Assembly: GCA_963674755.2 (NCBI GenBank) | Contig: CAXXVS010000001.1 | Location: forward strand, 864,001 to 928,000 | Direction of reading: 5' to 3' | From: Desulfobacterales bacterium | GTDB taxonomy: Bacteria > Desulfobacterota > Desulfobacteria > Desulfobacterales > UBA5852 | Length of the DNA stretch: 64,000 nucleotides | Part shown: in pieces, positions 1-64,000 of the stretch | How the letters are laid out: each line of letters opens with the position of its first letter | Position numbering within the stretch: the stretch's first letter is position 1 | Translations under genes and position numbers: made by a program | Notes under the pieces: generated by a model | Database searches by the model: none | What the model was told of the DNA's origin: nothing | What the model saw: only the letters and a program-made list of their open reading frames with translations

Positions 1-81
1 AGAACAAAATATGCTGATCAGATTAATTATTCTTCGTGCTCTTCGTGTACTTCATGGTGGATAGCTTTTAGGCCTTCGACG

Positions 82-1422
82 TTATTGAAGTAGCCGGAAC
101 GGCTGCTCGGGTGTCAAGGTCACGCTGAACATGACACGATTTTCAGTATACTCATTCAGGGGGTCGTCCGAATTCAAATCGCGGAATGTGTAGTCCAAAT
201 TGAGCACCATCCACCTTAGGGCTTGGTATTGCAAACCGGCTGCCGCCGTAATGGTTTTATCCGTTCGGCTGGGGATCTCATCCGGGTAATCATCCCAGCG
301 ATAGCCGACGCGTGTCGTGCCTGAAAAGCGGGGTGTAAAAGCGAATTCACCGCGCACGGCACCTTCGTAATAAACATTGAAACCGAGGTTTTCAACACCT
401 GTGTCAGCGACGTCAGTTCCGCTGAGTAAAGTGACACCAACAAGGCCGCGGCGGAAAGGCCAGACCTTATCCGCTAAAGCGGTCAGAATAAATCCATCGT
501 CGTTGCTGCCGCGGTCCAGATTTTGAAAATACCATCCGACTCCAATATCGATGCGGGTATTTTGGTCCAATTGATAATTTAACCCGACGGTGGGTTGATA
601 AACAACATAATCAATGTCTGTGGCAGTTTGCTCATCATAATTTAGAATCGTGTGCTCATACTGGGCATAAGCGTTCAAGTGGCGATCGAGGCGGCGGTTG
701 AGCCTTAAACGGCCATACCATTCCTCACTATCGTTTTCGTTTTTATAATCGTTATGGGAATAGTACAGATCCGTTTCAACGCCCCAGAAATTGGTGAGCC
801 AATAGGTGCCGCCTATTGAAGGTTCCCAGATATCGTTATCCGAGCTCTCATATAGTGTGTTATCAAGGTCTCTACGCAGACTGTACCTGTAGGCGGCATA
901 AACCGTATCTTCGGCACCAAAGCGGTGATCCAGCCTGAGGGTTGTCGCATTCTCGTAGTACTCACCAAGCCCTCTTCTATAAGGGTCGGCGGCAATATCA
1001 GGGGCTACCAGTGGGTCAGCGGAGGTTGCGCCGGCATAGTCGGTTCCCTCCAACGAGCCTCTTGTTCGAATATAGGCATTTCTTAATTCGATACTTGTGT
1101 TGGCCGTGAAGTTGTACCAGGTTCTAGCAAGGAGATCCTGGTTCCAGCCATCATATTCACTGTAGTCGTTATACCACTCGTAGGAAGGCAAATAGGTGAG
1201 TTCCAGCCCGGCTGTACGACCAAGCCACTCCAGCGTTCCTCCGAATGTGACTGTAGTGATATAGTCGTCTTGCTCGTTATTCGGCGCTAAAAATAGGTTG
1301 TCCGTATACGCTTCGCTGACCGTCACCACCGGTGTGAAGTTCAGTTGAGCGCTTTGTGCGCATGGGCTGAAGGCTAACACCAAGACAACCGCAATTGTTG
1401 GTAGTACCTGAGATTTAAGCAT
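82..1422 (-). CDS. Outer-membrane beta-barrel protein of EPS/PEP-CTERM loci (BBP2-like)
   Basis: Signal peptide after ATG at 1422 (GAGAGG upstream); N-terminal FTPVVTVSEAYTDNLF and C-terminal YTENRV beta-strand pattern; lies downstream of a wza-like gene. Confidence 0.8.
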   Translation of the reverse strand: MLKSQVLPTIAVVLVLAFSPCAQSAQLNFTPVVTVSEAYTDNLFLAPNNEQDDYITTVTFGGTLEWLGRTAGLELTYLPSYEWYNDYSEYDGWNQDLLARTWYNFTANTSIELRNAYIRTRGSLEGTDYAGATSADPLVAPDIAADPYRRGLGEYYENATTLRLDHRFGAEDTVYAAYRYSLRRDLDNTLYESSDNDIWEPSIGGTYWLTNFWGVETDLYYSHNDYKNENDSEEWYGRLRLNRRLDRHLNAYAQYEHTILNYDEQTATDIDYVVYQPTVGLNYQLDQNTRIDIGVGWYFQNLDRGSNDDGFILTALADKVWPFRRGLVGVTLLSGTDVADTGVENLGFNVYYEGAVRGEFAFTPRFSGTTRVGYRWDDYPDEIPSRTDKTITAAAGLQYQALRWMVLNLDYTFRDLNSDDPLNEYTENRVMFSVTLTPEQPFRLLQ

Positions 1423-1464
1423 GCCAAACCTCTCTTTTGGTTGTGGTGAAGGGTTGACGGTCAA

Positions 1465-1610
1465 CTAGTACCCATCCAGAAATGGCATCTTTTGGCCCCT
1501 GGCGGCGTTCTCGCCTCCTGTCGATCCTCGGCGTAGCCGGGCTACGCCTGTGGGCGCCAGTTTGCTGCGGCCTTGCCAGAAACCAAAATCTACCACCTCT
1601 GGATGGGCAC
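1465..1610 (+). repeat. Palindromic element, family C
   Basis: Termini CCCATCCAGA/TCTGGATGGG; core GGCGTAGCCGGGCTACGCC; near-identical to 18928-19113. Confidence 0.85.
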
Positions 1611-1689
1611 CGACTAGACAACAAGGCAACAGCCATTTTACCATGAATTGCACGAAGGGAGTACCATAGGACGTAGCAAGAAGGTGAAC

Positions 1690-1925
1690 GAGTTTGTTGG
1701 GTTTATTGAGTTGATAACGTTTATTGGGTTAAAACCGTGTGGGTGGTGCGTTGTATGTGGTGGGGCGTTGGTAGTGCGTTGTGGGGTTTAGATGGGGTTA
1801 TTGCCTTATCTACCCACGACCCACAACCTGCTTACCACGATCTTCAAAAACCCAACCAACTCAACCAACCCAACCAACCCAACCAACCCAACAAACTCGA
1901 CAAACTCAATGAACTCAACAAACTC
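1690..1925. repeat. Inverted pair of AACYCAAYN 9-mer arrays
   Basis: Reverse-orientation array at about 1690-1730; forward array of about 8.5 units at 1849-1925. Confidence 0.85.
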
Positions 1926-1931
1926 TGCCCG

Positions 1932-2504
1932 CTAGGGCACAATGATCGTGTCGTCGGCTTTGACGGGAACGTTTTGATCCAGGTTCTTGCCGTCGGCTAG
2001 TTCTTTGTAATCCACCCTGATGGTTACATCCTTGCCGTTTTCCCTTCGCAGCAGCAGGATTTCATCTTTGGAGGCCCATTCGGTGAAACCTCCTGCAAGC
2101 GCGAAGGCCTGTAAGACCGTCAGGTGTTTTGCCAGGGGGTATTCACCTGTATTGACAACTTCTCCAAGGATATAGAAGCGCTGGCTGCCGGAGGTCACGA
2201 TGGTCACCGTTACTTCAGGATTACTGACATAATCTTTCAGACCGGCTTCTAGGGATTTTTTGAGCTCTGTGGGGGTTAGTCCGGCCGCGCGGACATCGTT
2301 CAAGAGCGGAAAGCTGATAAAGCCGTCGGTTCTTACCAGCACTTCTTCACGGGAAAAGTCGGGTTCCTTCCAGGTGACGATTTCAAGCACATCGCCGCTG
2401 CCGATCCTGTAGGTACCGCCTTCACTTGCGGACCAAGCCGCAGACGGCAGGCCGGCAAGCACTAAAATAATAAGTGGAATCCAAATTCGTCGATAAATTT
2501 TCAT
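1932..2504 (-). CDS. Polysaccharide biosynthesis/export protein (Wza/Poly_export + SLBB)
   Basis: YRIGSGDVLEI, VRTDGFISFPLLNDVRAAGLT and LTVLQAFALAGGFT motifs; start moved to ATG at 2504 (GGGAG upstream). Confidence 0.9.
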   Translation of the reverse strand: MKIYRRIWIPLIILVLAGLPSAAWSASEGGTYRIGSGDVLEIVTWKEPDFSREEVLVRTDGFISFPLLNDVRAAGLTPTELKKSLEAGLKDYVSNPEVTVTIVTSGSQRFYILGEVVNTGEYPLAKHLTVLQAFALAGGFTEWASKDEILLLRRENGKDVTIRVDYKELADGKNLDQNVPVKADDTIIVP

Positions 2505-2586
2505 AGCTGGTCTCCCAGAGTTGTGGCTATCGGATAATAAATCAAAAACACGTTTTACCACGAAGAGCACGAAGGCCATGAAGAAA

Positions 2587-2716
2587 GATGATTTCGTAAA
2601 ACTCCCCTAATGGTGTCGTTTCATCATCCCTGTGCAGGCGGGGATCTAGTCATTTTAGATCGATCTGGACTCCCACCTCCGCGGGAGTGACGGCTTGAGC
2701 CTTTTACGATTCCATC
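2587..2716. repeat. Family D element: GATG..CGTAAAA/TTTTACG..CATC shell with REP-doublet-like interior
   Basis: 130 bp; interior TCATCCC..GCGGGGATC...GGACTCCC..CGCGGGAGTGAC. Confidence 0.7.
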
Positions 2717-3085
2717 GTTTATTAGGAATGGCCCTATTTGAAGGGGGCTTTGCGTGTTACCGTTGCGCATAGCTCCGCCCTTTGAATTACAGACAGGAGA
2801 AATTCATAAGGGATTGAAATGTAATAAAAAAAATTAAAAATACAGTGACTATGACGCGATCGAGTGTCTTTGTCGAAAAGCACCATTTTTGCTGTTCAAA
2901 TACAATCAGTATGTTGAGCAGTAAGGGCATATTCTTGGTGTAGAATAAATTACAATTCAACTCCTCAACAGTTTTTCAGCCTCCTCCCTAAATCTACCGC
3001 CAATCAACCTGTCCTCAATATAGCCGGAACCTCATAGATGCTTTGTCGACAGACACGAAGTGCATGGGATCGTGTCCGTAACACA

Positions 3086-4042
3086 TCAAGTTGGTTTTTC
3101 AGAACCGTAATAGTTGTACTGGGAATACTTCCCTTTCCCATAGAGATACGTTGAGCCTTTATCCATCCAATTGGCCACTACACCAAGAATTTTATCCTTT
3201 TGGAATTTATCCACCAGCTCCGCTATAAGGTCACGGTTGGTGCGCCCGAATTTGACCACCAGAAGGATGCCGTCCACGAATTGGGCCAGGGCTTTGCTTT
3301 CCGCGGTCAGGTGGGGCGGCGGGGAATCGATGATGATATATCGATCGTCATAGCGCGAGCGGACTTCCCTGAGCAGGGCCAGCATACGATTGGACGACAG
3401 CAATTCGGCCGGATTGGATGGCGCCGGGCCGCCGGGTAAAATGGATAGATGGTTGTTGCCGGTCCGAATCAGGAGTTCGGGCAGGGTGGCTTCTCCCACC
3501 AGATAGTTGCTCAATCCCGGCACATTTTCGTAGCCAAAAATCTTGTGAACCGTCGGCCGGCGCATATCGCAATCGATCAACAGCACATGCTTATCGATAT
3601 TCTGGGCAATGGTCAGCGCCAGATTGCTGGACACGAATGATTTACCCTCTCCCGGAAGGGCACTGGTTACCAGAATGGTCCTTGGTGAGGGCTTTCCCCC
3701 GGAAGGAAACAGGATGTTGGTTCGCAGCATTCGAAATTGCTCGGCTTCAAAAGACTGGGGGCTGTGGTAAGCGATCAGGTTTTTATCAAAACGGTGCGGT
3801 GGGCGTGGTGCAACAAAATTCGTTTCTATCGCGGGACGTTCTGTATCCGCGGTAAGGGGAGGCGTTAGGTCCGCAGGCCCGGCTGATTTTTCAGACACCT
3901 CCCTGTCAGGTACCCCATCTTTCTCATCAGGATTAGGGATTGCTTCATTATCTGTAACCGCGTCTGAATCGGTAACCAAGGATGGCTTTGAAGTGGTTTT
4001 GCCTTCATCCGATTTTTGCAGTGCTTCAAAAAATTTACCCAC
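3086..4042 (-). CDS. CpsD/CapB-family bacterial tyrosine autokinase
   Basis: AEQFRMLRTNI, Walker A GEGKS, LLIDCDMRRP, IIIDSPP and a Tyr-rich C-terminus. Confidence 0.93.
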   Translation of the reverse strand: MGKFFEALQKSDEGKTTSKPSLVTDSDAVTDNEAIPNPDEKDGVPDREVSEKSAGPADLTPPLTADTERPAIETNFVAPRPPHRFDKNLIAYHSPQSFEAEQFRMLRTNILFPSGGKPSPRTILVTSALPGEGKSFVSSNLALTIAQNIDKHVLLIDCDMRRPTVHKIFGYENVPGLSNYLVGEATLPELLIRTGNNHLSILPGGPAPSNPAELLSSNRMLALLREVRSRYDDRYIIIDSPPPHLTAESKALAQFVDGILLVVKFGRTNRDLIAELVDKFQKDKILGVVANWMDKGSTYLYGKGKYSQYNYYGSEKPT

Positions 4043-4057
4043 AGTAAATGCCTCTGT

Positions 4058-5620
4058 TTAAATAAAGATATCTTTTATTGTTGTCACGATGGAGAGGGGC
4101 CCATCGATACCTTTCAGGACAAGCAATGTAAACACAGCAAACATCATACTGGTTGCCACCAGGGCGATGCCAGTGGCGATCCAATTAACGGTTTTAAGAA
4201 TGCGTTTCCTGGGGTCTTCTATGAGGGGTATCATTGCGATGGTCGGCAGCCCGAGGGTGAGCTCCACCTCTTTGGGGGATCGGAATCCGGCATTCATATA
4301 TTCCAGGAGAAAGATAATGCCGCCGCCAAGACCGATTCCCACGGCAATCGTCACAAGGAAAAGTATTTTCATGTTCGGTTGCACCGGACGCTTCGGCAGG
4401 CGCGCTCGATCCAGGACGCGAAATTGTTCGCCTTTTTGTTTACGCTCCATGTTGACGGCGATGTCGGCTTCAAGTTTGCGGTTCAACAAAGAGCTGTACG
4501 ACGCCTGCATGTTTTCATAGTCCCGCTGCAAGGCCAACAATTCTTGCTCCCTTTTAGGGGTCGATTCTACCCGTCTTTGATAAGAGGCGATTTCAGACTG
4601 GATACGGCCGATATCGTCGGAAATATTATTGATTTCACGGCGGACGTCGGTGATTTCGACAGGTTCGATGCGGGCCGTCGACGACCCGGAACCGGAAGAA
4701 CCGGAATTGGCCTCCAACTCCTTAATTTGCTGTTTGAGTTTGATGATGTCCGGGTGTTTGTCCGTATAGCGGGATTGCAGTCGGGCCAATTCCGCCCGAA
4801 GGGCGGCCGGGTCCAAAGGATCCGGCTCCCGCGGTCCGGCATCACCCGCCCCCTGACCCGTCAACAGCCCGGCCGAGGCCTGATTCTGCAGACTGGTCAA
4901 CCGCGATCGGGCGTCCCTCAGACTTTCCTGCTGTGCGGTCAGTTGCTCTTGGAGGCGATCCAGGACACGCAAATTGGTTTCCAACTGTTCGGGCAACTCA
5001 CCCATATTGCTCGTTCGAAATGCTTCCAGCGCCTTTTCCTTCTGCTCGAGTTTGCGGCGCATGGATTCGAGTTCCGTCTCGAGAAAGTCGCTTGTACCAG
5101 TAGCCTGCGATTCCCGGGCTTTTAAATTTTCATCGATGAAATAGGTTGCCAGGGTGTTGGTGATATTCATCACCTTTTCCGGGTTTCGGCCCCGGTAGGT
5201 GATCGAGAACGCATTGGTTTCCCTGCGGTTTTGCGTCACTTCGATATTAATATCTTTTTTTAAGGCCTCGACCTTGTCTTCCAAAAACATGTTTTCGAAT
5301 TCAGGGCCTTTGTAAAGCCCGAACTCGTTGATAATTTTTTCCAGATTGGTGCGGCTCAAAATTTGTTGGGAAAGGGTGCTAATACGATCTGCGACTTCTT
5401 CCGTCGACACAACGGCCTGCACGTAGCTGGTGGGCACCCTTTGGGGTTCGATCAATATCAGGGTTTGAGCTTCATACACTTTGGGCAGTTTGATTGCGAG
5501 AATGGATCCCACAACCAAAGCCACCATCAAAGGGATAATCAAAAACCATCGGCGCTGAATGACAGTTTTGATGATGTAATCCGGTTTGAGGAATTCTTGC
5601 GGTATGGTTTCTTCTTGCAC
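4058..5620 (-). CDS. Polysaccharide chain-length determinant (Wzz/GumC family)
   Basis: Two TM segments around a coiled coil; PKVYEAQTLIL, YTDKHPDII and GEQFRVLDRARLPKRPVQPN motifs. Confidence 0.92.
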   Translation of the reverse strand: MQEETIPQEFLKPDYIIKTVIQRRWFLIIPLMVALVVGSILAIKLPKVYEAQTLILIEPQRVPTSYVQAVVSTEEVADRISTLSQQILSRTNLEKIINEFGLYKGPEFENMFLEDKVEALKKDINIEVTQNRRETNAFSITYRGRNPEKVMNITNTLATYFIDENLKARESQATGTSDFLETELESMRRKLEQKEKALEAFRTSNMGELPEQLETNLRVLDRLQEQLTAQQESLRDARSRLTSLQNQASAGLLTGQGAGDAGPREPDPLDPAALRAELARLQSRYTDKHPDIIKLKQQIKELEANSGSSGSGSSTARIEPVEITDVRREINNISDDIGRIQSEIASYQRRVESTPKREQELLALQRDYENMQASYSSLLNRKLEADIAVNMERKQKGEQFRVLDRARLPKRPVQPNMKILFLVTIAVGIGLGGGIIFLLEYMNAGFRSPKEVELTLGLPTIAMIPLIEDPRKRILKTVNWIATGIALVATSMMFAVFTLLVLKGIDGPLSIVTTIKDIFI

Positions 5621-5655
5621 GATCTTGATCCCTAATTGTTGGGGGAAAATAAATT

Positions 5656-5785
5656 GATGGAGTTGAAAAAGGGCCCCGAGGCGTCATTTTCTCGTCGGGG
5701 GGATATAGAACGAACTAAGATACCGGATCCCCGTCTTCGCGGCGATGACAATACAGCGCCATCAAAGACTTTTTACGGCCTCATC
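5656..5785. repeat. Family D element
   Basis: 130 bp; GTCAT..GGGGGAT...GGATCCCCGTCTTCGCGGCGATGAC..GACTTTTTACGGCCTCATC. Confidence 0.7.
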
Positions 5786-6105
5786 AAATTGGAATTACGC
5801 CCTCATATTGGTATGTTACCGCAGGATAGCCTATTCGGAAAGGGGAAATATGCCTCGATTGCCAATTGACCGAATTCAAACGGTGTCTTGCGGTCCATAT
5901 GGTGTTTCACAAACGTTGCGGTGTTTATCCATACCCCAATTTACAATTTCTCGATTAATGACAGTTAACTTACCATGGCAAATCAAAAGTATCAAAACCT
6001 AATACGGGTTAGGGGTCGGTAATGTAGTTGAGGGCACGATCCGAATTAGATGCAAAAACGAAAAATGTTTTCCCGTAAGCGGAAAATGATCGAAATACAC
6101 TTCTA

Positions 6106-6122
6106 TGCAATAGGCGAGCCAA
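6106..6122 (-). promoter_or_regulatory. Sigma-54 promoter for the EPS operon
   Basis: Minus strand TTGGCTCGCCTATTGCA = GG-N10-GC with consensus flanks; a sigma-54 activator gene is adjacent. Confidence 0.7.
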
Positions 6123-6364
6123 TTTTCATCTTCGGGTGTTTTTCTTGAAAACTTAAAAAATTTACAATATTTTGATATGATAGTAAAAATTACCAATACG
6201 GGATAAATTATGCGCCGCGATCACCTTTGGATTATATTTTGGAGTTAAGTCATTTCCACGGTCGAGTATGCTAATAGATCTTGACACAAGCGAAAGATAT
6301 TCCTATATGAAAAAAAGTTCATAGTTGTCTTACCACACCCCTAATCCACATCCGGGAATCGATC

Positions 6365-6742
6365 ATGACACCCAACGCTTCGGCACGCTTGTTGATCATC
6401 GAGGACAATGAGGAAGTTCTGCGGTCGCTCAAGAAATATTTTACCAAAAAGAATTATGATGTTGTGACCGCCTCCAACGGTCTGGACGGGCTCAAGGCCT
6501 ATGAAAATGACCCCGGCGGTTTCGATCTCATCATTACCGATCTTGTGATGCCCAACATCAGCGGCGTGGCCATTATTTCGCTGGTGAAAAAAAAGTCACC
6601 GTCCACGCCCGTCATTGCCATTACCGGATGGGGTGAGCATCCTGAGGCTCTCGCCACGGAAGCCCAGGCCGACCTGGTATTGGAAAAGCCTATCGAGCTG
6701 GATAAGATGGACCAGTTTATCAACGACTTGCTGAACAAATAG
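6365..6742 (+). CDS. Single-domain response regulator
   Basis: LLIIEDN, DLIITDLVMP, ITG and KP receiver motifs. Confidence 0.9.
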   Translation: MTPNASARLLIIEDNEEVLRSLKKYFTKKNYDVVTASNGLDGLKAYENDPGGFDLIITDLVMPNISGVAIISLVKKKSPSTPVIAITGWGEHPEALATEAQADLVLEKPIELDKMDQFINDLLNK

Positions 6743-6810
6743 ATGGTCTAACGCAAAATATAACCCCTTTTTTGTGCAACCTACGTTTTCGTGTCAAAAA
6801 AAGCCATCCT

Positions 6811-7860
6811 ATGAGTCCTCACAAGGTACAACAAAAAGCTCCGACCATTATTGGTGCAAGTCAGGCGATCGAGAGAATCCGTGATCTGATTGCCCATGTG
6901 GCCGATACCGGCCTCAATATTCTGATTTGCGGGGAAAGCGGGGTGGGCAAAGAGGTTGTCGCCCAGAACCTTTACCAACAATCCCCCCGCAACCACCGGC
7001 CGTTTCTCAAAATCAACTGTGCGGCACTCCCCGACGGGTTGCTGGAAAGCGAGTTGTTCGGTCACGAGCAGGGCGCGTTTACCGGGGCAGAGCGCAAGAA
7101 GCGCGGGAAATTCGAGCTGGCCAATGGCGGGGTGCTCCTGTTGGATGAAATCGGCGATATGTCGATCGCCCTGCAGGCCAAACTCCTGCATGTCCTGCAA
7201 AGCGGCGAGTTTTCACCGCTGGGCTCCGAAAAGGAAGTCCACACCGATACCTGGGTGCTGGCGGCCACCAACCATGAGCTGGAAGAGGACATCCGCAAGG
7301 ACAAATTCAGGGAAGACCTTTATTACCGGCTGAATATCATCAAGATCCTCATTCCGTCTCTGCGGGAACGGCCGGAGGACATCCCGCCGCTCATCGAACA
7401 TTTCGTCAACGAGTACGCCTACCAATTCCAGGCCGGACGCATCAACATACCGGCCAATGCTGTCATCGCCAAGCTTTGTGAATACCACTGGCCCGGGAAT
7501 GTGCGCGAACTGCAAAATATCCTCAAACGCGGGTTTGCCTTGGGCAACTGGGATGAAATCCTTGACGAGCTGTTCCGTCACGCGCCTGAACCCAGTTTTG
7601 CCATGCGCAGCAGCGCGCCCATGGGCAGGTCCTCATCGGTGAGCGCGCTCACCGGACTGGATTACCAAAATATTGATCTGGAAGATTTGTCGCTCAAGGA
7701 AATTACCCGGTCGGTTCAGGATCGGGTGGAGCGGGAGGTCATCACCTATGTGCTGGAAAAGACCGGCTGGAACCGCAGCAAAGCCAGCCGCATTTTGAAA
7801 ATCAGCTATAAGGCGCTGCTGTATAAGATCAAAGATTTGAATATCATCGTTCCCCACTGA
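6811..7860 (+). CDS. Sigma-54-dependent activator (AAA+ plus Fis HTH, no N-terminal sensor)
   Basis: GESGVGKE, GAFTGA, LLDEIG, WPGNVRELQN and GWNRSKASRILKIS motifs. Confidence 0.92.
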   Translation: MSPHKVQQKAPTIIGASQAIERIRDLIAHVADTGLNILICGESGVGKEVVAQNLYQQSPRNHRPFLKINCAALPDGLLESELFGHEQGAFTGAERKKRGKFELANGGVLLLDEIGDMSIALQAKLLHVLQSGEFSPLGSEKEVHTDTWVLAATNHELEEDIRKDKFREDLYYRLNIIKILIPSLRERPEDIPPLIEHFVNEYAYQFQAGRINIPANAVIAKLCEYHWPGNVRELQNILKRGFALGNWDEILDELFRHAPEPSFAMRSSAPMGRSSSVSALTGLDYQNIDLEDLSLKEITRSVQDRVEREVITYVLEKTGWNRSKASRILKISYKALLYKIKDLNIIVPH

Positions 7861-7988
7861 GGGACAGTTTCGTAAAACGCCCGATATCTGCGTTACGCTT
7901 CACCCCTCGTCGTTGCGGCGTACCTGATGTACACCTCTCTCCTCGCGGCTCGCAAGCCTTGATCTCGAACGTTTTACGAAATTGTCCC
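7861..7988 (+). repeat. Palindromic dispersed element, family A, copy 1
   Basis: 19-bp terminal inverted repeat (1 G.T pair) around core GCGTT..GCGGCGTACCTGATGTAC..GCCTTGATCT. Confidence 0.85.
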
Positions 7989-8149
7989 TATGGGACACAG
8001 ATGTTCACCGCTGGCCCCTGAGGAATGCGCGCAAAAAATAACGAAGAGATGCCAATTCAGAAAAACACGATCCCGATTTTGATGAAAGGCTGTGTGTTTT
8101 GCCTCCAGCCTATAATCCACCCACAACACACAACCCACGGTTTTTAGCC

Positions 8150-8225
8150 AACCCAACCAACCCAATAAACCCAATAAACCCAACAAACTCAACAAACTCA
8201 ACAAACTCAATAACCCCATTGAACC
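8150..8225 (+). repeat. AACYCAAYN 9-mer array
   Basis: About 8 tandem units. Confidence 0.85.
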
Positions 8226-8310
8226 CACCACTCACAGCTTTTACCTACAGCCTAATAGCCGACCACCTGCCATACCCCCATTTTCTTCATGACCTTCATG
8301 GTAAGTCTCT

Positions 8311-8703
8311 CTATTGGTCGTTATTGCCCGAATAGCCGCTGCCCGGTGTCCCAGGAACGTCCTCCACGGGTTCGACCCTTTCCGAGATGAGGGTCAACAA
8401 ACGGATGATTTCGCGATTTTGCTCGATGATTTGATCGTATTTATCCGCCAGTTCCCCCTGACGCGACAGCATTTCCTGGTTTTGCTGATAAATAAGCCCC
8501 ATGGAGCGCGTCGTATAGAGCGCTCCCAAGGCCGCTTGGCGCGTGGGGTAATCGGTTCCCACCGAACTGTTGGGTGCGGGAACCAGGGCTTCATAATCAT
8601 TGTCCATGGACTGAATCAGCTCTTCCATGGGGTCGGCGAATACGTAAACCGCGGCTGATAGTACGGCTAAGACCATTATCAACATCATGCTTCGTTTCAT
8701 CAT
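8311..8703 (-). CDS. Exported hypothetical protein with short coiled coil; last gene of the T2SS-like operon
   Basis: Signal peptide, GGGAG ribosome-binding site, clean ORF. Confidence 0.7.
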   Translation of the reverse strand: MMKRSMMLIMVLAVLSAAVYVFADPMEELIQSMDNDYEALVPAPNSSVGTDYPTRQAALGALYTTRSMGLIYQQNQEMLSRQGELADKYDQIIEQNREIIRLLTLISERVEPVEDVPGTPGSGYSGNNDQ

Positions 8704-8721
8704 AGCTCCCGAATGGTTAAA

Positions 8722-8802
8722 TAGTGCTCATCCATAAATGGCATCTTTTGGCCCCGGCCCGCCGCCGGCGGACCGGGTCCCTGAATAGAGATAAGTCCAC
8801 CT
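8722..8802 (+). repeat. Family C element, left half only
   Basis: TAGTGCTCATCCATAAATGGCATCTTTTGGCCCC. Confidence 0.75.
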
Positions 8803-8809
8803 TTTTTCA

Positions 8810-9301
8810 TCATTTCCCCGGCACATAGATAAATGTCCAGTCCTCATAGGTTTTAGCCGTTTCAAACCCCTTGTCTTCTTGGCTGAAATTCCCCACTTTT
8901 AAAGGCTCACCCTGGCTGGCGCTACGAACCCCTTTGATCCTTTTTGAGGCATCCAATACATAGACCCAATCGCCGTCGCGGGTCATGGGGTCGGGATACC
9001 ACTTGCGCAGGTACCGTTTGAGATTCGGATAGCGGGGATCCTTCAGCAGATCGCTGAATTGGCGTGGGTAGGTCTTGCTTTGCCCTCCGGGGGGATTGTT
9101 GTAGTAGGCGGCGATGGCGTTGCGGATCTGATCCCCGCGATAGAGGAGTTCGGCCTCGCGTTCCCGTTTGGCAGTGGTGCTCCAATAGCGCCCGGCGCCG
9201 AGGAGGGCGACGCTCATGACGGCGACCAGGATCAGCACCCCCAAATACGAAAACCCTGATCGGTTGCGCCAGAGGGCCAAGCTCGGCGTTGCACGGCGCA
9301 T
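8810..9301 (-). CDS. Minor pseudopilin (class III signal G|FSY, no Glu5); true start uncertain, ORF open upstream to 10210
   Basis: RSG|FSYLGVLILVAVMSVALL, REREAELLYRGDQIRNAI and YLRKWYPDPMT motifs; nearest ATG (9301) lies inside a palindromic repeat. Confidence 0.8.
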   Translation of the reverse strand: MRRATPSLALWRNRSGFSYLGVLILVAVMSVALLGAGRYWSTTAKREREAELLYRGDQIRNAIAAYYNNPPGGQSKTYPRQFSDLLKDPRYPNLKRYLRKWYPDPMTRDGDWVYVLDASKRIKGVRSASQGEPLKVGNFSQEDKGFETAKTYEDWTFIYVPGK

Positions 9302-10015
9302 CTCGTCGCTGCGGCGTACTGATGTACGCCTCGTTCCTCGACGCTTGTGCGCCTTGATCTTGGCCCTCTGGCGCAACCGATCGGCGATATTTGAGAGTAG
9401 GAACTTGAAATTTTGGCCGCTGGTATTCTGCGCAATCATTTGAGAATATTCACTGCTCGGCGTTGCACGGCGCATCTCGTCGCTGCGGCGTACTGATGTA
9501 CGCCTCGTTCCTCGACGCTTGTGCGCCTTGATCTTGGCCCTCTGGCGCAACCGATCGGCGATATTTGAGAGTAGGAACTTGAAATTTTGGCCGCTGGTAT
9601 TCTGCGCAATCATTTGAGAATATTCACTGCTCGGCGTTGCACGGCGCATCTCGTCGCTGCGGCGTACTGATGTACGCCTCGTTTCTCGATCCTTGTGTGC
9701 CTTGATCTTGTCCCTCTGGCGCAACCGATCAGCCGTATTGATGAGCAGGAGCGTAAAACTGTGACCGTTTATATTCTGTGTAATCGCGGGCGTGTAATAA
9801 CAGCCCTGTGTTGCACGGTGCGCCTCGTCGTTGCGGTGTACTGATGTACGCCTCTCTTCTCGGGGCTTGCGCGCCTTGACCTTGGCCTTATGGCGAAACC
9901 ACTCTGCGGAGTTTGAGGGCAAGTGAACAACACTGCCCTGGCCTTGAGCGCATTGCACAATCGTTTGGTGGTACGGGTTAGCCGGCGTTGCACAGCGCAT
10001 CTCGTCGCTGCGGTT
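9258..10015 (+). repeat. Family A element (9258-9382) amplified into a 174-bp tandem array (about 4.2 units)
   Basis: Unit starts at 9281, 9455, 9629, 9803 and 9980; perfect 24-bp IR at 9258-9281 / 9359-9382. Confidence 0.92.
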
Positions 10016-10079
10016 TATGGGTGTACGACGCCTCATGCTTTTATAGGCTATAGGTGGGTAGGCTGTTGGGGAAAGCGTT

Positions 10080-10330
10080 GCGTTCATTGAGTTTTTTGGG
10101 TTTGTTGAGTTGTTGCAAATTAGGAGGGCGGGGCACGTAGATGAAAGGCTGTAGGCTGTTAGCCTATTAGGCTGCAGGCTGTATGGGATAGACCTGGAAA
10201 TTATTGACATTTGGTTAACTTAAGTCTTCTTGGAATCGTCGCTAAATCCAAAGCACCAGTAAACACAACGAACCCAACAAACTCAATGAAACCAACAAAC
10301 CCAACAAACCAAATCCCCTCAACAAACTCG
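10080..10330. repeat. Inverted pair of AACYCAAYN 9-mer arrays with AGGCTGT 7-mers between them
   Basis: Reverse array at about 10080-10115; forward array at about 10262-10330. Confidence 0.8.
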
Positions 10331-10375
10331 AATTTTCCTACAGCCGAACGGGCTTCAGTCTATCCCCCTGTCTTT

Positions 10376-10750
10376 TTACCATTCATTGTAAGGGGTGCCT
10401 TCCAAACTCACCTTATGGCTGCCGCTGTGGACGTCATAGACATTGCCCTCGGCAAAGCCCTCCGGTGGGATGGTAATCCAGGTGTCGGAACTTCCGGTAA
10501 AAGGGTCTATCGGGATTTGGCGGATGTACTTGTCTGTTTCCAGGTCCTGGAGGCTGTCCGGGTAGCGGCCGTGGTCGGCGTAATACTGGTCAATGGTGTC
10601 CCGCAGGATGAAAAGGGTGCGGTGCAGGTTGGTTTCCTTGGCGCGGATCAGGGATCGTTGAAAACTGGGCATGGCTATGGTGGCCAGGATACTGATGATG
10701 GAGATGACGATCATCATCTCGATCAGGGTGTACCCTTGCCTGTCTCTCAT
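10376..10750 (-). CDS. GspG-like pseudopilin
   Basis: QG|YTLIEMMIV N-methylation site; YPDSLQDL...IPIDPFT. Confidence 0.9.
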   Translation of the reverse strand: MRDRQGYTLIEMMIVISIISILATIAMPSFQRSLIRAKETNLHRTLFILRDTIDQYYADHGRYPDSLQDLETDKYIRQIPIDPFTGSSDTWITIPPEGFAEGNVYDVHSGSHKVSLEGTPYNEW

Positions 10751-10808
10751 TGTTGTAACGCCGTACGTTTTGATTGTGTTAGTGTACATTTAAAGACTTT
10801 TTTATGGG

Positions 10809-11051
10809 ACGCAGATGAACACAGATAGACACAGATGTTTGCTTATAAATACAAAAAAGATTTAACCATGAAGAACTTGAAGTTCATGAAGAAATCAATT
10901 TGTCTATGACAAATTGATTTGCTCAAGGAAAAATTCGTTTATAGCATTTCACCTCATGGGGCGAGATCTTTGGGTTTCGATATGTTTCTTCAAGTCCTTC
11001 ATGCTCTTCATTGTGGAAACGGGTTTGTTAAATCAGTGAAAATCCGTGTTC
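10809..11051. repeat. Nested inverted short tandem arrays (ACACAGAT outer, CATGAAG inner) around a perfect hairpin
   Basis: Outer arms 10809-10836 / 11032-11051; inner arms 10865-10891 / 10988-11014; 13-bp hairpin 10892-10920. Confidence 0.8.
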
Positions 11052-11070
11052 AGCAACTCTCTATTCACTT

Positions 11071-11559
11071 TCACCAATCCCGGTAATAGGTTCCGTCCAG
11101 CGCCTGCTCCTCGCTTTGGGAATAGACGTCGTAGACATCCTGCCCCCCCCAGATGTCGCTGCCCGGGCTGTCGACATAGGAGCGCAACCCCCATTCCCCA
11201 TCTTCAGTCATGGGATCCTTGGGGATCCGGCGCAGGAACTTGAGCTTGATGGGATCGGGATCGTTGCTGTCGACACCTTCCACCAGGATGTCCAAATTGG
11301 GTGGATAGCCGGTGCCGTCCACGGTAAGCGCAATGCGCCCGTCGTCCACCATTTTTTTGTATTGATCAATGGCGTCCCGAATGATCCGCAGATTCTGGCG
11401 CAGTTCGATTTCCTTGGTGCGTTTGTAGGTCATCACGGAAAGGGGCAGGATACCACTCACCAGAATGGTGAGAATCCCCATGGCGACGATCAGCTCGATC
11501 AAGGTAACGCCAGTTGCATTGCGGCCAGCGCCGCCGCCTATCAGCTGCCGAGGGCCCAT
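11071..11559 (-). CDS. Pseudopilin
   Basis: TG|VTLIELIV N-methylation site; KEIELRQNLRIIRDAID and FLRRIPKDPMT. Confidence 0.9.
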   Translation of the reverse strand: MGPRQLIGGGAGRNATGVTLIELIVAMGILTILVSGILPLSVMTYKRTKEIELRQNLRIIRDAIDQYKKMVDDGRIALTVDGTGYPPNLDILVEGVDSNDPDPIKLKFLRRIPKDPMTEDGEWGLRSYVDSPGSDIWGGQDVYDVYSQSEEQALDGTYYRDW

Positions 11560-13847
11560 TGACGGTCCACCACATGGATATCGCGGGGAAATTCACGCCG
11601 GGCACGCAGCTGGTTGCAGATAGCGTCGGCGTGGGCCTCATCGCGGTAACTCCCGACGAAAATGCGATGAAAAAGGCCTTTTTGGGGAATCCGGGCGGGG
11701 ATCATAAAGCATTCATAATGCAGTGCCGTCAGCTGCCGGGCCCGTTTTTCCGCTTCCTGGCGGTCAAGGTAAGACCCCACATGAATACTGTAGCGCGCGT
11801 TGTCCGGCCAGGTGGTTCCAAAAACCGTTGCGGCCTGAGGTTTGCCGGCGGACAAGGCCTCCGGTGGCGGTTCAGACGGCAAGGCCGCCGCAGGCGCATC
11901 CTTGCTATCCGGCACTGCCTTGGACAGCGGCGGCGTTTCTGGAACTGCTTCGCTGGGTGGGGCTGCCTCGGGTTCGGGTGACGGCATGAATTCCTGGATG
12001 CCTTCCTCCGGCGTCTCACGGAATTGCGGCTCTTTATCGCTGCCGTAAGGTGCGTCCAGGGACCAGCGGTCCTCGCTGCCGGACCAGATTTCGGTGGCTT
12101 CCGTTCCGGGGATTTCCTGGCTGCGGATCACCACCGGGGTTATGACCATCAAAACGTCTGTTTTGGTCTCATCGTCGTTGTGGTTGGAGAATAGGCTGCC
12201 AATGGCCGGAAAATCGCCGACGCCCGGAATTTTGCGGACGGTCCGGCGTTCGTTATTGTTGATCAGGCCCCCGATAATGACCGTTTCGCCGTCACGCAGG
12301 GTGAGAACACTCTGGGCGGTGCGGGTGCGGATGGGGATCTGTGGGTTTAAAGGGTCGGGGCTGATGTTTTCGCCCAGGGCGCTGACTTCCAGCAGGAGCT
12401 TAAGGGTGACTTCGTCATTCATGTTGATGACGGGCATGGCTTCCATTTTAACACCCACATCGGTGTACTGGTAATCCTGCGTGGTATCCCCGGTATTGGA
12501 GTCGATCCGCCGGTTGACGATCAGCGGTACGCGCTCGCCCAACAGGATCGAGGCCTTTTCGGCGTTAACCACCCGTAGCTTCGGTTTGGCCAGAATCCGG
12601 GTGTCGCCATCCTGTTTCAGCAGGTTGAGGGTTGCCGAAGGCGTCGAGAGAATAATATCCTTGTCGGAGATCCGCTGGAGGGAATACAGGGAAATGTCGT
12701 TGACAAAGACGGTATCTTCACTCACCGCGTCTCCGGGAGCACCGATACCGAAGGTCAGACTCTCCGAAAACGTCAGGCCGATGTTTTCCTGCAGGGAGCG
12801 GGTGACTTCCAGGAATTCCACATCCAGTAATACCTCGGCCGGGGTGCCGTCGTTGGCCTGCAGGATCCGGCCGGCAATCTCGATCACCTCCCGGCTGCCA
12901 CGGATCACCACGGCGTTGATATTTTCGTTGGCAATGATGTCTTTGCTTTTGAGAATCTTGGAGAGCAATCCCACGGCCTGTTTGGCTTCGAGATTGGACA
13001 GATAAAAAGTTTTGATCTGCAGATCCTCGTATTCCTTGGCTTTCTGGGGCGTGTCCGGATAGATGATCATGGTTTTTTCGTTGACCAGGACCGCATTCAG
13101 GTCATTGGAGCGCAGCAGGACATCGATAAAACGGTCGAAGGACACGTCCGTCATGAACATGGTCACTTTATTGTTCTGGACCTCCTTGTCGAAAATGAAG
13201 TTGATGCCCGACAATTTGGTGAGGACTTCGAACACGTTGATGATGGGGGTGTTTTTAAACTTGAAGGATACCGGTGCTTCCGACTGGCCGTTGAGCTTAT
13301 AGGTACCGCTGTCGAGGTCTTTCTTGCGGTAGTAACTGAGAGCTTTTTGGGCGGGGGCATAGTTCGGGTCGAGCCGGGCGGCTTTCTCGAAGGCCCGGCG
13401 GGCCGGACCGAATTTTTGCGTCTTGAGGTAGTTTTGCCCCTGCTTGAAATAGTGGCGGGCATCCATGAGACGCCGGGCCTTTTCTTCCAACTCGGCGGCC
13501 TTTATATTGGCCGGATTCATGGCCATGCTGATGCGGAACTCGTTGATGGCTTCGTTGAACAATTCCTGTGACAGGTAGGATTCGCCTTTGAGCTGGTGCA
13601 TGCGGGAGGCTTCGAATTTCGAGCGGGCCAGCATCAAATTGATTTCCGTATTTTCCGGATCTTCTTCATGGGCTTTCTGAAAAAACCGCACGCTGTTGTC
13701 CCATTCACCGGCGTTGGCATACTTATGGCCCTGATTTAAATATTTATAGGTATCGGTCGCACAGCCGCCGGCAAGCATCAGCGTCAGGGCAAGACCGATG
13801 AATGCCGCCAGGCGATATGGATAGGTTCGGTACATTGGTTTCAGCAT
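11541..13847 (-). CDS. Lipoprotein secretin (GspD/PilQ family) with N-terminal TPRs and C-terminal SPOR-like domain
   Basis: Lipobox LAGGC; TPR helices; secretin motifs ILAKPKLRV, LRDGETVIIGGLI and KIPGVGDFPAIGSLF; Pro-rich linker; YSIHVGSY...HRIFVGSY; start moved to 13847. Confidence 0.9.
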   Translation of the reverse strand: MLKPMYRTYPYRLAAFIGLALTLMLAGGCATDTYKYLNQGHKYANAGEWDNSVRFFQKAHEEDPENTEINLMLARSKFEASRMHQLKGESYLSQELFNEAINEFRISMAMNPANIKAAELEEKARRLMDARHYFKQGQNYLKTQKFGPARRAFEKAARLDPNYAPAQKALSYYRKKDLDSGTYKLNGQSEAPVSFKFKNTPIINVFEVLTKLSGINFIFDKEVQNNKVTMFMTDVSFDRFIDVLLRSNDLNAVLVNEKTMIIYPDTPQKAKEYEDLQIKTFYLSNLEAKQAVGLLSKILKSKDIIANENINAVVIRGSREVIEIAGRILQANDGTPAEVLLDVEFLEVTRSLQENIGLTFSESLTFGIGAPGDAVSEDTVFVNDISLYSLQRISDKDIILSTPSATLNLLKQDGDTRILAKPKLRVVNAEKASILLGERVPLIVNRRIDSNTGDTTQDYQYTDVGVKMEAMPVINMNDEVTLKLLLEVSALGENISPDPLNPQIPIRTRTAQSVLTLRDGETVIIGGLINNNERRTVRKIPGVGDFPAIGSLFSNHNDDETKTDVLMVITPVVIRSQEIPGTEATEIWSGSEDRWSLDAPYGSDKEPQFRETPEEGIQEFMPSPEPEAAPPSEAVPETPPLSKAVPDSKDAPAAALPSEPPPEALSAGKPQAATVFGTTWPDNARYSIHVGSYLDRQEAEKRARQLTALHYECFMIPARIPQKGLFHRIFVGSYRDEAHADAICNQLRARREFPRDIHVVDRQWALGS

Positions 13848-13964
13848 GGCTGATTTCCCATAGGGGGCTTCATCATAAAGCCGATATTTTTTTGCCAGGC
13901 TCAGGGCCGGTCCTTTTGTAAAAACCATAATGATTTCTATAGCATGAAAAATAATGGAATTCCA

Positions 13965-14150
13965 GACACCCCTTGCCCGGCTGCGCGCCGGCGCCTCAGG
14001 TCGAAATGCGGCCTTGGCCGCCCGCGCGGCATTGCGCATCTGCTCCGGTGGGCTGAGGTGGGCCACCCCCTCTCGCGAAATAGCGCCTCCCCTGTGGTTG
14101 CAGTGGGTTGCGCATCGGGCGGGAAGCGTTGCCCCACGGCCCGTTAGGTT
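13965..14150 (+). repeat. Dispersed element, family B, copy 1
   Basis: GGCGCCTCAGGTCGAAATGCGGCCTTGGCCGCCCGCGCGGCATT..CTCGCGAAAT..CCACGGCC, shared with 45320-45500. Confidence 0.75.
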
Positions 14151-14161
14151 TGCCACGGCCG

Positions 14162-14695
14162 CTACGACTCGTCGAAATCGATTGTCAGGGGTTTTGACAG
14201 TCCCTTGGCCGTTATGGTGATCGATTTATCGGTCAGGTCCGTTATGGTATATTTACCATCGATCCGGTCGCCCCGGGTAACGACCAGGACCTGTTTGCCC
14301 CTTTCCAAAAAAAGGTAGATGTCATCCCCATACCGGTAAGAACCAAAAGTCTTGAAGCGGCGAAGCTGGTCCTGAATGATGTCGCGTTCCGTTTTGGGCG
14401 GCGGCTGGGGAGCGGATGCCCGGGGTTTAATCGCTTTTTCAGGGGAGGCCGCTGCCTTCGGTGGCTGAAATAAATCGCGCTGAATCGTGATGTTGTACTT
14501 GGGGGGCGACTCCAAAAGAGCGAGGTGAAGCTCCGTTCCGGAAGCGCTTGCCGACGGGGGCGGCGTTACCCTGGTGGCACGGGCATATGGCAAGCGGCCG
14601 ACGGTCGCCTGCTCGAAGGGGTTCGTCAGACGGTAGGCCAGGGCAAGCGCCAGCGCCACCAGAAGGCCCATTAATATTTTTTGTTTGCGCGGCAT
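14162..14695 (-). CDS. PilP/GspC-like platform protein
   Basis: N-terminal TM, RDLF motif, VVTRGDRIDGKYTI beta domain; positioned between pilO-like gene and secretin. Confidence 0.65.
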   Translation of the reverse strand: MPRKQKILMGLLVALALALAYRLTNPFEQATVGRLPYARATRVTPPPSASASGTELHLALLESPPKYNITIQRDLFQPPKAAASPEKAIKPRASAPQPPPKTERDIIQDQLRRFKTFGSYRYGDDIYLFLERGKQVLVVTRGDRIDGKYTITDLTDKSITITAKGLSKPLTIDFDES

Positions 14696-14823
14696 CTATC
14701 TCGTCAGCGTCTCTTCTTAGGTTTGAATTTTACGGGGGCCCCAATCGCAGGGCCTTGACTGAAATCAAAATCTACCCGTTCTGGACGCACACAAGTTAAC
14801 GCATGTCCGTCCCCCTCAAGCAT

Positions 14824-15390
14824 CTATGGCTTAGGCGGCTTTTGCTCGTCGCGGAAATAAGCCGAGAGTTCCAATTCCATTTCCAGGGGTTTGCCGCCCT
14901 TTGGCTGCCTTATTTCCAGCCGTTGAATACAAAGCAAACCGGGCATCGCTTGCAAGTCACCGATGAACCGTTTGAAATCACCGTATTCTCCCGCGATCCG
15001 TAATGTGGTGGTAAATCGGACCAGATTTTGTTCTTTATCCGGATCCGCCCGAAAGGACAGATCTTCAGCGCTGAGTCGGTAGCGGTTGAGCATTTGTTTT
15101 AGCTGCTGAATGCGTTCGGGAAACGCGAATTTTTCGGGAAGAAAGCTCTCGAACGCCGTCCAGGCCTTCTGCATGGATTGAAATTCCCGGATGGCGGCCT
15201 GCTGTTTGCGCAACGCCATAACTTCTTTGCGTTTCGCCTGGAAGCGATTTTGAAGCAGCGTGGTCTGGCTGGATCCGGAAGCAATGAAAACGGCATAGAA
15301 AAGGATATTGACCAACAGTAAGACGCTGCAAACGATCCAGAAAGTGCGGTAGGATCTGATGATATCAAAAAGGCGACCGCGCGGTTTCAT
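14824..15390 (-). CDS. PilO/GspM-like protein
   Basis: TM plus coiled coil plus GEYGDFKRFIGDLQ ferredoxin-like motif. Confidence 0.8.
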   Translation of the reverse strand: MKPRGRLFDIIRSYRTFWIVCSVLLLVNILFYAVFIASGSSQTTLLQNRFQAKRKEVMALRKQQAAIREFQSMQKAWTAFESFLPEKFAFPERIQQLKQMLNRYRLSAEDLSFRADPDKEQNLVRFTTTLRIAGEYGDFKRFIGDLQAMPGLLCIQRLEIRQPKGGKPLEMELELSAYFRDEQKPPKP

Positions 15391-16049
15391 GGTTTGCCCC
15401 TTCGAACCTTCCCGGCGTTAACATCGGCCAGTGTCATCCAGAGTCCACCGTATTGTTTTTCCGGAAAGAGGGCCTCCAGGTTAAGCCTGCAGGTCATTTC
15501 AAAATGCATCCCGCTGCTGGCCCCGGCGCCCTTGGCCGCCGATGATTCAGGGCCAAAGTCCATGTTCTCGATGACCACCGATTGAAACAAGTTTGATTTT
15601 CCCAAAGCTTCCTGAAACCGTGTGATGGGTTCGACGGACGGCATGCGGCCGTTGATGCGGAAGGTTTTCAAGTCCTGGGAGGGGAGAAAGCGATCCAGGA
15701 CCACCTGGGGCGGGATCGCCTTTTCCAGTTCGTCCATGATGGTGATCCACGGAAAAATATCCAGCGCAATCAGATAATTGGCGTTCCGGATGCGATTTTG
15801 AAGTTCGCCCGCGGCCGCGGCATCAAACGTGGCGACGATTTCATCCTGTTTGACCAAGGCCTTGGCCTGTTGCTGCAAGTCGCCAATTTTAGCCTGGTAA
15901 TCCGACCGCTCGTTAAACGCCTGAAAGCCGTTTACCGCGTTAACCAGTGTAAAAATGGCCAAAAACAGGACGACACCGCCCAGGACCCCAAAAACAATGC
16001 GGCGATCCACGTGGTCGTGGGTGGTCAGGTTGATCTGGCTAAATTCCAT
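15387..16049 (-). CDS. PilN-like protein
   Basis: INL start, TM, WITIMDELEKAIPPQVVL and F..L.KSNLF motifs. Confidence 0.8.
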   Translation of the reverse strand: MEFSQINLTTHDHVDRRIVFGVLGGVVLFLAIFTLVNAVNGFQAFNERSDYQAKIGDLQQQAKALVKQDEIVATFDAAAAGELQNRIRNANYLIALDIFPWITIMDELEKAIPPQVVLDRFLPSQDLKTFRINGRMPSVEPITRFQEALGKSNLFQSVVIENMDFGPESSAAKGAGASSGMHFEMTCRLNLEALFPEKQYGGLWMTLADVNAGKVRRGKP

Positions 16050-16059
16050 GTTTATCCTG

Positions 16060-16203
16060 AAGGCGGCTTCGAAAAATGTCCAACCCACCCAAGGCGGGTA
16101 AATATCTGCGTTGCGCGGCTCTCTGCGTCACTGCGGCGTATTGGATATACGCCTCGTTCCTCGAATTTTGCGCGCCTTGATCTTGAATAGTTTACAAAGC
16201 CTT
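16060..16203 (+). repeat. Family A element
   Basis: Core CGTCACTGCGGCGTA..TACGCCTCGTTCCTCG..GCGCCTTGATCTTG; decayed terminal IR. Confidence 0.8.
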
Positions 16204-16258
16204 AACCCTTATCTAAAGCAAGCTACTTTATTATAGAAATTCATCGCCAGATGAATTT

Positions 16259-17194
16259 CTATTTGGCCAAACTCTGCGCAGCCCCGATGGCCGAGGCAAA
16301 AGACGACAGCTTCAACCGCTCCAGGGGCTGCGTCAAATCAAAATCGGACCCGATCAGCTCGCCTTCGTCCAGTATGTCGAGCCTGATGTCGATCAGGTTG
16401 CTCAGGACCTCCTTGAGCTCGGCATGATAGCCGACCTGGCTGCCGACGCACAATCGCGCGATGCGTTTGCCCGGGTTGGATTCCAGGTAATGCTGCATGG
16501 TCAGATCCACATCCTGAAAGAATTGTAAATCGGAAAAGCCCCGTTTGACGCCGTGAAAAAACGTCAGCCGGGCGCTTTCAAACACCAGGAAACAAAAATA
16601 GTTGTCGAAAAGCCCCAGAAAGGCGTGGTTCTCCTGGGGGGGGAGGCTGGGGGCGAAAAAGTTGTACAGATTGATGCCGGCCGGCCGCACAATGCGCGTG
16701 TCGATATTCAAACGGGCCAGAAGGTCTTCATACTGCCGGATCACATCGCGCATGGCCAGCGTAACTAAGAGATGCGTCGCACCGGAGGCATCGCTGCCAA
16801 TAACCTGATAGGAAATCTTGGTGTTTTCGATGGGGAAATGAAACGATTTCTCAAGACTCCAGGAGATCAATTTTTCGATTTCCGCTTTTGAATCCGGCAG
16901 CCTCGGATATCCGCGCAGGAGCATGCGCACGATTTCACTGGGCAGGGACAGGCTGATCGAGCGGGGCGCGTCATCGAATTCGGTCATCAGCCGTTGGACG
17001 GCTTCCGCAAAGAGTTCCGGTGCAACGACGTTTGGGCTTTTGAAAGAAGGTTTGATGGTCCCCTCGGGCAGCGGGATGCTGGCACTCTTGACCAGGCGCA
17101 TGGTCCGGCCGGATCGTTCCACCAGGGCCACCCGAATAGCGCCGGGCGCGATTTCCATGCCGGTAAAGCGCCGATTGAGGGAAAACATCATCAA
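16259..17194 (-). CDS. PilM-like actin-fold assembly protein
   Basis: GMEIAPGAIRVA N-terminus, FASAIGAA C-terminus, operon position. Confidence 0.8.
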   Translation of the reverse strand: MMMFSLNRRFTGMEIAPGAIRVALVERSGRTMRLVKSASIPLPEGTIKPSFKSPNVVAPELFAEAVQRLMTEFDDAPRSISLSLPSEIVRMLLRGYPRLPDSKAEIEKLISWSLEKSFHFPIENTKISYQVIGSDASGATHLLVTLAMRDVIRQYEDLLARLNIDTRIVRPAGINLYNFFAPSLPPQENHAFLGLFDNYFCFLVFESARLTFFHGVKRGFSDLQFFQDVDLTMQHYLESNPGKRIARLCVGSQVGYHAELKEVLSNLIDIRLDILDEGELIGSDFDLTQPLERLKLSSFASAIGAAQSLAK

Positions 17195-18921
17195 CCGTCC
17201 ATCTCCACAAAGGTGACCCGGTTGGCTTCCCGGAGGGTGGTGACACCGTTGAAGACTTCCTGCAAGGCGGCCCGTCGCAGGAAGACCGTTCCGGATTCAC
17301 GGGCTTTCTGTTTGATCGCCGTAAGACGGGAGCGCGTGATGAAAAGCTCGCGCATTTCATCGTCCATTTCCATGATTTCGATGACCGCCTTGCGTCCCCG
17401 GTACCCGGTCCCCTGACAGCGCTCGCAGCCCTTGGCCGCATAGAAGGTGTAGCCCTTGACAAGCTTGGGGGTCAACCCGGATTCCATGAGTTCGGCTTCA
17501 TCGGGGCGGTAAACGGATTTGCACTCGCACAGCGTCCGGATGAGGCGCTGGGAGGCGATGCAGTTCAGGGCGGCCATCAGGTTTTCGGTCTGGATGCCCA
17601 TGTGCATGAAGCGGTTGATCACATCGAAGGAGCGGTTGGCATGGACGGTTGTGAACACCATGTGGCCGGTAAGGGCGGATTGGAGGGCGATCTGGGCGGT
17701 CTCGGGATCCCGGATCTCTCCCACCAGGATCTTGTCGGGGTCGTGGCGCAGGATTGAGCGCAGCCCCTTGGCAAAGGTCAGGCCTTTTTTTTCATTGACC
17801 GGTATCTGGACGATGCCCTCGAGCTGGTATTCCACCGGGTCTTCGATGGTGATGATTTTGGTGTCCTTGCTGTTGATTTCGGAAAGGGCGCCATAAAGGG
17901 TCGTGGTCTTGCCGCTGCCGGTGGGCCCCGTCATGAGGAACATGCCGTAGGGCGCGTGGATCATGCGCCGGATGCGGAGCTGTTCGTATTCGGCAAATCC
18001 GATGTTGTCCAGTTTGAAGGTACCGTGACGGCCGGAAAGGCTCTCCCGGTCCAGAATCCGGATGACGGCATCTTCGCCAAAGATGGTGGGCAGGATGGAA
18101 ATCCGAAAATCAATGTAGCGATCGGATACATTCAGCTTGAAGCGCCCGTCCTGGGGGATGCGCTTTTCGGAAATATCGAGCTCGGACATGACCTTGATGC
18201 GGCTGATAATCGGGCTTTGATGTTTGGCATCGATGGGATTGGTGGCCTGGTGGAGCATGCCGTTGATCCGGTAGCGGATGATGATGCCCTTGCTCGTGGT
18301 TTCGATGTGAATGTCGCTGGCCTTTTTATTGATGGCATCCAGAATCGTGGAGTCCACCAGTTTGACAATGGGACTTTCTTCGGCGGACACCTTTTCAGCA
18401 CTGAGGGTGTATTCCCCCTGGTCGGACTCCCGGACCACCGACAGCCGCATGTCATCGGTGGGGCTGTCAATCATGCTGCGGGAGGACTTGATGCGGTTGA
18501 TGGCTTTCTTGATATTGCGCTCGCTGGCGACAACGGCGGAAACCTCCGTGTCGGTCAGCATTTCCAGTTCGTCCACCAGTTTGAGCAGGTTTTTGGGCTC
18601 CGCCATGGCGATGGTCAGATGCTCGCCGGATTTGCGGTAGGGAACGAATTTGTAGCGTGCCATCAGATCCACCGGCACCATGTTGGCCAAGGCGTCCGGA
18701 ATGGCAGCGTCCAGCTTGACGTAGCGGTAGGAGAACTGGGCCGCCATGATTTGCGCCAGATCTTCTTCATCGATCAGGCCTTCCTCGAGGCACAGCTGTC
18801 CGATCATCTGCTTGGAGATGTTTTTCTTGGACAGGATATACTTCAGGTCATCCTGGGTCATGAAGCCGAGCTTCAGGGCCCAGTCACCGAAGCGGAGTTG
18901 GCGGTAGGCTTTGGGTGGCAT
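17191..18921 (-). CDS. GspE/PilB assembly ATPase
   Basis: ASDIHIE, RIPQDGR, GPTGSGKTTT, TIEDPVE, LRHDPD..LVGEIRD and Cys zinc motifs. Confidence 0.95.
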   Translation of the reverse strand: MPPKAYRQLRFGDWALKLGFMTQDDLKYILSKKNISKQMIGQLCLEEGLIDEEDLAQIMAAQFSYRYVKLDAAIPDALANMVPVDLMARYKFVPYRKSGEHLTIAMAEPKNLLKLVDELEMLTDTEVSAVVASERNIKKAINRIKSSRSMIDSPTDDMRLSVVRESDQGEYTLSAEKVSAEESPIVKLVDSTILDAINKKASDIHIETTSKGIIIRYRINGMLHQATNPIDAKHQSPIISRIKVMSELDISEKRIPQDGRFKLNVSDRYIDFRISILPTIFGEDAVIRILDRESLSGRHGTFKLDNIGFAEYEQLRIRRMIHAPYGMFLMTGPTGSGKTTTLYGALSEINSKDTKIITIEDPVEYQLEGIVQIPVNEKKGLTFAKGLRSILRHDPDKILVGEIRDPETAQIALQSALTGHMVFTTVHANRSFDVINRFMHMGIQTENLMAALNCIASQRLIRTLCECKSVYRPDEAELMESGLTPKLVKGYTFYAAKGCERCQGTGYRGRKAVIEIMEMDDEMRELFITRSRLTAIKQKARESGTVFLRRAALQEVFNGVTTLREANRVTFVEMDG

Positions 18922-18927
18922 TGTTAC

Positions 18928-19113
18928 CTAGTGCCCATCCGTAAATGGCATCTTTTGGCTCCTGGCCCGCCGTCGATGGATCAATCCATCTTTGGCGGAC
19001 AAGTCGGCGTTCTTGCCTCCTGTCGGTCCTCGGCGTAGCCGGGCTACGCCTGTGGGCGCCAATCGGCTGCGGCCTTGCCAGGAACCAAAATCTACCATCT
19101 CTGGACGGACATT
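18928..19113 (+). repeat. Family C element
   Basis: Same termini and core as 1465-1610, with an internal insertion. Confidence 0.85.
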
Positions 19114-19126
19114 ACCAATGGTTGTC

Positions 19127-19246
19127 GGTTTCGCTAAATGTCCAACCCGCCAGAGGCGAGTAAATCTCTGCGTCCCTCGTTATTGCGGCGTACGAAAGTA
19201 CACCTCATACCTCCGAACGCGAGCGCCTTGACCTTTTTTGGAAACC
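19127..19246 (+). repeat. Family A element (degenerate)
   Basis: CTCGTTATTGCGGCGTACGAAAGTACACCTC..GCGCCTTGACCTT. Confidence 0.7.
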
Positions 19247-19427
19247 TCTTGCTAAGGGTTATTTGCCCTCTTCTAACTTATAAAGTTCTTCGTGGCACAC
19301 CTTTACAAAGGGACATAGATGAGCGCTGATGGAGATAGATGTAATATAGAGATATCAAATGATTTCAGATATAGCATTAAATTTGAAAATTTTCTTCATG
19401 CTCTTCATGGTGAAAGATTTTTGGCCG

Positions 19428-20639
19428 CTATTGTATCGTCCCGGCCAACTGGAAGATCGGCATATACATGGCCAGCACGATGAAACCGATCACCAAGCCC
19501 ATAACAATCATCAGCGCCGGTTCGATGGCCGCGGAGATGATCGCTAATTTGGCCTCGACGTCTTCATCGTAGAAATCGGCAGCGTCGACAAGTACCTGCT
19601 CCAGCTCTCCGCCACTCTCACCGGCGGCCACCATGCGGATGGCCAAATGCGGGAAAGACTCCGTTTCTTCGAGAGCCTCCGAAAAGCCATAGCCTTCGGT
19701 AATGCGGCGCACCACCTGGATGAGCTTGTCCCGGAGGAAAAGATTGTTCAGTGTGCCGGCCGCGATGCGCACGGATTCGATCAGGGGCGCGCCGGCCGTG
19801 AGCACCATGGCGACCGTGCGGAGCACCAGGGCGGTGGCATAGCTGACATAGAGACCGCCGACATAGGGCATCTTCAATAACCATTGATCCCGCAGGGTTC
19901 GCCAGGTTTCGTGCCGCACCGCACGGTTCCAGCCGACCGCCAGGAGTGCGACCAAGATGGCCAGGTAGAGGAAATGATCTTTGACGCCGTTGCTGAAGGA
20001 GATCAGCACCATGGTCATGGCGGGCAGCTGGGTACCGCTTTCAAAGTACGTCTTGGTGAATGAAGGTACGACATAAATCAGCAGCAAAAACAACACGGCG
20101 ATGGAGGCGCTCACGAGAATCAGCGGGTAGACCGAAGCCGAAATCAATTTGCGCTTGAGGGCCATCATCTGTTTCAGATAGGCCACATGTTTGATCAGCG
20201 CGTCCGGGATATTCCCGCTTTTTTCACCGGCCTGTAAAGAGGAAACGTATAACTTGGAAAAAATGCGGGGGTATTTGGCAAAGGCCTCGGAGAGGGATTC
20301 CCCCGTGGAGACGTCGTAGCGGACCTGTTGGAGAATATTGTTCAGTTCGGAAGGCTCGCTTTTTTCGATGATGGCATCCAATGCGGCAACGATTGGCATA
20401 CCGGTTCGGATCAGGACCGCAAATTCCTTGTTGAAAGAGAAAAAATCCCTGATTTTAAACCGCTTGGAACGCCCCTCGCCGCCCAAGGTTAGCTTGAGAC
20501 GCTCTTCACGCTTGATGCGGTAGACAAAATGGCCCTCTTTTTCCAGGCGCCATTTTAGATCGTCCCGGGAATCCGCAGCAATGGTCTTTTTGACGTACTG
20601 CCCTTCGGGCGTCATATATTTGCAGCGATAGGAAGGCAT
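19428..20639 (-). CDS. GspF/PilC inner-membrane platform protein
   Basis: GESLSEA, AGEKSG, SASVYP, GESGG and IEP...AMYMPIF motifs. Confidence 0.95.
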   Translation of the reverse strand: MPSYRCKYMTPEGQYVKKTIAADSRDDLKWRLEKEGHFVYRIKREERLKLTLGGEGRSKRFKIRDFFSFNKEFAVLIRTGMPIVAALDAIIEKSEPSELNNILQQVRYDVSTGESLSEAFAKYPRIFSKLYVSSLQAGEKSGNIPDALIKHVAYLKQMMALKRKLISASVYPLILVSASIAVLFLLLIYVVPSFTKTYFESGTQLPAMTMVLISFSNGVKDHFLYLAILVALLAVGWNRAVRHETWRTLRDQWLLKMPYVGGLYVSYATALVLRTVAMVLTAGAPLIESVRIAAGTLNNLFLRDKLIQVVRRITEGYGFSEALEETESFPHLAIRMVAAGESGGELEQVLVDAADFYDEDVEAKLAIISAAIEPALMIVMGLVIGFIVLAMYMPIFQLAGTIQ

Positions 20640-20879
20640 GGATTAAAGAACTTTACGGCCGGAATTAAATTCTACCATTTAGGGATGGACACCAAATGGG
20701 TATTCAACCACAAAACTATACGATATTTCTAATAGTTATCCTATGTCCCTAAGGGGTCTTAAAGTATAAAAACACCAGGAAGTCAATGTTCGGTAAGGAT
20801 TTCTGGAGGTTCGGATCGATTGCCCGCGAAATGGCTTTCCCTATCAATGAGGTTTCTATAATGCCTGCCATTCCGGATT

Positions 20880-22376
20880 CTATCGAAGGCCATACTTCGA
20901 AATGAGGCGGGAGAGGTAGGTTCGTTGAATTCCCATGATCTTGGCGGCCTGGCTGCGGTTTCCGCCCGTATGATCCAGGTTGATGGTGATAAATTCCTTT
21001 TTGAAACGGTTTAAGGCATCTTTCAGCGTAAGGCCGACCTCAAGCCCCGAATCGCAGCTCTGGGAGTTGAAGATCGGCAGATCTTCCGGGCGAATTTTTT
21101 TATCGTCCCCCATGACGACGGCACGCTCGATGGCATTGCGAAGCTCCCGGATATTGCCGGGCCAATCGTATTTGCGCATTTGCTGGATGGTTTCTTCCGA
21201 CATGGTGAGGTTGGGGAGGCCGCGCTCGCGCCGAAATTCGTCCAGGAAATATTCCGCCAATTCGGGGATGTCTTCTTTGCGGTCCCGCAAGGCGGGCATC
21301 TGCATGCTGACGATGTTGAGCCGATAGTAAAGGTCTTCCCGGAAGCGGCCCTCTTTGACCTCGTTGGCGATGTCCCGATTGGTGGCCGAGAGCACGCGGA
21401 CATCTACGGATATGGAGTCGTTGCCCCCCACACGGTAGAAGACGCCCTCCTGAAGGACGCGCAGGAGCTTGGCTTGCATGCCGGCACTCATTTCCCCGAT
21501 TTCATCGAGGAAAAGGGTCCCGCCATCGGCCAGTTCGAATTTGCCGATCTTGCGTTTGAGAGCACCCGTAAAGGCGCCTTTCTCGTAACCAAAAAGCTCG
21601 GCTTCTAAAAGCGTTTCCTGCAAGGCCGCGCAATTGAGCACCACCAGGGGGCCGTCTTTGCGCGGGCTGGAGCGATGAATCAGATGGGCCAGCAGCTCCT
21701 TGCCGGTGCCGCTTTCCCCTAAAATCAGGGTACTCGAGTTGGAGTTGGCCACTTTCAGGGCCTGGGCCGTAATTTTTGTAAGGGCCGCGCTTTTCCCGAC
21801 AATCTGATGCTTGGCGGCCAGCTCTTCCCGCAAATCGCGGTATTCCTGGCTGACTTTTTCAAAACGCTTGGCATTTTGGATGGCCCGGGCGGCGACACCC
21901 GAAAAAACGGAAAGATCCCGCAAATCGCCTTTGGTCAAAGGGCGGTCGCCGGTTTTGTCGATCACTTCCAGGACCCCGATGATGCGTCCCTCGCTCTGCA
22001 TGGGCACACAGGCAATGGACTGGGTGTCCAGATGCAGACTGTGGCTGATGGAACTGTCCCATAAAGGGTCCCGGGATACATTGCTGATCAGGAGCGGCTC
22101 CCCGGTTTGGGCGACATGGCCGGCGATGCCCTGGCCCAGGTTGATGGTAAAGGATTTGACCTCGTGTTTCTTTTCACCGGTGGTGGCTTTGAAAACCAGC
22201 TTTTTGGTCCGTCGGTTCACCAACAGGATGGAACCGGCCTTGGCATTCAGAATACCGACGGCCGTTTCCAGAACCAGTTCGAGGAGTTTCTCCAGATCCT
22301 GGGAAGATGATACCCAGCTGGCGATTTCATGCAGCCTTGCGACCAGGCTGTCCGTTGCAGCAGCGCGTTCCGTCAT
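20880..22376 (-). CDS. GAF-domain sigma-54-dependent activator
   Basis: N-terminal GAF ([14 protein letters not shown]); [14 protein letters not shown]; Fis HTH. Confidence 0.93.
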
Positions 22377-22529
22377 CAGGAAAAGAATCCTTATGGGTTA
22401 ATGATCGAATGGATTTGGATATTATCAATCAAGCAACAAAAAAGGTTAACCTATCCCGGAAGAGGCCATTGATTCTGATTCAATCGACCAGCGTTAGTCG
22501 CTTGACGGCATAAAACCGGCCTGCCAATC

Positions 22530-23195
22530 TTACCAGAAAGACCATTGTTCTGTATAAATCACGTAAAGCCCCAGCAGGAGATTCGTCACCGCATGGGCCT
22601 GGATAGAGGAAAAAAGATTGCGCGTCCGGCAAAGCAGGACGCCATATGCCACACCGGCTACAATGCCCGGCAACCAGCGATGATGTTCAAACCCGAATGC
22701 GACGGCCGTCAGCACAAAAGCATACCAGGTGAATTGTCCTAACGGTACCTTATTGAATTCTGATGCTACCAGAAACCGCATGACAAACGCGCGCCAGAAA
22801 ATTTCTTCGATCACCGGAACCAGAAGACTGGCCCCCATGAGGCGAATACCGATCGAAATGCTGGAAATATCGCGGCCGGCCATTGCCGGATCGAACACCG
22901 AATACCCGATCTGGGGATAATAACCTTCTAAGCCGATCCATGCGCCGAATACGCCTAAACCGGTGATCAGCGCCAACCCATCAAAAGTCCATTTGATATC
23001 GATGCGCAGTCTCGACCAAAAAATGGCCAACGTGCCGCCCGTTGTTAAGGTCTTAATTAAATAAGCGCCGCCATCGCCGATGGGCAAGACGGCCGACAAA
23101 TAGGTCATTGCGGTAAAGACGGCAAACGGGGCGACATAGGGCAACCAGGGCCAGGCGTCGCTAATGTTATGAAATATAGATCTGCATAATGGCAT
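22530..23195 (-). CDS. CAAX prenyl protease-related (Abi) protein, PEP-CTERM-locus type
   Basis: PVIEEIFWRAF, FGFEH and AHAVTN catalytic motifs; PYVAPF N-terminus. Confidence 0.88.
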   Translation of the reverse strand: MPLCRSIFHNISDAWPWLPYVAPFAVFTAMTYLSAVLPIGDGGAYLIKTLTTGGTLAIFWSRLRIDIKWTFDGLALITGLGVFGAWIGLEGYYPQIGYSVFDPAMAGRDISSISIGIRLMGASLLVPVIEEIFWRAFVMRFLVASEFNKVPLGQFTWYAFVLTAVAFGFEHHRWLPGIVAGVAYGVLLCRTRNLFSSIQAHAVTNLLLGLYVIYTEQWSFW

Positions 23196-23400
23196 CTTTC
23201 GGCCCCGGCTCCGCCGCGGCCGGTGGACCGAGTCCCCTAATGGCGCTAAATCCACCTCTGGCGGACAAGCCGGTGTTCGTGCCTTTCAGGAGTCCTCGCC
23301 GTTGCCGGGCTGTCAACGATGTCGCGCATATGCCTACGCCGCCGGTTTCCACATCGCTACGTCCCTGGTCGGAACCAGGTGTGACCATCCCTATACGGGT
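23180..23400 (+). repeat. Family C element (diverged)
   Basis: AATGGCATCTTTCGGCCCCGG left end; GCCGGGCT...CTACGCC; GGAACCA...ACCATC right end. Confidence 0.7.
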
Positions 23401-23588
23401 ATAACCCAAATGGTTTATTGAATTAGCTCTTTTTTTTATCTGTATAAAATAGTACACTCCACCATCGATTGCAACCTACTTTAATTCGTGAAACAATGCA
23501 TGCGACCTGATATGGCCTTTTGCCGGTGTGTTGGATCCAATACTGTTTCGAGCCGATGGAAAATCATCGTCACCCTTGGAGGATATCC

Positions 23589-25868
23589 ATGGACCGCCGT
23601 CCTTTAACACTGTTGATCATCATCCTGAGTCTCGGTCTTTGTCTGTCCTGCGCTTCGGATGAGGAAAAAGTCCAAAAGTACCTCACCAGCGGTGATCAAT
23701 ATTTCTCTCAGGAGGAATACCGCAGCGCTGAGATCGAGTTTAAAAATGCCATTCAGATCGATCCCAATCTGGTGGAGGCCCACCTCAAACTGGGCGAAAC
23801 CTATCTCAAACTGGGCAACGCCCGGGAGGCGTTCCGCGAATTCAGTGCGGCCGCCCAGATCGATCCCAACAATATGGATACGCAGCTGAAATTGGCCACG
23901 TTTCTTTTTCTGGGCAAACAGGACGACCTCGCGCGCGAAAAAGTGGCGCTGATTCTCGCCGCGAACCCCCAGAATCCGGAAGCCCTGCTATTGCGTGGTG
24001 GTCTGGAGGAGCGTGGGCAGCAGTATAAGGAGGCGGCCGGCACCTATCAAGAGGTACTGCGAATCGATGCCAATCGCATCGGCGCCTATCTGGGGCTTGC
24101 GAGGGTTCAATTGCGTTTGGGGCAACCGGATGCGGCGGAAGCCACTCTGATAAAAGCAAGCCGGATCGAACCGCAAGCGCTGGAGCCGAGGATGGCCCTT
24201 TTTCAATTTTATGCCGGACAGGGGCAACTGCCAAAAGCCAATCAGGTCATCCAAAACGCGATTGCCGATCACCCTGACAACGCGGGGTTGCTCATTGTGC
24301 AGGCCAATTTCCTGGCCCGTCAGAATCGGCTCGACGAAGCCGAAGCCGCTCTCCGGCAGGCGATCGCCGTGGAGCCCGAGAGCACACGGCCCTATCTGAC
24401 CCTGGCCGCCTTTTATGAAGCTAACAAGGCACCGGACAAGGCCCTGGCCGTTTATCAGCAAGCCTTGGCGGCGCACCCGGACGACAGTCAGCTGAAGGTC
24501 CACCTGGCCCGCTTCTATCTGAGCCAGGGCCGGACGGGAGAGGCCGAAACAGCGGTTGACGGGCTGCTGGAGGAACGCCCCAACTACGCCCCCGCCAAAA
24601 TGCTCAAGGCGGAACTGCTCGTTGCGCAGCGGAAGTTTTCCGAGGCGGTTGCTTTACTGGATCAGTTGATTGCGGAGGAACCCCAAGCGGCCCGGGCGTA
24701 TTACTTCAAGGGGCTGGCCCAGGTGGGCCAGGGGGACCGCCGGATGGCGCAGAGCGCGTTGTCCAAAGCCATCGAACTGGCTCCCCGGGATGTTCGGGCG
24801 CGGTTGTTATTGGCGGAGGTCTACATGGGAGAGCGGGAGTTCGATTTGGCGGCCAAGGAGGCGCAGGCCGCCCTGGAACTTGCTCCCACCAATTACCGGG
24901 CCAAGCTGATTTTGGGCAACGCCGCCATGATGAAACGTGATCTTAGCGCGGCCGAAAAATGGTACCGCGAACTGGTCGCCGCCGAGCCGGATAATCCGGT
25001 GGGTTACTTCCGGATGGGCCTGCTCAGCCGGGCCCGGCAGGATAACGCGGCCGCCCTGGAATATTTCGATCGTGCTGCCGCTATAGACCCCTCAATGCTC
25101 GATGCCACACGGCAAAGCGTTCTCATCCTGGGATCGGAAAAACGCTATGACGAGGCCCTGGATCGCTGCCGGTCGCAAATGAAGCGGGTCGGCGACGACA
25201 AGAAGGCGCAGGCCGTCCTCACCGGTTTGAGCGGGGATCTTCTGCTGGCCCAGGGTAAGACCTCGGAGGCCGAGGCCGCCTATGAGCAAGCCATGGCATT
25301 GGATCCCGATAATATGGGACCCTATTTTGCGCTGGCACGTATGCATCTGCGCAGCGGCAATGCCGAAAAGGCCATCCGCCAGTATCAGGCCGCATTGGCG
25401 CAAAACCCGCGGCAACCCGGTATTCAAACCATTCTCGGCACCATATACGATCAACAGCATCAGCCGGAGCAGGCCGAAGCCCATTATCGGGAAGCGCTGA
25501 AAATCGACCCGGAATTCGCTCCGGCCGCCAACAACCTGGCCTACCTGCTGGCCAATAGCGACCGCGAACTGGACGAAGCGCTCACCTACGCTCGTTTGGC
25601 CAAGGCCAAATACCCGGACGATCCCGGCGTTATGGACACCCTGGGGCTGGTTTATTTGAAAAAGGGGCTGATCGACAGTGCCGTGGCCGAGCTCAAAGAA
25701 AGTGCTGCCAAACTTGGAGAGAACCCGACCGTGCGCTATCACCTGGCGCTGGCCTATCACCTGCAAGGCAAGCCCGACCTCGCACGCCAGGAGCTGCGTG
25801 CCGCCCTGGACCTGGGCAAAGCCTTTCCCGAGAAGAAAGCGGCCCAGCAGCTCCTGGCGGGGCTTTAA
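23589..25868 (+). CDS. TPR-repeat lipoprotein (PrsT-like)
   Basis: GGAGGA ribosome-binding site, lipobox CLSC, AEIEFKNAIQIDP, many TPRs, NNLAYLL...DTLG. Confidence 0.88.
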   Translation: MDRRPLTLLIIILSLGLCLSCASDEEKVQKYLTSGDQYFSQEEYRSAEIEFKNAIQIDPNLVEAHLKLGETYLKLGNAREAFREFSAAAQIDPNNMDTQLKLATFLFLGKQDDLAREKVALILAANPQNPEALLLRGGLEERGQQYKEAAGTYQEVLRIDANRIGAYLGLARVQLRLGQPDAAEATLIKASRIEPQALEPRMALFQFYAGQGQLPKANQVIQNAIADHPDNAGLLIVQANFLARQNRLDEAEAALRQAIAVEPESTRPYLTLAAFYEANKAPDKALAVYQQALAAHPDDSQLKVHLARFYLSQGRTGEAETAVDGLLEERPNYAPAKMLKAELLVAQRKFSEAVALLDQLIAEEPQAARAYYFKGLAQVGQGDRRMAQSALSKAIELAPRDVRARLLLAEVYMGEREFDLAAKEAQAALELAPTNYRAKLILGNAAMMKRDLSAAEKWYRELVAAEPDNPVGYFRMGLLSRARQDNAAALEYFDRAAAIDPSMLDATRQSVLILGSEKRYDEALDRCRSQMKRVGDDKKAQAVLTGLSGDLLLAQGKTSEAEAAYEQAMALDPDNMGPYFALARMHLRSGNAEKAIRQYQAALAQNPRQPGIQTILGTIYDQQHQPEQAEAHYREALKIDPEFAPAANNLAYLLANSDRELDEALTYARLAKAKYPDDPGVMDTLGLVYLKKGLIDSAVAELKESAAKLGENPTVRYHLALAYHLQGKPDLARQELRAALDLGKAFPEKKAAQQLLAGL

Positions 25869-25877
25869 CCCCCGGCC

Positions 25878-27026
25878 ATGCGCTATCTGTCCTTCAAAGC
25901 GCTGATCGTCCTGGTGGTGCTGCCGCCGATATTGTACGTTACGGCCATCCAGGGGCTGGAGCGCTATCTGACATATCATTACAGGAGCGCACTCCAGAAA
26001 GCGATCCCCGGGGATACCCAGGCGCTGCTTTCCGGGCGAACGCGGCTCTCCGATCGCATCCAGACCGCGGTGAATGCCTTGCTGGCCGATGCCGCTTTCC
26101 GCCATCACGGCGTCCGGATTGCCGTGACCGTTCGGACCCGGGAGGGGCGCCGGTTGTATCCGCCGGTTTACCGCGAAAACAGCCTTGGCGCCTCTGACAA
26201 CGACGCAATGGATATCGCCAGCGAAAACTTTGCGATGCTCAGCGAAGGCCTGGACGTGTCCCTGTCGGTAACGATCGAGCACAACACCCTGGCGGCTAAC
26301 GCGGTGCTGGCGGTGGCGCTCCTGCTGGCGTTGTCGGGTCTGGCGATCGTCTATCGTCGCGGCACCCGGGTGTATGCTCGGGAAGAAGCCCGCCGGGGGG
26401 TGGAGCTGGCCCGAATCAAGGCCCGCGAAGCATCGCAGCGGACGGTCCTGGCCTCTCTGGAGGAGCAACGCACCCACCTGGCATCCGCGATCGAAACGAT
26501 CCGGACCGAGCTCACAGTGGCCCAGGAGCGGGCCGCGCGCAACGAGGCCGATCTTTTCGATGAGGTCGATGCCTTAGAACAGAAGTTGCAGCACAACCTC
26601 ACGCAGCAGGATCAGCAGCGCAACCGCATCCATGAGCTGGAGGATCAGTTGGCCCAGCTGGACAGGGAGCGGGAGGCCCTCAGCGTTCAGCACAGCAAGG
26701 ACGCCGACGGGTTGCGCAAGCGGATGGAGACGCTTTACAAAAATACGGCCTTTTCCAACCGCGCGCTGGAGGGGTTGACCGAGCTGACCGAGGCCATGCA
26801 GATCAAGGCCGAGGAGATTATCCACCAGCTGGATGCCCAGGCCGATCAGGTGCCGATCAAACGTAAACTATTCCGCGGCAAAGGCAAGGAGACCGTATTT
26901 GAAATCGTGTTTGCCTACAAGGGGCGCCTCTACTTTCGCCGCACCAAATCGCGCAAGGTGGACATCCTCGTTATCGGTACCAAGAATTCGCAGGAGAAGG
27001 ATCTGGTCTACTTGGATCGACTATGA
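25878..27026 (+). CDS. Two-TM coiled-coil protein with putative C-terminal RelE/ParE-like domain
   Basis: Two hydrophobic segments, long coiled coil, C-terminal GRLYF...ILVIGTKNSQEKDL. Confidence 0.7.
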   Translation: MRYLSFKALIVLVVLPPILYVTAIQGLERYLTYHYRSALQKAIPGDTQALLSGRTRLSDRIQTAVNALLADAAFRHHGVRIAVTVRTREGRRLYPPVYRENSLGASDNDAMDIASENFAMLSEGLDVSLSVTIEHNTLAANAVLAVALLLALSGLAIVYRRGTRVYAREEARRGVELARIKAREASQRTVLASLEEQRTHLASAIETIRTELTVAQERAARNEADLFDEVDALEQKLQHNLTQQDQQRNRIHELEDQLAQLDREREALSVQHSKDADGLRKRMETLYKNTAFSNRALEGLTELTEAMQIKAEEIIHQLDAQADQVPIKRKLFRGKGKETVFEIVFAYKGRLYFRRTKSRKVDILVIGTKNSQEKDLVYLDRL

Positions 27027-27059
27027 GATAGGCTCCCCGACCGGATCGTCAGTATTGGG

Positions 27060-27259
27060 CAGTGCCCATCCGTAAATGGTCGCTTTTGGTTTCTGGTCCC
27101 GCCGCACAGCGCGGGATATTATCCCGCTAGACGGGATTTCACGCCTGATTTTTGAACACATCGGTGTTCAACAACGCCGCCGCCGACGGGCGCCACAGAT
27201 GGATTGATCCACCGACGGCGGGCCAGGGGCCAAAAGATGCCGTTTAGGGATGAGTACTG
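27060..27259 (-). repeat. Family C element, inverted orientation
   Basis: Termini CAGTGCCCATCCGTAAATGG/CCGTTTAGGGATGAGTACTG; the canonical left end appears reverse-complemented at the right. Confidence 0.75.
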
Positions 27260-27289
27260 GAAATTTATCTACAAGGATGGCATACGACC

Positions 27290-29023
27290 ATGTACCTTGA
27301 GCATTACGGCCTGAAGGTCAAACCGTTCCAGATCAGTGCGGATCCGCGCTTTCTCTGGCTGGGCAGCAAGCACAAGGAAGCCCTGGCCATTTTGAAATAC
27401 GGTATTTTCGACAACCGGGGGTTTCTCCTGCTTTCCGGTGATGTGGGGACAGGCAAAACCACCCTCATCCACGCCCTTACCCGGGATCTCGGTGATGATA
27501 CGGTGGTGGCCACGGTGCCGGATCCCGGTCTGCAATTGATGGATTTCTACCGCTATATCGCACGATCTTTCCACATCCAAGCGCCTTTCGAAACCAAGGA
27601 ACAGTTTCTGGAGGTGTTCGAAACCTTTCTTCTCCGCAACGAAGCGTTGAAAAAGAAGGTGCTCCTGATCGTCGATGAGGCCCAGCGCCTGACCTCGGAG
27701 CTGTTGGAAGAAATCCGGCTGCTCTCCAACATCGAGAAAGACTACACCAAGCTGCTCAATATCTTCTTTGTGGGCCAGAATGAATTCAACGACATCATCC
27801 TGAAGCAAAAAAACCGCCCCCTGCGCCAGCGCATCACCATCAACTACAATATCAACCCGCTGGAGCAGCACGAGGTGATGGAATATATCAATTTCCGCCT
27901 TGGTGTAGCCGGCTGCAAGGACCCCCTGTTTACCGGCGATGCCGTCAAGGAGGTGTTCGCCTTTTCGGAAGGCTATCCGCGTTTGATCAATATTGTCTGC
28001 GATCATGCCCTCCTGACCGGTTTTGTGCAGGGGGTGGCCCGCATTACCGGGAGTATCGTGAGCGAATGTGCGGAGGAGCTGAATATCCGTTCGATGGCTC
28101 CCGCCCCGGCACCGTTGCCGGAGCCCTTCCCCCAAGCCGTAGCCCCTTCGCCGACGGTTTACCCGGCACCCTCCCAGGAAAGGGCGCCCGCCAGGGGGCT
28201 GTCGTCGACCCAGACCATGCTGGTGGTCATTCTCGGGATCCTTTGTTTTGTGGCGGGGCTGCTGGTGTTTTCCCTGCGCAATCGTGATGCCAGCACCGTT
28301 TCATCCCGCCATATCGGTGAAGCGGCCGCTGTGCCGGGGGAGGGGGCCGGTGAAGGTCCCGCCCCGCTTGCCGTGGTCGAATCCGAAACAAAGGGCGAAT
28401 CCGGTATGCCGGTCCCCCTGCAGGCGTCCTTGCCCCCACCTTCCACCGATCACCAGGCGGGGTCGCAGGCAGACGCCCCGATATCAGCGGGCCCCGCGGA
28501 TGCTTCCCGGGCCAGCCCGCGGGGCGATGCGACCCCTGGCAGCGCAGTGCCAAGCGATGCGAAAACGTTGCCCAATGCCGTCGATGCTGCTCCGGCGGCA
28601 TTTCCGATGGCCCCGCCCGCCCCCCCCGCGCCGGTGGTATCTTTTCAGGACCTGCTGGCCGATCCCGATGCCCTGACCGTCAATTTCAAGGTGGACTCCA
28701 ATGAATTGACTCCGAAGGATATGCAGGGTCTCGATCGCATTGCTGCCCTGATGAAAGCCCGCGACGACATCCGGGCCAAAGTGACCGGCTACACGGATGC
28801 GGTGGGGAATCTGCATTACAACCTGAAAGTTTCCGAATTCCGTGCCAATATCGTCAAGACTTATCTGGTGGGCAAAGGGGTGGCGGGCGGGCGCATCACG
28901 ACGGCGGGGATGGGACCGGCCAACCCGGTCGCCAGCAACGACAGCCTCGAGGGACGGCGCCGCAACCGGCGCGTCGAGATCGAACTGCGGACGGTGCCAA
29001 TGTCGCCATCGTCGAACGGATGA
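27290..29023 (+). CDS. ExeA/GspA-like AAA ATPase with TM and C-terminal OmpA-like peptidoglycan-binding domain
   Basis: YGLKVKPF, GDVGTGKTT, DEAQ, GYPRLIN; GYTDAVG...N.KVSEFRA...NRRVEI. Confidence 0.9.
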   Translation: MYLEHYGLKVKPFQISADPRFLWLGSKHKEALAILKYGIFDNRGFLLLSGDVGTGKTTLIHALTRDLGDDTVVATVPDPGLQLMDFYRYIARSFHIQAPFETKEQFLEVFETFLLRNEALKKKVLLIVDEAQRLTSELLEEIRLLSNIEKDYTKLLNIFFVGQNEFNDIILKQKNRPLRQRITINYNINPLEQHEVMEYINFRLGVAGCKDPLFTGDAVKEVFAFSEGYPRLINIVCDHALLTGFVQGVARITGSIVSECAEELNIRSMAPAPAPLPEPFPQAVAPSPTVYPAPSQERAPARGLSSTQTMLVVILGILCFVAGLLVFSLRNRDASTVSSRHIGEAAAVPGEGAGEGPAPLAVVESETKGESGMPVPLQASLPPPSTDHQAGSQADAPISAGPADASRASPRGDATPGSAVPSDAKTLPNAVDAAPAAFPMAPPAPPAPVVSFQDLLADPDALTVNFKVDSNELTPKDMQGLDRIAALMKARDDIRAKVTGYTDAVGNLHYNLKVSEFRANIVKTYLVGKGVAGGRITTAGMGPANPVASNDSLEGRRRNRRVEIELRTVPMSPSSNG

Positions 29024-29029
29024 CGTCCC

Positions 29030-30937
29030 ATGGGACCTAGAACGAAATTCAAAACGGACTACATGATCCTTTCCGGCCTGCTGGTGGCGACCATCTTCTG
29101 GCTGATCGATTCCGTTTTGCATATTTTCTTTTTCAACGAGTTCGATGTCGTTCTGCAGCTCATCGGCCCCAACCAATACAATATCGCCATCCGGTTGATC
29201 GTCCTGTGCCTTTTCATCCTGTTCGGCTCTCACGCCCAGTTCACCATCAACGCCCGCAAGAAAGCCGAGCAGGAATTGATCGACTATAAGAATTCCCTGG
29301 AAGAAGCGGTTCGCCAAGGAACCTGCAAACTCCAGGAGGTGAACGAACAGATGCGCCTGGAGATCGCCGAGCGCAAACGCATGGAAGCGGCCGTGCGGGA
29401 GTCGGAGGAAAAATACCGGCTGTTGGTGGAAAACGCCAACGAAGCCATTTTCATCCTGCAGGATAACCAGCTCAAATTCACCAACCCCAAAGCCGAAGAA
29501 ATCATCACCCGCCTTTCGCTGGATCCGAAGCAAAAGGATCTCACCCAACTGATCCATGCACCAGAGCGCGAGAAAGTGATCGAGTGGTACCGGCGGCGTT
29601 TAAAGGGCATGGAATTGCCCTATTCCTTCATGTTCCGCCTGGAAGGAGACCGGGCGGTATCCATCTGGGTCGAGCTCAATTCGATTCTGATCAAACTGAA
29701 CGGCAAGACGGCCACGCTCAATTTCATGCGGGACGTGACCCTGCAGAAAAAGCTGGAGGAGCAGTTTTACCAGTCCCAGAAGATGGAATCCATCGGCACC
29801 CTGGCCGGCGGCATCGCCCACGATTTCAACAATCTCCTGATGGGCATTCAAGGGAATATCAGCGTCATGCAGTTGGATGTGGACGCCGCCAATCCATTGC
29901 AGGAAAGTATTCAAAGCATCGTTCGTTGCGTCAAAAGCGGCTCGCAGCTCACCAACCAGCTGCTGGCCTTCGCCCGCGGGGGCAAGTACGTCGTCACCCC
30001 CAGCAACCTGAATACCATCGTTCACAAGACCGTTGAAATATTCGCACGGACCAAAAAGGAAATCGATCTCCATCCCGTGTTCGCCAAAGACATCTGGCCG
30101 GTGGAGGTGGATCCCGGTCAGATCGAGCAGGTCCTCATGAACCTTTATGTCAATGCCTGGCAGGCCATGCCGGATGGCGGCGATCTGTACATCGAGTTGG
30201 AAAATGTCCAGCTTGACGAGCATTATGCCCGCCTCAAACCCTTCCATGTGCGCCCGGGCCGTTTCGTCAAACTTTCGGTGACCGATACCGGCGTGGGGAT
30301 GAGTCCGGAGACCCAGAAACGCATCTTCGAACCCTTTTTTTCCACCAAGGAGAAAGGGATGGGCACCGGGCTCGGTCTGGCTTCGGCCTATGGGATTATC
30401 AAGAATCACAATGGGTTTATCAATTGCTACAGCGAACTCGGTCAGGGCACGACCTTCAATGTCTATTTCCCGGTTTGTGAAACCCCATATTCCTCCGAGG
30501 AAAGTGCCGGGGAGAATGAACTGGTGGAAGGGGTGCCGCGGGGGGACGAAGTCATTTTATTTGTGGATGACGACGAAGAGATCATCAGCGTGGGGCGTAA
30601 AATTCTGGCCAGCCTGGGCTATACGGTTTTCGTGGCCGACGGCGGACAGGCGGCCATCGATCTTTTTCTCGACCAGAGCAAGCCGATCGATCTGGTGATC
30701 CTCGACTATGTCATGCCGGGCATGGGCGGGCGCGAGGTCTTCGATGCCTTGAAGCAGATTCAACCGGATGTCAAAGTGCTGCTCTCCAGCGGGTACAGCA
30801 GTACGGATCAGGTAGCGGCCCTGATCGATAAAGGCTGCCGGGGGTTCATTCAAAAGCCCTACGATACCGTCAAAATGTCCCGTATCATCCGCACCATCCT
30901 GGATGCGGCGCCGACGGAGGATGCCCGGGAGAATTGA
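29030..30937 (+). CDS. Hybrid PAS sensor histidine kinase/response regulator
   Basis: GGIAHDFNNLL H-box, G-boxes DTGVGM and GTGLGL, C-terminal receiver domain. Confidence 0.95.
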   Translation: MGPRTKFKTDYMILSGLLVATIFWLIDSVLHIFFFNEFDVVLQLIGPNQYNIAIRLIVLCLFILFGSHAQFTINARKKAEQELIDYKNSLEEAVRQGTCKLQEVNEQMRLEIAERKRMEAAVRESEEKYRLLVENANEAIFILQDNQLKFTNPKAEEIITRLSLDPKQKDLTQLIHAPEREKVIEWYRRRLKGMELPYSFMFRLEGDRAVSIWVELNSILIKLNGKTATLNFMRDVTLQKKLEEQFYQSQKMESIGTLAGGIAHDFNNLLMGIQGNISVMQLDVDAANPLQESIQSIVRCVKSGSQLTNQLLAFARGGKYVVTPSNLNTIVHKTVEIFARTKKEIDLHPVFAKDIWPVEVDPGQIEQVLMNLYVNAWQAMPDGGDLYIELENVQLDEHYARLKPFHVRPGRFVKLSVTDTGVGMSPETQKRIFEPFFSTKEKGMGTGLGLASAYGIIKNHNGFINCYSELGQGTTFNVYFPVCETPYSSEESAGENELVEGVPRGDEVILFVDDDEEIISVGRKILASLGYTVFVADGGQAAIDLFLDQSKPIDLVILDYVMPGMGGREVFDALKQIQPDVKVLLSSGYSSTDQVAALIDKGCRGFIQKPYDTVKMSRIIRTILDAAPTEDAREN

Positions 30938-31414
30938 AAGGGCGGCTTGATTCAATGCAGTTTGACGCCTGAATCCACTGCTATTAGTTCTGATCCAAAC
31001 CTTACACCGCTGGTGGAGGATGCGGAGAGGATCTGCCGATCCAGCGTGCCGTTACATAAGTTGGCTTCTTCATTTTCTTTCGCGTGAAAGAAAACGGAAG
31101 CAATCACGCCTCGGCGTGACAGGCTTCAAACGCCCGTGTTCCGCTTCCCCTGCGCGTCGTCGACACGGCCGGAGCACGCGGAAACTCGCTTCGCTCAGAC
31201 CCGCCTGCGGCAAGCCTTCGGCGGGCAAGCAGTCCGTGCGCTTTTATCCGGCCGCATCGCCGATGCCCGGCGCGGGACAAAGGGAAATTCAAAACCTAAA
31301 CCTTCAAAAAAACTGTTTTCAAGCTACCTTTGAGAGGGCTTCCTGAGATTTTCCGTTTGTCGGAAGGAGCCTCAATACTAAAATTGGAAGCACCTTGGGT
31401 CAACTTGAGCCATT

Positions 31415-32053
31415 ATGAGAATTTACGCTGCCGCCGATCTCCACGGCAGACACCGGAATTTCAAGATTGTCAGGGAGGGGCTCAGAGAGAGCCGGGCCGA
31501 TGCCGTCGTGCTAGCCGGCGACCTCTTGAACTATGGCCGCGGACGTCCTTTCCTGCGGATGCTGGAGGGTCTGCCGGTGCCAGTCTTCTTGGTGCGCGGC
31601 AACAGCGATCCATCGTGCCTGGACCGTTGGGCCGCGGCCAGCCGGAATGTGTGCTCTCTGCATCTCAATGCGGTGCCCATCAACGGGCTCGAGTTGGTGG
31701 GGATCAGCGGGACCTTGCCCATCCCCTTTAATTCACGTGCGGGGTGGCGCGAAGCACAAGGCCTGAAGCGGCTGGCCGCCTTGATGCAACCCCGTTCTAT
31801 CCTGGTGGCCCATCCGCCCCCGCACGGGTGCTGTGATCATGTCCTGGGGCGGTTTTCGGCCGGCAGTCGCGGACTGGCCCGTCTGGTGCGTGCAAGCAAG
31901 CCCGCGGTGATGCTTTGCGGTCACATCCATGAATCTGCCGGTGTCGCTTATCTGGGCGATACCCTGGTGGTCAATTGTGCCCTGGGAGGTCATCGCCGCG
32001 GGGCGCTGGTCGTGATGGAGACCGGCCGACCGCCATCCGCCGAGATGCTTTAG
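31415..32053 (+). CDS. Metallophosphoesterase
   Basis: DLHG, GD, GNSD, HPPP and GHIHE motifs. Confidence 0.9.
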   Translation: MRIYAAADLHGRHRNFKIVREGLRESRADAVVLAGDLLNYGRGRPFLRMLEGLPVPVFLVRGNSDPSCLDRWAAASRNVCSLHLNAVPINGLELVGISGTLPIPFNSRAGWREAQGLKRLAALMQPRSILVAHPPPHGCCDHVLGRFSAGSRGLARLVRASKPAVMLCGHIHESAGVAYLGDTLVVNCALGGHRRGALVVMETGRPPSAEML

Positions 32054-32405
32054 CCGCGCTGCTTGGCAGGCACCGGCTGGCTGATATCCCACCCAGCGGC
32101 CGCTATCTGCTGATAATTTCCCCAAGCCGCTTTTTCCACGCCACGCTTTCCGACTTTCGCGCTACTGTCAACCTCCGGTTAACCGGTGGGGCCAGACCCG
32201 AGGAAGAGGGCAAAAGGCTTGCATTCACCAACCAGGTATGAAAAAGTTGCGCGCGCTGCCATGGCCGGGCTTTGCGCGGCACGCCGCAAGGCCTTACCAT
32301 CATGATGTGGTGCGGCCTTCGGGCCTCCCCGGCAATGCCACCGGGCGCCCGCTCGACTTCAACCGAAAACCCGCTTGACGTGATGACAACTGCGACGGAT
32401 AGCTT

Positions 32406-33113
32406 ATGACGGTTACACCTCCCGACACCACTTCACCCCTTGTGCGCCTGCGGGAAAGCATGGCCTTTTTCCGGGTTTACGGACGGGATCTCCTGCGTTT
32501 TTTTATGCTTCTCTACCTGCCGGTGGTGATCCTCTCTTTTGTGCTGCCCCCTGACAGCAGCCAAGGAAGCGGCACAGGCTTTCCCACTGTGGCCTTTATC
32601 CTGAACTTTTTCTACCAGCCCATCTATACGGGAGCCCTAATTTATCAACTGGCGCGGATCGAGACCGGACAGCCCTGTACGGTGCGGGAGGGGTTTATTG
32701 TCGGTGTGCGCTTGTGGGACAAGCTGCTGCTGGTCAATCTGGTAAGCCTGGCATTGACCCTGACAGGGTTGATGGCCTTTATTCTTCCGGGGTTGATCGC
32801 CTATGCACGGCTGTCCCTGGCCGAGTTCCGGGTGGTTTTGGCCGGGGATACCCCGGTCGACGCCTTGCGGAACAGTTTTAAGATGACCCGGCCCTACACG
32901 CTGCCGATTATTGCCTGCACCGCCGTATTATTCGGTATTTTTCTGGGGTCGCAGCTTGCGATCGAGTGGCTGGCCAACGCCATGGCAATGCCGCTTTTGT
33001 TGCCGGACGTCCTCAATATCCTGCTGTCGGCGGTCCTGATGGTGTTTCTGACCATTCTTCTCTTCCGGTTCTACGGATTGGCCGGCCAGGCCGACAATTC
33101 ATCAGCGGAGTGA
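32406..33113 (+). CDS. Integral membrane protein (YciC-like)
   Basis: Multiple TM segments; ILPGLI...DALRNSFKMT pattern. Confidence 0.7.
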   Translation: MTVTPPDTTSPLVRLRESMAFFRVYGRDLLRFFMLLYLPVVILSFVLPPDSSQGSGTGFPTVAFILNFFYQPIYTGALIYQLARIETGQPCTVREGFIVGVRLWDKLLLVNLVSLALTLTGLMAFILPGLIAYARLSLAEFRVVLAGDTPVDALRNSFKMTRPYTLPIIACTAVLFGIFLGSQLAIEWLANAMAMPLLLPDVLNILLSAVLMVFLTILLFRFYGLAGQADNSSAE

Positions 33114-33252
33114 GCCGTGATGACCGTGCCGCTACGAATCGTTGTGTGGTTTTCCCCGGTTATGGTCCGCCACGACGGTCTGGTGGCGACGGCTGACTTC
33201 CCCATGACGCCGGACCGCTATACACGCTCCTTACGGCTTATAGAGAGATAAT

Positions 33253-34053
33253 GTGAAACGGCTGCGCCATCGCTTGCATGAGATTATCTTCGAGGCGGAT
33301 ACCGCGGCCGGCAAGTGGTTTGACATCCTTCTGATCGCCAGTATCATCGTCAGTGTGCTCCTGGTCATGCTGGACAGCGTCACCGGTATCCGAAAGGTCT
33401 ACGGCCTGTGGCTCAACAGCGGTGAATGGTTCTTTACGCTCCTGTTTACCGGGGAATACCTGCTGCGCCTGTTTTGCGTGCAGCGTCCCCTGCTGTATGC
33501 CCGCAGCTTTTTCGGAATCGTGGATCTCCTGGCCATTTTGCCGACCTATCTCAGTGTCATCTTGCCGGGAGGGCACTATTTCATTGTGATCCGGGTGCTG
33601 CGGCTGCTGCGGGTTTTCCGGGTCTTCAAGCTGGTGCAGTTTTTAAGCGAAGCCCGGTTGCTGCTCGGTGCCCTCAGGGCATCCATCCGCAAGATTGCCG
33701 TGTTTTTGTGTGCGGTGCTCACCCTGGTCATGATATTCGGTGCCCTGATGTACGTTGTCGAGGGGGCGGCCAACGGCTTCACGAGTATCCCCCGCAGTAT
33801 TTACTGGGCTATCGTTACCATGACGACCGTGGGTTACGGGGATATCTCGCCCCAGACGGATCTCGGTCAGGCCCTGGCGGCGTTTATCATGATCATCGGC
33901 TATGGGATTATCGCCGTGCCGACCGGGATCGTAACGGTGGAGCTTTCCCGCGCTGCGCACCGGAGCGTGTCTACCCAGGCCTGTCCCGGGTGCGGCCGGG
34001 AAGGGCATGACACGGATGCCATTTTCTGCAAATACTGCGGGGCGTCCCTTTAG
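33253..34053 (+). CDS. Voltage-gated potassium channel (Ion_trans)
   Basis: S4 RVLRLLRVFRVFK; selectivity filter TTVGYGD; C-terminal zinc ribbon. Confidence 0.93.
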   Translation: MKRLRHRLHEIIFEADTAAGKWFDILLIASIIVSVLLVMLDSVTGIRKVYGLWLNSGEWFFTLLFTGEYLLRLFCVQRPLLYARSFFGIVDLLAILPTYLSVILPGGHYFIVIRVLRLLRVFRVFKLVQFLSEARLLLGALRASIRKIAVFLCAVLTLVMIFGALMYVVEGAANGFTSIPRSIYWAIVTMTTVGYGDISPQTDLGQALAAFIMIIGYGIIAVPTGIVTVELSRAAHRSVSTQACPGCGREGHDTDAIFCKYCGASL

Positions 34054-34120
34054 CTGGTTGCGGTATGGCACGCTCGGCGTTTTTTAGAGCGCTGTATCCG
34101 GATTCGATGGTATCGGCGCC

Positions 34121-34798
34121 CTAAACCGGGAGCTTGTGTATCGCGAAGGGCTGGCCATGGGCCGGATAAATCCGTGTTACGCCCATGGCGCCAAGGACGC
34201 ACCAGCTTTTGCGAATGGTGTCCAGGCTGTCGCCGAAAGGGGGATAAAACGGGCCGCGGCCGCCCGGCAGATAGTTGACCGCCAGGTCCCCCACGAAAGC
34301 CAGGCCGGAAGCCGTGACAACAGAGAGGGAGCCCGGTGTATGCCCGGGGGTGGGCAGGACGCGGGCATCGAAGCCATAGGGGCTCAGATCCAGTGGCCCC
34401 TCGATGATCTGGTCAGGGACGACCGGGTCGAAGCGCAACAGGCCCTGGGCCAGGCGGGGATGCCGTCTGGCCAACGCTATCAGAGCGCGGGGCAGGGGTC
34501 GGGTACCGGGCGGCAGCGCCATGCGTCCCCGGGCGAGGTAGGTGGCTTCCGCCCGATGGACCAGCACCGGACAGGCGCAGTGGCTGCGGATGGCCTTCAG
34601 ACTGCCCACGTGGTCATAGTGCACGTGGGTGACGAGGATCAGGCGGATTTGCCGGGGGGCGATGCCGTGACGTGACAAGGCGCGCCGAAAAACCGGGGTT
34701 TTGCCGCGGAGGCCGGCGTCGATCAACAGGTAGCCCGCTGGGCCGGGGATAAGATAAACACAGGTGATGCCCAGCCGGATCAAGATGGGATTACCCAT
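34121..34798 (-). CDS. MBL-fold metallo-hydrolase
   Basis: THVHYDH, PGHTPG, GD and PAHG motifs. Confidence 0.9.
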   Translation of the reverse strand: MGNPILIRLGITCVYLIPGPAGYLLIDAGLRGKTPVFRRALSRHGIAPRQIRLILVTHVHYDHVGSLKAIRSHCACPVLVHRAEATYLARGRMALPPGTRPLPRALIALARRHPRLAQGLLRFDPVVPDQIIEGPLDLSPYGFDARVLPTPGHTPGSLSVVTASGLAFVGDLAVNYLPGGRGPFYPPFGDSLDTIRKSWCVLGAMGVTRIYPAHGQPFAIHKLPV

Positions 34799-34863
34799 AG
34801 CGGTCCCCTTTATGGTGTCATTTTATGTTCAAGTTTTAGCCAAGATAACCGGGAGCTGATCGC

Positions 34864-35169
34864 ATGTCATTTGTGCCGGAAGAAAACCCCATGGTCTGGG
34901 TGGTCGTGCAAACCCTGGAGGGTGCCGAGCAGTATATCGGCCAACACATCCCTGACCAGGATATTATGTTCATCCCTTTTTTTCAGGAAAAAGAAGACGC
35001 CCAGTACGGGCTGAGCCTCATGCCGCGTCAAAAGGGCAGCCGCTATGAAATTCAGGCCATCCGTTTCCGTGAACTGGCCCGGGATGCGGCCCAACAGGGT
35101 TTTCTCCTTTTTGGCATCAATGGGGAAGGCCAAATCCTGGACAAGATAGATCCCCATACAGTGGCCTGA
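34864..35169 (+). CDS. Hypothetical protein
   Basis: GGGAG ribosome-binding site, natural composition, fills the intergenic gap. Confidence 0.7.
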   Translation: MSFVPEENPMVWVVVQTLEGAEQYIGQHIPDQDIMFIPFFQEKEDAQYGLSLMPRQKGSRYEIQAIRFRELARDAAQQGFLLFGINGEGQILDKIDPHTVA

Positions 35170-35205
35170 GACGCGGCCGGGCCCTTTCCGTGGAGCGGGA
35201 TATAG

Positions 35206-35366
35206 GTGGCCCTATTCACAAATACGCTGACATTCAGCCGTCAATTCATCCTGCCGTACGGTGTTGCGTGAACACAGCCTATTACGGATAGGCCTTAGTT
35301 CGCGCGCCTTGTCCGCCAGGCGACTTGACGACTTCATTACGTCACCCTATTTACGAACAGGACCAC
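35206..35366 (+). repeat. Palindromic element related to family A
   Basis: Imperfect termini GTGGCCCTATTCACAAATA/TATTTACGAACAGGACCAC; internal GGTGTTGCG...CGCGCCTTG. Confidence 0.6.
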
Positions 35367-36031
35367 TAACCCATCCCCAGCGTGATGAGTTCCACGGTTG
35401 CCTGCCGCCGGTCCCAGACCAGACACAGGCCGTCGGCCAGGGCGCCGCAGGTGATTACCGCTGCCTGGCGGGCGGCCAGGGGGACGGGGCGCCCTTTCGC
35501 CATTGATCGCCGGACAAGGGAAGCCTCCCTTAGCTGCACGATTTCCGGTTGATGACGGTGGCCCCGGAAAAGCAGTGTCTCCGGGTACCGTGCGAAAAAG
35601 CGCCGCAGCTGATCAACATCCATATCTTCGAACAAACAGCGCACGCCCAAGGCCTCCTCAAAAGGCAGGGAATGAACCAGCAGGGCCGATCCGATCCGGC
35701 GTCCGAAGGGCATGGCACGCATGACGTCTGCGGCTTGGCGGCCGAGCCCGGCGGAGCGGTTGAGCAGCAGGGTGTGTTCGTTATTGCCGCGAACGGCTTT
35801 GATCTGCCCGGCGTCCAACGCCTGCAGGCAGGCCTCGACGGTGTCGGGGCGGGTGGTGTCGACGGCGTCCCCGAGGTGGATGCACATGGCACATCCCCGG
35901 GATCGCAGGACGGCGGCCGCGCTTGCGATCAGAGCGGCATCGCCATGGCTGTCGGCCATAAGACCGATTCGCTCCGGGGCTTCCGATTCGGATACCCAGG
36001 GACGGGCCATTCGGGCGGCGTCAGAGAGCAA
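35366..36031 (-). CDS. Metallophosphoesterase (YfcE-like); start uncertain
   Basis: DSHGD, HLGD, GNNE and GHRH motifs. Confidence 0.85.
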   Translation of the reverse strand: MLSDAARMARPWVSESEAPERIGLMADSHGDAALIASAAAVLRSRGCAMCIHLGDAVDTTRPDTVEACLQALDAGQIKAVRGNNEHTLLLNRSAGLGRQAADVMRAMPFGRRIGSALLVHSLPFEEALGVRCLFEDMDVDQLRRFFARYPETLLFRGHRHQPEIVQLREASLVRRSMAKGRPVPLAARQAAVITCGALADGLCLVWDRRQATVELITLGMG

Positions 36032-36058
36032 TAGGACTTTTCCCCCGGCCTAAATCTT

Positions 36059-36200
36059 GACGGTTTCGTAAAACGCTCAATCCACCTTTGGCGGACAAGT
36101 ATCGGCGTTGTGCGGCGGTCTTCGTCACTGCGGCGAACTGGCGTACGCCTTACGCCTCAGGACTTGCACGCCTTGATCTTGAACGGTTTACGAAACCGTC
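36059..36200 (+). repeat. Family A element
   Basis: Perfect 14-bp termini GACGGTTTCGTAAA/TTTACGAAACCGTC plus conserved core. Confidence 0.85.
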
Positions 36201-36224
36201 TGAAGGTTGACGCTTTAGGAGCCA

Positions 36225-37799
36225 TCAAATCTTGAAGCTTTCCGTCATGCCGGCATATCGCTTGCGCAGTTCGGGTTTTTCGATTTTGCCGGTGGGGTTG
36301 CGGGGGACCTCCCCGAAGATGATCCGCCGCGGCCGCTTGTAGCGCGGCAGGGCCTGGCAAAAGGCGTCGATTTCCTGGACGCTCAGTTCCTGCTGCGGTT
36401 TGACCTTGACGATGGCGGTGGCGATTTCTCCCAGCCGCAGACTGGGCAGGCCGATCACGGCCACGTCCTGGATCTTGGGATGGCTCTGCAGAAAGTCTTC
36501 GATTTCCACCGGGAAGATGTTTTCCCCGCCGGTGATGATCACGTCTTTTTTGCGGTCCACCAGCCAGATAAAACCGTCTTCGTCTTCCCGGGCGATATCC
36601 CCGGTCATCAGCCAGCCGTCCCTAAGCGTCTCTTGAGTGGCTTCAGGGTTTTTGTAGTATTCGCGCATGACGCCCGGTCCCTTGATGATGAGTTCGCCCG
36701 GGGTTCCGGGAACCACGGCCGCCATCTGGTTGTCGACAATGCGGTATTCCCAGTCAAAACCGGGGCGGCCGATGGCGCCCACCTTGTGGCTGTTTTCGAT
36801 GCCCAGATGCACGCAGCCGGGACCGGTGGATTCGGTCAGGCCGTAGTTGGTGTCGTACTGGTGGTGGGGGAAGCATTTCTGCCATTCCCGCACCAGGCTG
36901 GGGGGCACGGGCTGGGCGCCGATGTGCATCAGCCGCCACTGGTCCAGCTTGAAAGCCTTGAGTTTCAACTCGCCGCTTTCGATGGCAAACAGCACGTCCA
37001 ACGCCCAGGGCACCAGCAGCCAGACGATGGTCACCTGCTCCTCGGAAACAGCCTCCAAAATCCAGCGCGGCTCGATGCCTTTCAGAATGACCGCCCGGGC
37101 GCCCACGATAAAATTGCCGAACCAGTGCATCTTGGCGCCGGTATGATAGAGGGGTGGAATGCACAGGAAGTTGTCGTCGTGGGTCTGCTGGTGGTGGCGG
37201 TTTTCGATATAACAGGCGAATTCCAGGTTGCGATGGGTCAGCAGGGTGGCTTTGGGGGTGCCGGTGGTGCCGGAGGTGAAATAGAGAGCGGCCTCGTCTT
37301 CCAGCGCCAGGGGGACATCAGGTGCTGCCGATTGAGCCGAGGACAGGAAGGCCTCGAAATGCTCGGCATATGCGGGGGTTTTTTCTTCGGGACCCACGAA
37401 AATATAGAAGCGCACCGAGCGGTCCAGATCGGCCTTGATCGCATCGATGCGCTCGATGAATTCTTCCCCGAAGATGACGGCCCGGGCTTCGGCGGTGGCG
37501 GCGCAGCGCAGGATGGTTCGGGCCACGAAACGAAAATTGAGGGGCACCGCCCAGGCGCCCGTGCGCAGGATACCAAAATAAATGGGCAGCCATTCGATGC
37601 AGTTCATCATCAGGTGCACCACCCGATGGCCCTTGGCGATGCCCCGGGCCATCAGGGCCTGGGCCACCCGGTTGGCCTGGTCGTCGAAGGTCGACCAGGT
37701 GATGGCCGTGCGTTTATTGGCAGCCGGGGCCCGTTCGATCAGGGCCGTCTCATTGCCGTACATGCGGGCGTTGCGGGCTAAAATTTCGGTAATAATCAT
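36225..37799 (-). CDS. Acyl-CoA synthetase / AMP-dependent ligase
   Basis: YFTSGTTGTPK, YGLTE, TGD and PTGKI motifs. Confidence 0.93.
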   Translation of the reverse strand: MIITEILARNARMYGNETALIERAPAANKRTAITWSTFDDQANRVAQALMARGIAKGHRVVHLMMNCIEWLPIYFGILRTGAWAVPLNFRFVARTILRCAATAEARAVIFGEEFIERIDAIKADLDRSVRFYIFVGPEEKTPAYAEHFEAFLSSAQSAAPDVPLALEDEAALYFTSGTTGTPKATLLTHRNLEFACYIENRHHQQTHDDNFLCIPPLYHTGAKMHWFGNFIVGARAVILKGIEPRWILEAVSEEQVTIVWLLVPWALDVLFAIESGELKLKAFKLDQWRLMHIGAQPVPPSLVREWQKCFPHHQYDTNYGLTESTGPGCVHLGIENSHKVGAIGRPGFDWEYRIVDNQMAAVVPGTPGELIIKGPGVMREYYKNPEATQETLRDGWLMTGDIAREDEDGFIWLVDRKKDVIITGGENIFPVEIEDFLQSHPKIQDVAVIGLPSLRLGEIATAIVKVKPQQELSVQEIDAFCQALPRYKRPRRIIFGEVPRNPTGKIEKPELRKRYAGMTESFKI

Positions 37800-38074
37800 G
37801 GCGTCGGCTTTCTGTCAGATGCGGTGTTTGGCGGTCATTTGAGACGCACCGTTGCATACCAGAGAGCAGCGGCGGCGGTCAACCGGATCGCGCCTGCTCC
37901 AAAAACTACTTGACGGGCCGGCCAAAATCCGCCGATGGGTTGGTTGCCGAAAGCTGAGCCGGGCAGCGAGGCCGCGTTTCTGCGTGGCGCGCCCCAGCCC
38001 TTGACAGGAGGGTGGCCTCCGCCTAAGAAGCGAGACGGAAGCCCCATTCTGACCGCAACACCAGAGGAAGACCG

Positions 38075-38866
38075 ATGCAGCCCATTCACAATTTTCCGCC
38101 AGCCCTGCGATCCGCCATCCGGTATGTGCTCTGCGATATCGACGATACCCTCACCGCTGAGGGCCGCCTTCCGGCCGCCGCTTACGCCGCCCTGGAACGT
38201 CTGGACGCCGCCGGGATTCCGGTGATCCCCATCACGGGTCGCCCGGCCGGCTGGTGCGACCACATGGCGCGCATGTGGCCCATTGCCGGGCTGGTGGGGG
38301 AAAACGGGGCTTTTTATTTCCGCTACGACGCCCACCAGCACCGCATGGTGCGTCGTTATTGGAAGACGGATGGGGAGCGGCGTGAAGACCGGGCCCGTCT
38401 GCAGCAGATCGAAAAGACGATTCTGGCGCGTGTGCCCGGATCCCGGGTGTCGGCCGACCAGGCCTACCGCGAAGCGGATCTGGCCATCGACTTCTGCGAA
38501 GATGTGCCGCCCCTGCCCATGGCCGAGGTGGAAAAGATCGTGGCCTGTTTCGAGCAGGCCGGGGCCCGGGCCAAGATCAGCTCCATCCATGTCAACGGCT
38601 GGTTCGGGGATTATGACAAACTGGCCATGACACGGCTTTTTTTTCGCGAACAGCTGGACTGCGACCTGGAAGCGGTGCGCGACCGGGTGGTGTTCGCGGG
38701 CGATTCGCCCAACGATGAGCCCATGTTCGCCTTTTTCCCCAACGGGGTGGGGGTGGCCAATGTGCGGCGGTTTACAGACCGTATGGTCCATCCGCCGGCC
38801 TGGGTCACGGAACAGGAAGGCGGCTTCGGGTTTGCCGAGCTGGTGGCCGTGCTGCTGGATCGCTGA
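38075..38866 (+). CDS. HAD-IIB family hydrolase
   Basis: DIDDT, TGR and GDSPND motifs. Confidence 0.9.
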   Translation: MQPIHNFPPALRSAIRYVLCDIDDTLTAEGRLPAAAYAALERLDAAGIPVIPITGRPAGWCDHMARMWPIAGLVGENGAFYFRYDAHQHRMVRRYWKTDGERREDRARLQQIEKTILARVPGSRVSADQAYREADLAIDFCEDVPPLPMAEVEKIVACFEQAGARAKISSIHVNGWFGDYDKLAMTRLFFREQLDCDLEAVRDRVVFAGDSPNDEPMFAFFPNGVGVANVRRFTDRMVHPPAWVTEQEGGFGFAELVAVLLDR

Positions 38867-38915
38867 TGACGAGAGCGTAAGCGAACGGCAGGCAGGGGGA
38901 CAACGCATCCCGCCG

Positions 38916-39836
38916 TTATTTCTCCCGTTCCACCAAACCCTTCACAAACCAGCGTTGCATGAAAAGCACCACCAGGATCGGCGGCAGCATGACGATCAGG
39001 GCGCCGGACAGGGCCACGTTCCAGAAGGGGACGTCGTCGATCTGGGGGATAAGGTTCTGAAGGCCGATGACGGCCGTGGTCATGTCCGGATCGGTTGTGA
39101 TCAGGAGGGGCCAGAGATACTGGTTCCAGCCGTAGACGAATTCGATGACCACCAGGGCGGCGATGTTCGTTACCGACAGGGGTAGGAGAATCTTGCGGAA
39201 GAACATCATGGCCGATGCTCCGTCCAGCTTGGCGGCCTCGCAGAGCTCTTCGGGAACGGTCAGGAAAAACTGGCGGAAGAGAAAGGTGCAGGTGGCCGAC
39301 GCCACCAGGGGCAGGATCAAGCCCGTATAGCTGTCCAGGAGGCTCCATTCCAGCGCAATCTCCACGTCGTGTCCGGTCCACCATTGAAGGAGCTGGTTCA
39401 GGTGCAGGGCATCGGCCAGCCACTGCAGGGGGCCGAAAATATTGGCGGCAATCTCATAGGTCGGCAGGATGCGTACTTCCACCGGCAGCATCAGGGTGCA
39501 GAATACAGCCGCAAAGGCGACCTTGCGGAAGCGGTAGTCGAAATACACGATGGAAAAGGCTCCCAGCATGGAAACCACAATCTTCCCGATCGTGATGCCG
39601 GATGCCATCACAAAGGAGTTCAACAGCTGGCGTCCCAGATTGCCCTGGGCCCAGGCGGCCTTCATGTTGACCCAAAACTGATCGCCCGGCATCAGCGGCA
39701 TGGGAACTTTGGAGACTTCCGACAACGGCAGCGAGGCCGCCACGAAGGTATAGAAGATCGGAAATCCGACGATACAGATGCCGATCATGAGGAAAGCATA
39801 GGTCAGGGTGTCGAGAAGCGGGGTTCGTTCAACCAT
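38916..39836 (-). CDS. ugpE: sn-glycerol-3-phosphate ABC transporter permease
   Basis: MLPVEVRILPT, ASATCTFLFRQFF, EAA loop, QRWFVKGLVEREK. Confidence 0.85.
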   Translation of the reverse strand: MVERTPLLDTLTYAFLMIGICIVGFPIFYTFVAASLPLSEVSKVPMPLMPGDQFWVNMKAAWAQGNLGRQLLNSFVMASGITIGKIVVSMLGAFSIVYFDYRFRKVAFAAVFCTLMLPVEVRILPTYEIAANIFGPLQWLADALHLNQLLQWWTGHDVEIALEWSLLDSYTGLILPLVASATCTFLFRQFFLTVPEELCEAAKLDGASAMMFFRKILLPLSVTNIAALVVIEFVYGWNQYLWPLLITTDPDMTTAVIGLQNLIPQIDDVPFWNVALSGALIVMLPPILVVLFMQRWFVKGLVEREK

Positions 39837-39842
39837 GTCTTT

Positions 39843-40733
39843 TTATAGGGTGTATTGCACCTTGCGTTCCACGTAGCGGAACTGCAACACTGTTATGGTT
39901 ATGATCAATGCCATCAGCACCACCGACTGGGCCGCCGAGGATCCCAGATTCAACCCGATGAACCCGTCCTGGTAGACTTTGTAGACCAGGGTCGTCGTCG
40001 CGCCGCCGGGCCCCCCCTGGGTGACGGTGTAAATGACACCGAAGGTCTCGAAAAAGGCATAAATGACGTTCATGACCATCAAAAAGAAAAGGGTGGGGGA
40101 CAGCAGCGGGAAGGTGATGGCCCAGAAGCGGCGAAAGGGGCCGGCGCCGTCCATGGCCGCCGCTTCCACCAGCGAGTGGGGGATGGCCTGCATGCCCGCC
40201 ACGAAAAAGACGAAGTTGTAGCTGATCTGCTTCCAGGCGCTGGCGATGATCACCATGATGAGGGCATCGCTGCCGTTGAGAACCGGATTCCAGTCGATGC
40301 CCAGGCGCCGCTTGAGGAAAAAGGCCACCACGCCGAAGGAGGGGTGCAGCAAAAACAGCCACAGGATGCCGGAGATGGCCGGCGCCACGGCATAAGGCCA
40401 GATGAGCATGGTGCGGATGACGGCCTTGGCCCGCAGGGCCCGATTGGCCAGGCTGGCGATAAACAGGCCCAGGGTGATGGCGGTCAGGGCGGTCGCAAAG
40501 CTGAACTCCAATGTAATACCGATGGATTTCAGGTAGAGCGGATCCGAGAAGATGCTGATGAAATTGTCGAACCAGACAAACCGGTTGCGCTGGCCGAAAG
40601 GGTCGCTCAACATGACCGATTGAATCATGCCCTGGGTGGCCGGCCAGTAAAAGAAGGTAAGCGTCACCAGCACTTGGGGCGTGATCAGGAGGTATGGCAG
40701 GATGCGTGATTTGAAGATGGAACGCTTGATCAT
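39843..40733 (-). CDS. ugpA: sn-glycerol-3-phosphate ABC transporter permease
   Basis: WKQISYNF, EAAAMDGA, SSAAQSV, ERKVQY. Confidence 0.88.
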   Translation of the reverse strand: MIKRSIFKSRILPYLLITPQVLVTLTFFYWPATQGMIQSVMLSDPFGQRNRFVWFDNFISIFSDPLYLKSIGITLEFSFATALTAITLGLFIASLANRALRAKAVIRTMLIWPYAVAPAISGILWLFLLHPSFGVVAFFLKRRLGIDWNPVLNGSDALIMVIIASAWKQISYNFVFFVAGMQAIPHSLVEAAAMDGAGPFRRFWAITFPLLSPTLFFLMVMNVIYAFFETFGVIYTVTQGGPGGATTTLVYKVYQDGFIGLNLGSSAAQSVVLMALIITITVLQFRYVERKVQYTL

Positions 40734-40895
40734 GACTGCTGTATTCGTTGGATCAGTTGTCGCACTCGCTTACGCGCCGTTGGCGCCCCCCGTCGTTTGG
40801 AAACCACGATGGCCGCATCCCGACCGGTTTTTCTTAAACGCATTTTGGATCTCCCTTGGGAAAACCGGTGCGGGATGGGGTCATGATGGTCGGTT

Positions 40896-42221
40896 TTACT
40901 TATAGGTTTTTTCAAACTCGCGCAGCTTTTCGTTGCTGCGGCTCACAGCGTCGTCCATGGCCTGCTGGGGCGTCTTGGCGCCGCTCCAGATGAGTTCCAT
41001 TTCCTCGTTGATGATATTGCGGATCTGGACGAAGTAGCCCAGGCGCAACCCGCGCGAGTTTTTGGTGGGATTGCGCCGGGTCATCTGCTTGATACCGACT
41101 TCCTGGTAGGGATTCTCGTCGAAATACCCATCCGCCTTCAGGGATTCATAGGCATTGATAGTGATGGGGAAGTACCCGGTTTCCTTGTGCCACAGTTTCT
41201 GCATATCGGGCTGGGCCAGGAAATAAAGAAAGTCGGCGACGCCTTTGTAATCTTCCTTGGAATGGCCCTTCATCACCCACAGCGAAGCGCCGCCGATGAT
41301 GCTGTTCTGGGGGGCCTTCGTGCTGGCTTCCACCGGCAGGGGCGCGATATCCCAGCCAAAGGTGGCATTTTTCTTGACGGCGCCGATGCCGCTGATGGAC
41401 TCCATCAGGATGGCCGCATCCTGGGCGACGAAGGCCGCCTGGGGTCCCTGGTACTTCTGGCCTTCGTAGGAGAAACGGCCGTCCGCCATCCAGGATTTGA
41501 GACGCGTCAGGTGATTCACCACCTGGGGGTTGTTGATCAGCAGTTTGCAATCCAGGCCTTCATAGCCGTCCGCTTTGCTGGCAAAGGGTATGTTTTGAAT
41601 GGCGCTGAAGTTTTCCACCTGGATCCAGGACTGCCAGGAGGTGACCATGCCTTTATCGACGCCCGAAGCCACCAGCTTGGCCGTGATGTCGCCCAACTGA
41701 TCCCAGGTGATGGGTTCGGTTTTGGACAGCATGGGGATGCCGGCCTTTTTGAAGAGGTCCACATTGTAGTACATGACCGGGGTGGACGAGTTGAAGGGCA
41801 TGGACATCAGGTTGTTGTTTTGATCCACATAGTAAGAGAGAACGGGCTGCAGGTAGCCCGACCAGTCGATCTTGTAGCCTTGATCTTCCATCAGTTGATA
41901 GACGGGATAGACGGCTCCCGAAAGCATCATGGTGAGGGTGCCCACCTCGAAAACCTGCAGGATGTGGGGTTGTTTCTTGGCCCGATAGGCCGCTACGCCG
42001 GCGTTGACCGTTTCGTCATAATTGCCTTTGTTGGTTTCGATGACCACATAGTCGTTTTGCGAGGCGTTGAAGGCGTCCACGATCTTCTTCAGGGTTTCGC
42101 CCCGGGGGCCCCGCATGGCGTGCCACCACTGGATTTCAATGGGCTTGGCCAGTACTTCACTGGCCGCGAAAAGGGTTACCATAGCCAAAATGACGAGCAC
42201 CACTAACTTCCGCGATTTCAT
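40896..42221 (-). CDS. ugpB: sn-glycerol-3-phosphate ABC transporter substrate-binding protein
   Basis: WWHAM, PHILQVFEVGT, PFNSSTP, NSIIGGASLWV. Confidence 0.9.
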   Translation of the reverse strand: MKSRKLVVLVILAMVTLFAASEVLAKPIEIQWWHAMRGPRGETLKKIVDAFNASQNDYVVIETNKGNYDETVNAGVAAYRAKKQPHILQVFEVGTLTMMLSGAVYPVYQLMEDQGYKIDWSGYLQPVLSYYVDQNNNLMSMPFNSSTPVMYYNVDLFKKAGIPMLSKTEPITWDQLGDITAKLVASGVDKGMVTSWQSWIQVENFSAIQNIPFASKADGYEGLDCKLLINNPQVVNHLTRLKSWMADGRFSYEGQKYQGPQAAFVAQDAAILMESISGIGAVKKNATFGWDIAPLPVEASTKAPQNSIIGGASLWVMKGHSKEDYKGVADFLYFLAQPDMQKLWHKETGYFPITINAYESLKADGYFDENPYQEVGIKQMTRRNPTKNSRGLRLGYFVQIRNIINEEMELIWSGAKTPQQAMDDAVSRSNEKLREFEKTYK

Positions 42222-42519
42222 ATCCTTTCCTCCTCTCCCATGAGTGCTATTGACGCTGAGAACCCGCCACTCGGGTTCTGTTATCCCATTCTGTCATGGA
42301 GAAATGCCCATAGCAATTTACACGCATATCGGGGATGTGTTAATGGAGTCAAGGATTAATTGGAACCGGGCGGAAGAATTCGAATGCCATTCCGGGGTTG
42401 GTTGGATTAGAAATAAATTTATTAGGTTATCATTGGCCGGGAATGAATCCGGACCCCCTGGAGATGCAGGGGAAACAGGCCCCCGATCGGAAGAGTGATC
42501 CCGGGGCGGGAAAGTGGCG

Positions 42520-43617
42520 ATGGCACGCGTCGATCTGAGAAAAGTGGTCAAACGGTACGGAAAAGTGGAAGTGGTGCACGGGATCGATCTGGAAATCAAC
42601 GACGTGGAATTCGTTGTCCTGGTGGGACCCTCGGGCTGCGGCAAATCCACCACCCTGCGCATGGTGGCCGGCCTGGAAGAGATCAGTGAGGGGGAAATCT
42701 TTATCGACGACCAGCGGATCAACGACCTGGCGCCCAAAGACCGCGGCGTGGCCATGGTGTTTCAAAACTACGCGCTTTACCCCCACATGAACGTTTACAA
42801 TAACATGGCGTTCGGGCTTAAACTGCGCAAAACATCCAAGGCCGAGATCGAGGAACGGGTCCAGCGGGCCGCCGCAACGTTGGGGTTGACGGACTATCTG
42901 AAGCGCAAACCCCACGAGCTCTCGGGCGGCCAACGCCAGCGGGTGGCCATGGGACGGGCCATTGTCCGTAATCCCAAGGTATTTTTGTTTGACGAGCCCC
43001 TCTCCAACCTGGATGCCAAACTGCGCACCCAGATGCGCATCGAGATCAAGCTGTTGCACCAGAAGGTCCAGAACACGATCATTTACGTTACCCACGACCA
43101 GGTGGAAGCCATGACCCTGGCCGATCGCATCGTGGTCATGCGGGACGGATATATCGAACAGGTGGGGGCCCCGCTGGATATTTTCGAGAATCCGGTCAAC
43201 ACGTTTGTGGCCGGTTTCATCGGCAGCCCTCCCATGAATCTCGTGCCGGCCAGGCTGCAAAGCGAAACGGACGGTCTGGTGCTGGTTTTCGAGGGCGGTT
43301 TGCGGGTCCCGGTGCCCGCCAAGGCCGGCCGGGAACTCCAGGCCGGTCGGGAGGTGATCATGGGGCTGCGCACCGAAGACATCACCATCGACAACGGCGA
43401 TAGCAAACTGCCCGAAGCATGGAAGGCGGAAGGCCTCGTGGAGGTGGTGGAACCGCTGGGCAGCGAAACCAATCTCCACATGGATTTCTCCGGCACCAAA
43501 ATGATCGCCAGGAGCGAGGGGCGCAAACTTGTCCACGCGCACAAGCGCATCCGGCTGGCCATGAATCTCAATCACCTGCATTTATTTGACGCCCGTACCA
43601 CGGAAGCGATCTATTAA
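42520..43617 (+). CDS. ugpC: ABC transporter ATP-binding subunit (UgpC/MalK)
   Basis: GPSGCGKS, LSGGQRQR, DEPLSNLD; divergent from ugpB. Confidence 0.88.
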   Translation: MARVDLRKVVKRYGKVEVVHGIDLEINDVEFVVLVGPSGCGKSTTLRMVAGLEEISEGEIFIDDQRINDLAPKDRGVAMVFQNYALYPHMNVYNNMAFGLKLRKTSKAEIEERVQRAAATLGLTDYLKRKPHELSGGQRQRVAMGRAIVRNPKVFLFDEPLSNLDAKLRTQMRIEIKLLHQKVQNTIIYVTHDQVEAMTLADRIVVMRDGYIEQVGAPLDIFENPVNTFVAGFIGSPPMNLVPARLQSETDGLVLVFEGGLRVPVPAKAGRELQAGREVIMGLRTEDITIDNGDSKLPEAWKAEGLVEVVEPLGSETNLHMDFSGTKMIARSEGRKLVHAHKRIRLAMNLNHLHLFDARTTEAIY

Positions 43618-43899
43618 ATCGGCGGGGCCCTGGCCGCAAGCATTCCGATCGGTTTGAGGCCCCAGGGGCCGGTCGGGCCTGACATCGACCTACCATTCCT
43701 GACCAGACCACAGACAGATCAAATCCGGCCGATCGGTTTGCCCTCCGATCCCCTCTATTACCATCGAAACCGAAATCCCCCGGCTTGATCTACAGGCGAA
43801 GGCGATTATCTTAAAGGGCGATTTCCGATCAACGATCGTTTTTTATGTCCGCCTTTTTCATCAGAATTTACCACCGATCAAAGGGAGAACCAACGCGTG

Positions 43900-44358
43900 A
43901 TGACAACGACTGCCAATCCCTATCTCATCCGTTGCCCGCATTGCCGGACGCGCAACCGCATTCCGGCCGACAAGCTGGGTGCCGTGGCGCGCTGCGGTAA
44001 ATGCCAGGGGGCGATACCCACCGCGGAGGTGCTCACCCCCCAGCCCCAGTTGGTAACGGACGCCAATTTTGAGCAAACCATCCTGCAATCCCCCATCCCG
44101 GCCCTTGTTTTCGCCTGGGCGCCCTGGTGCGGCACCTGTACCCAGGTGGCCCCGGCCTTCGACCGTTTCGCCCGGGAGGCCAAGGGACGCGTCCGCTCAG
44201 CTAAACTCAACGTGGACGCCAACCGGCAGCTCGCCACCCGTTTCAATATCCTCAGCGTCCCGTTTCTGTTCGTTTTCGACAACGGCCAGTTGAAGCAGAG
44301 CCTGCCCGGCGTTCAGACCACCCACGAGCTGATGATGCTGATGGCGCCCTATATTTAG
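43900..44358 (+). CDS. trxC: Thioredoxin 2-like protein with N-terminal zinc finger
   Basis: CPHC...NRIP...CGKC followed by WAPWCGTC. Confidence 0.8.
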   Translation: MTTTANPYLIRCPHCRTRNRIPADKLGAVARCGKCQGAIPTAEVLTPQPQLVTDANFEQTILQSPIPALVFAWAPWCGTCTQVAPAFDRFAREAKGRVRSAKLNVDANRQLATRFNILSVPFLFVFDNGQLKQSLPGVQTTHELMMLMAPYI

Positions 44359-44376
44359 GCCGGCCGGAGTCCTCCT

Positions 44377-45324
44377 ATGCCCGCCGTCGTGCCTGCAAAC
44401 CAATCCAGCCCTTTGGAAGACGCGCTCCGCACCGCGCTGGCCGCGGGCGTCGTGCTCACCGCGCCGGTTCGCCGTTTCATGGAGGCCACCTTCGGCGCTG
44501 CCTCGCCGGCTGCTTTGCAGGCGCTGCTGGATGATGAATCCGATGCCGAGCGGGATTCCCTGCTGGATCTGCTCTTTTTCCCGGATGACACCCTGCAGGC
44601 GGCTCTCGAACCTATTCTGGCAAAGCACGTCCTATCGAAGGGTGACGTTGCCCGCCTGGCAGCCCGTCTCAAGGCCGAACCGGGCATGGCACGTTTTATT
44701 TTTCCCGGGGCACAGGTCCCTGTCACCGCGGTGCTGCCGGCCTTCGGGGTGGATGCCTTCCTGGGCCGCTTGAATCTCACCTGGCAGCCCGCGGCGGCGC
44801 TCGAGGCGGTGCTTGAAGAGGTGGATGCCCGGCCCCTGTCCGCCACCGGTGATTCCCGGGATGGGTATCTTCGGCTGCGGGTTTGGCTGCGCAACGCCGC
44901 GCTGAGGCAGACACCGGTCCCGGTCCGGTTTTTGTGCGACTTCCTGACCCGGCGGTCCCTCGATGACGCAGCCTTTGTCGACCAATTACAGTTCAGTCTC
45001 GTCTTCTTGAAAGAGCATGAAGGTGCGGTCAATTTGTATGCCGCCCTGATGAACCGTAAAAAATTTATTTTCCGGCATCTTATGGACGCCCGAAGATCGG
45101 CGGCCAGGGCCGCCTGCAGCAACATGGAGACCCTGGTCATGACCGGTGTGCGCACCCCCTACTTCGATGTCCCCCGGGGAGAGCGCACCCTGGCGCTGAT
45201 CGATGCCATTGCGATGGCCGTGTACGGCCGCACGGAACCGCTGGAAGGCGCACCACGGGAAGTCGATCTCGGTGAACACGCGGAAGGATTGGACACGGCG
45301 GAATTGATCCGCAGACTCTCTTAA
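44377..45324 (+). CDS. Hypothetical protein
   Basis: 315-aa ORF with GGAG ribosome-binding site, co-oriented with trxC. Confidence 0.7.
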   Translation: MPAVVPANQSSPLEDALRTALAAGVVLTAPVRRFMEATFGAASPAALQALLDDESDAERDSLLDLLFFPDDTLQAALEPILAKHVLSKGDVARLAARLKAEPGMARFIFPGAQVPVTAVLPAFGVDAFLGRLNLTWQPAAALEAVLEEVDARPLSATGDSRDGYLRLRVWLRNAALRQTPVPVRFLCDFLTRRSLDDAAFVDQLQFSLVFLKEHEGAVNLYAALMNRKKFIFRHLMDARRSAARAACSNMETLVMTGVRTPYFDVPRGERTLALIDAIAMAVYGRTEPLEGAPREVDLGEHAEGLDTAELIRRLS

Positions 45325-45500
45325 CAATTCGTGGATAAAAGGCGCCTCAGGCCGAAATGCTGCGTTGGCCGCCTGCGCGGCATTACTCGTCTGATCATAG
45401 AGACAAGGGTGAGTCACCACCTCGCGAAATGGCTCACAACCCTGATGGCTGCTGCGGTGCCTTGACTTTCATCCTGTTGCTTATCCACGGCCTGTTGAGG
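45320..45500 (+). repeat. Dispersed element, family B, copy 2
   Basis: GGCGCCTCAGGCCGAAATGCTGCGTTGGCCGCCTGCGCGGCATT; termini CGTGGATAA/TTATCCACG. Confidence 0.75.
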
Positions 45501-45578
45501 TCCTAAGACGGGTGTTTACAAGCGGGTTCATTTCTCATAAAGAACCCACACCAACGCATCCGGAAAAAAAGGATTCCT

Positions 45579-46271
45579 ATGAAGATTACCCGATTAAGCC
45601 TGTACCGCGCGCTTGTGTGGCTCGGAATCGTTTTACTCACGACGTCCATGGGGGGCGCGGTCTACGGTCAGGCCGAAGCGCCGACGGATATCGATCCCCT
45701 GGCGGGCGAAATCCTCAACCATGTCGAAAAGCGTTATACCCGTTCGGCCTTCACGGCGCGCTTTACGATCGAATCAACCCTGAAAGCCATGCAGGTCACG
45801 GATACCGCTTCCGGGCGCCTGCTGGTCAAATACCCTGGTAAAATGCGCTGGGAGTATGAAAAGCCCGAGCCCATGCTCTTCATCACCGATGGGGAGACGC
45901 TCTGGATGTACCAGCCCCAGGCGCGTCAGGTGACCGTGGGCCAGGCGGATGAGGTGCTGGGCGGCAGCCAGGGGGCCAGTTTTCTGTCGGACATGCGCCT
46001 GCTGCGGCGGCAGTTCCGGATCGAACTGGATCCCAGCGGCAGCGATGCGACCGCCCGGCTCAAACTGATTCCCCGGGAGAACACCTTTGATATCGCCTCC
46101 ATCACGCTCACGATTTCCCGGGCCACTTACGAAGTGGTGGAAGTATTGACCGTCAACCTGTACGACGACACGACACGGATCATGTTCCACGATATCAAAT
46201 TTGAGCAGAACCTGCCGGATGACTTGTTTCATTTTGAGATACCCAAGGGCGTAGAAGTCCTGGAATTCTAG
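45579..46271 (+). CDS. lolA: Outer-membrane lipoprotein carrier LolA
   Basis: PGKMRWEY..P...DGETLWMY.P...QV and F.F.IPKGVEV motifs. Confidence 0.85.
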   Translation: MKITRLSLYRALVWLGIVLLTTSMGGAVYGQAEAPTDIDPLAGEILNHVEKRYTRSAFTARFTIESTLKAMQVTDTASGRLLVKYPGKMRWEYEKPEPMLFITDGETLWMYQPQARQVTVGQADEVLGGSQGASFLSDMRLLRRQFRIELDPSGSDATARLKLIPRENTFDIASITLTISRATYEVVEVLTVNLYDDTTRIMFHDIKFEQNLPDDLFHFEIPKGVEVLEF

Positions 46272-46395
46272 GCGGTCGCGTAAAATGGACAATATCGGCG
46301 TTGTGCGGCGCTCCTCGTCAGTGCGGCGTACCTGATGTACGCCTCCCTCCTCGGAACTTGCACGCCTTGATCTTGTCCATTTTACGCAACCGCCT
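46270..46395 (+). repeat. Family A element
   Basis: 22/23-bp terminal IR plus conserved core; overlaps the lolA stop codon. Confidence 0.85.
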
Positions 46396-46494
46396 GGAAG
46401 ATGTTCTGATGATTTTATCCCCATTGGTGACACAACGTCTGGGATCGATTTTTAACTGTTCAGCGTCAACCGAAGCAATAGGAGACGAGCTGCG

Positions 46495-47391
46495 ATGGAA
46501 GACCAGATACGGTCCTTGTTGAAGAAGCGCCGGGCGATTTTGCTGGCCCATAATTACCAGCCCCCCGAAATCCAGGATGTGGCCGATTTTTGCGGTGACT
46601 CGCTGGAGTTGAGCATCAAGGCCGCCCGCACGGAAGCCGAGGTGATCGTCTTCTGCGGGGTGCATTTCATGGCCGAGACGGCTTCCATTCTGTCGCCTGG
46701 AAAGACCGTTCTTTTGCCCCGGACCGATGCGGGCTGTCCCATGGCCGATATGGTGACGCCGGAAGCGCTCATGGCCAAATTGGCCACCCTGCCGTCCATG
46801 CCGGTGGTGACCTACGTCAATTCAAGCGCCGCCGTCAAAGCGCTCTCCACCATCTGCTGCACCTCGGCCAACGCTTTCGAGGTCGTCGAGAGCCTGGAGG
46901 CCGAAGAGGTTCTCATGGTGCCGGACCGCAACCTGGCCCGCAATACGGCCGCCCGCAGCTCAAAGAAAATCCACACCTGGGAGGGCTACTGTCCGTTCCA
47001 CAACCTGCTGACGGTGGAAGAGGTTCAGGCGGCCAAGGCCGAACATCCCGGAGCGATGTTCATGGCCCACCCCGAATGCCCGCCGGAGGTGGTCGCCCTG
47101 GCGGATGCCACGGTCAGCACGTCCGGCATGATTCGCTACGCCCGGCAGTCCAGGGCCTCGTCCTTCCTCGTGGGCACCGAAGTGGGGATGCGCTATCCCC
47201 TTGAAAAAGCCTGCCCGGACAAGGTGTTTCACATGGTCTCCCCGCGGATGCGCTGCGACGACATGAAGAAAATCACCCTGGCTGATATCGTGCGCTGCCT
47301 GGAGACCCTGGAAGGGGAAGTCAAGGTGCCGGAGGATGTCCGGCAGCCGGCCCTGAAGTCCGTGGAGCGCATGATTGCCGTCTCGGGCTAA
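46495..47391 (+). CDS. nadA: Quinolinate synthase
   Basis: LAHNYQ, GDSLEL, FCGVHFMAE, GCPMA and HPEC motifs. Confidence 0.95.
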   Translation: MEDQIRSLLKKRRAILLAHNYQPPEIQDVADFCGDSLELSIKAARTEAEVIVFCGVHFMAETASILSPGKTVLLPRTDAGCPMADMVTPEALMAKLATLPSMPVVTYVNSSAAVKALSTICCTSANAFEVVESLEAEEVLMVPDRNLARNTAARSSKKIHTWEGYCPFHNLLTVEEVQAAKAEHPGAMFMAHPECPPEVVALADATVSTSGMIRYARQSRASSFLVGTEVGMRYPLEKACPDKVFHMVSPRMRCDDMKKITLADIVRCLETLEGEVKVPEDVRQPALKSVERMIAVSG

Positions 47392-47634
47392 GCATGCGCT
47401 CAATCCCCAATAACCGTTTCTATTATCGGGTTAGGAATCGAAATCAGGTTCGGAATCGTGCTGTCTTGCAAGATCTGTCATCCGGCACCAGGAGAAAGGT
47501 GCCTCCGTTTAGCCCTATGAGGTCAAAGGGATCGCTTTTGTCTCGATTTCGATAGCGATCCCGATTGCGCTCCGGATGTTTCACACCACCCCGCCGGCCT
47601 TTGGCCGTCATCTGAAAGTAAATACCATCTGAAC

Positions 47635-47684
47635 AACCCATAAAACGCGGACGCCTCCCAACCGGCGCCCGCGTTTTATGGGTT
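47635..47684. terminator. Probable terminator hairpin between convergent nadA and yebC
   Basis: AACCCATAAAACGCGG...CCGCGTTTTATGGGTT perfect 16-bp outer stem, extendable inward. Confidence 0.65.
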
Positions 47685-47705
47685 TAGCCAGTGGCCGGCG
47701 GTGGG

Positions 47706-48446
47706 TCAGTCGTCCACCATATCGTCCGGGATGTCGGCGTTGGTGTAGACTTTCTGGACATCGTCGCAGTTGTCCAGCATGTCCATGAGGCGGATCATCT
47801 GCTGGGCCTCCTTGCCCTCCAGGCTGGTGGTGTTCTGGGGCAGCATGGTAACTTCGGCGTCGATGTAGGGGATGCCGGCGGTATCGATGGCCTCCTTGAC
47901 GGTTTCGAAATCCTCGGGGGCCGTGATGACCTCGAAATTGCTGCCATCCTCGCGAACATCCTCGGCCCCGGCTTCCAGGGCGACTTCCATGAGCCGGTCT
48001 TCCTCGGCGGCCGATTTTTCAACCACCAGATAACCTTTGGTGTCGAACATCCAGGCCACGCAGCCCCCCGCGCCCAGGTTGCCGCCGCATTTGCTGAAGC
48101 AATGCCGGATTTCGGAAACGGCCCGGTTCTTGTTGTCCGACAGGGACTCCACGAAAACCGCCGCCCCGCCCGGGCCGTAGCCCTCGTAGGTGCTTTCTTC
48201 GTAGCTCACGCCCTCCAGCTCGCCGGTTCCTTTCTTGATGGCCCGGTCCATGTTGTCCTTGGGCATGTTTTCGGTCTTGGCCGTATCCACGGCCCGGCGC
48301 AGCCGGGGGTTGGCGTTGATGTCGCCGCCCCCCATGCGGGCGGCCACGGTGATTTCCTTGATGAGTTTCGTAAAGACTTTGCCCCGCCGGGCGTCGGCCG
48401 CCCCCTTGCGGTGTTTGATATTGGCCCACTTACTGTGCCCTGACAT
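47706..48446 (-). CDS. yebC: YebC/PmpR family protein
   Basis: [31 protein letters not shown]. Confidence 0.95.
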
Positions 48447-49067
48447 TTATGCCTCCTGTTTTTTCCCCTTGCCGATCACGAAAATCTCACGGCTGGCCTT
48501 GCGGCTGCTTTGGGGTTTGTAGATATGACAGCGGTCAAACTGCTGCTTTACACGTTCGTTAAAGGTTGCCGAATCCGGTCCCTGGAAAATCTTGCAGACC
48601 AATCCGCCCCCCGGCCGCAGATAGTCCTGGGCGACGGCCAGGGCCCTTTCGCACAGGTTCAACGAGCGGGCGGCGTCCACGTCCCGGTGGCCGCTGGTGG
48701 CCGGGGCCATGTCGCTGATCACGCAATGGAATCCCCGGCCCAGCAACTCAGTGACGTCCCCGGGCAGATCGAAAATATCAGCCACGATCGTTTGGGTGTT
48801 GCGGGGCAGCGTCATGTTTACCGGCTTTAAATCCACCCCCAACACAGAACCCTTGGGCCCCACGACTTCGGCTGCATATTTCAGCCAGGATCCCGGAGCG
48901 CAGCCCAGGTCGAGAACCCGGCTGCCGGCGCGCAGCAATCGATAGCGCTTCTGAATTTCCTGAAGCTTATAGACCGATCGGGCCGGGTAATTGTCCTTGC
49001 GCGCCTGGCGCGTATAGTGGTCCGCCCAACGGTTGTGGCTGCCTGGTTTGGTTGTTTTTCGGGGCAT
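48447..49067 (-). CDS. rlmE: 23S rRNA Um2552 methyltransferase
   Basis: ARSVYKL, DLGCAPGSW, SDMAP, KP.SSR..S.E. Confidence 0.92.
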   Translation of the reverse strand: MPRKTTKPGSHNRWADHYTRQARKDNYPARSVYKLQEIQKRYRLLRAGSRVLDLGCAPGSWLKYAAEVVGPKGSVLGVDLKPVNMTLPRNTQTIVADIFDLPGDVTELLGRGFHCVISDMAPATSGHRDVDAARSLNLCERALAVAQDYLRPGGGLVCKIFQGPDSATFNERVKQQFDRCHIYKPQSSRKASREIFVIGKGKKQEA

Positions 49068-49206
49068 GCGGGTCTGCGCCGCCCGCGACTGCGGACGTTA
49101 ATTCCTTGTCTTTACTTGATAAAAGCGGTCTTCTATACACTTAAAACAGGGGTGAAGTCAAGACGGGGGCCTATGGATTTGCCTGAACAGGGGGCAAAGA
49201 CCGATC

Positions 49207-50577
49207 TCAGAAGAGCTGTTCCAGGGCATCTTCCACCGTTTTGACGCCGATGGTCGTGATCCCCGGCACGGTGCCCAGACGGCGGATGTTGCCCTGGGGC
49301 ACCAGGCAGCGTTTGAAGCCCATCTTGGCGGCTTCCATGGCACGGATATCCACATGGCCCACCGCACGGACCTCGCCGGTGAGCCCCACTTCCCCTAAAA
49401 TGAGCATGTCGGCCGGCACGGCCTTGTCCATGAAGCTCGAGGCGATGGCCGCCACCACGGCCAGGTCCACGGCCGGTTCGTCCACCTTGACCCCGCCGGC
49501 CACATTCATGAACACATCCTGGCCGATCAGATGCAGGCCGAGTTTTTTCTCCATGACGGCCACCAGCAGGGCTACCCGGTGGGCGTCGAGACCCAGGATG
49601 GTGCGCCGCGGGGTTCCGGTATTCGTGCCGCTGACCAAAGCCTGGAGCTCCAGCAAAATCGGCCGGCTGCCCTCCATGCTGGCGGTCACGGCCGAGCCGG
49701 GCGCGCCGGCCGGGCGTTCGGACAGGAAGACGGCCGAGGGATTGGCGACTTCCACCAGCCCCTGGTCGCGCATCTCGAACACCCCGATTTCGTTGGTGGA
49801 GCCGAAGCGGTTCTTGACGGCGCGCAGGACCCTGAAAATATGGTTGCGGTCCCCTTCGAAGTAGAGCACGGTGTCCACCATGTGCTCCAGCAGGCGGGGA
49901 CCGGCAATGGCGCCGTCCTTGGTGACATGGCCCACCAGCAGCACGGGGATGCCCGATTTCTTGGCCATCATCATCAGACGCAGGGTGCATTCGCGCACCT
50001 GGCTGACGCTGCCCGGGGCCGAAGTCAGCGCGCTGTTGAACATGGTCTGGATGGAGTCCACCACCACCACCCGGGGCTGATGGGTTTCCACCATCTGGAT
50101 GATGGCCTCCACGTCGATTTCCGATACCACCAGCATGCCGGAGGCCACGGTCTCCAGGCGCTGGCTGCGCAGGCGGATCTGGCGGATGGATTCCTCGCCG
50201 GAGACATACAACACCTTGCCGTGCTGCCGGGCCAGGCCGTAAAGGGCTTGCAACATCAGGGTGGACTTGCCGATGCCCGGATCGCCGCCGATCAATACCA
50301 GGCTGCCGGCCACCAGTCCGCCGCCCAGGACCCGGTCCAGTTCGGCGAGGGACGTTTGGCAGCGCTGCTCCGCTTCCAGATCGACATGATCGATGGGGAC
50401 CGGCTCGGAAGCGCCCATGGATCCCCGCCGGCCGGTGTTGGGGCTCGATACCTGGCGGGTGGATTCCACCATGGTGTCCCACTCCCGGCACTCCGGACAG
50501 CGCCCCATCCAGCGCAGGGCCTCATAGCCGCAGGATTGGCAGGTGAAGATGGTTTTGGTCTTGCGGGGCACGGCCAT
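49207..50577 (-). CDS. radA: DNA repair protein RadA/Sms
   Basis: C4 zinc finger, GDPGIGKST, KNRFG, GEVGLTGEVR. Confidence 0.96.
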   Translation of the reverse strand: MAVPRKTKTIFTCQSCGYEALRWMGRCPECREWDTMVESTRQVSSPNTGRRGSMGASEPVPIDHVDLEAEQRCQTSLAELDRVLGGGLVAGSLVLIGGDPGIGKSTLMLQALYGLARQHGKVLYVSGEESIRQIRLRSQRLETVASGMLVVSEIDVEAIIQMVETHQPRVVVVDSIQTMFNSALTSAPGSVSQVRECTLRLMMMAKKSGIPVLLVGHVTKDGAIAGPRLLEHMVDTVLYFEGDRNHIFRVLRAVKNRFGSTNEIGVFEMRDQGLVEVANPSAVFLSERPAGAPGSAVTASMEGSRPILLELQALVSGTNTGTPRRTILGLDAHRVALLVAVMEKKLGLHLIGQDVFMNVAGGVKVDEPAVDLAVVAAIASSFMDKAVPADMLILGEVGLTGEVRAVGHVDIRAMEAAKMGFKRCLVPQGNIRRLGTVPGITTIGVKTVEDALEQLF

Positions 50578-51009
50578 GGGGATTTCGCGATGTCCTTTCG
50601 GCGTTGGGAGAGACCGGTTAGTAGGCCGGTCCAGCTTACGATTCAGGCGATCGTATAGCATGACCGGGAAGCCGGCAGCAAGCTGACGGCGACGACGGAT
50701 GGCTGTGGTGGGGGACTAAAGCGGGGTCGGAATGGGCCGATAAGGCAATCGAGCCCTGATTTCCCATGCCCTCCCCTGGACAGGGCGAATGATTATGGTA
50801 TTATTGATTCACAGGCAGCTTGGCAGGCGATCCGGGGTGGCGGATCATCCATTCCCACGGCAATCCTTCCTTCATAAGCGCACGCAAGACTTGCCAATGC
50901 GATGATTCATGCTGATGATTTTTTCTTGTCGACGGCCCTGCGAAAAACGCCGCCGGCCAACCGCCCGGTGGCGTGCCGGAAAATGAAACCATCATTGAGG
51001 AGATGGCGG

Positions 51010-51897
51010 ATGATGAGGCCATTCCAAAAAATAGGATCCCTTATAGCGGCCGTTCTCATCAGCGTTTTAACGATACCGCTTGTCCAGGCGGAGGAAGCCC
51101 GCAACCTTGAAACGACACCGGGGTTTTTTGTCGCCCTGCAGACCCGGCTTTTCCAGGACGGATTCGACCCGGAGACCATACGCCATATCTACGCCCAACC
51201 GGGGGTCAACTTAGACATCAAGGGGGTCGGCCTTTTTTTCAGGCACAGCGAAGCCCGTCTGGACTATGATCAGTTTCTCCAACGCCGCCGTATCCAGATG
51301 GCGCGTGCCTATATGCTCGAACACAGCGGCGCCCTATCCATGACGGAGGATCAATATGGCGTTCCGGGGGAGGTCGTTACCGCCATCATTCTGGTGGAAA
51401 CCCAGCTGGGCACCCTGGTGGGCAATCAGACCGTGTTCAATATCCTGTCGACCATGGCGGCCCTGGACGACGCCCAGGTCCGGAAGGCCTTCTGGAAAGA
51501 GCTGCCCCGGGAAGGACGTCTGTCCCGCAAGGCCTTTGAGAAAAAGGCGGATCAAAAATCGCGCTGGGCCTACAACGAACTCAAGGCCCTGCTGCGCTTC
51601 GTGGCCACCGAAAACATGGATCCCGTGACCATCCGGGGGTCCTATGCCGGCGCCATGGGTTATTGCCAGTTCATGCCCAGCAATGTCCTGCATCTGGGGG
51701 TGGACGGCAACGGGGATGAACGCGTTGATCTGTTCGATCATACCGATGCCATCGCCAGCGTGGGCAACTATCTCAAACACCACGGCTGGAAGCCGGGTAT
51801 GACGCGCGCCCAGCAGGTCAAGGTGATCCTCAAGTACAACTACAGCAAACCTTACGCGAACACGATCCTCAAAATCGCCGATCGTTTGAAGGGATAG
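51010..51897 (+). CDS. mltB: Lytic murein transglycosylase (MltB/SLT_2)
   Basis: VET.LG, GSYAGAMGYCQFMPS, DGNGD, SVGNYL..HGW; start placed after GAGGAG. Confidence 0.88.
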   Translation: MMRPFQKIGSLIAAVLISVLTIPLVQAEEARNLETTPGFFVALQTRLFQDGFDPETIRHIYAQPGVNLDIKGVGLFFRHSEARLDYDQFLQRRRIQMARAYMLEHSGALSMTEDQYGVPGEVVTAIILVETQLGTLVGNQTVFNILSTMAALDDAQVRKAFWKELPREGRLSRKAFEKKADQKSRWAYNELKALLRFVATENMDPVTIRGSYAGAMGYCQFMPSNVLHLGVDGNGDERVDLFDHTDAIASVGNYLKHHGWKPGMTRAQQVKVILKYNYSKPYANTILKIADRLKG

Positions 51898-51899
51898 CA

Positions 51900-52109
51900 A
51901 TGACATTCAAGATGGCCCTGACCGTTATCGTGGCCAGTATCCCCTTTTTCGTCCTGACGGTTTGGGCCCTGGTGGATGTATTTGTGAAAGAGTTCGGCAG
52001 CACCGGCCGCAAGGCCCTGTGGGCCCTGGTTGCCGCCGTGCCCTTCGTGGGCGCCCCGGTTTACCTGCTTTTCGGTTTTCGTCAGGGGCGTAAGCCTGAG
52101 CAAGCCTAA
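51900..52109 (+). CDS. Small membrane protein (PLDc_N domain)
   Basis: WALVD...K.LW...PFVGAPVYLLFG. Confidence 0.8.
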   Translation: MTFKMALTVIVASIPFFVLTVWALVDVFVKEFGSTGRKALWALVAAVPFVGAPVYLLFGFRQGRKPEQA

Positions 52110-52198
52110 GCTGCCGGTGGTGTCGCTTGGCGCGCTGAGCTGAAAGGGTTTGACAAGCTTAAAGGTTTCCGGTAAATGCACTCTACATTTCTTACCGT

Positions 52199-52273
<75 letters not shown>

Positions 52274-52284
52274 CTGATAATATC

Positions 52285-52322
52285 AGGGGCTTACAGTATT
52301 TTGTAAGCCCCTATTTTTTTTT
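52285..52322 (+). terminator. Intrinsic terminator after tRNA-Glu
   Basis: AGGGGCTTACA-6 nt-TGTAAGCCCCT perfect 11-bp stem followed by a T-run. Confidence 0.8.
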
Positions 52323-52362
52323 GTCCAAGGGAAAAGGGGTCAAAAAGGGGTCAAGTCTGCCC

Positions 52363-52391
52363 TTGACGCATACTGATGTTTTTTCTACTTT
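52363..52391 (+). promoter_or_regulatory. Sigma-70 promoter of the transposase, -35 inside the left TIR (predicted leaderless mRNA)
   Basis: TTGACG-N17-TACTTT; ATG begins 7 nt after the -10 ends; no Shine-Dalgarno. Confidence 0.55.
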
Positions 52392-52397
52392 CCTTTC

Positions 52398-53375
52398 ATG
52401 TCACGTCCACTTCGCATTCAATATCCCAATGCTTGGTATCACGTAATGAACCGTGGCAGGCGCAGGGAGTCCGTATTTGAGTCTAAAGATGACTTTCAAC
52501 TATTTTTAGATATCCTGCATGAAACCATTGAGCTGTTTTCTCTTCGCATCAGTGCCTATTGCCTGATGACCAACCATTATCACCTATTGGTTCAAACCCC
52601 GGATAGCAATTTGTCTCGTTGTATGCGTCATATCAACGGCGTTTATACCCAGCGATTTAATGCCGCCCATGGTTTGGATGGTCAGCTGTTTCGCGGTCGC
52701 TATAAGGCGATATTGGTGGGTGAAGACAGTTATTTGTTGCAACTGGTTCGGTATATCCATAAGAATCCCGTGCGAGCCGACATGGTGAAGAGTGCCGAAC
52801 TATACGAATGGTCGAGTCACAAAGGCTATTTGTCCAAGGCAAATAAGTGGGACTGGTTGCATAAGCAAATGATCCTGTCGATGATCACCAAAGATCAAAA
52901 ACAGCAGCTAAAAGGGTATCGCGCCTTTATGGTCGAAAACGAAAGCGAATCGTTTTTAGAAAAAATGAATTTAAAGAAATTACCGTCCGTACTCGGAGAA
53001 CAGGCTTTTGTTAGGATGATCAAGGATAAATTCTTCGAGCGCAAGCGGCATATCGAAGTGCCGGAGTCCAAACGCCTGGCCCCGAGCACCGATCGAATTA
53101 TAAATGCCGTATGTGTGAACTATGGTATGGACGAGGCGCAACTGTTGCTCGCCAAACGCGGTACGATAAATGAAGCCAGAAGCTTGGCGATTTATTTATT
53201 CCGGTATATGAGGGGGGCGTCGCTGAATGATATCGGCAAGACTTTCGATATCAGCAGTTACAGCACGGTCAGCAGTATCATTGAAAGATTTAAAGCCCGC
53301 ATGCATTCCGATCGAAAGTTATCACGCAAGGTCGAAATGTTAAGGGAATCTCTAATGCGTCAAGGGCAGACTTGA
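52398..53375 (+). CDS. REP-associated tyrosine transposase-like protein (Y1_Tnp) with C-terminal DnaA_C-like HTH
   Basis: MSRPLR...YHVMNRG, HUH motif MTNHYHLL, catalytic YIHKNP, YEWSS, C-terminal SLNDIGKTF...YSTV. Confidence 0.9.
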   Translation: MSRPLRIQYPNAWYHVMNRGRRRESVFESKDDFQLFLDILHETIELFSLRISAYCLMTNHYHLLVQTPDSNLSRCMRHINGVYTQRFNAAHGLDGQLFRGRYKAILVGEDSYLLQLVRYIHKNPVRADMVKSAELYEWSSHKGYLSKANKWDWLHKQMILSMITKDQKQQLKGYRAFMVENESESFLEKMNLKKLPSVLGEQAFVRMIKDKFFERKRHIEVPESKRLAPSTDRIINAVCVNYGMDEAQLLLAKRGTINEARSLAIYLFRYMRGASLNDIGKTFDISSYSTVSSIIERFKARMHSDRKLSRKVEMLRESLMRQGQT

Positions 53376-53436
53376 CCCCTTACGCTTGACCCCTTACGCT
53401 GACCCCTTACGCTGACCCCGTACGCCCCGTACGCCC
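53373..53436 (+). repeat. Tandem TGACCCC(T/G)TACGC repeats outside the right TIR
   Basis: TGACCCC at 53373, 53387, 53400 and 53413, then decayed GTACGCCC(C) units. Confidence 0.9.
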
Positions 53437-53565
53437 GCCGCCATGGACGGCCGGTGTCCCCCCAAAAAAATACATGATTACCCGCCTTGACTTTGTATAA
53501 GAATCCGTTCTAAGGCCTGATCACTGTGCATAACCTTCTGTCTTTATTCAGATCCACACGATTCC

Positions 53566-55989
53566 ATGACAACACTTGAGATGCCCACAGGAAAACCTTC
53601 TATGGATCAACCCCCGCAGGTTGGGCTTCCAGGGCGCATCCTGGTGATCGGCGACGATGCCAATGAGCGGCGGGCGCTGGAAGCGATTTTAAGCGGTGGC
53701 GGATTCGAAGTCATCCGTTCGATTGATGGATTGCGGGTTCCGAAGCACGTGTCCCAAAGCACACCCGATGCCGTTTTGCTCGCCTTCCGTCAATTCGATG
53801 GGGAAGCGCGCGACCTCTGCCGGCATTTTAAAACGGACCCCCGTACAAGCGCCATTCCGCTGATCGGCATCTGCGACCGGCAGGATCCTGACGCCCGGGT
53901 TCAAGGGCTTGCGGCCGGCTGTATCGATAGCATTACCAGGCCCTATCCAGACCAGGAGGTGCTCCAGCGGGTGCGGACCTATGTCAGGCTCTTCCGTCTT
54001 GAGCGGCATCTGGCCGAACCGGGCACCCCGGACGCCGCATGCCATGATGGCGTCGATATCGGAGATCGCCTGCGATTCGAGCAGCTGATCGCGAACATGT
54101 CTGCCCGGTTCATCAACATGCCCCCCGAACGCCTCGACACTGAAATCGAGAACGCTCTGCACATGCTGCTGGAGTTTTTCCAGGTCGACCGGTGCGGTTT
54201 GCTCCATACCATGCCGGACCATAAGGCATGGAAAATCACCCATGCGGCCTATTCGGAACACGCCACCCCGGTGCCCCGGGGCACCCAACTTCCCCGGTCG
54301 ATCAACCCCTGGGCCTTCGATCGACTTACGAAAGAGGGCCAGGTGGTAGCCTATACCAGGATGGACGACATTCCGGAGGCGTCCGATGCGGACAAGCAAA
54401 CCTGGAAGGACTGGGGAATACGCTCCAACCTCACCATGCCGATCCTCAAGCGCGAGTCCATCGTCCACCTTATTTCCATCAATGCCTTACAGAAAGAACG
54501 GGTCTGGCCGGAGGTATTCTTCCCCCGGCTGCAGTTGTTCGGCGAAATTCTCGTCAACGCGCTGGAGCGGCGGGAAATCGAGCAGGCCCTGCGCGAAAGC
54601 GATGAGCGGCTGGATATGGCCGCCTCTTCGGCCGAGGCCGGCGTGTGGTCCCTGGATGTGGACGCGGACCGATTCTGGGTTACCGACAAGCTGCGCCATA
54701 TCTTCCAATTCGCCCCGGACGAGGAGCTTAGCTTCGGACGTTTTCTGGAAGCGGTCCATCCGGACGACCGGGAAATGGCCGAGGCGACTTTGGTCCATTG
54801 CCGCGAGATACGCGATCTGGTCCGTTTGGAATACCGCATCGTGCTGCCCGACGGCAGACTTCGCTGGGTGGTTTCCAGAGGGCGGTCCTTTCCCCGGACG
54901 CCTACCCAACCGGAGCGCGTCATGGGGGTTACCATGGACATCACCCCGCGCAAGACCATGGAGGCGCGGATCCAGGCCCAACTGGAAGAGATTCAGCGGC
55001 TGAAGCAACAACTGGAGCAGGAAAACGTCTACCTGCGCGACGAAATCAAGCTTCGCCAGGGCCACGAAGGGATCATCGCCCACAGCCGGGCCATGAAACA
55101 TATTCTGGCCCAGGTGGAACAGGTGGCCGCCACCGACGCCACCGTTTTTATTTCGGGGGAGACCGGCACCGGCAAGGAGCTTTTGGCCCGGAGAATCCAC
55201 AGCCTCAGCCGCCGCAAGGACCGGATGCTGGTTACCATCAACTGCGCCGTGCTGCCCCCCACGCTGATCGAAAGCGAGCTTTTTGGCCGGGAGAAAGGCG
55301 CCTACACCGGGGCGCTCACCCGCATGGCGGGCCGTTTCGAGGTGGCGGACCGCTCCACGCTGTTCCTGGACGAGATCGGCGAGCTGCCCCTCGACCTGCA
55401 GGCCAAACTGCTGCGCGTGCTGGAAGAGGGACGCTTCGAGCGGCTGGGCTCCACCAAATCCAAGAAAGTCGATGTCCGCATCATTGCGGCCACCAATCGC
55501 GACCTTCCCCAGGAAGTGGCAGCGGGCCGCTTCCGCAGCGATCTCTTTTACCGCCTGAACGTTTTCCCCATTTCCATTCCGCCGCTCCGGGAACGTTTGG
55601 AGGATATCCCCCCGCTGGTATGGATGTTCGTCAGACAGAACGAGATGAAATTGGGCAACCGGATCGATCGCATCCCCCGCAAGCACATGGAAGCCCTCAA
55701 GCGCTACGGCTGGCCGGGCAATGCCCGGGAATTGCGCAATATCGTCGAACACGCCATGATCATCAGCCGCGGCGGGATCCTGGAGGTCCATCCGCCCGAT
55801 AACCCAACCCAAACCGCACCTTCCACGGGAACCCTGGAGGAAGTCGACCGCCGGCATATCCTGAGCGTACTGGCCAGGACCGGCTGGCGCGTCACCGGTA
55901 AAAACGGGGCCGCCGAAATCCTGGGACTGAAGCGCACCACCCTGCAGGCCAAAATGAAGAAGCTGGGGATCAAACGCCCTTCCGAATGA
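53566..55989 (+). CDS. Sigma-54-dependent activator (degenerate REC-GAF-PAS-AAA+-HTH, FhlA-like)
   Basis: [22 protein letters not shown] motif, [13 protein letters not shown]. Confidence 0.92.
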
Positions 55990-56007
55990 TGCCTATATAG
56001 TGTCTTA

Positions 56008-56025
56008 ATGCCCAAATATGGGCAT
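56008..56025. promoter_or_regulatory. Candidate upstream activator (enhancer) palindrome
   Basis: ATGCCCA-AATA-TGGGCAT perfect inverted repeat about 100 bp upstream of a sigma-54 promoter, separated from it by an AT-rich tract. Confidence 0.5.
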
Positions 56026-56121
56026 ACGACAGGTGCTCCAATCTCTCCATAATATACTGTTCTGACAATATTTTATAATTATTTAGGTCAGACGCATCTT
56101 TTTTCGATACATTGTTGGTTC

Positions 56122-56137
56122 GGGCATGGTTTTCGCT
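56122..56137 (+). promoter_or_regulatory. Sigma-54 promoter
   Basis: GGGCATGGTTTTCGCT = GG-N10-GC, directly downstream of an activator gene. Confidence 0.6.
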
Positions 56138-56196
56138 TTTTGCTATGCCATCCTTTCGCGGCATTTCACGAACCAACATCACATACGGGGCACCTT

Positions 56197-56613
56197 ATGA
56201 CAGAAACCAGCCGGGTATCTCCCGCCGGTGACGGCCACCCCAACATTTCAGGTCGCGTTCGTGTATCCATTCGCATGCACATCCCAGCCGGGAAGCGCAA
56301 GGAGGCGCACAGCATCATCGCCTCCATGATCGGACGGATCAGACTCGAAGAGGGATGCCTGAGTTGCCGGCTCTACCAGGATGTCATCGATGGCAAGATG
56401 CTTTTGTATGAGGAAATCTGGGCCGACGAAAACGACTTTCAAAAGCACTTGCGGTCCGATGAATTCCGCAATGTGCTCCTGGCGGTGGAGATGGCGAGCA
56501 AGGCGCCCGAAATTCAATTCGACCGTATAGACCGGTCGGCGGGAATCGGGACCATCGAGGAAGGGCGCAAAGGAACGGCCGGTCCGCCTGATGTAGATGG
56601 ACTGCCGGTTTAA
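56197..56613 (+). CDS. Antibiotic-biosynthesis-monooxygenase (ABM) family protein
   Basis: EEGCLSCRLYQD...EEIW...HLRS. Confidence 0.8.
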   Translation: MTETSRVSPAGDGHPNISGRVRVSIRMHIPAGKRKEAHSIIASMIGRIRLEEGCLSCRLYQDVIDGKMLLYEEIWADENDFQKHLRSDEFRNVLLAVEMASKAPEIQFDRIDRSAGIGTIEEGRKGTAGPPDVDGLPV

Positions 56614-56666
56614 GAAAAGGAGGTCTTTCGAATGCCAACGGTTTTATTCGCAGGAGGGGGCGCGCC

Positions 56667-57419
56667 ATGAAGCGAGGTTTCAGTATGGGGCTCTGGGCGG
56701 TTTTAATCGCCGCCCTGGCGGCGGGCTGCGCGCCCACCCAGGTGCAGACGGTCCAAATGGATGCCGACCGGTTGCCCAAGCCGGATCTCATCCTGGTTTA
56801 TAATTTTGCCGTGACCCCTGAGGAGGTTTTGCTCGACAAGGGACTCAGCGCAGAGCTCAAGCAGCAGTACGAGCAGCACAAGGGCGAAACCCTTTCGGCC
56901 CAGGAAATCAAGACCGGCCATGCGGTGGCGGATGTGGTGGCGCGGGAACTGGTCAAAAATATCATTGCCATGAATTTGTGGGCCCAGCGGGGGTTTGCGC
57001 CGCCCCACGGCAAACGGCAGATCATGGCGGTCAAGGGGCAGCTCCTGAGCATCGATGAAGGCAACCGCACCGCAAGGGTCGTCATCGGACTGGGGACCGG
57101 ACGGACCGAGGTCCAGGCCAATGTGCAGCTCTACGAGGCAACCCCCGAGGGTCTGAAGGAGATCGAGGCGCTGCACGGCAATGCCAAGAGCAGCGACACG
57201 CCTGGTATGGCGGAATTGGTGGGGGTCGGCGCTATCCTCGGCCGTGTGGTCGGTCTTTCGGCCATCAGTGGGACGCTGTCCGCCGGATCGGAATTGACGG
57301 TGAACACGGTCGAGAGCGACGGCCGGCGGCTGGCCGACAAAATTGCCCGGGATCTCGGCCAATACTTCGTCGAACAAGGTTGGATCCCGCCTGAAGCCGT
57401 CAAAAAGTCATTTTTATAG
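56667..57419 (+). CDS. Lipoprotein, DUF4410-like
   Basis: Lipobox LAAGC; IDEGNR..RVVIGLGTG; PGMA; QGWI. Confidence 0.7.
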   Translation: MKRGFSMGLWAVLIAALAAGCAPTQVQTVQMDADRLPKPDLILVYNFAVTPEEVLLDKGLSAELKQQYEQHKGETLSAQEIKTGHAVADVVARELVKNIIAMNLWAQRGFAPPHGKRQIMAVKGQLLSIDEGNRTARVVIGLGTGRTEVQANVQLYEATPEGLKEIEALHGNAKSSDTPGMAELVGVGAILGRVVGLSAISGTLSAGSELTVNTVESDGRRLADKIARDLGQYFVEQGWIPPEAVKKSFL

Positions 57420-57446
57420 TCCTGTTGTAAAATTAGGGGAGCACGC

Positions 57447-58283
57447 ATGAAAAATTACCGCGTAATTCACGTTCTTGGATTGATTCTGGCCATTTTGCTT
57501 TTATTCGGGTGCGCCGAAATGCAGCGCACGTCCGCAAAGGCCAGCGCGCCAGCCTCGACGCTGGACCGTGTTCTTCTGGTGGGCGAATTGCGGGTGGGCA
57601 TGTCCGGGGACATGCCGCCCATGAACATGACCACCAAGGAAGACAAGCTCATCGGGTTGGATGCCGACCTGGCCGCCGTTATGGCCAATGCCATGGGTGT
57701 TCGGCTGAAATTGGAGAAAATCCCGTTCGATGAACTTTTGCCGGCGCTGGAAGTGGGCCGCATCGACATGATCATCTCGAACATGACCATCACACCGGAG
57801 CGCAACCTGAAGGCGGATTTCGTAGGGCCCTATTTCGTTTCCGGCAAGGGGCTACTCACCAAACGCGCGACCCTGGCCAAGGCAGAAAAGATGGAGGATC
57901 TGAACAGCCCGGAATTCACCTTCGTGGTCCTGAAAGGCACCACCAGCGAGCTGGTGGCCCGCAAGGGCGCCCCCAAGGCCGGTCTTTTGACGGCCTACAG
58001 CGAGGATGAGGCCGTGCAGATGGTGCTCAACGGCGATGCCGACGCCATGATCGCAGACTTCCCCATTTGTGTGGTGGCGGCTTACCGCCATAAGGGGTCC
58101 GGCCTGGTGTCGGTGGTTGCCCCGATCACCTACGAACCCATCGGCATCGCCATCCCCAAGGGCGACCCGCACCTGGTCAACTGGTTAGAAAACGTCCTGG
58201 ACGGCCTGCGCAAGGCCGGCGTCATGGAGGAACTGAAGGTGAAATGGTTCGCCGCGCCGACCTGGGTCGATCAGTTAAAATAA
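57447..58283 (+). CDS. Solute-binding lipoprotein, family 3 (amino-acid type)
   Basis: Lipobox LFGC; GELRVG, G.D.DLA, MTITPER. Confidence 0.9.
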   Translation: MKNYRVIHVLGLILAILLLFGCAEMQRTSAKASAPASTLDRVLLVGELRVGMSGDMPPMNMTTKEDKLIGLDADLAAVMANAMGVRLKLEKIPFDELLPALEVGRIDMIISNMTITPERNLKADFVGPYFVSGKGLLTKRATLAKAEKMEDLNSPEFTFVVLKGTTSELVARKGAPKAGLLTAYSEDEAVQMVLNGDADAMIADFPICVVAAYRHKGSGLVSVVAPITYEPIGIAIPKGDPHLVNWLENVLDGLRKAGVMEELKVKWFAAPTWVDQLK

Positions 58284-58329
58284 GCAAAAAAATAAATGGA
58301 ATCAAAGGCCTAAGAGAAAGGAGTATGAC

Positions 58330-60915
58330 ATGAACCCTAAACATCGATTTGGATTCATGGCCGTCATGGTCATCCTGATGCTGGCGGCTTGCACGGCCAT
58401 GCCGGCCAAAAGCCCCGAGGTGACCGGCAAGTTGGGCTCGCCCGACGCCACTACCACCATCAGCGGCAAGCAGTTGCCGCCACCCGCCCCCGAATTCGGC
58501 GGCGTAATCAAGGACAACGCGATGCAGTCCACCGCCTGGTGGCCGCCGCGCGTCGTGCCGCCCAAGGGGGCGCCCAATGTCCTGCTCATCATGACCGACG
58601 ACGCCGGCTTCGGCGTGCCGAGCACCTTCGGCGGGGTGATCCCCACGCCCACCATGGACCGCATTGCGAAGGAAGGCCTGCGTTACAACCGCATGTTCTC
58701 CACCTCGCTATGCTCGCCCACGCGCGCCGCGCAAATCACCGGGCGCAACCACCACTCGGTGGGCTTCGGCGTGATCGCCGAGCAGGCCACTGGTTTCCCG
58801 GGCTACGACAGCGTCATCGGCGTGGACAACGCCACCATCGGCCGCATCCTGCTGGACAACGGCTATTCCACCTCGTGGTTCGGCAAGGACCACAACACGC
58901 CGACCTACCAGGCCAGCCAGGCCGGCCCCTTCGACCAGTGGCCCACCGGCATGGGCTTCGAGTACTTCTACGGGTTCGTGGGCGGCGATGCCAACCAGTG
59001 GGGGCCGAACCTGTTCCGCAACACGACCCAGATCTACCCCTGGCTCGGCCATGAGGGCACCTTGAAGATGGATCGCTCGAATCCCAAGGCGGAGATCTGG
59101 CCGGTCACCGGCAAGGAGCCCACCTGGAACCTGATTACCGCCATGGCCGACGACGCCATCGACTGGATGTACCGCATCCACCAGACCGACCCCAGCAAGC
59201 CGATCTTCATGTATTACGTGCCCGGCGCCTCCCATGCGCCGCATCACCCCACCAAGGAGTGGGTGGACAAGATCCACGCCATGCACCTCTTCGACGACGG
59301 CTATGAGAAGCTGCGCGAGACCATCTTCGAAAACCAGAAAAAGCTCGGGGTCATCCCCCAGGGGCTCGAGCTGACCCCCTGGCCGGATAAGATCCTGACG
59401 CCCTGGGACAAGCTCAGCCCCGAAGCGAAAAAGCTTTTCATCCGTCAGGTGGAGGTCTTCGCCGCCTATGTGGCCTATAACGATCATGAGATCGGCCGGG
59501 TGATCCAGGCCTTCGAGGACCTGGGCAAGCTCGACAACACCCTGGTCATTTACCAGAACGGCGACAACGGCACCAGCGCCGAGGGCGGACCCATGGGCAC
59601 CTTCAGCGAGGTGGCGTTCTTCAACGGCGTGGCGCCGCCGGTGGACGTGCAGATGAAGTTCTACGATGCCTGGGGCACCGAATATGCCTACAATCACATG
59701 TCGGCCGGCTGGTCCTGGGCCTTCGACACGCCCTTCGACTGGTTCAAACAGAACGCCTCCCGGCTGGGCGGCACCAACCAGAACATGGTGGTGTCGTGGC
59801 CGAAGGTCATCAAGGACAAGGGTGGCCTGCGGGAGCAGTTCGTGCATGTGATCGATATTGTGCCGACGCTGCTTGAGGTTACCGGCATCGGTGCGCCCGA
59901 ATACGTGGACGGGATCAAGCAGAAGCCCATCGAGGGCACGAGCTTCGCCTACACCTTCGACGCGAAAAATGCCAAGGCCCCGTCCCACCACAAGACCCAG
60001 TACTTCGAGATGATGGGTCAGTATGCGCTCTATCACGACGGCTGGATCATGAGCACCAAGGTCAACCGGGCCCCTTGGCAGGCCTTCGAGGCGGCCAACC
60101 CGGACCCGCTGAACAACCAGATCTTCCAGCTCTACAACCTGGAGGAGAGCTGGAACCAGGCCAACGACGTCGCCGCCCAACATCCTGACAAGGTGAAGGA
60201 AATGCGGGCCATGTTCCTCGAGGAAGCCAAGAAGTATCAGGTTCTCCCGTTGAACGCCTCGGTGGGCGCCCGGGTCGCGGCCCAGCGGCCGAGCGTTCTG
60301 GCCGGCCGCAACACGCTCGTCTATACGCGGCCCATGACCGGTGTCCCCCAGGGCGATGCGCCCTACCTGCTCAATACCTCCTATACCATCACGGCGGACA
60401 TCACGGTACCCAAAGGGGGTGCCGAGGGCATGATCGTGACCTCGGGTGGACGTTTCGCGGGCTGGGGCTTCTATCTCAAGGATGGCAAACCCGTGTTCTG
60501 CTGGAACCTGCTCGATCTCGAACGCATACGTTGGGAAGGCCCGCAGGCGCTGGCCCCCGGCCGGCACATTGTGGAGTTCGACTTCAAGTATGAAGGTTCC
60601 GGGGACGGAACGATGGCTTACAACAGCTTTTCCGGCATCGGCCGCAGCGGCGTCGGCACGCTCAAAGTGGACGGCAAGGTGGTGCAAACCAGGAAGATGG
60701 AGAAAACCATCCCCATCATTCTGCAGTGGGACGAGGCCTTCGACATCGGCTCCGACACCATCACCGGCATCAACGATGCCGACTACCTGCCGCCCTTCCC
60801 GCTCACGGCCCAGTTCAACAAGCTGACGATCACCATCGACCGTCCGCAGCTGTCGCCGGAAGAGATCAAGAAGCTCGAGGAGGGCATGAAGAAGATGGAA
60901 GCCGGCCGCGAGTAG
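58330..60915 (+). CDS. Arylsulfatase (Cys-type, lipoprotein)
   Basis: Lipobox LAAC; PNVLLIMTDD; formylglycine motif CSPTRA..TGR; GKDH; GDNG. Confidence 0.93.
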   Translation: MNPKHRFGFMAVMVILMLAACTAMPAKSPEVTGKLGSPDATTTISGKQLPPPAPEFGGVIKDNAMQSTAWWPPRVVPPKGAPNVLLIMTDDAGFGVPSTFGGVIPTPTMDRIAKEGLRYNRMFSTSLCSPTRAAQITGRNHHSVGFGVIAEQATGFPGYDSVIGVDNATIGRILLDNGYSTSWFGKDHNTPTYQASQAGPFDQWPTGMGFEYFYGFVGGDANQWGPNLFRNTTQIYPWLGHEGTLKMDRSNPKAEIWPVTGKEPTWNLITAMADDAIDWMYRIHQTDPSKPIFMYYVPGASHAPHHPTKEWVDKIHAMHLFDDGYEKLRETIFENQKKLGVIPQGLELTPWPDKILTPWDKLSPEAKKLFIRQVEVFAAYVAYNDHEIGRVIQAFEDLGKLDNTLVIYQNGDNGTSAEGGPMGTFSEVAFFNGVAPPVDVQMKFYDAWGTEYAYNHMSAGWSWAFDTPFDWFKQNASRLGGTNQNMVVSWPKVIKDKGGLREQFVHVIDIVPTLLEVTGIGAPEYVDGIKQKPIEGTSFAYTFDAKNAKAPSHHKTQYFEMMGQYALYHDGWIMSTKVNRAPWQAFEAANPDPLNNQIFQLYNLEESWNQANDVAAQHPDKVKEMRAMFLEEAKKYQVLPLNASVGARVAAQRPSVLAGRNTLVYTRPMTGVPQGDAPYLLNTSYTITADITVPKGGAEGMIVTSGGRFAGWGFYLKDGKPVFCWNLLDLERIRWEGPQALAPGRHIVEFDFKYEGSGDGTMAYNSFSGIGRSGVGTLKVDGKVVQTRKMEKTIPIILQWDEAFDIGSDTITGINDADYLPPFPLTAQFNKLTITIDRPQLSPEEIKKLEEGMKKMEAGRE

Positions 60916-61049
60916 GCGGTAATTCGTGAACCACATGGGCCGCCCTTTGACGGGGGCGGCCCATGCCAGGACATCGGTTGGGGGGCGTTGCGGCCCCCAA
61001 CCTTGCAGCAGCAGTTGTATTCCTTCAACGGCAGTCAGGAATAATCCAA

Positions 61050-61976
61050 ATGAAGATAGACGGTTTTTTTATCACCGGTTTAGCGGCGGTCTTTTTTATC
61101 CTGTCGATGGCCCTGCCGCTCTTGGCCCAGCCGGTCAGCAATCCTCCCGCGGGTCCCCTGCCGCAGCTTGCGCCCGGGCAGAGCCTCGGCATCGCCCTGG
61201 GCATCCCCACCGTGCCCAATCTGCGTGACGTGGGGGGCTACAAGACCCGCGACGGCGCAACCGTCGTGCGGGGGCTCGCCTACCGCTCGGACACCTTCAA
61301 TCCGATGAGCCCCGGGGACATCAAGAAGCTCGCGCGCGTCGGTCTGAAGAACGACTACGATTTGCGCACCACGGCGGAAGTGAAGGCCAAGCCCGATGAG
61401 ATGCCGCCCGGGGTGGCCTACCACCTGCTGAACGTGCTGGCCGACGCCAAGTCCGCCGCGCCGGCGGAGCTCGAAGCGCTGCTGCACGAGCCGCAGAAGG
61501 CCAACAAGGCGCTTGGGGGCGGCAAGATCGAGGCCCTGTTCATGGAGGGCTACCGCGAATTCATTTCACTGCCGAGTGCGAAGCAGTCCTATCGCACACT
61601 CTTTCTGGACTTGGCCAATCCGCAGATGGCGCCGGGCGTGTTCCATTGCACCACCGGCAAGGACCGCACCGGCTGGGCCGCCGCCGCGCTGCTGACGCTG
61701 CTCGGCGTGCCCCATGAGACGGTCATGGCCGACTACATGCGCACCAACGATTACACGCTGCCGCAGTTCAAACCCGTGATCGACGACTTCGTGGCCGCCG
61801 GCGGCGACCGCGCCATTGCGGAGGCCATTTTCGGCGTCAAGCCCGAGTACCTGGAAGCGTCGTTCGAAGAGATGCGGGAGCAGTACGGAACGATCGAAGG
61901 CTATTTCGCGGATGGGCTGGGGATCGATGCCGCGCAGCAAAAGGCCCTGCGTAACCTTTACCTGAGCACCCAATAG
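61050..61976 (+). CDS. Exported tyrosine/lipid phosphatase (Y_phosphatase3)
   Basis: NLRDVGGY, DLRT and P-loop HCTTGKDRTG; signal peptide. Confidence 0.9.
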   Translation: MKIDGFFITGLAAVFFILSMALPLLAQPVSNPPAGPLPQLAPGQSLGIALGIPTVPNLRDVGGYKTRDGATVVRGLAYRSDTFNPMSPGDIKKLARVGLKNDYDLRTTAEVKAKPDEMPPGVAYHLLNVLADAKSAAPAELEALLHEPQKANKALGGGKIEALFMEGYREFISLPSAKQSYRTLFLDLANPQMAPGVFHCTTGKDRTGWAAAALLTLLGVPHETVMADYMRTNDYTLPQFKPVIDDFVAAGGDRAIAEAIFGVKPEYLEASFEEMREQYGTIEGYFADGLGIDAAQQKALRNLYLSTQ

Positions 61977-62076
61977 GCTTAGCGCAGCGGCCTCGAAGCA
62001 GAGAGAACCGCGAAGCGCTTATGGCCGCCAGCCGAATAAGGGCTTATGCAAAAAACCATAAGATAAGGAATGGATT

Positions 62077-63618
62077 ATGGGAACAAGACGAATCCTGAAA
62101 ATCATTTCCGTAATTTTCTTCACTGCCGGCCTGGCGGCCGTGCCGGCCATGGCCCAGATGCTCGAGGGACCGCCGGCGGACCCGCAGTACAAGTACTCCA
62201 CCGCGATGCCGCCGGGCGTCGCGATTCCCGAAAAGGTCGAGACGCGCCTGGGCACGCTGCAATTCGACGGCGGCGCCCCGGATGCGTCCACCGCCGACAA
62301 GCTTTTCGACAACCTCGACTTCCAGCGCGCCGTTCAGGCCTATCTGCTCGGGTTGCCGCCGGTGAACCAGTTGGCGAATCGCACGGCCATCCTGACGATG
62401 GGACCGGTGAACAAGACCGTGCCGATCTGGGAAGAGCTGGTGGACTCGCGCACGGTGGAGCTGACCGCGAACGACAACACGGTTTACAGCTGGTTCTGGG
62501 TGGACCTGCACGACGGTCCGCTGGTCCTCGAGGTGCCCCCCAAGGTGCTCGGGCTGATCGACGACATGTGGTACCACTTCGTCATCAACCTCGGCATCAC
62601 CGGGCCCGACAAGGGCAAGGGCGGCAAGTACCTGCTGCTGCCCCCGGGCTACAAGGGCGCGGTGCCGAACGGTTACCACGTCGTGAAGTGCCCCACCTAC
62701 AGCGTCTGGCCCGTCTGGCGCAGCTTCCTCGTGAACGGCGATCCCAAGCCGGGCGTTGACCTGGTCAAGAAATTTACGAAGATCTACCCCCTCGCCGATG
62801 CGGATAAGCCCCACCCGTCGCCTAATTTCGTCGACATGTCCGGCAAGCCGTTCAACATGGTCGGGCCGTCGGGCTACCCGTTCTGGGAAATGCTCGACAA
62901 GGTGGTGCAGGAGGAACCGACCGATACCGTCGATGCGACCACCCTGGGTTTCTGGGCCGCCATCGGCATCCAGAAGGGCAAGCCCTTCGCTCCGGACGCG
63001 CGCATGAAGAAGATTCTCACCGAGGCCGCGGCGGTGGGCGATGCGACGGCGCGAACCATCGCGTATCGGTTGCGCAGCCGTGAGGGCTACTATTTCGCGA
63101 ACAGCAACTGGCGACTGCCCTTCTTCGGCGGCTACAAGTTCGAATGGCAGCCGGGGGTGGCGAACCTCGATGCGGCCGCTTTCTTCTTCTTTCTCGCCAC
63201 GGGGGTCACGCCGTCCATGGACACCACGATCGTCGGCGAGGGGTCGATCTACCCCTGGGCCGCATTGGACGCTGATAATGAGCCGCTGGAGGGCGGCAAG
63301 AACTACACGCTGCACTTACCCCCGAATATTCCCGTGAAGGATTTTTGGTCGGTGATCGTCTACAGTACCCAGACACGCTCGATGATTCAGACGAACGACC
63401 GCTTCCCCAGCGTGAGCAGTCAGAACAAGGGCCTTCAGGTCAATAGCGATGGTTCGGTGGACGTGTATTTCGGCCCCAAGGCCCCGGCCGGAAAGGAAAA
63501 CAACTGGGTGCAGACCATTCCCGGCGAGACCTGGTTCACCATTCTGCGGCTCTATGGCCCGCTCGAGCCGTGGTTCAACAAGACCTGGCAACCGGGGGAG
63601 ATCGAACGGGTCAAGTAG
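62077..63618 (+). CDS. DUF1254/DUF1214 exported protein
   Basis: TANDNTVY, GPDKGKGGKYLLLPP, FWSVIVY, LRLYGP. Confidence 0.88.
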   Translation: MGTRRILKIISVIFFTAGLAAVPAMAQMLEGPPADPQYKYSTAMPPGVAIPEKVETRLGTLQFDGGAPDASTADKLFDNLDFQRAVQAYLLGLPPVNQLANRTAILTMGPVNKTVPIWEELVDSRTVELTANDNTVYSWFWVDLHDGPLVLEVPPKVLGLIDDMWYHFVINLGITGPDKGKGGKYLLLPPGYKGAVPNGYHVVKCPTYSVWPVWRSFLVNGDPKPGVDLVKKFTKIYPLADADKPHPSPNFVDMSGKPFNMVGPSGYPFWEMLDKVVQEEPTDTVDATTLGFWAAIGIQKGKPFAPDARMKKILTEAAAVGDATARTIAYRLRSREGYYFANSNWRLPFFGGYKFEWQPGVANLDAAAFFFFLATGVTPSMDTTIVGEGSIYPWAALDADNEPLEGGKNYTLHLPPNIPVKDFWSVIVYSTQTRSMIQTNDRFPSVSSQNKGLQVNSDGSVDVYFGPKAPAGKENNWVQTIPGETWFTILRLYGPLEPWFNKTWQPGEIERVK

Positions 63619-63861
63619 GTCCCGCGCGCTCAACGCGCGGGCGGTTTTGCAGGGAACGGCAGATCCGATCGAATTCCGATCGGATCTGCCGACCGGCGGC
63701 GGCAACGCCTGTTTCGGCAATGGTGTGAGAAGTGCCCCGGCCCGAATTCCAGGGACGCAGTGACGGCGGAAGCATTGCAGGGGCAACGCCTGACCGGCGT
63801 TTGCGGGGGCGCTTCCCTGCTTTATTGGATCGCAACACAAAAAGGTAAGAGGTAAACAGCG

Positions 63862-64000
63862 ATGAAGATGCTAACCATTCTAACGGCCGGCCTGATCGTT
63901 CTGGCCGCGCCGCATTATACCCTGGCACAGGGGCAGATGGCCACCAAGGCCGCGACGGCCGTCCAAATTGCCGAAGCGCGCAAAGCCAATGCAAAGCTGA
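63862..64000 (+). CDS. Exported protein, partial (runs off the window)
   Basis: GAGG ribosome-binding site; MKMLTILTAGLIVLAAPHYTLAQ signal peptide. Confidence 0.65.
   Translation, partial: MKMLTILTAGLIVLAAPHYTLAQGQMATKAATAVQIAEARKANAKL

Follow-up and report, generated by a model that had tools for sequence, protein, structure and literature searches.

The window, a stretch of 64,000 nucleotides from a Desulfobacterales genome (G000), carries a transposase gene enclosed by terminal inverted repeats (TIRs), beyond a tRNA-Glu gene and a terminator-like hairpin (Table 1). The whole unit is 1.04 kb long, with a GC content of 46% compared with 58-61% in neighbouring DNA. Its TIRs match perfectly (100%) over 27 nt, and the right TIR encodes the C-terminus of the transposase, M-R-Q-G-Q-T, and its stop codon. 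An earlier interpretation of the bare sequence (the sequence-only reading) had noted this exact pair, the overlap with the last codons and stop, a TGACCCC array and an extra GGGGTCA at 52336, all of which the sequence bears out. Its figure of 27 bp holds as an exact match, but the outer AA/TT is probably carried flank rather than conserved repeat.

No target-site duplication was seen in the flanks of the element. The dyad within the left TIR could form a 6-bp hairpin, which is weak (-5.1 kcal/mol, z -1.9). This internal hairpin was rejected as a requirement, given the weak fold and the retention of at least 5 of 6 pairs at only 51 of 121 ends. The element is single-copy in G000, where other, distant family members each have their own repeats. 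Six further, more distant TIRYT genes with GGGAC-type repeat starts lie in G000 at C1:626k and 1285k, C2:1645k, and C3:604k, 764k and 1282k.

Table 1. Positions of the element, its context and its miniature derivatives
Feature	Position	Strand	Details
tRNA-Glu(CTC)	52199-52273	+	context, outside the element
Terminator-like hairpin	52285-52312	+	context, outside the element
Left end ladder	52327..52344	+	one 11-nt tandem duplication, 52332-52342 (with GGGGTCA), starting 3-4 nt outside the G4 tip; probable 5-nt partial unit beyond
Left TIR	52345..52371	+	G4 tip 52347-52350; internal dyad GTCAAG (52350-52355) / CTTGAC (52362-52367)
Predicted transposase promoter	52363..52391	+	-35 TTGACG within the left TIR, 17-nt spacer, -10 TACTTT ending 6 nt 5' of the ATG
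TIRYT transposase, 325 aa	52398..53375	+	HUH H60-Y61-H62; predicted catalytic Y119 (YIHKNP); WSS motif; C-terminal DnaA domain IV-like HTH
Right TIR	53355..53381	-	exact reverse complement of the left TIR; CCCC tip 53376-53379; covers the final six codons and stop of the transposase
Linker outside right tip, 6 nt	53380..53385	-	putative nick site 53385/53386, minus strand
Right end ladder	53386..53434	-	four further units, 14, 13, 13 and 9 nt long; + strand ends at 53399, 53412, 53425 and 53434
17 miniatures	G000 C1:486.8k, 729.7-730.7k; C2:1974-1978k; C3:882k, 1419-1436k, 2475-2494k	+ (of the contigs)	all in the same orientation

Domain searches find Y1_Tnp at residues 11-123 of the transposase (E 1e-15) and Bac_DnaA_C at residues 232-296 (E 2e-10). 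A profile search matches DnaA domain IV structures and E. coli TnpA-REP (4er8). The predicted structure (pLDDT 74.6) matches the ISDra2, IS608 and 4er8 transposases, with a Foldseek E of 7e-6 to ISDra2 TnpA, and DnaA domain IV with a TM of 0.86-0.88 over the target. In an alignment of 35 sequences Y119 is invariant, and H60 and H62 are kept at 90% or more.

The TTGAC of the left TIR is likely the -35 box of the transposase gene, as judged from spacing among homologues. In 19 of 25 homologues a TA-led hexamer follows TTGAC by 17-18 nt and ends 6-8 nt 5' of the ATG. TANNNT at a spacing of 16-18 nt occurs in 10 of 25, compared with a shuffle mean of 2.8 (maximum 8) and with 1 of 23 right ends. 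A generic promoter scan did not call the predicted transposase promoter. The mRNA is likely leaderless; a Shine-Dalgarno-like word is present in only 2 of the 25 homologues.

Relation to TIRtrons and other HUH systems

The element is a TIRtron, or TIRYT, a published but little-studied class that corresponds to TnpA-Y1 subclass 2.1.2 and RAYT group 1. The sequence-only reading had proposed a distinct HUH class, a suggestion overtaken by the literature: RAYT-like genes between TIRs were named TIRtrons/TIRYT in 2013 by Di Nocera, De Gregorio and Rocco (PMC3733652), and in 2018 Quentin et al. placed most TIRYTs in subclass 2.1, with a DnaA_C-like (Bac_DnaA_C/HTH) tail in 2.1.2 (PMC6006769). Subclass 2.1 is the second largest TnpA-Y1 subclass, found in 14.9% of strains (PMC6006769). 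Laurenceau equated it with RAYT group 1 (10.1101/2020.03.09.984088), which Bertels described in 2017 as the most IS-like RAYT group (PMC5581495). Five related genus names were searched in the available part of the PMC6006769 supplement, and none was found.

The marks of subclass 2.1.2 are NH[YF]H, Y[IV]HLNP, an SS motif, an HUH-Tyr distance of ~58-67 aa and the Bac_DnaA_C/HTH tail (PMC6006769). The window protein fits this set, with NHYH, YIHKNP (of the form Y-x-H-x-N-P), WSS, 59 aa from H60 to Y119 and a Bac_DnaA_C tail. Its score against NF047646 is 70.8 bits, under the cut-off of 80. TIRtrons have TIRs that overlap gene ends, dispersed TIR dimers and, in some or most TIRs, a GGGGWSAS motif that other TIRs lack (PMC3733652). 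Here too a RAYT-like Y1 gene, with HUH and a catalytic-type Tyr, is flanked by TIRs instead of REPs; the TIR is GGGG-led, partly self-complementary and overlaps the gene end, and TIR dimers are dispersed in G000 as 17 inverted dimers. The window-type start, GGGGTCAA, matches 7 of 8 positions of GGGGWSAS and differs from the published motif in having A instead of S as its eighth base. It is the commonest start, at 64 of 121 homologous ends, whereas strict GGGGWSAS fits 23 of 121. Close homologues number at least 7158.

That the element belongs to neither IS200/IS605 nor the classical REPtrons, as the sequence-only reading held, agrees with our searches. IS200/IS605 transposases (IS608 and ISDra2 TnpA) share the Y1 HUH fold, and such elements have a short TnpA, non-inverted subterminal hairpin ends and often tnpB. 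The window element instead has a 325-aa protein with an HTH, symmetric inverted ends where IS200/IS605 has distinct top-strand LE and RE hairpins, and no tnpB; the protein scores 22 against the NCBIfam IS200 cut-off of 55. With parvoviral Rep and other rolling-circle initiators, host synthesis is primed by the 3'-OH that an HUH enzyme leaves on nicking near an inverted end. This is a mechanistic analogy alone, as the architecture is unrelated and the window element has no helicase.

REPtrons and their TnpA-REP enzymes have a catalytic fold in common with the window transposase, as the 4er8 match indicates (PMC3333891, PMC8266576, PMC3116915). Unlike REPtrons (RAYT groups 2/3), the window element lacks a GTAG-tagged REP, and its protein has the additional HTH domain; among 45 genome-wide matches to a 13-nt core, inspected by eye, none is GTAG-tagged. 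REPtrons are also reported to be non-mobile as a unit, whereas the TIRtron gene itself appears to move as one. TnpA-REP cuts near but outside REPs, between C and T or between C and A (PMC8266576), and the window enzyme may likewise cleave beside, not within, the repeat it recognizes.

Ladders at the element ends

Short repeated units, which we call ladders, adjoin both ends of the element. TGACCCC starts at 53373, 53387, 53400 and 53413, and the right array then decays to 53434. From outer to inner its units are 9, 13, 13 and 14 nt long, with a common start 6 nt before the G run and differing inner depths. Parsing with a fixed outer start yields four units and explains 49 nt, compared with 39 nt for a fixed inner end, and no unit boundary falls between TGA and CCCC. 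Although TGACCCC/GGGGTCA occurs at 1077 sites in the genome, only six clusters have two or more within 30 nt, and five of these six are at ends of this TIR family. The arrays had been called telomere-like, a superficial likeness because each locus has its own unit.

The sequence-only reading had also raised the prospect of an assembly artefact, an explanation that is hardly credible even though the homologues come mostly from metagenome assemblies. A Logan contig from run X18 covers 53352-53900 with 0 differences and 0 gaps, as an independent assembly rather than an independent sample, since X18 is possibly the source data. Ladders also occur in cultured-isolate records (L036, L052, L053 and L058) and in the finished replicons NZ_LR134433.1 and NZ_CP045419.1.

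Variation of the array between strains is seen in assembled contigs from two runs that hold the same locus. The X21 contig has one substitution in the ladder and near-perfect 13-mers; the X22 contig (a single contig at depth 2.7) has different linkers and is missing 15 nt within 52320-52342. These same-site differences between X22 and the window, in linkers and in the left duplication, argue against a whole ladder having formed at insertion, through iterative templated synthesis during junction repair and with no later cycles. Such a one-off scar would account for the fixed outer breakpoint, as the insertion junction, and for the untemplated junction bases occasionally seen (L202, L207), but copies at different sites also have duplicated units in common, and we consider it quite improbable.

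The ladders are real, family-wide nested duplications. We collected 109 homologous loci; the window itself, two duplicates and 16 truncated loci were set aside, and the other 90 were scored. Inverted repeats of score at least 14 are present at 67 of the 90, compared with 2 of 74 control pairings, and left and right TIRs are 93% identical over 24 nt within a copy versus 59% between copies (55 pairs). The comparison of homologue flanks that the sequence-only reading had called for finds what it foresaw: the GGGGTCA ends are conserved, the interiors are copy-specific and co-vary, and each locus has its own linkers. Tip duplication or recurrence, defined as a tip-spanning tandem or a second tip hexamer within 45 nt, is found at 30 of 119 homologous ends versus 91 of 4249 other TGACCC sites in G000, and strict tandems at 16 of 119 versus 13 of 4249; the ends are related by descent, so kinship inflates these statistics and P values are overstated. 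Within these loci, 18 of 121 tips have strict tandems, versus 6 of 1151 other positions. Ladders are equally frequent on both sides (left 16/59, right 14/60), and three quarters of homologous ends have none.

A parse with a single start explains at least 9 nt at 36 of 155 ends (119 homologous, 2 from the window and 34 from miniatures), compared with 11 of 1500 random sites. For a second set, 201 genomes were searched with the motif, and 23 were positive, against 0 for the reversed control; the set leaves out G000 hits and the copy in the congener G005, its pairs derive from fetched loci, and L193 in it repeats L007. Exact tandems that include the linker and start 3-9 nt outside the G4 make up 19 of its 27 motif pairs. 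Separately, in the bases next to the G run on its outer side, left and right ends mirror each other above chance (mean run 1.96 versus 1.25, 55 pairs), which suggests palindromic targets or end-to-end copying.

Ladders might arise by slippage independent of the enzyme. Replication would stall at the G run, at a hairpin, at the 27-bp panhandle or at bound protein, and the nascent strand would realign, the transposase being a passive roadblock. Two units, once present, would allow perfect copies to be added, as with the near-perfect 13-mers of X21, and inner ends do cluster at the foot of the GTCAAG/CTTGAC dyad. Junction microhomology is at the level of chance, however (mean 1.0 nt versus a null of 0.76, P=0.18), with none at 9 of 20 junctions, and duplications are confined to the outer tip, being found at only 3 of 264 positions +30/+60 nt inside it. 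Slippage also leaves unexplained the single outer start for many unit lengths and the outside bases that copies carry, and we regard it as rather unlikely.

Where the units begin and end bears on where a nick would fall. The 20 exact innermost duplications start 4-14 nt before GGG[TA]C; their ends peak after GGGTC or GGGTCA and reach 34 nt. No common dinucleotide was seen by eye at the outer breakpoints. When a fixed outer start was set against a fixed inner end in 19 multi-unit arrays, the outer start fitted better in 9 and the inner end in 7, with 3 ties; at margins above 5 nt the count is 8 versus 3, and the largest margins (67, 35 and 29 nt) favour the outer start. In the second set the split is 1 versus 1, with 3 ties. 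This automated test is only moderately decisive. In the largest ladders (L038, L058, L071, L087 and L206), and by eye in the finished record L188, the outer start is fixed and the depth varies.

An enzyme that cuts in or beside TGACCCC, extends outward over the flank to a variable distance and religates would explain the two positions at which inner endpoints peak across loci, as well as the 7 of 19 arrays that a fixed inner end fits better, three of them clearly (L003 left, L059 left and one miniature). A cut between C and A is, besides, a known TnpA-REP site (PMC8266576). Against such an inner nick, the units in the window differ at the inner end and are constant at the outer one, with no boundary between TGA and CCCC, and in the longest ladders inner ends range from 0 to ~40 nt past the G run with one outer start. 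We judge it unlikely as the initiating event, although an inner cut is compatible with a nick outside the repeat if it comes second and terminates the unit.

Mobility and miniature derivatives

A 96%-identical element is located at a different locus in the congener G005, and the element is absent after this tRNA-Glu at 10 loci from 9 congeneric genomes. From these two observations we infer that it moves as a unit. tRNA targeting is not supported, the element being absent at the congeners' tRNA-Glu loci. The sequence-only reading had suggested looking for empty sites there in relatives, but no exact one was found among these loci, as the DNA downstream of the tRNA-Glu differs in every congener examined; nor do the flanks of the G005 copy have an adjacent match in G000. 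Contig joints that skip the interior of the element most simply represent miniature derivatives at other loci, not excision. TIRtrons are grouped in hotspots at some loci (L150, L157, L161, L162 and L163), 2-5 copies or fragments of them lying within 5-17 kb.

Three lines of evidence point to boundaries of the mobile unit that would lie a few bases outside the repeat. At most ends, 2-7 nt beyond the G run are common to near-identical copies from different sites: 5 and 2 at L150, 6 in L151/L152, 4 in L153/L154, 5 in L155/L156, 4 in L031/L048, 7 and 0 in L035/L037, and 6 in L052/L063, which possibly represent one orthologous site. Two pairs (L155/L156 and L157) have a duplicated unit in common at different sites. 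Outside the G4, the 17 miniatures conserve 4 nt at the left end (88-94%) and 5 nt at the right end (70-100%). The linkers, read earlier as adjacent host bases, are indeed locus-specific, but local host DNA does not account for all of them, as linker bases recur in near-identical copies from different sites. By contrast, only 1 and 2 nt outside the G4 are common to the window element and the G005 copy.

The miniatures in G000 are inverted dimers, ~57-62 bp long, of a close variant of the window TIR, and several carry ladders. They lie mostly among low-GC, co-oriented genes. An attC covariance model, trained only on the genome's own integron array, has 19 hits in the miniature-bearing regions, all on the strand of the miniatures, and 11 of the 17 miniatures are within 3 kb of a hit; the genome-wide scan scored 150 of 1276 candidates. 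The main integron array (G000 C2:2.32-2.34 Mb) contains no miniatures of the window-type repeat, and a search of 12 congeners for the exact miniature pattern found no match.

Other derivatives were observed in G000. A second miniature family, at C1:726.4-728.8k, has other TIRtron-type ends (like L047, L062 and L094), and one copy is apparently inside an attC-like site. An internally deleted remnant of a close relative (C2:1974130-1974235) retains the left repeat, 5' leader and 56 nt of coding DNA, and adjoins a miniature and a group II intron-like RT gene. At C2:1977407-1978104, an IS200/IS605-type tnpA element interrupts one miniature dimer.

A possible nick outside the repeat

In HUH chemistry the enzyme is held on the 5' end and a 3'-OH is left free. 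On balance we lean towards the view that the ladders are scars of abortive nick-extend-religate cycles, in which the TIRtron enzyme would nick a few bases outside the repeat. Its HTH likely binds the TIR, and binding over the predicted -35 would let the transposase repress the gene that encodes it. A nick by the HUH domain likely falls in the strand 5'-flank-GGGGTCA, ~3-10 nt before the G run, which in the window would be the minus strand at 53385/53386, and the enzyme would stay on the 5' end via Y119. Host polymerase would extend the 3'-OH into the repeat, mostly stopping or being re-cut after GGGGTC or GGGGTCA and sometimes continuing to a depth of 50 nt. The enzyme would then seal the new 3'-OH to the 5' end that it holds, so that one more unit lies beside the repeat and older units are pushed outward. 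Units formed in this way would have one outer start, vary at the inner end and require no homology, with the newest one innermost. Productive processing of both ends would move the element together with a few outside bases; the miniature dimers in G000 may be mobilized by the same enzyme family.

The arrays look like the record of enzyme activity that the sequence-only reading took them for, but the nick between TGA and CCCC that it proposed is probably not right in detail, since the duplications have their fixed point outside the repeat, 6 nt beyond the CCCC. Inner ends after GGGGTC/GGGGTCA cluster more tightly across loci than do outer starts, which suits an inner cut or a polymerase stall and counts against a nick outside the repeat; within the nick-extend-religate scheme, this peak might reflect a second, terminating cut or a stall. 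The split in the model test, the lack of a common dinucleotide at the outer breakpoints, the 1-2 nt shared with the G005 copy, the pair end with 0 nt shared, the lack of an exact empty site and the large share of ends with no ladder also count against it.

The scheme is that of the nick-prime-religate model for BIME amplification, in which the unit is terminated by a second cut, made on the new strand (PMC3333891, Fig. 7B). Tandem REPINs also take in flanking sequence (PMC3116915). Unlike BIMEs, which are amplified whole, the duplicated TIRtron units are 5-50 nt pieces of an end. The available excerpts of the TIRtron papers make no mention of tip ladders, carried flank, a TIR promoter or a cut site. 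A wider literature search found no description of end ladders, carried flank or a cut site, and no cut site or mechanism for subclass 2.1; it covered few subscription papers, so an earlier mention is possible.

More tentatively, and as a possibility that we would not yet call probable, TIRtrons could be autonomous HUH transposons with a third end chemistry. The HTH would read the double-stranded TIR, and the HUH domain would nick opposite strands a few bases outside it with little sequence preference. Abortive rolling-circle starts would be preserved as ladders, which would map the nick to the nucleotide; flank would ratchet from site to site, and integron cassette arrays would gather miniatures. 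Should binding be set by the HTH and the cut need almost no particular sequence, the targeting logic would differ from that of Y1 enzymes guided by a tetranucleotide. The ladders yield a nucleotide-level prediction for the cut, on the minus strand at 53385/53386, and would constitute genomic evidence for the nick-prime-religate model proposed for BIMEs.
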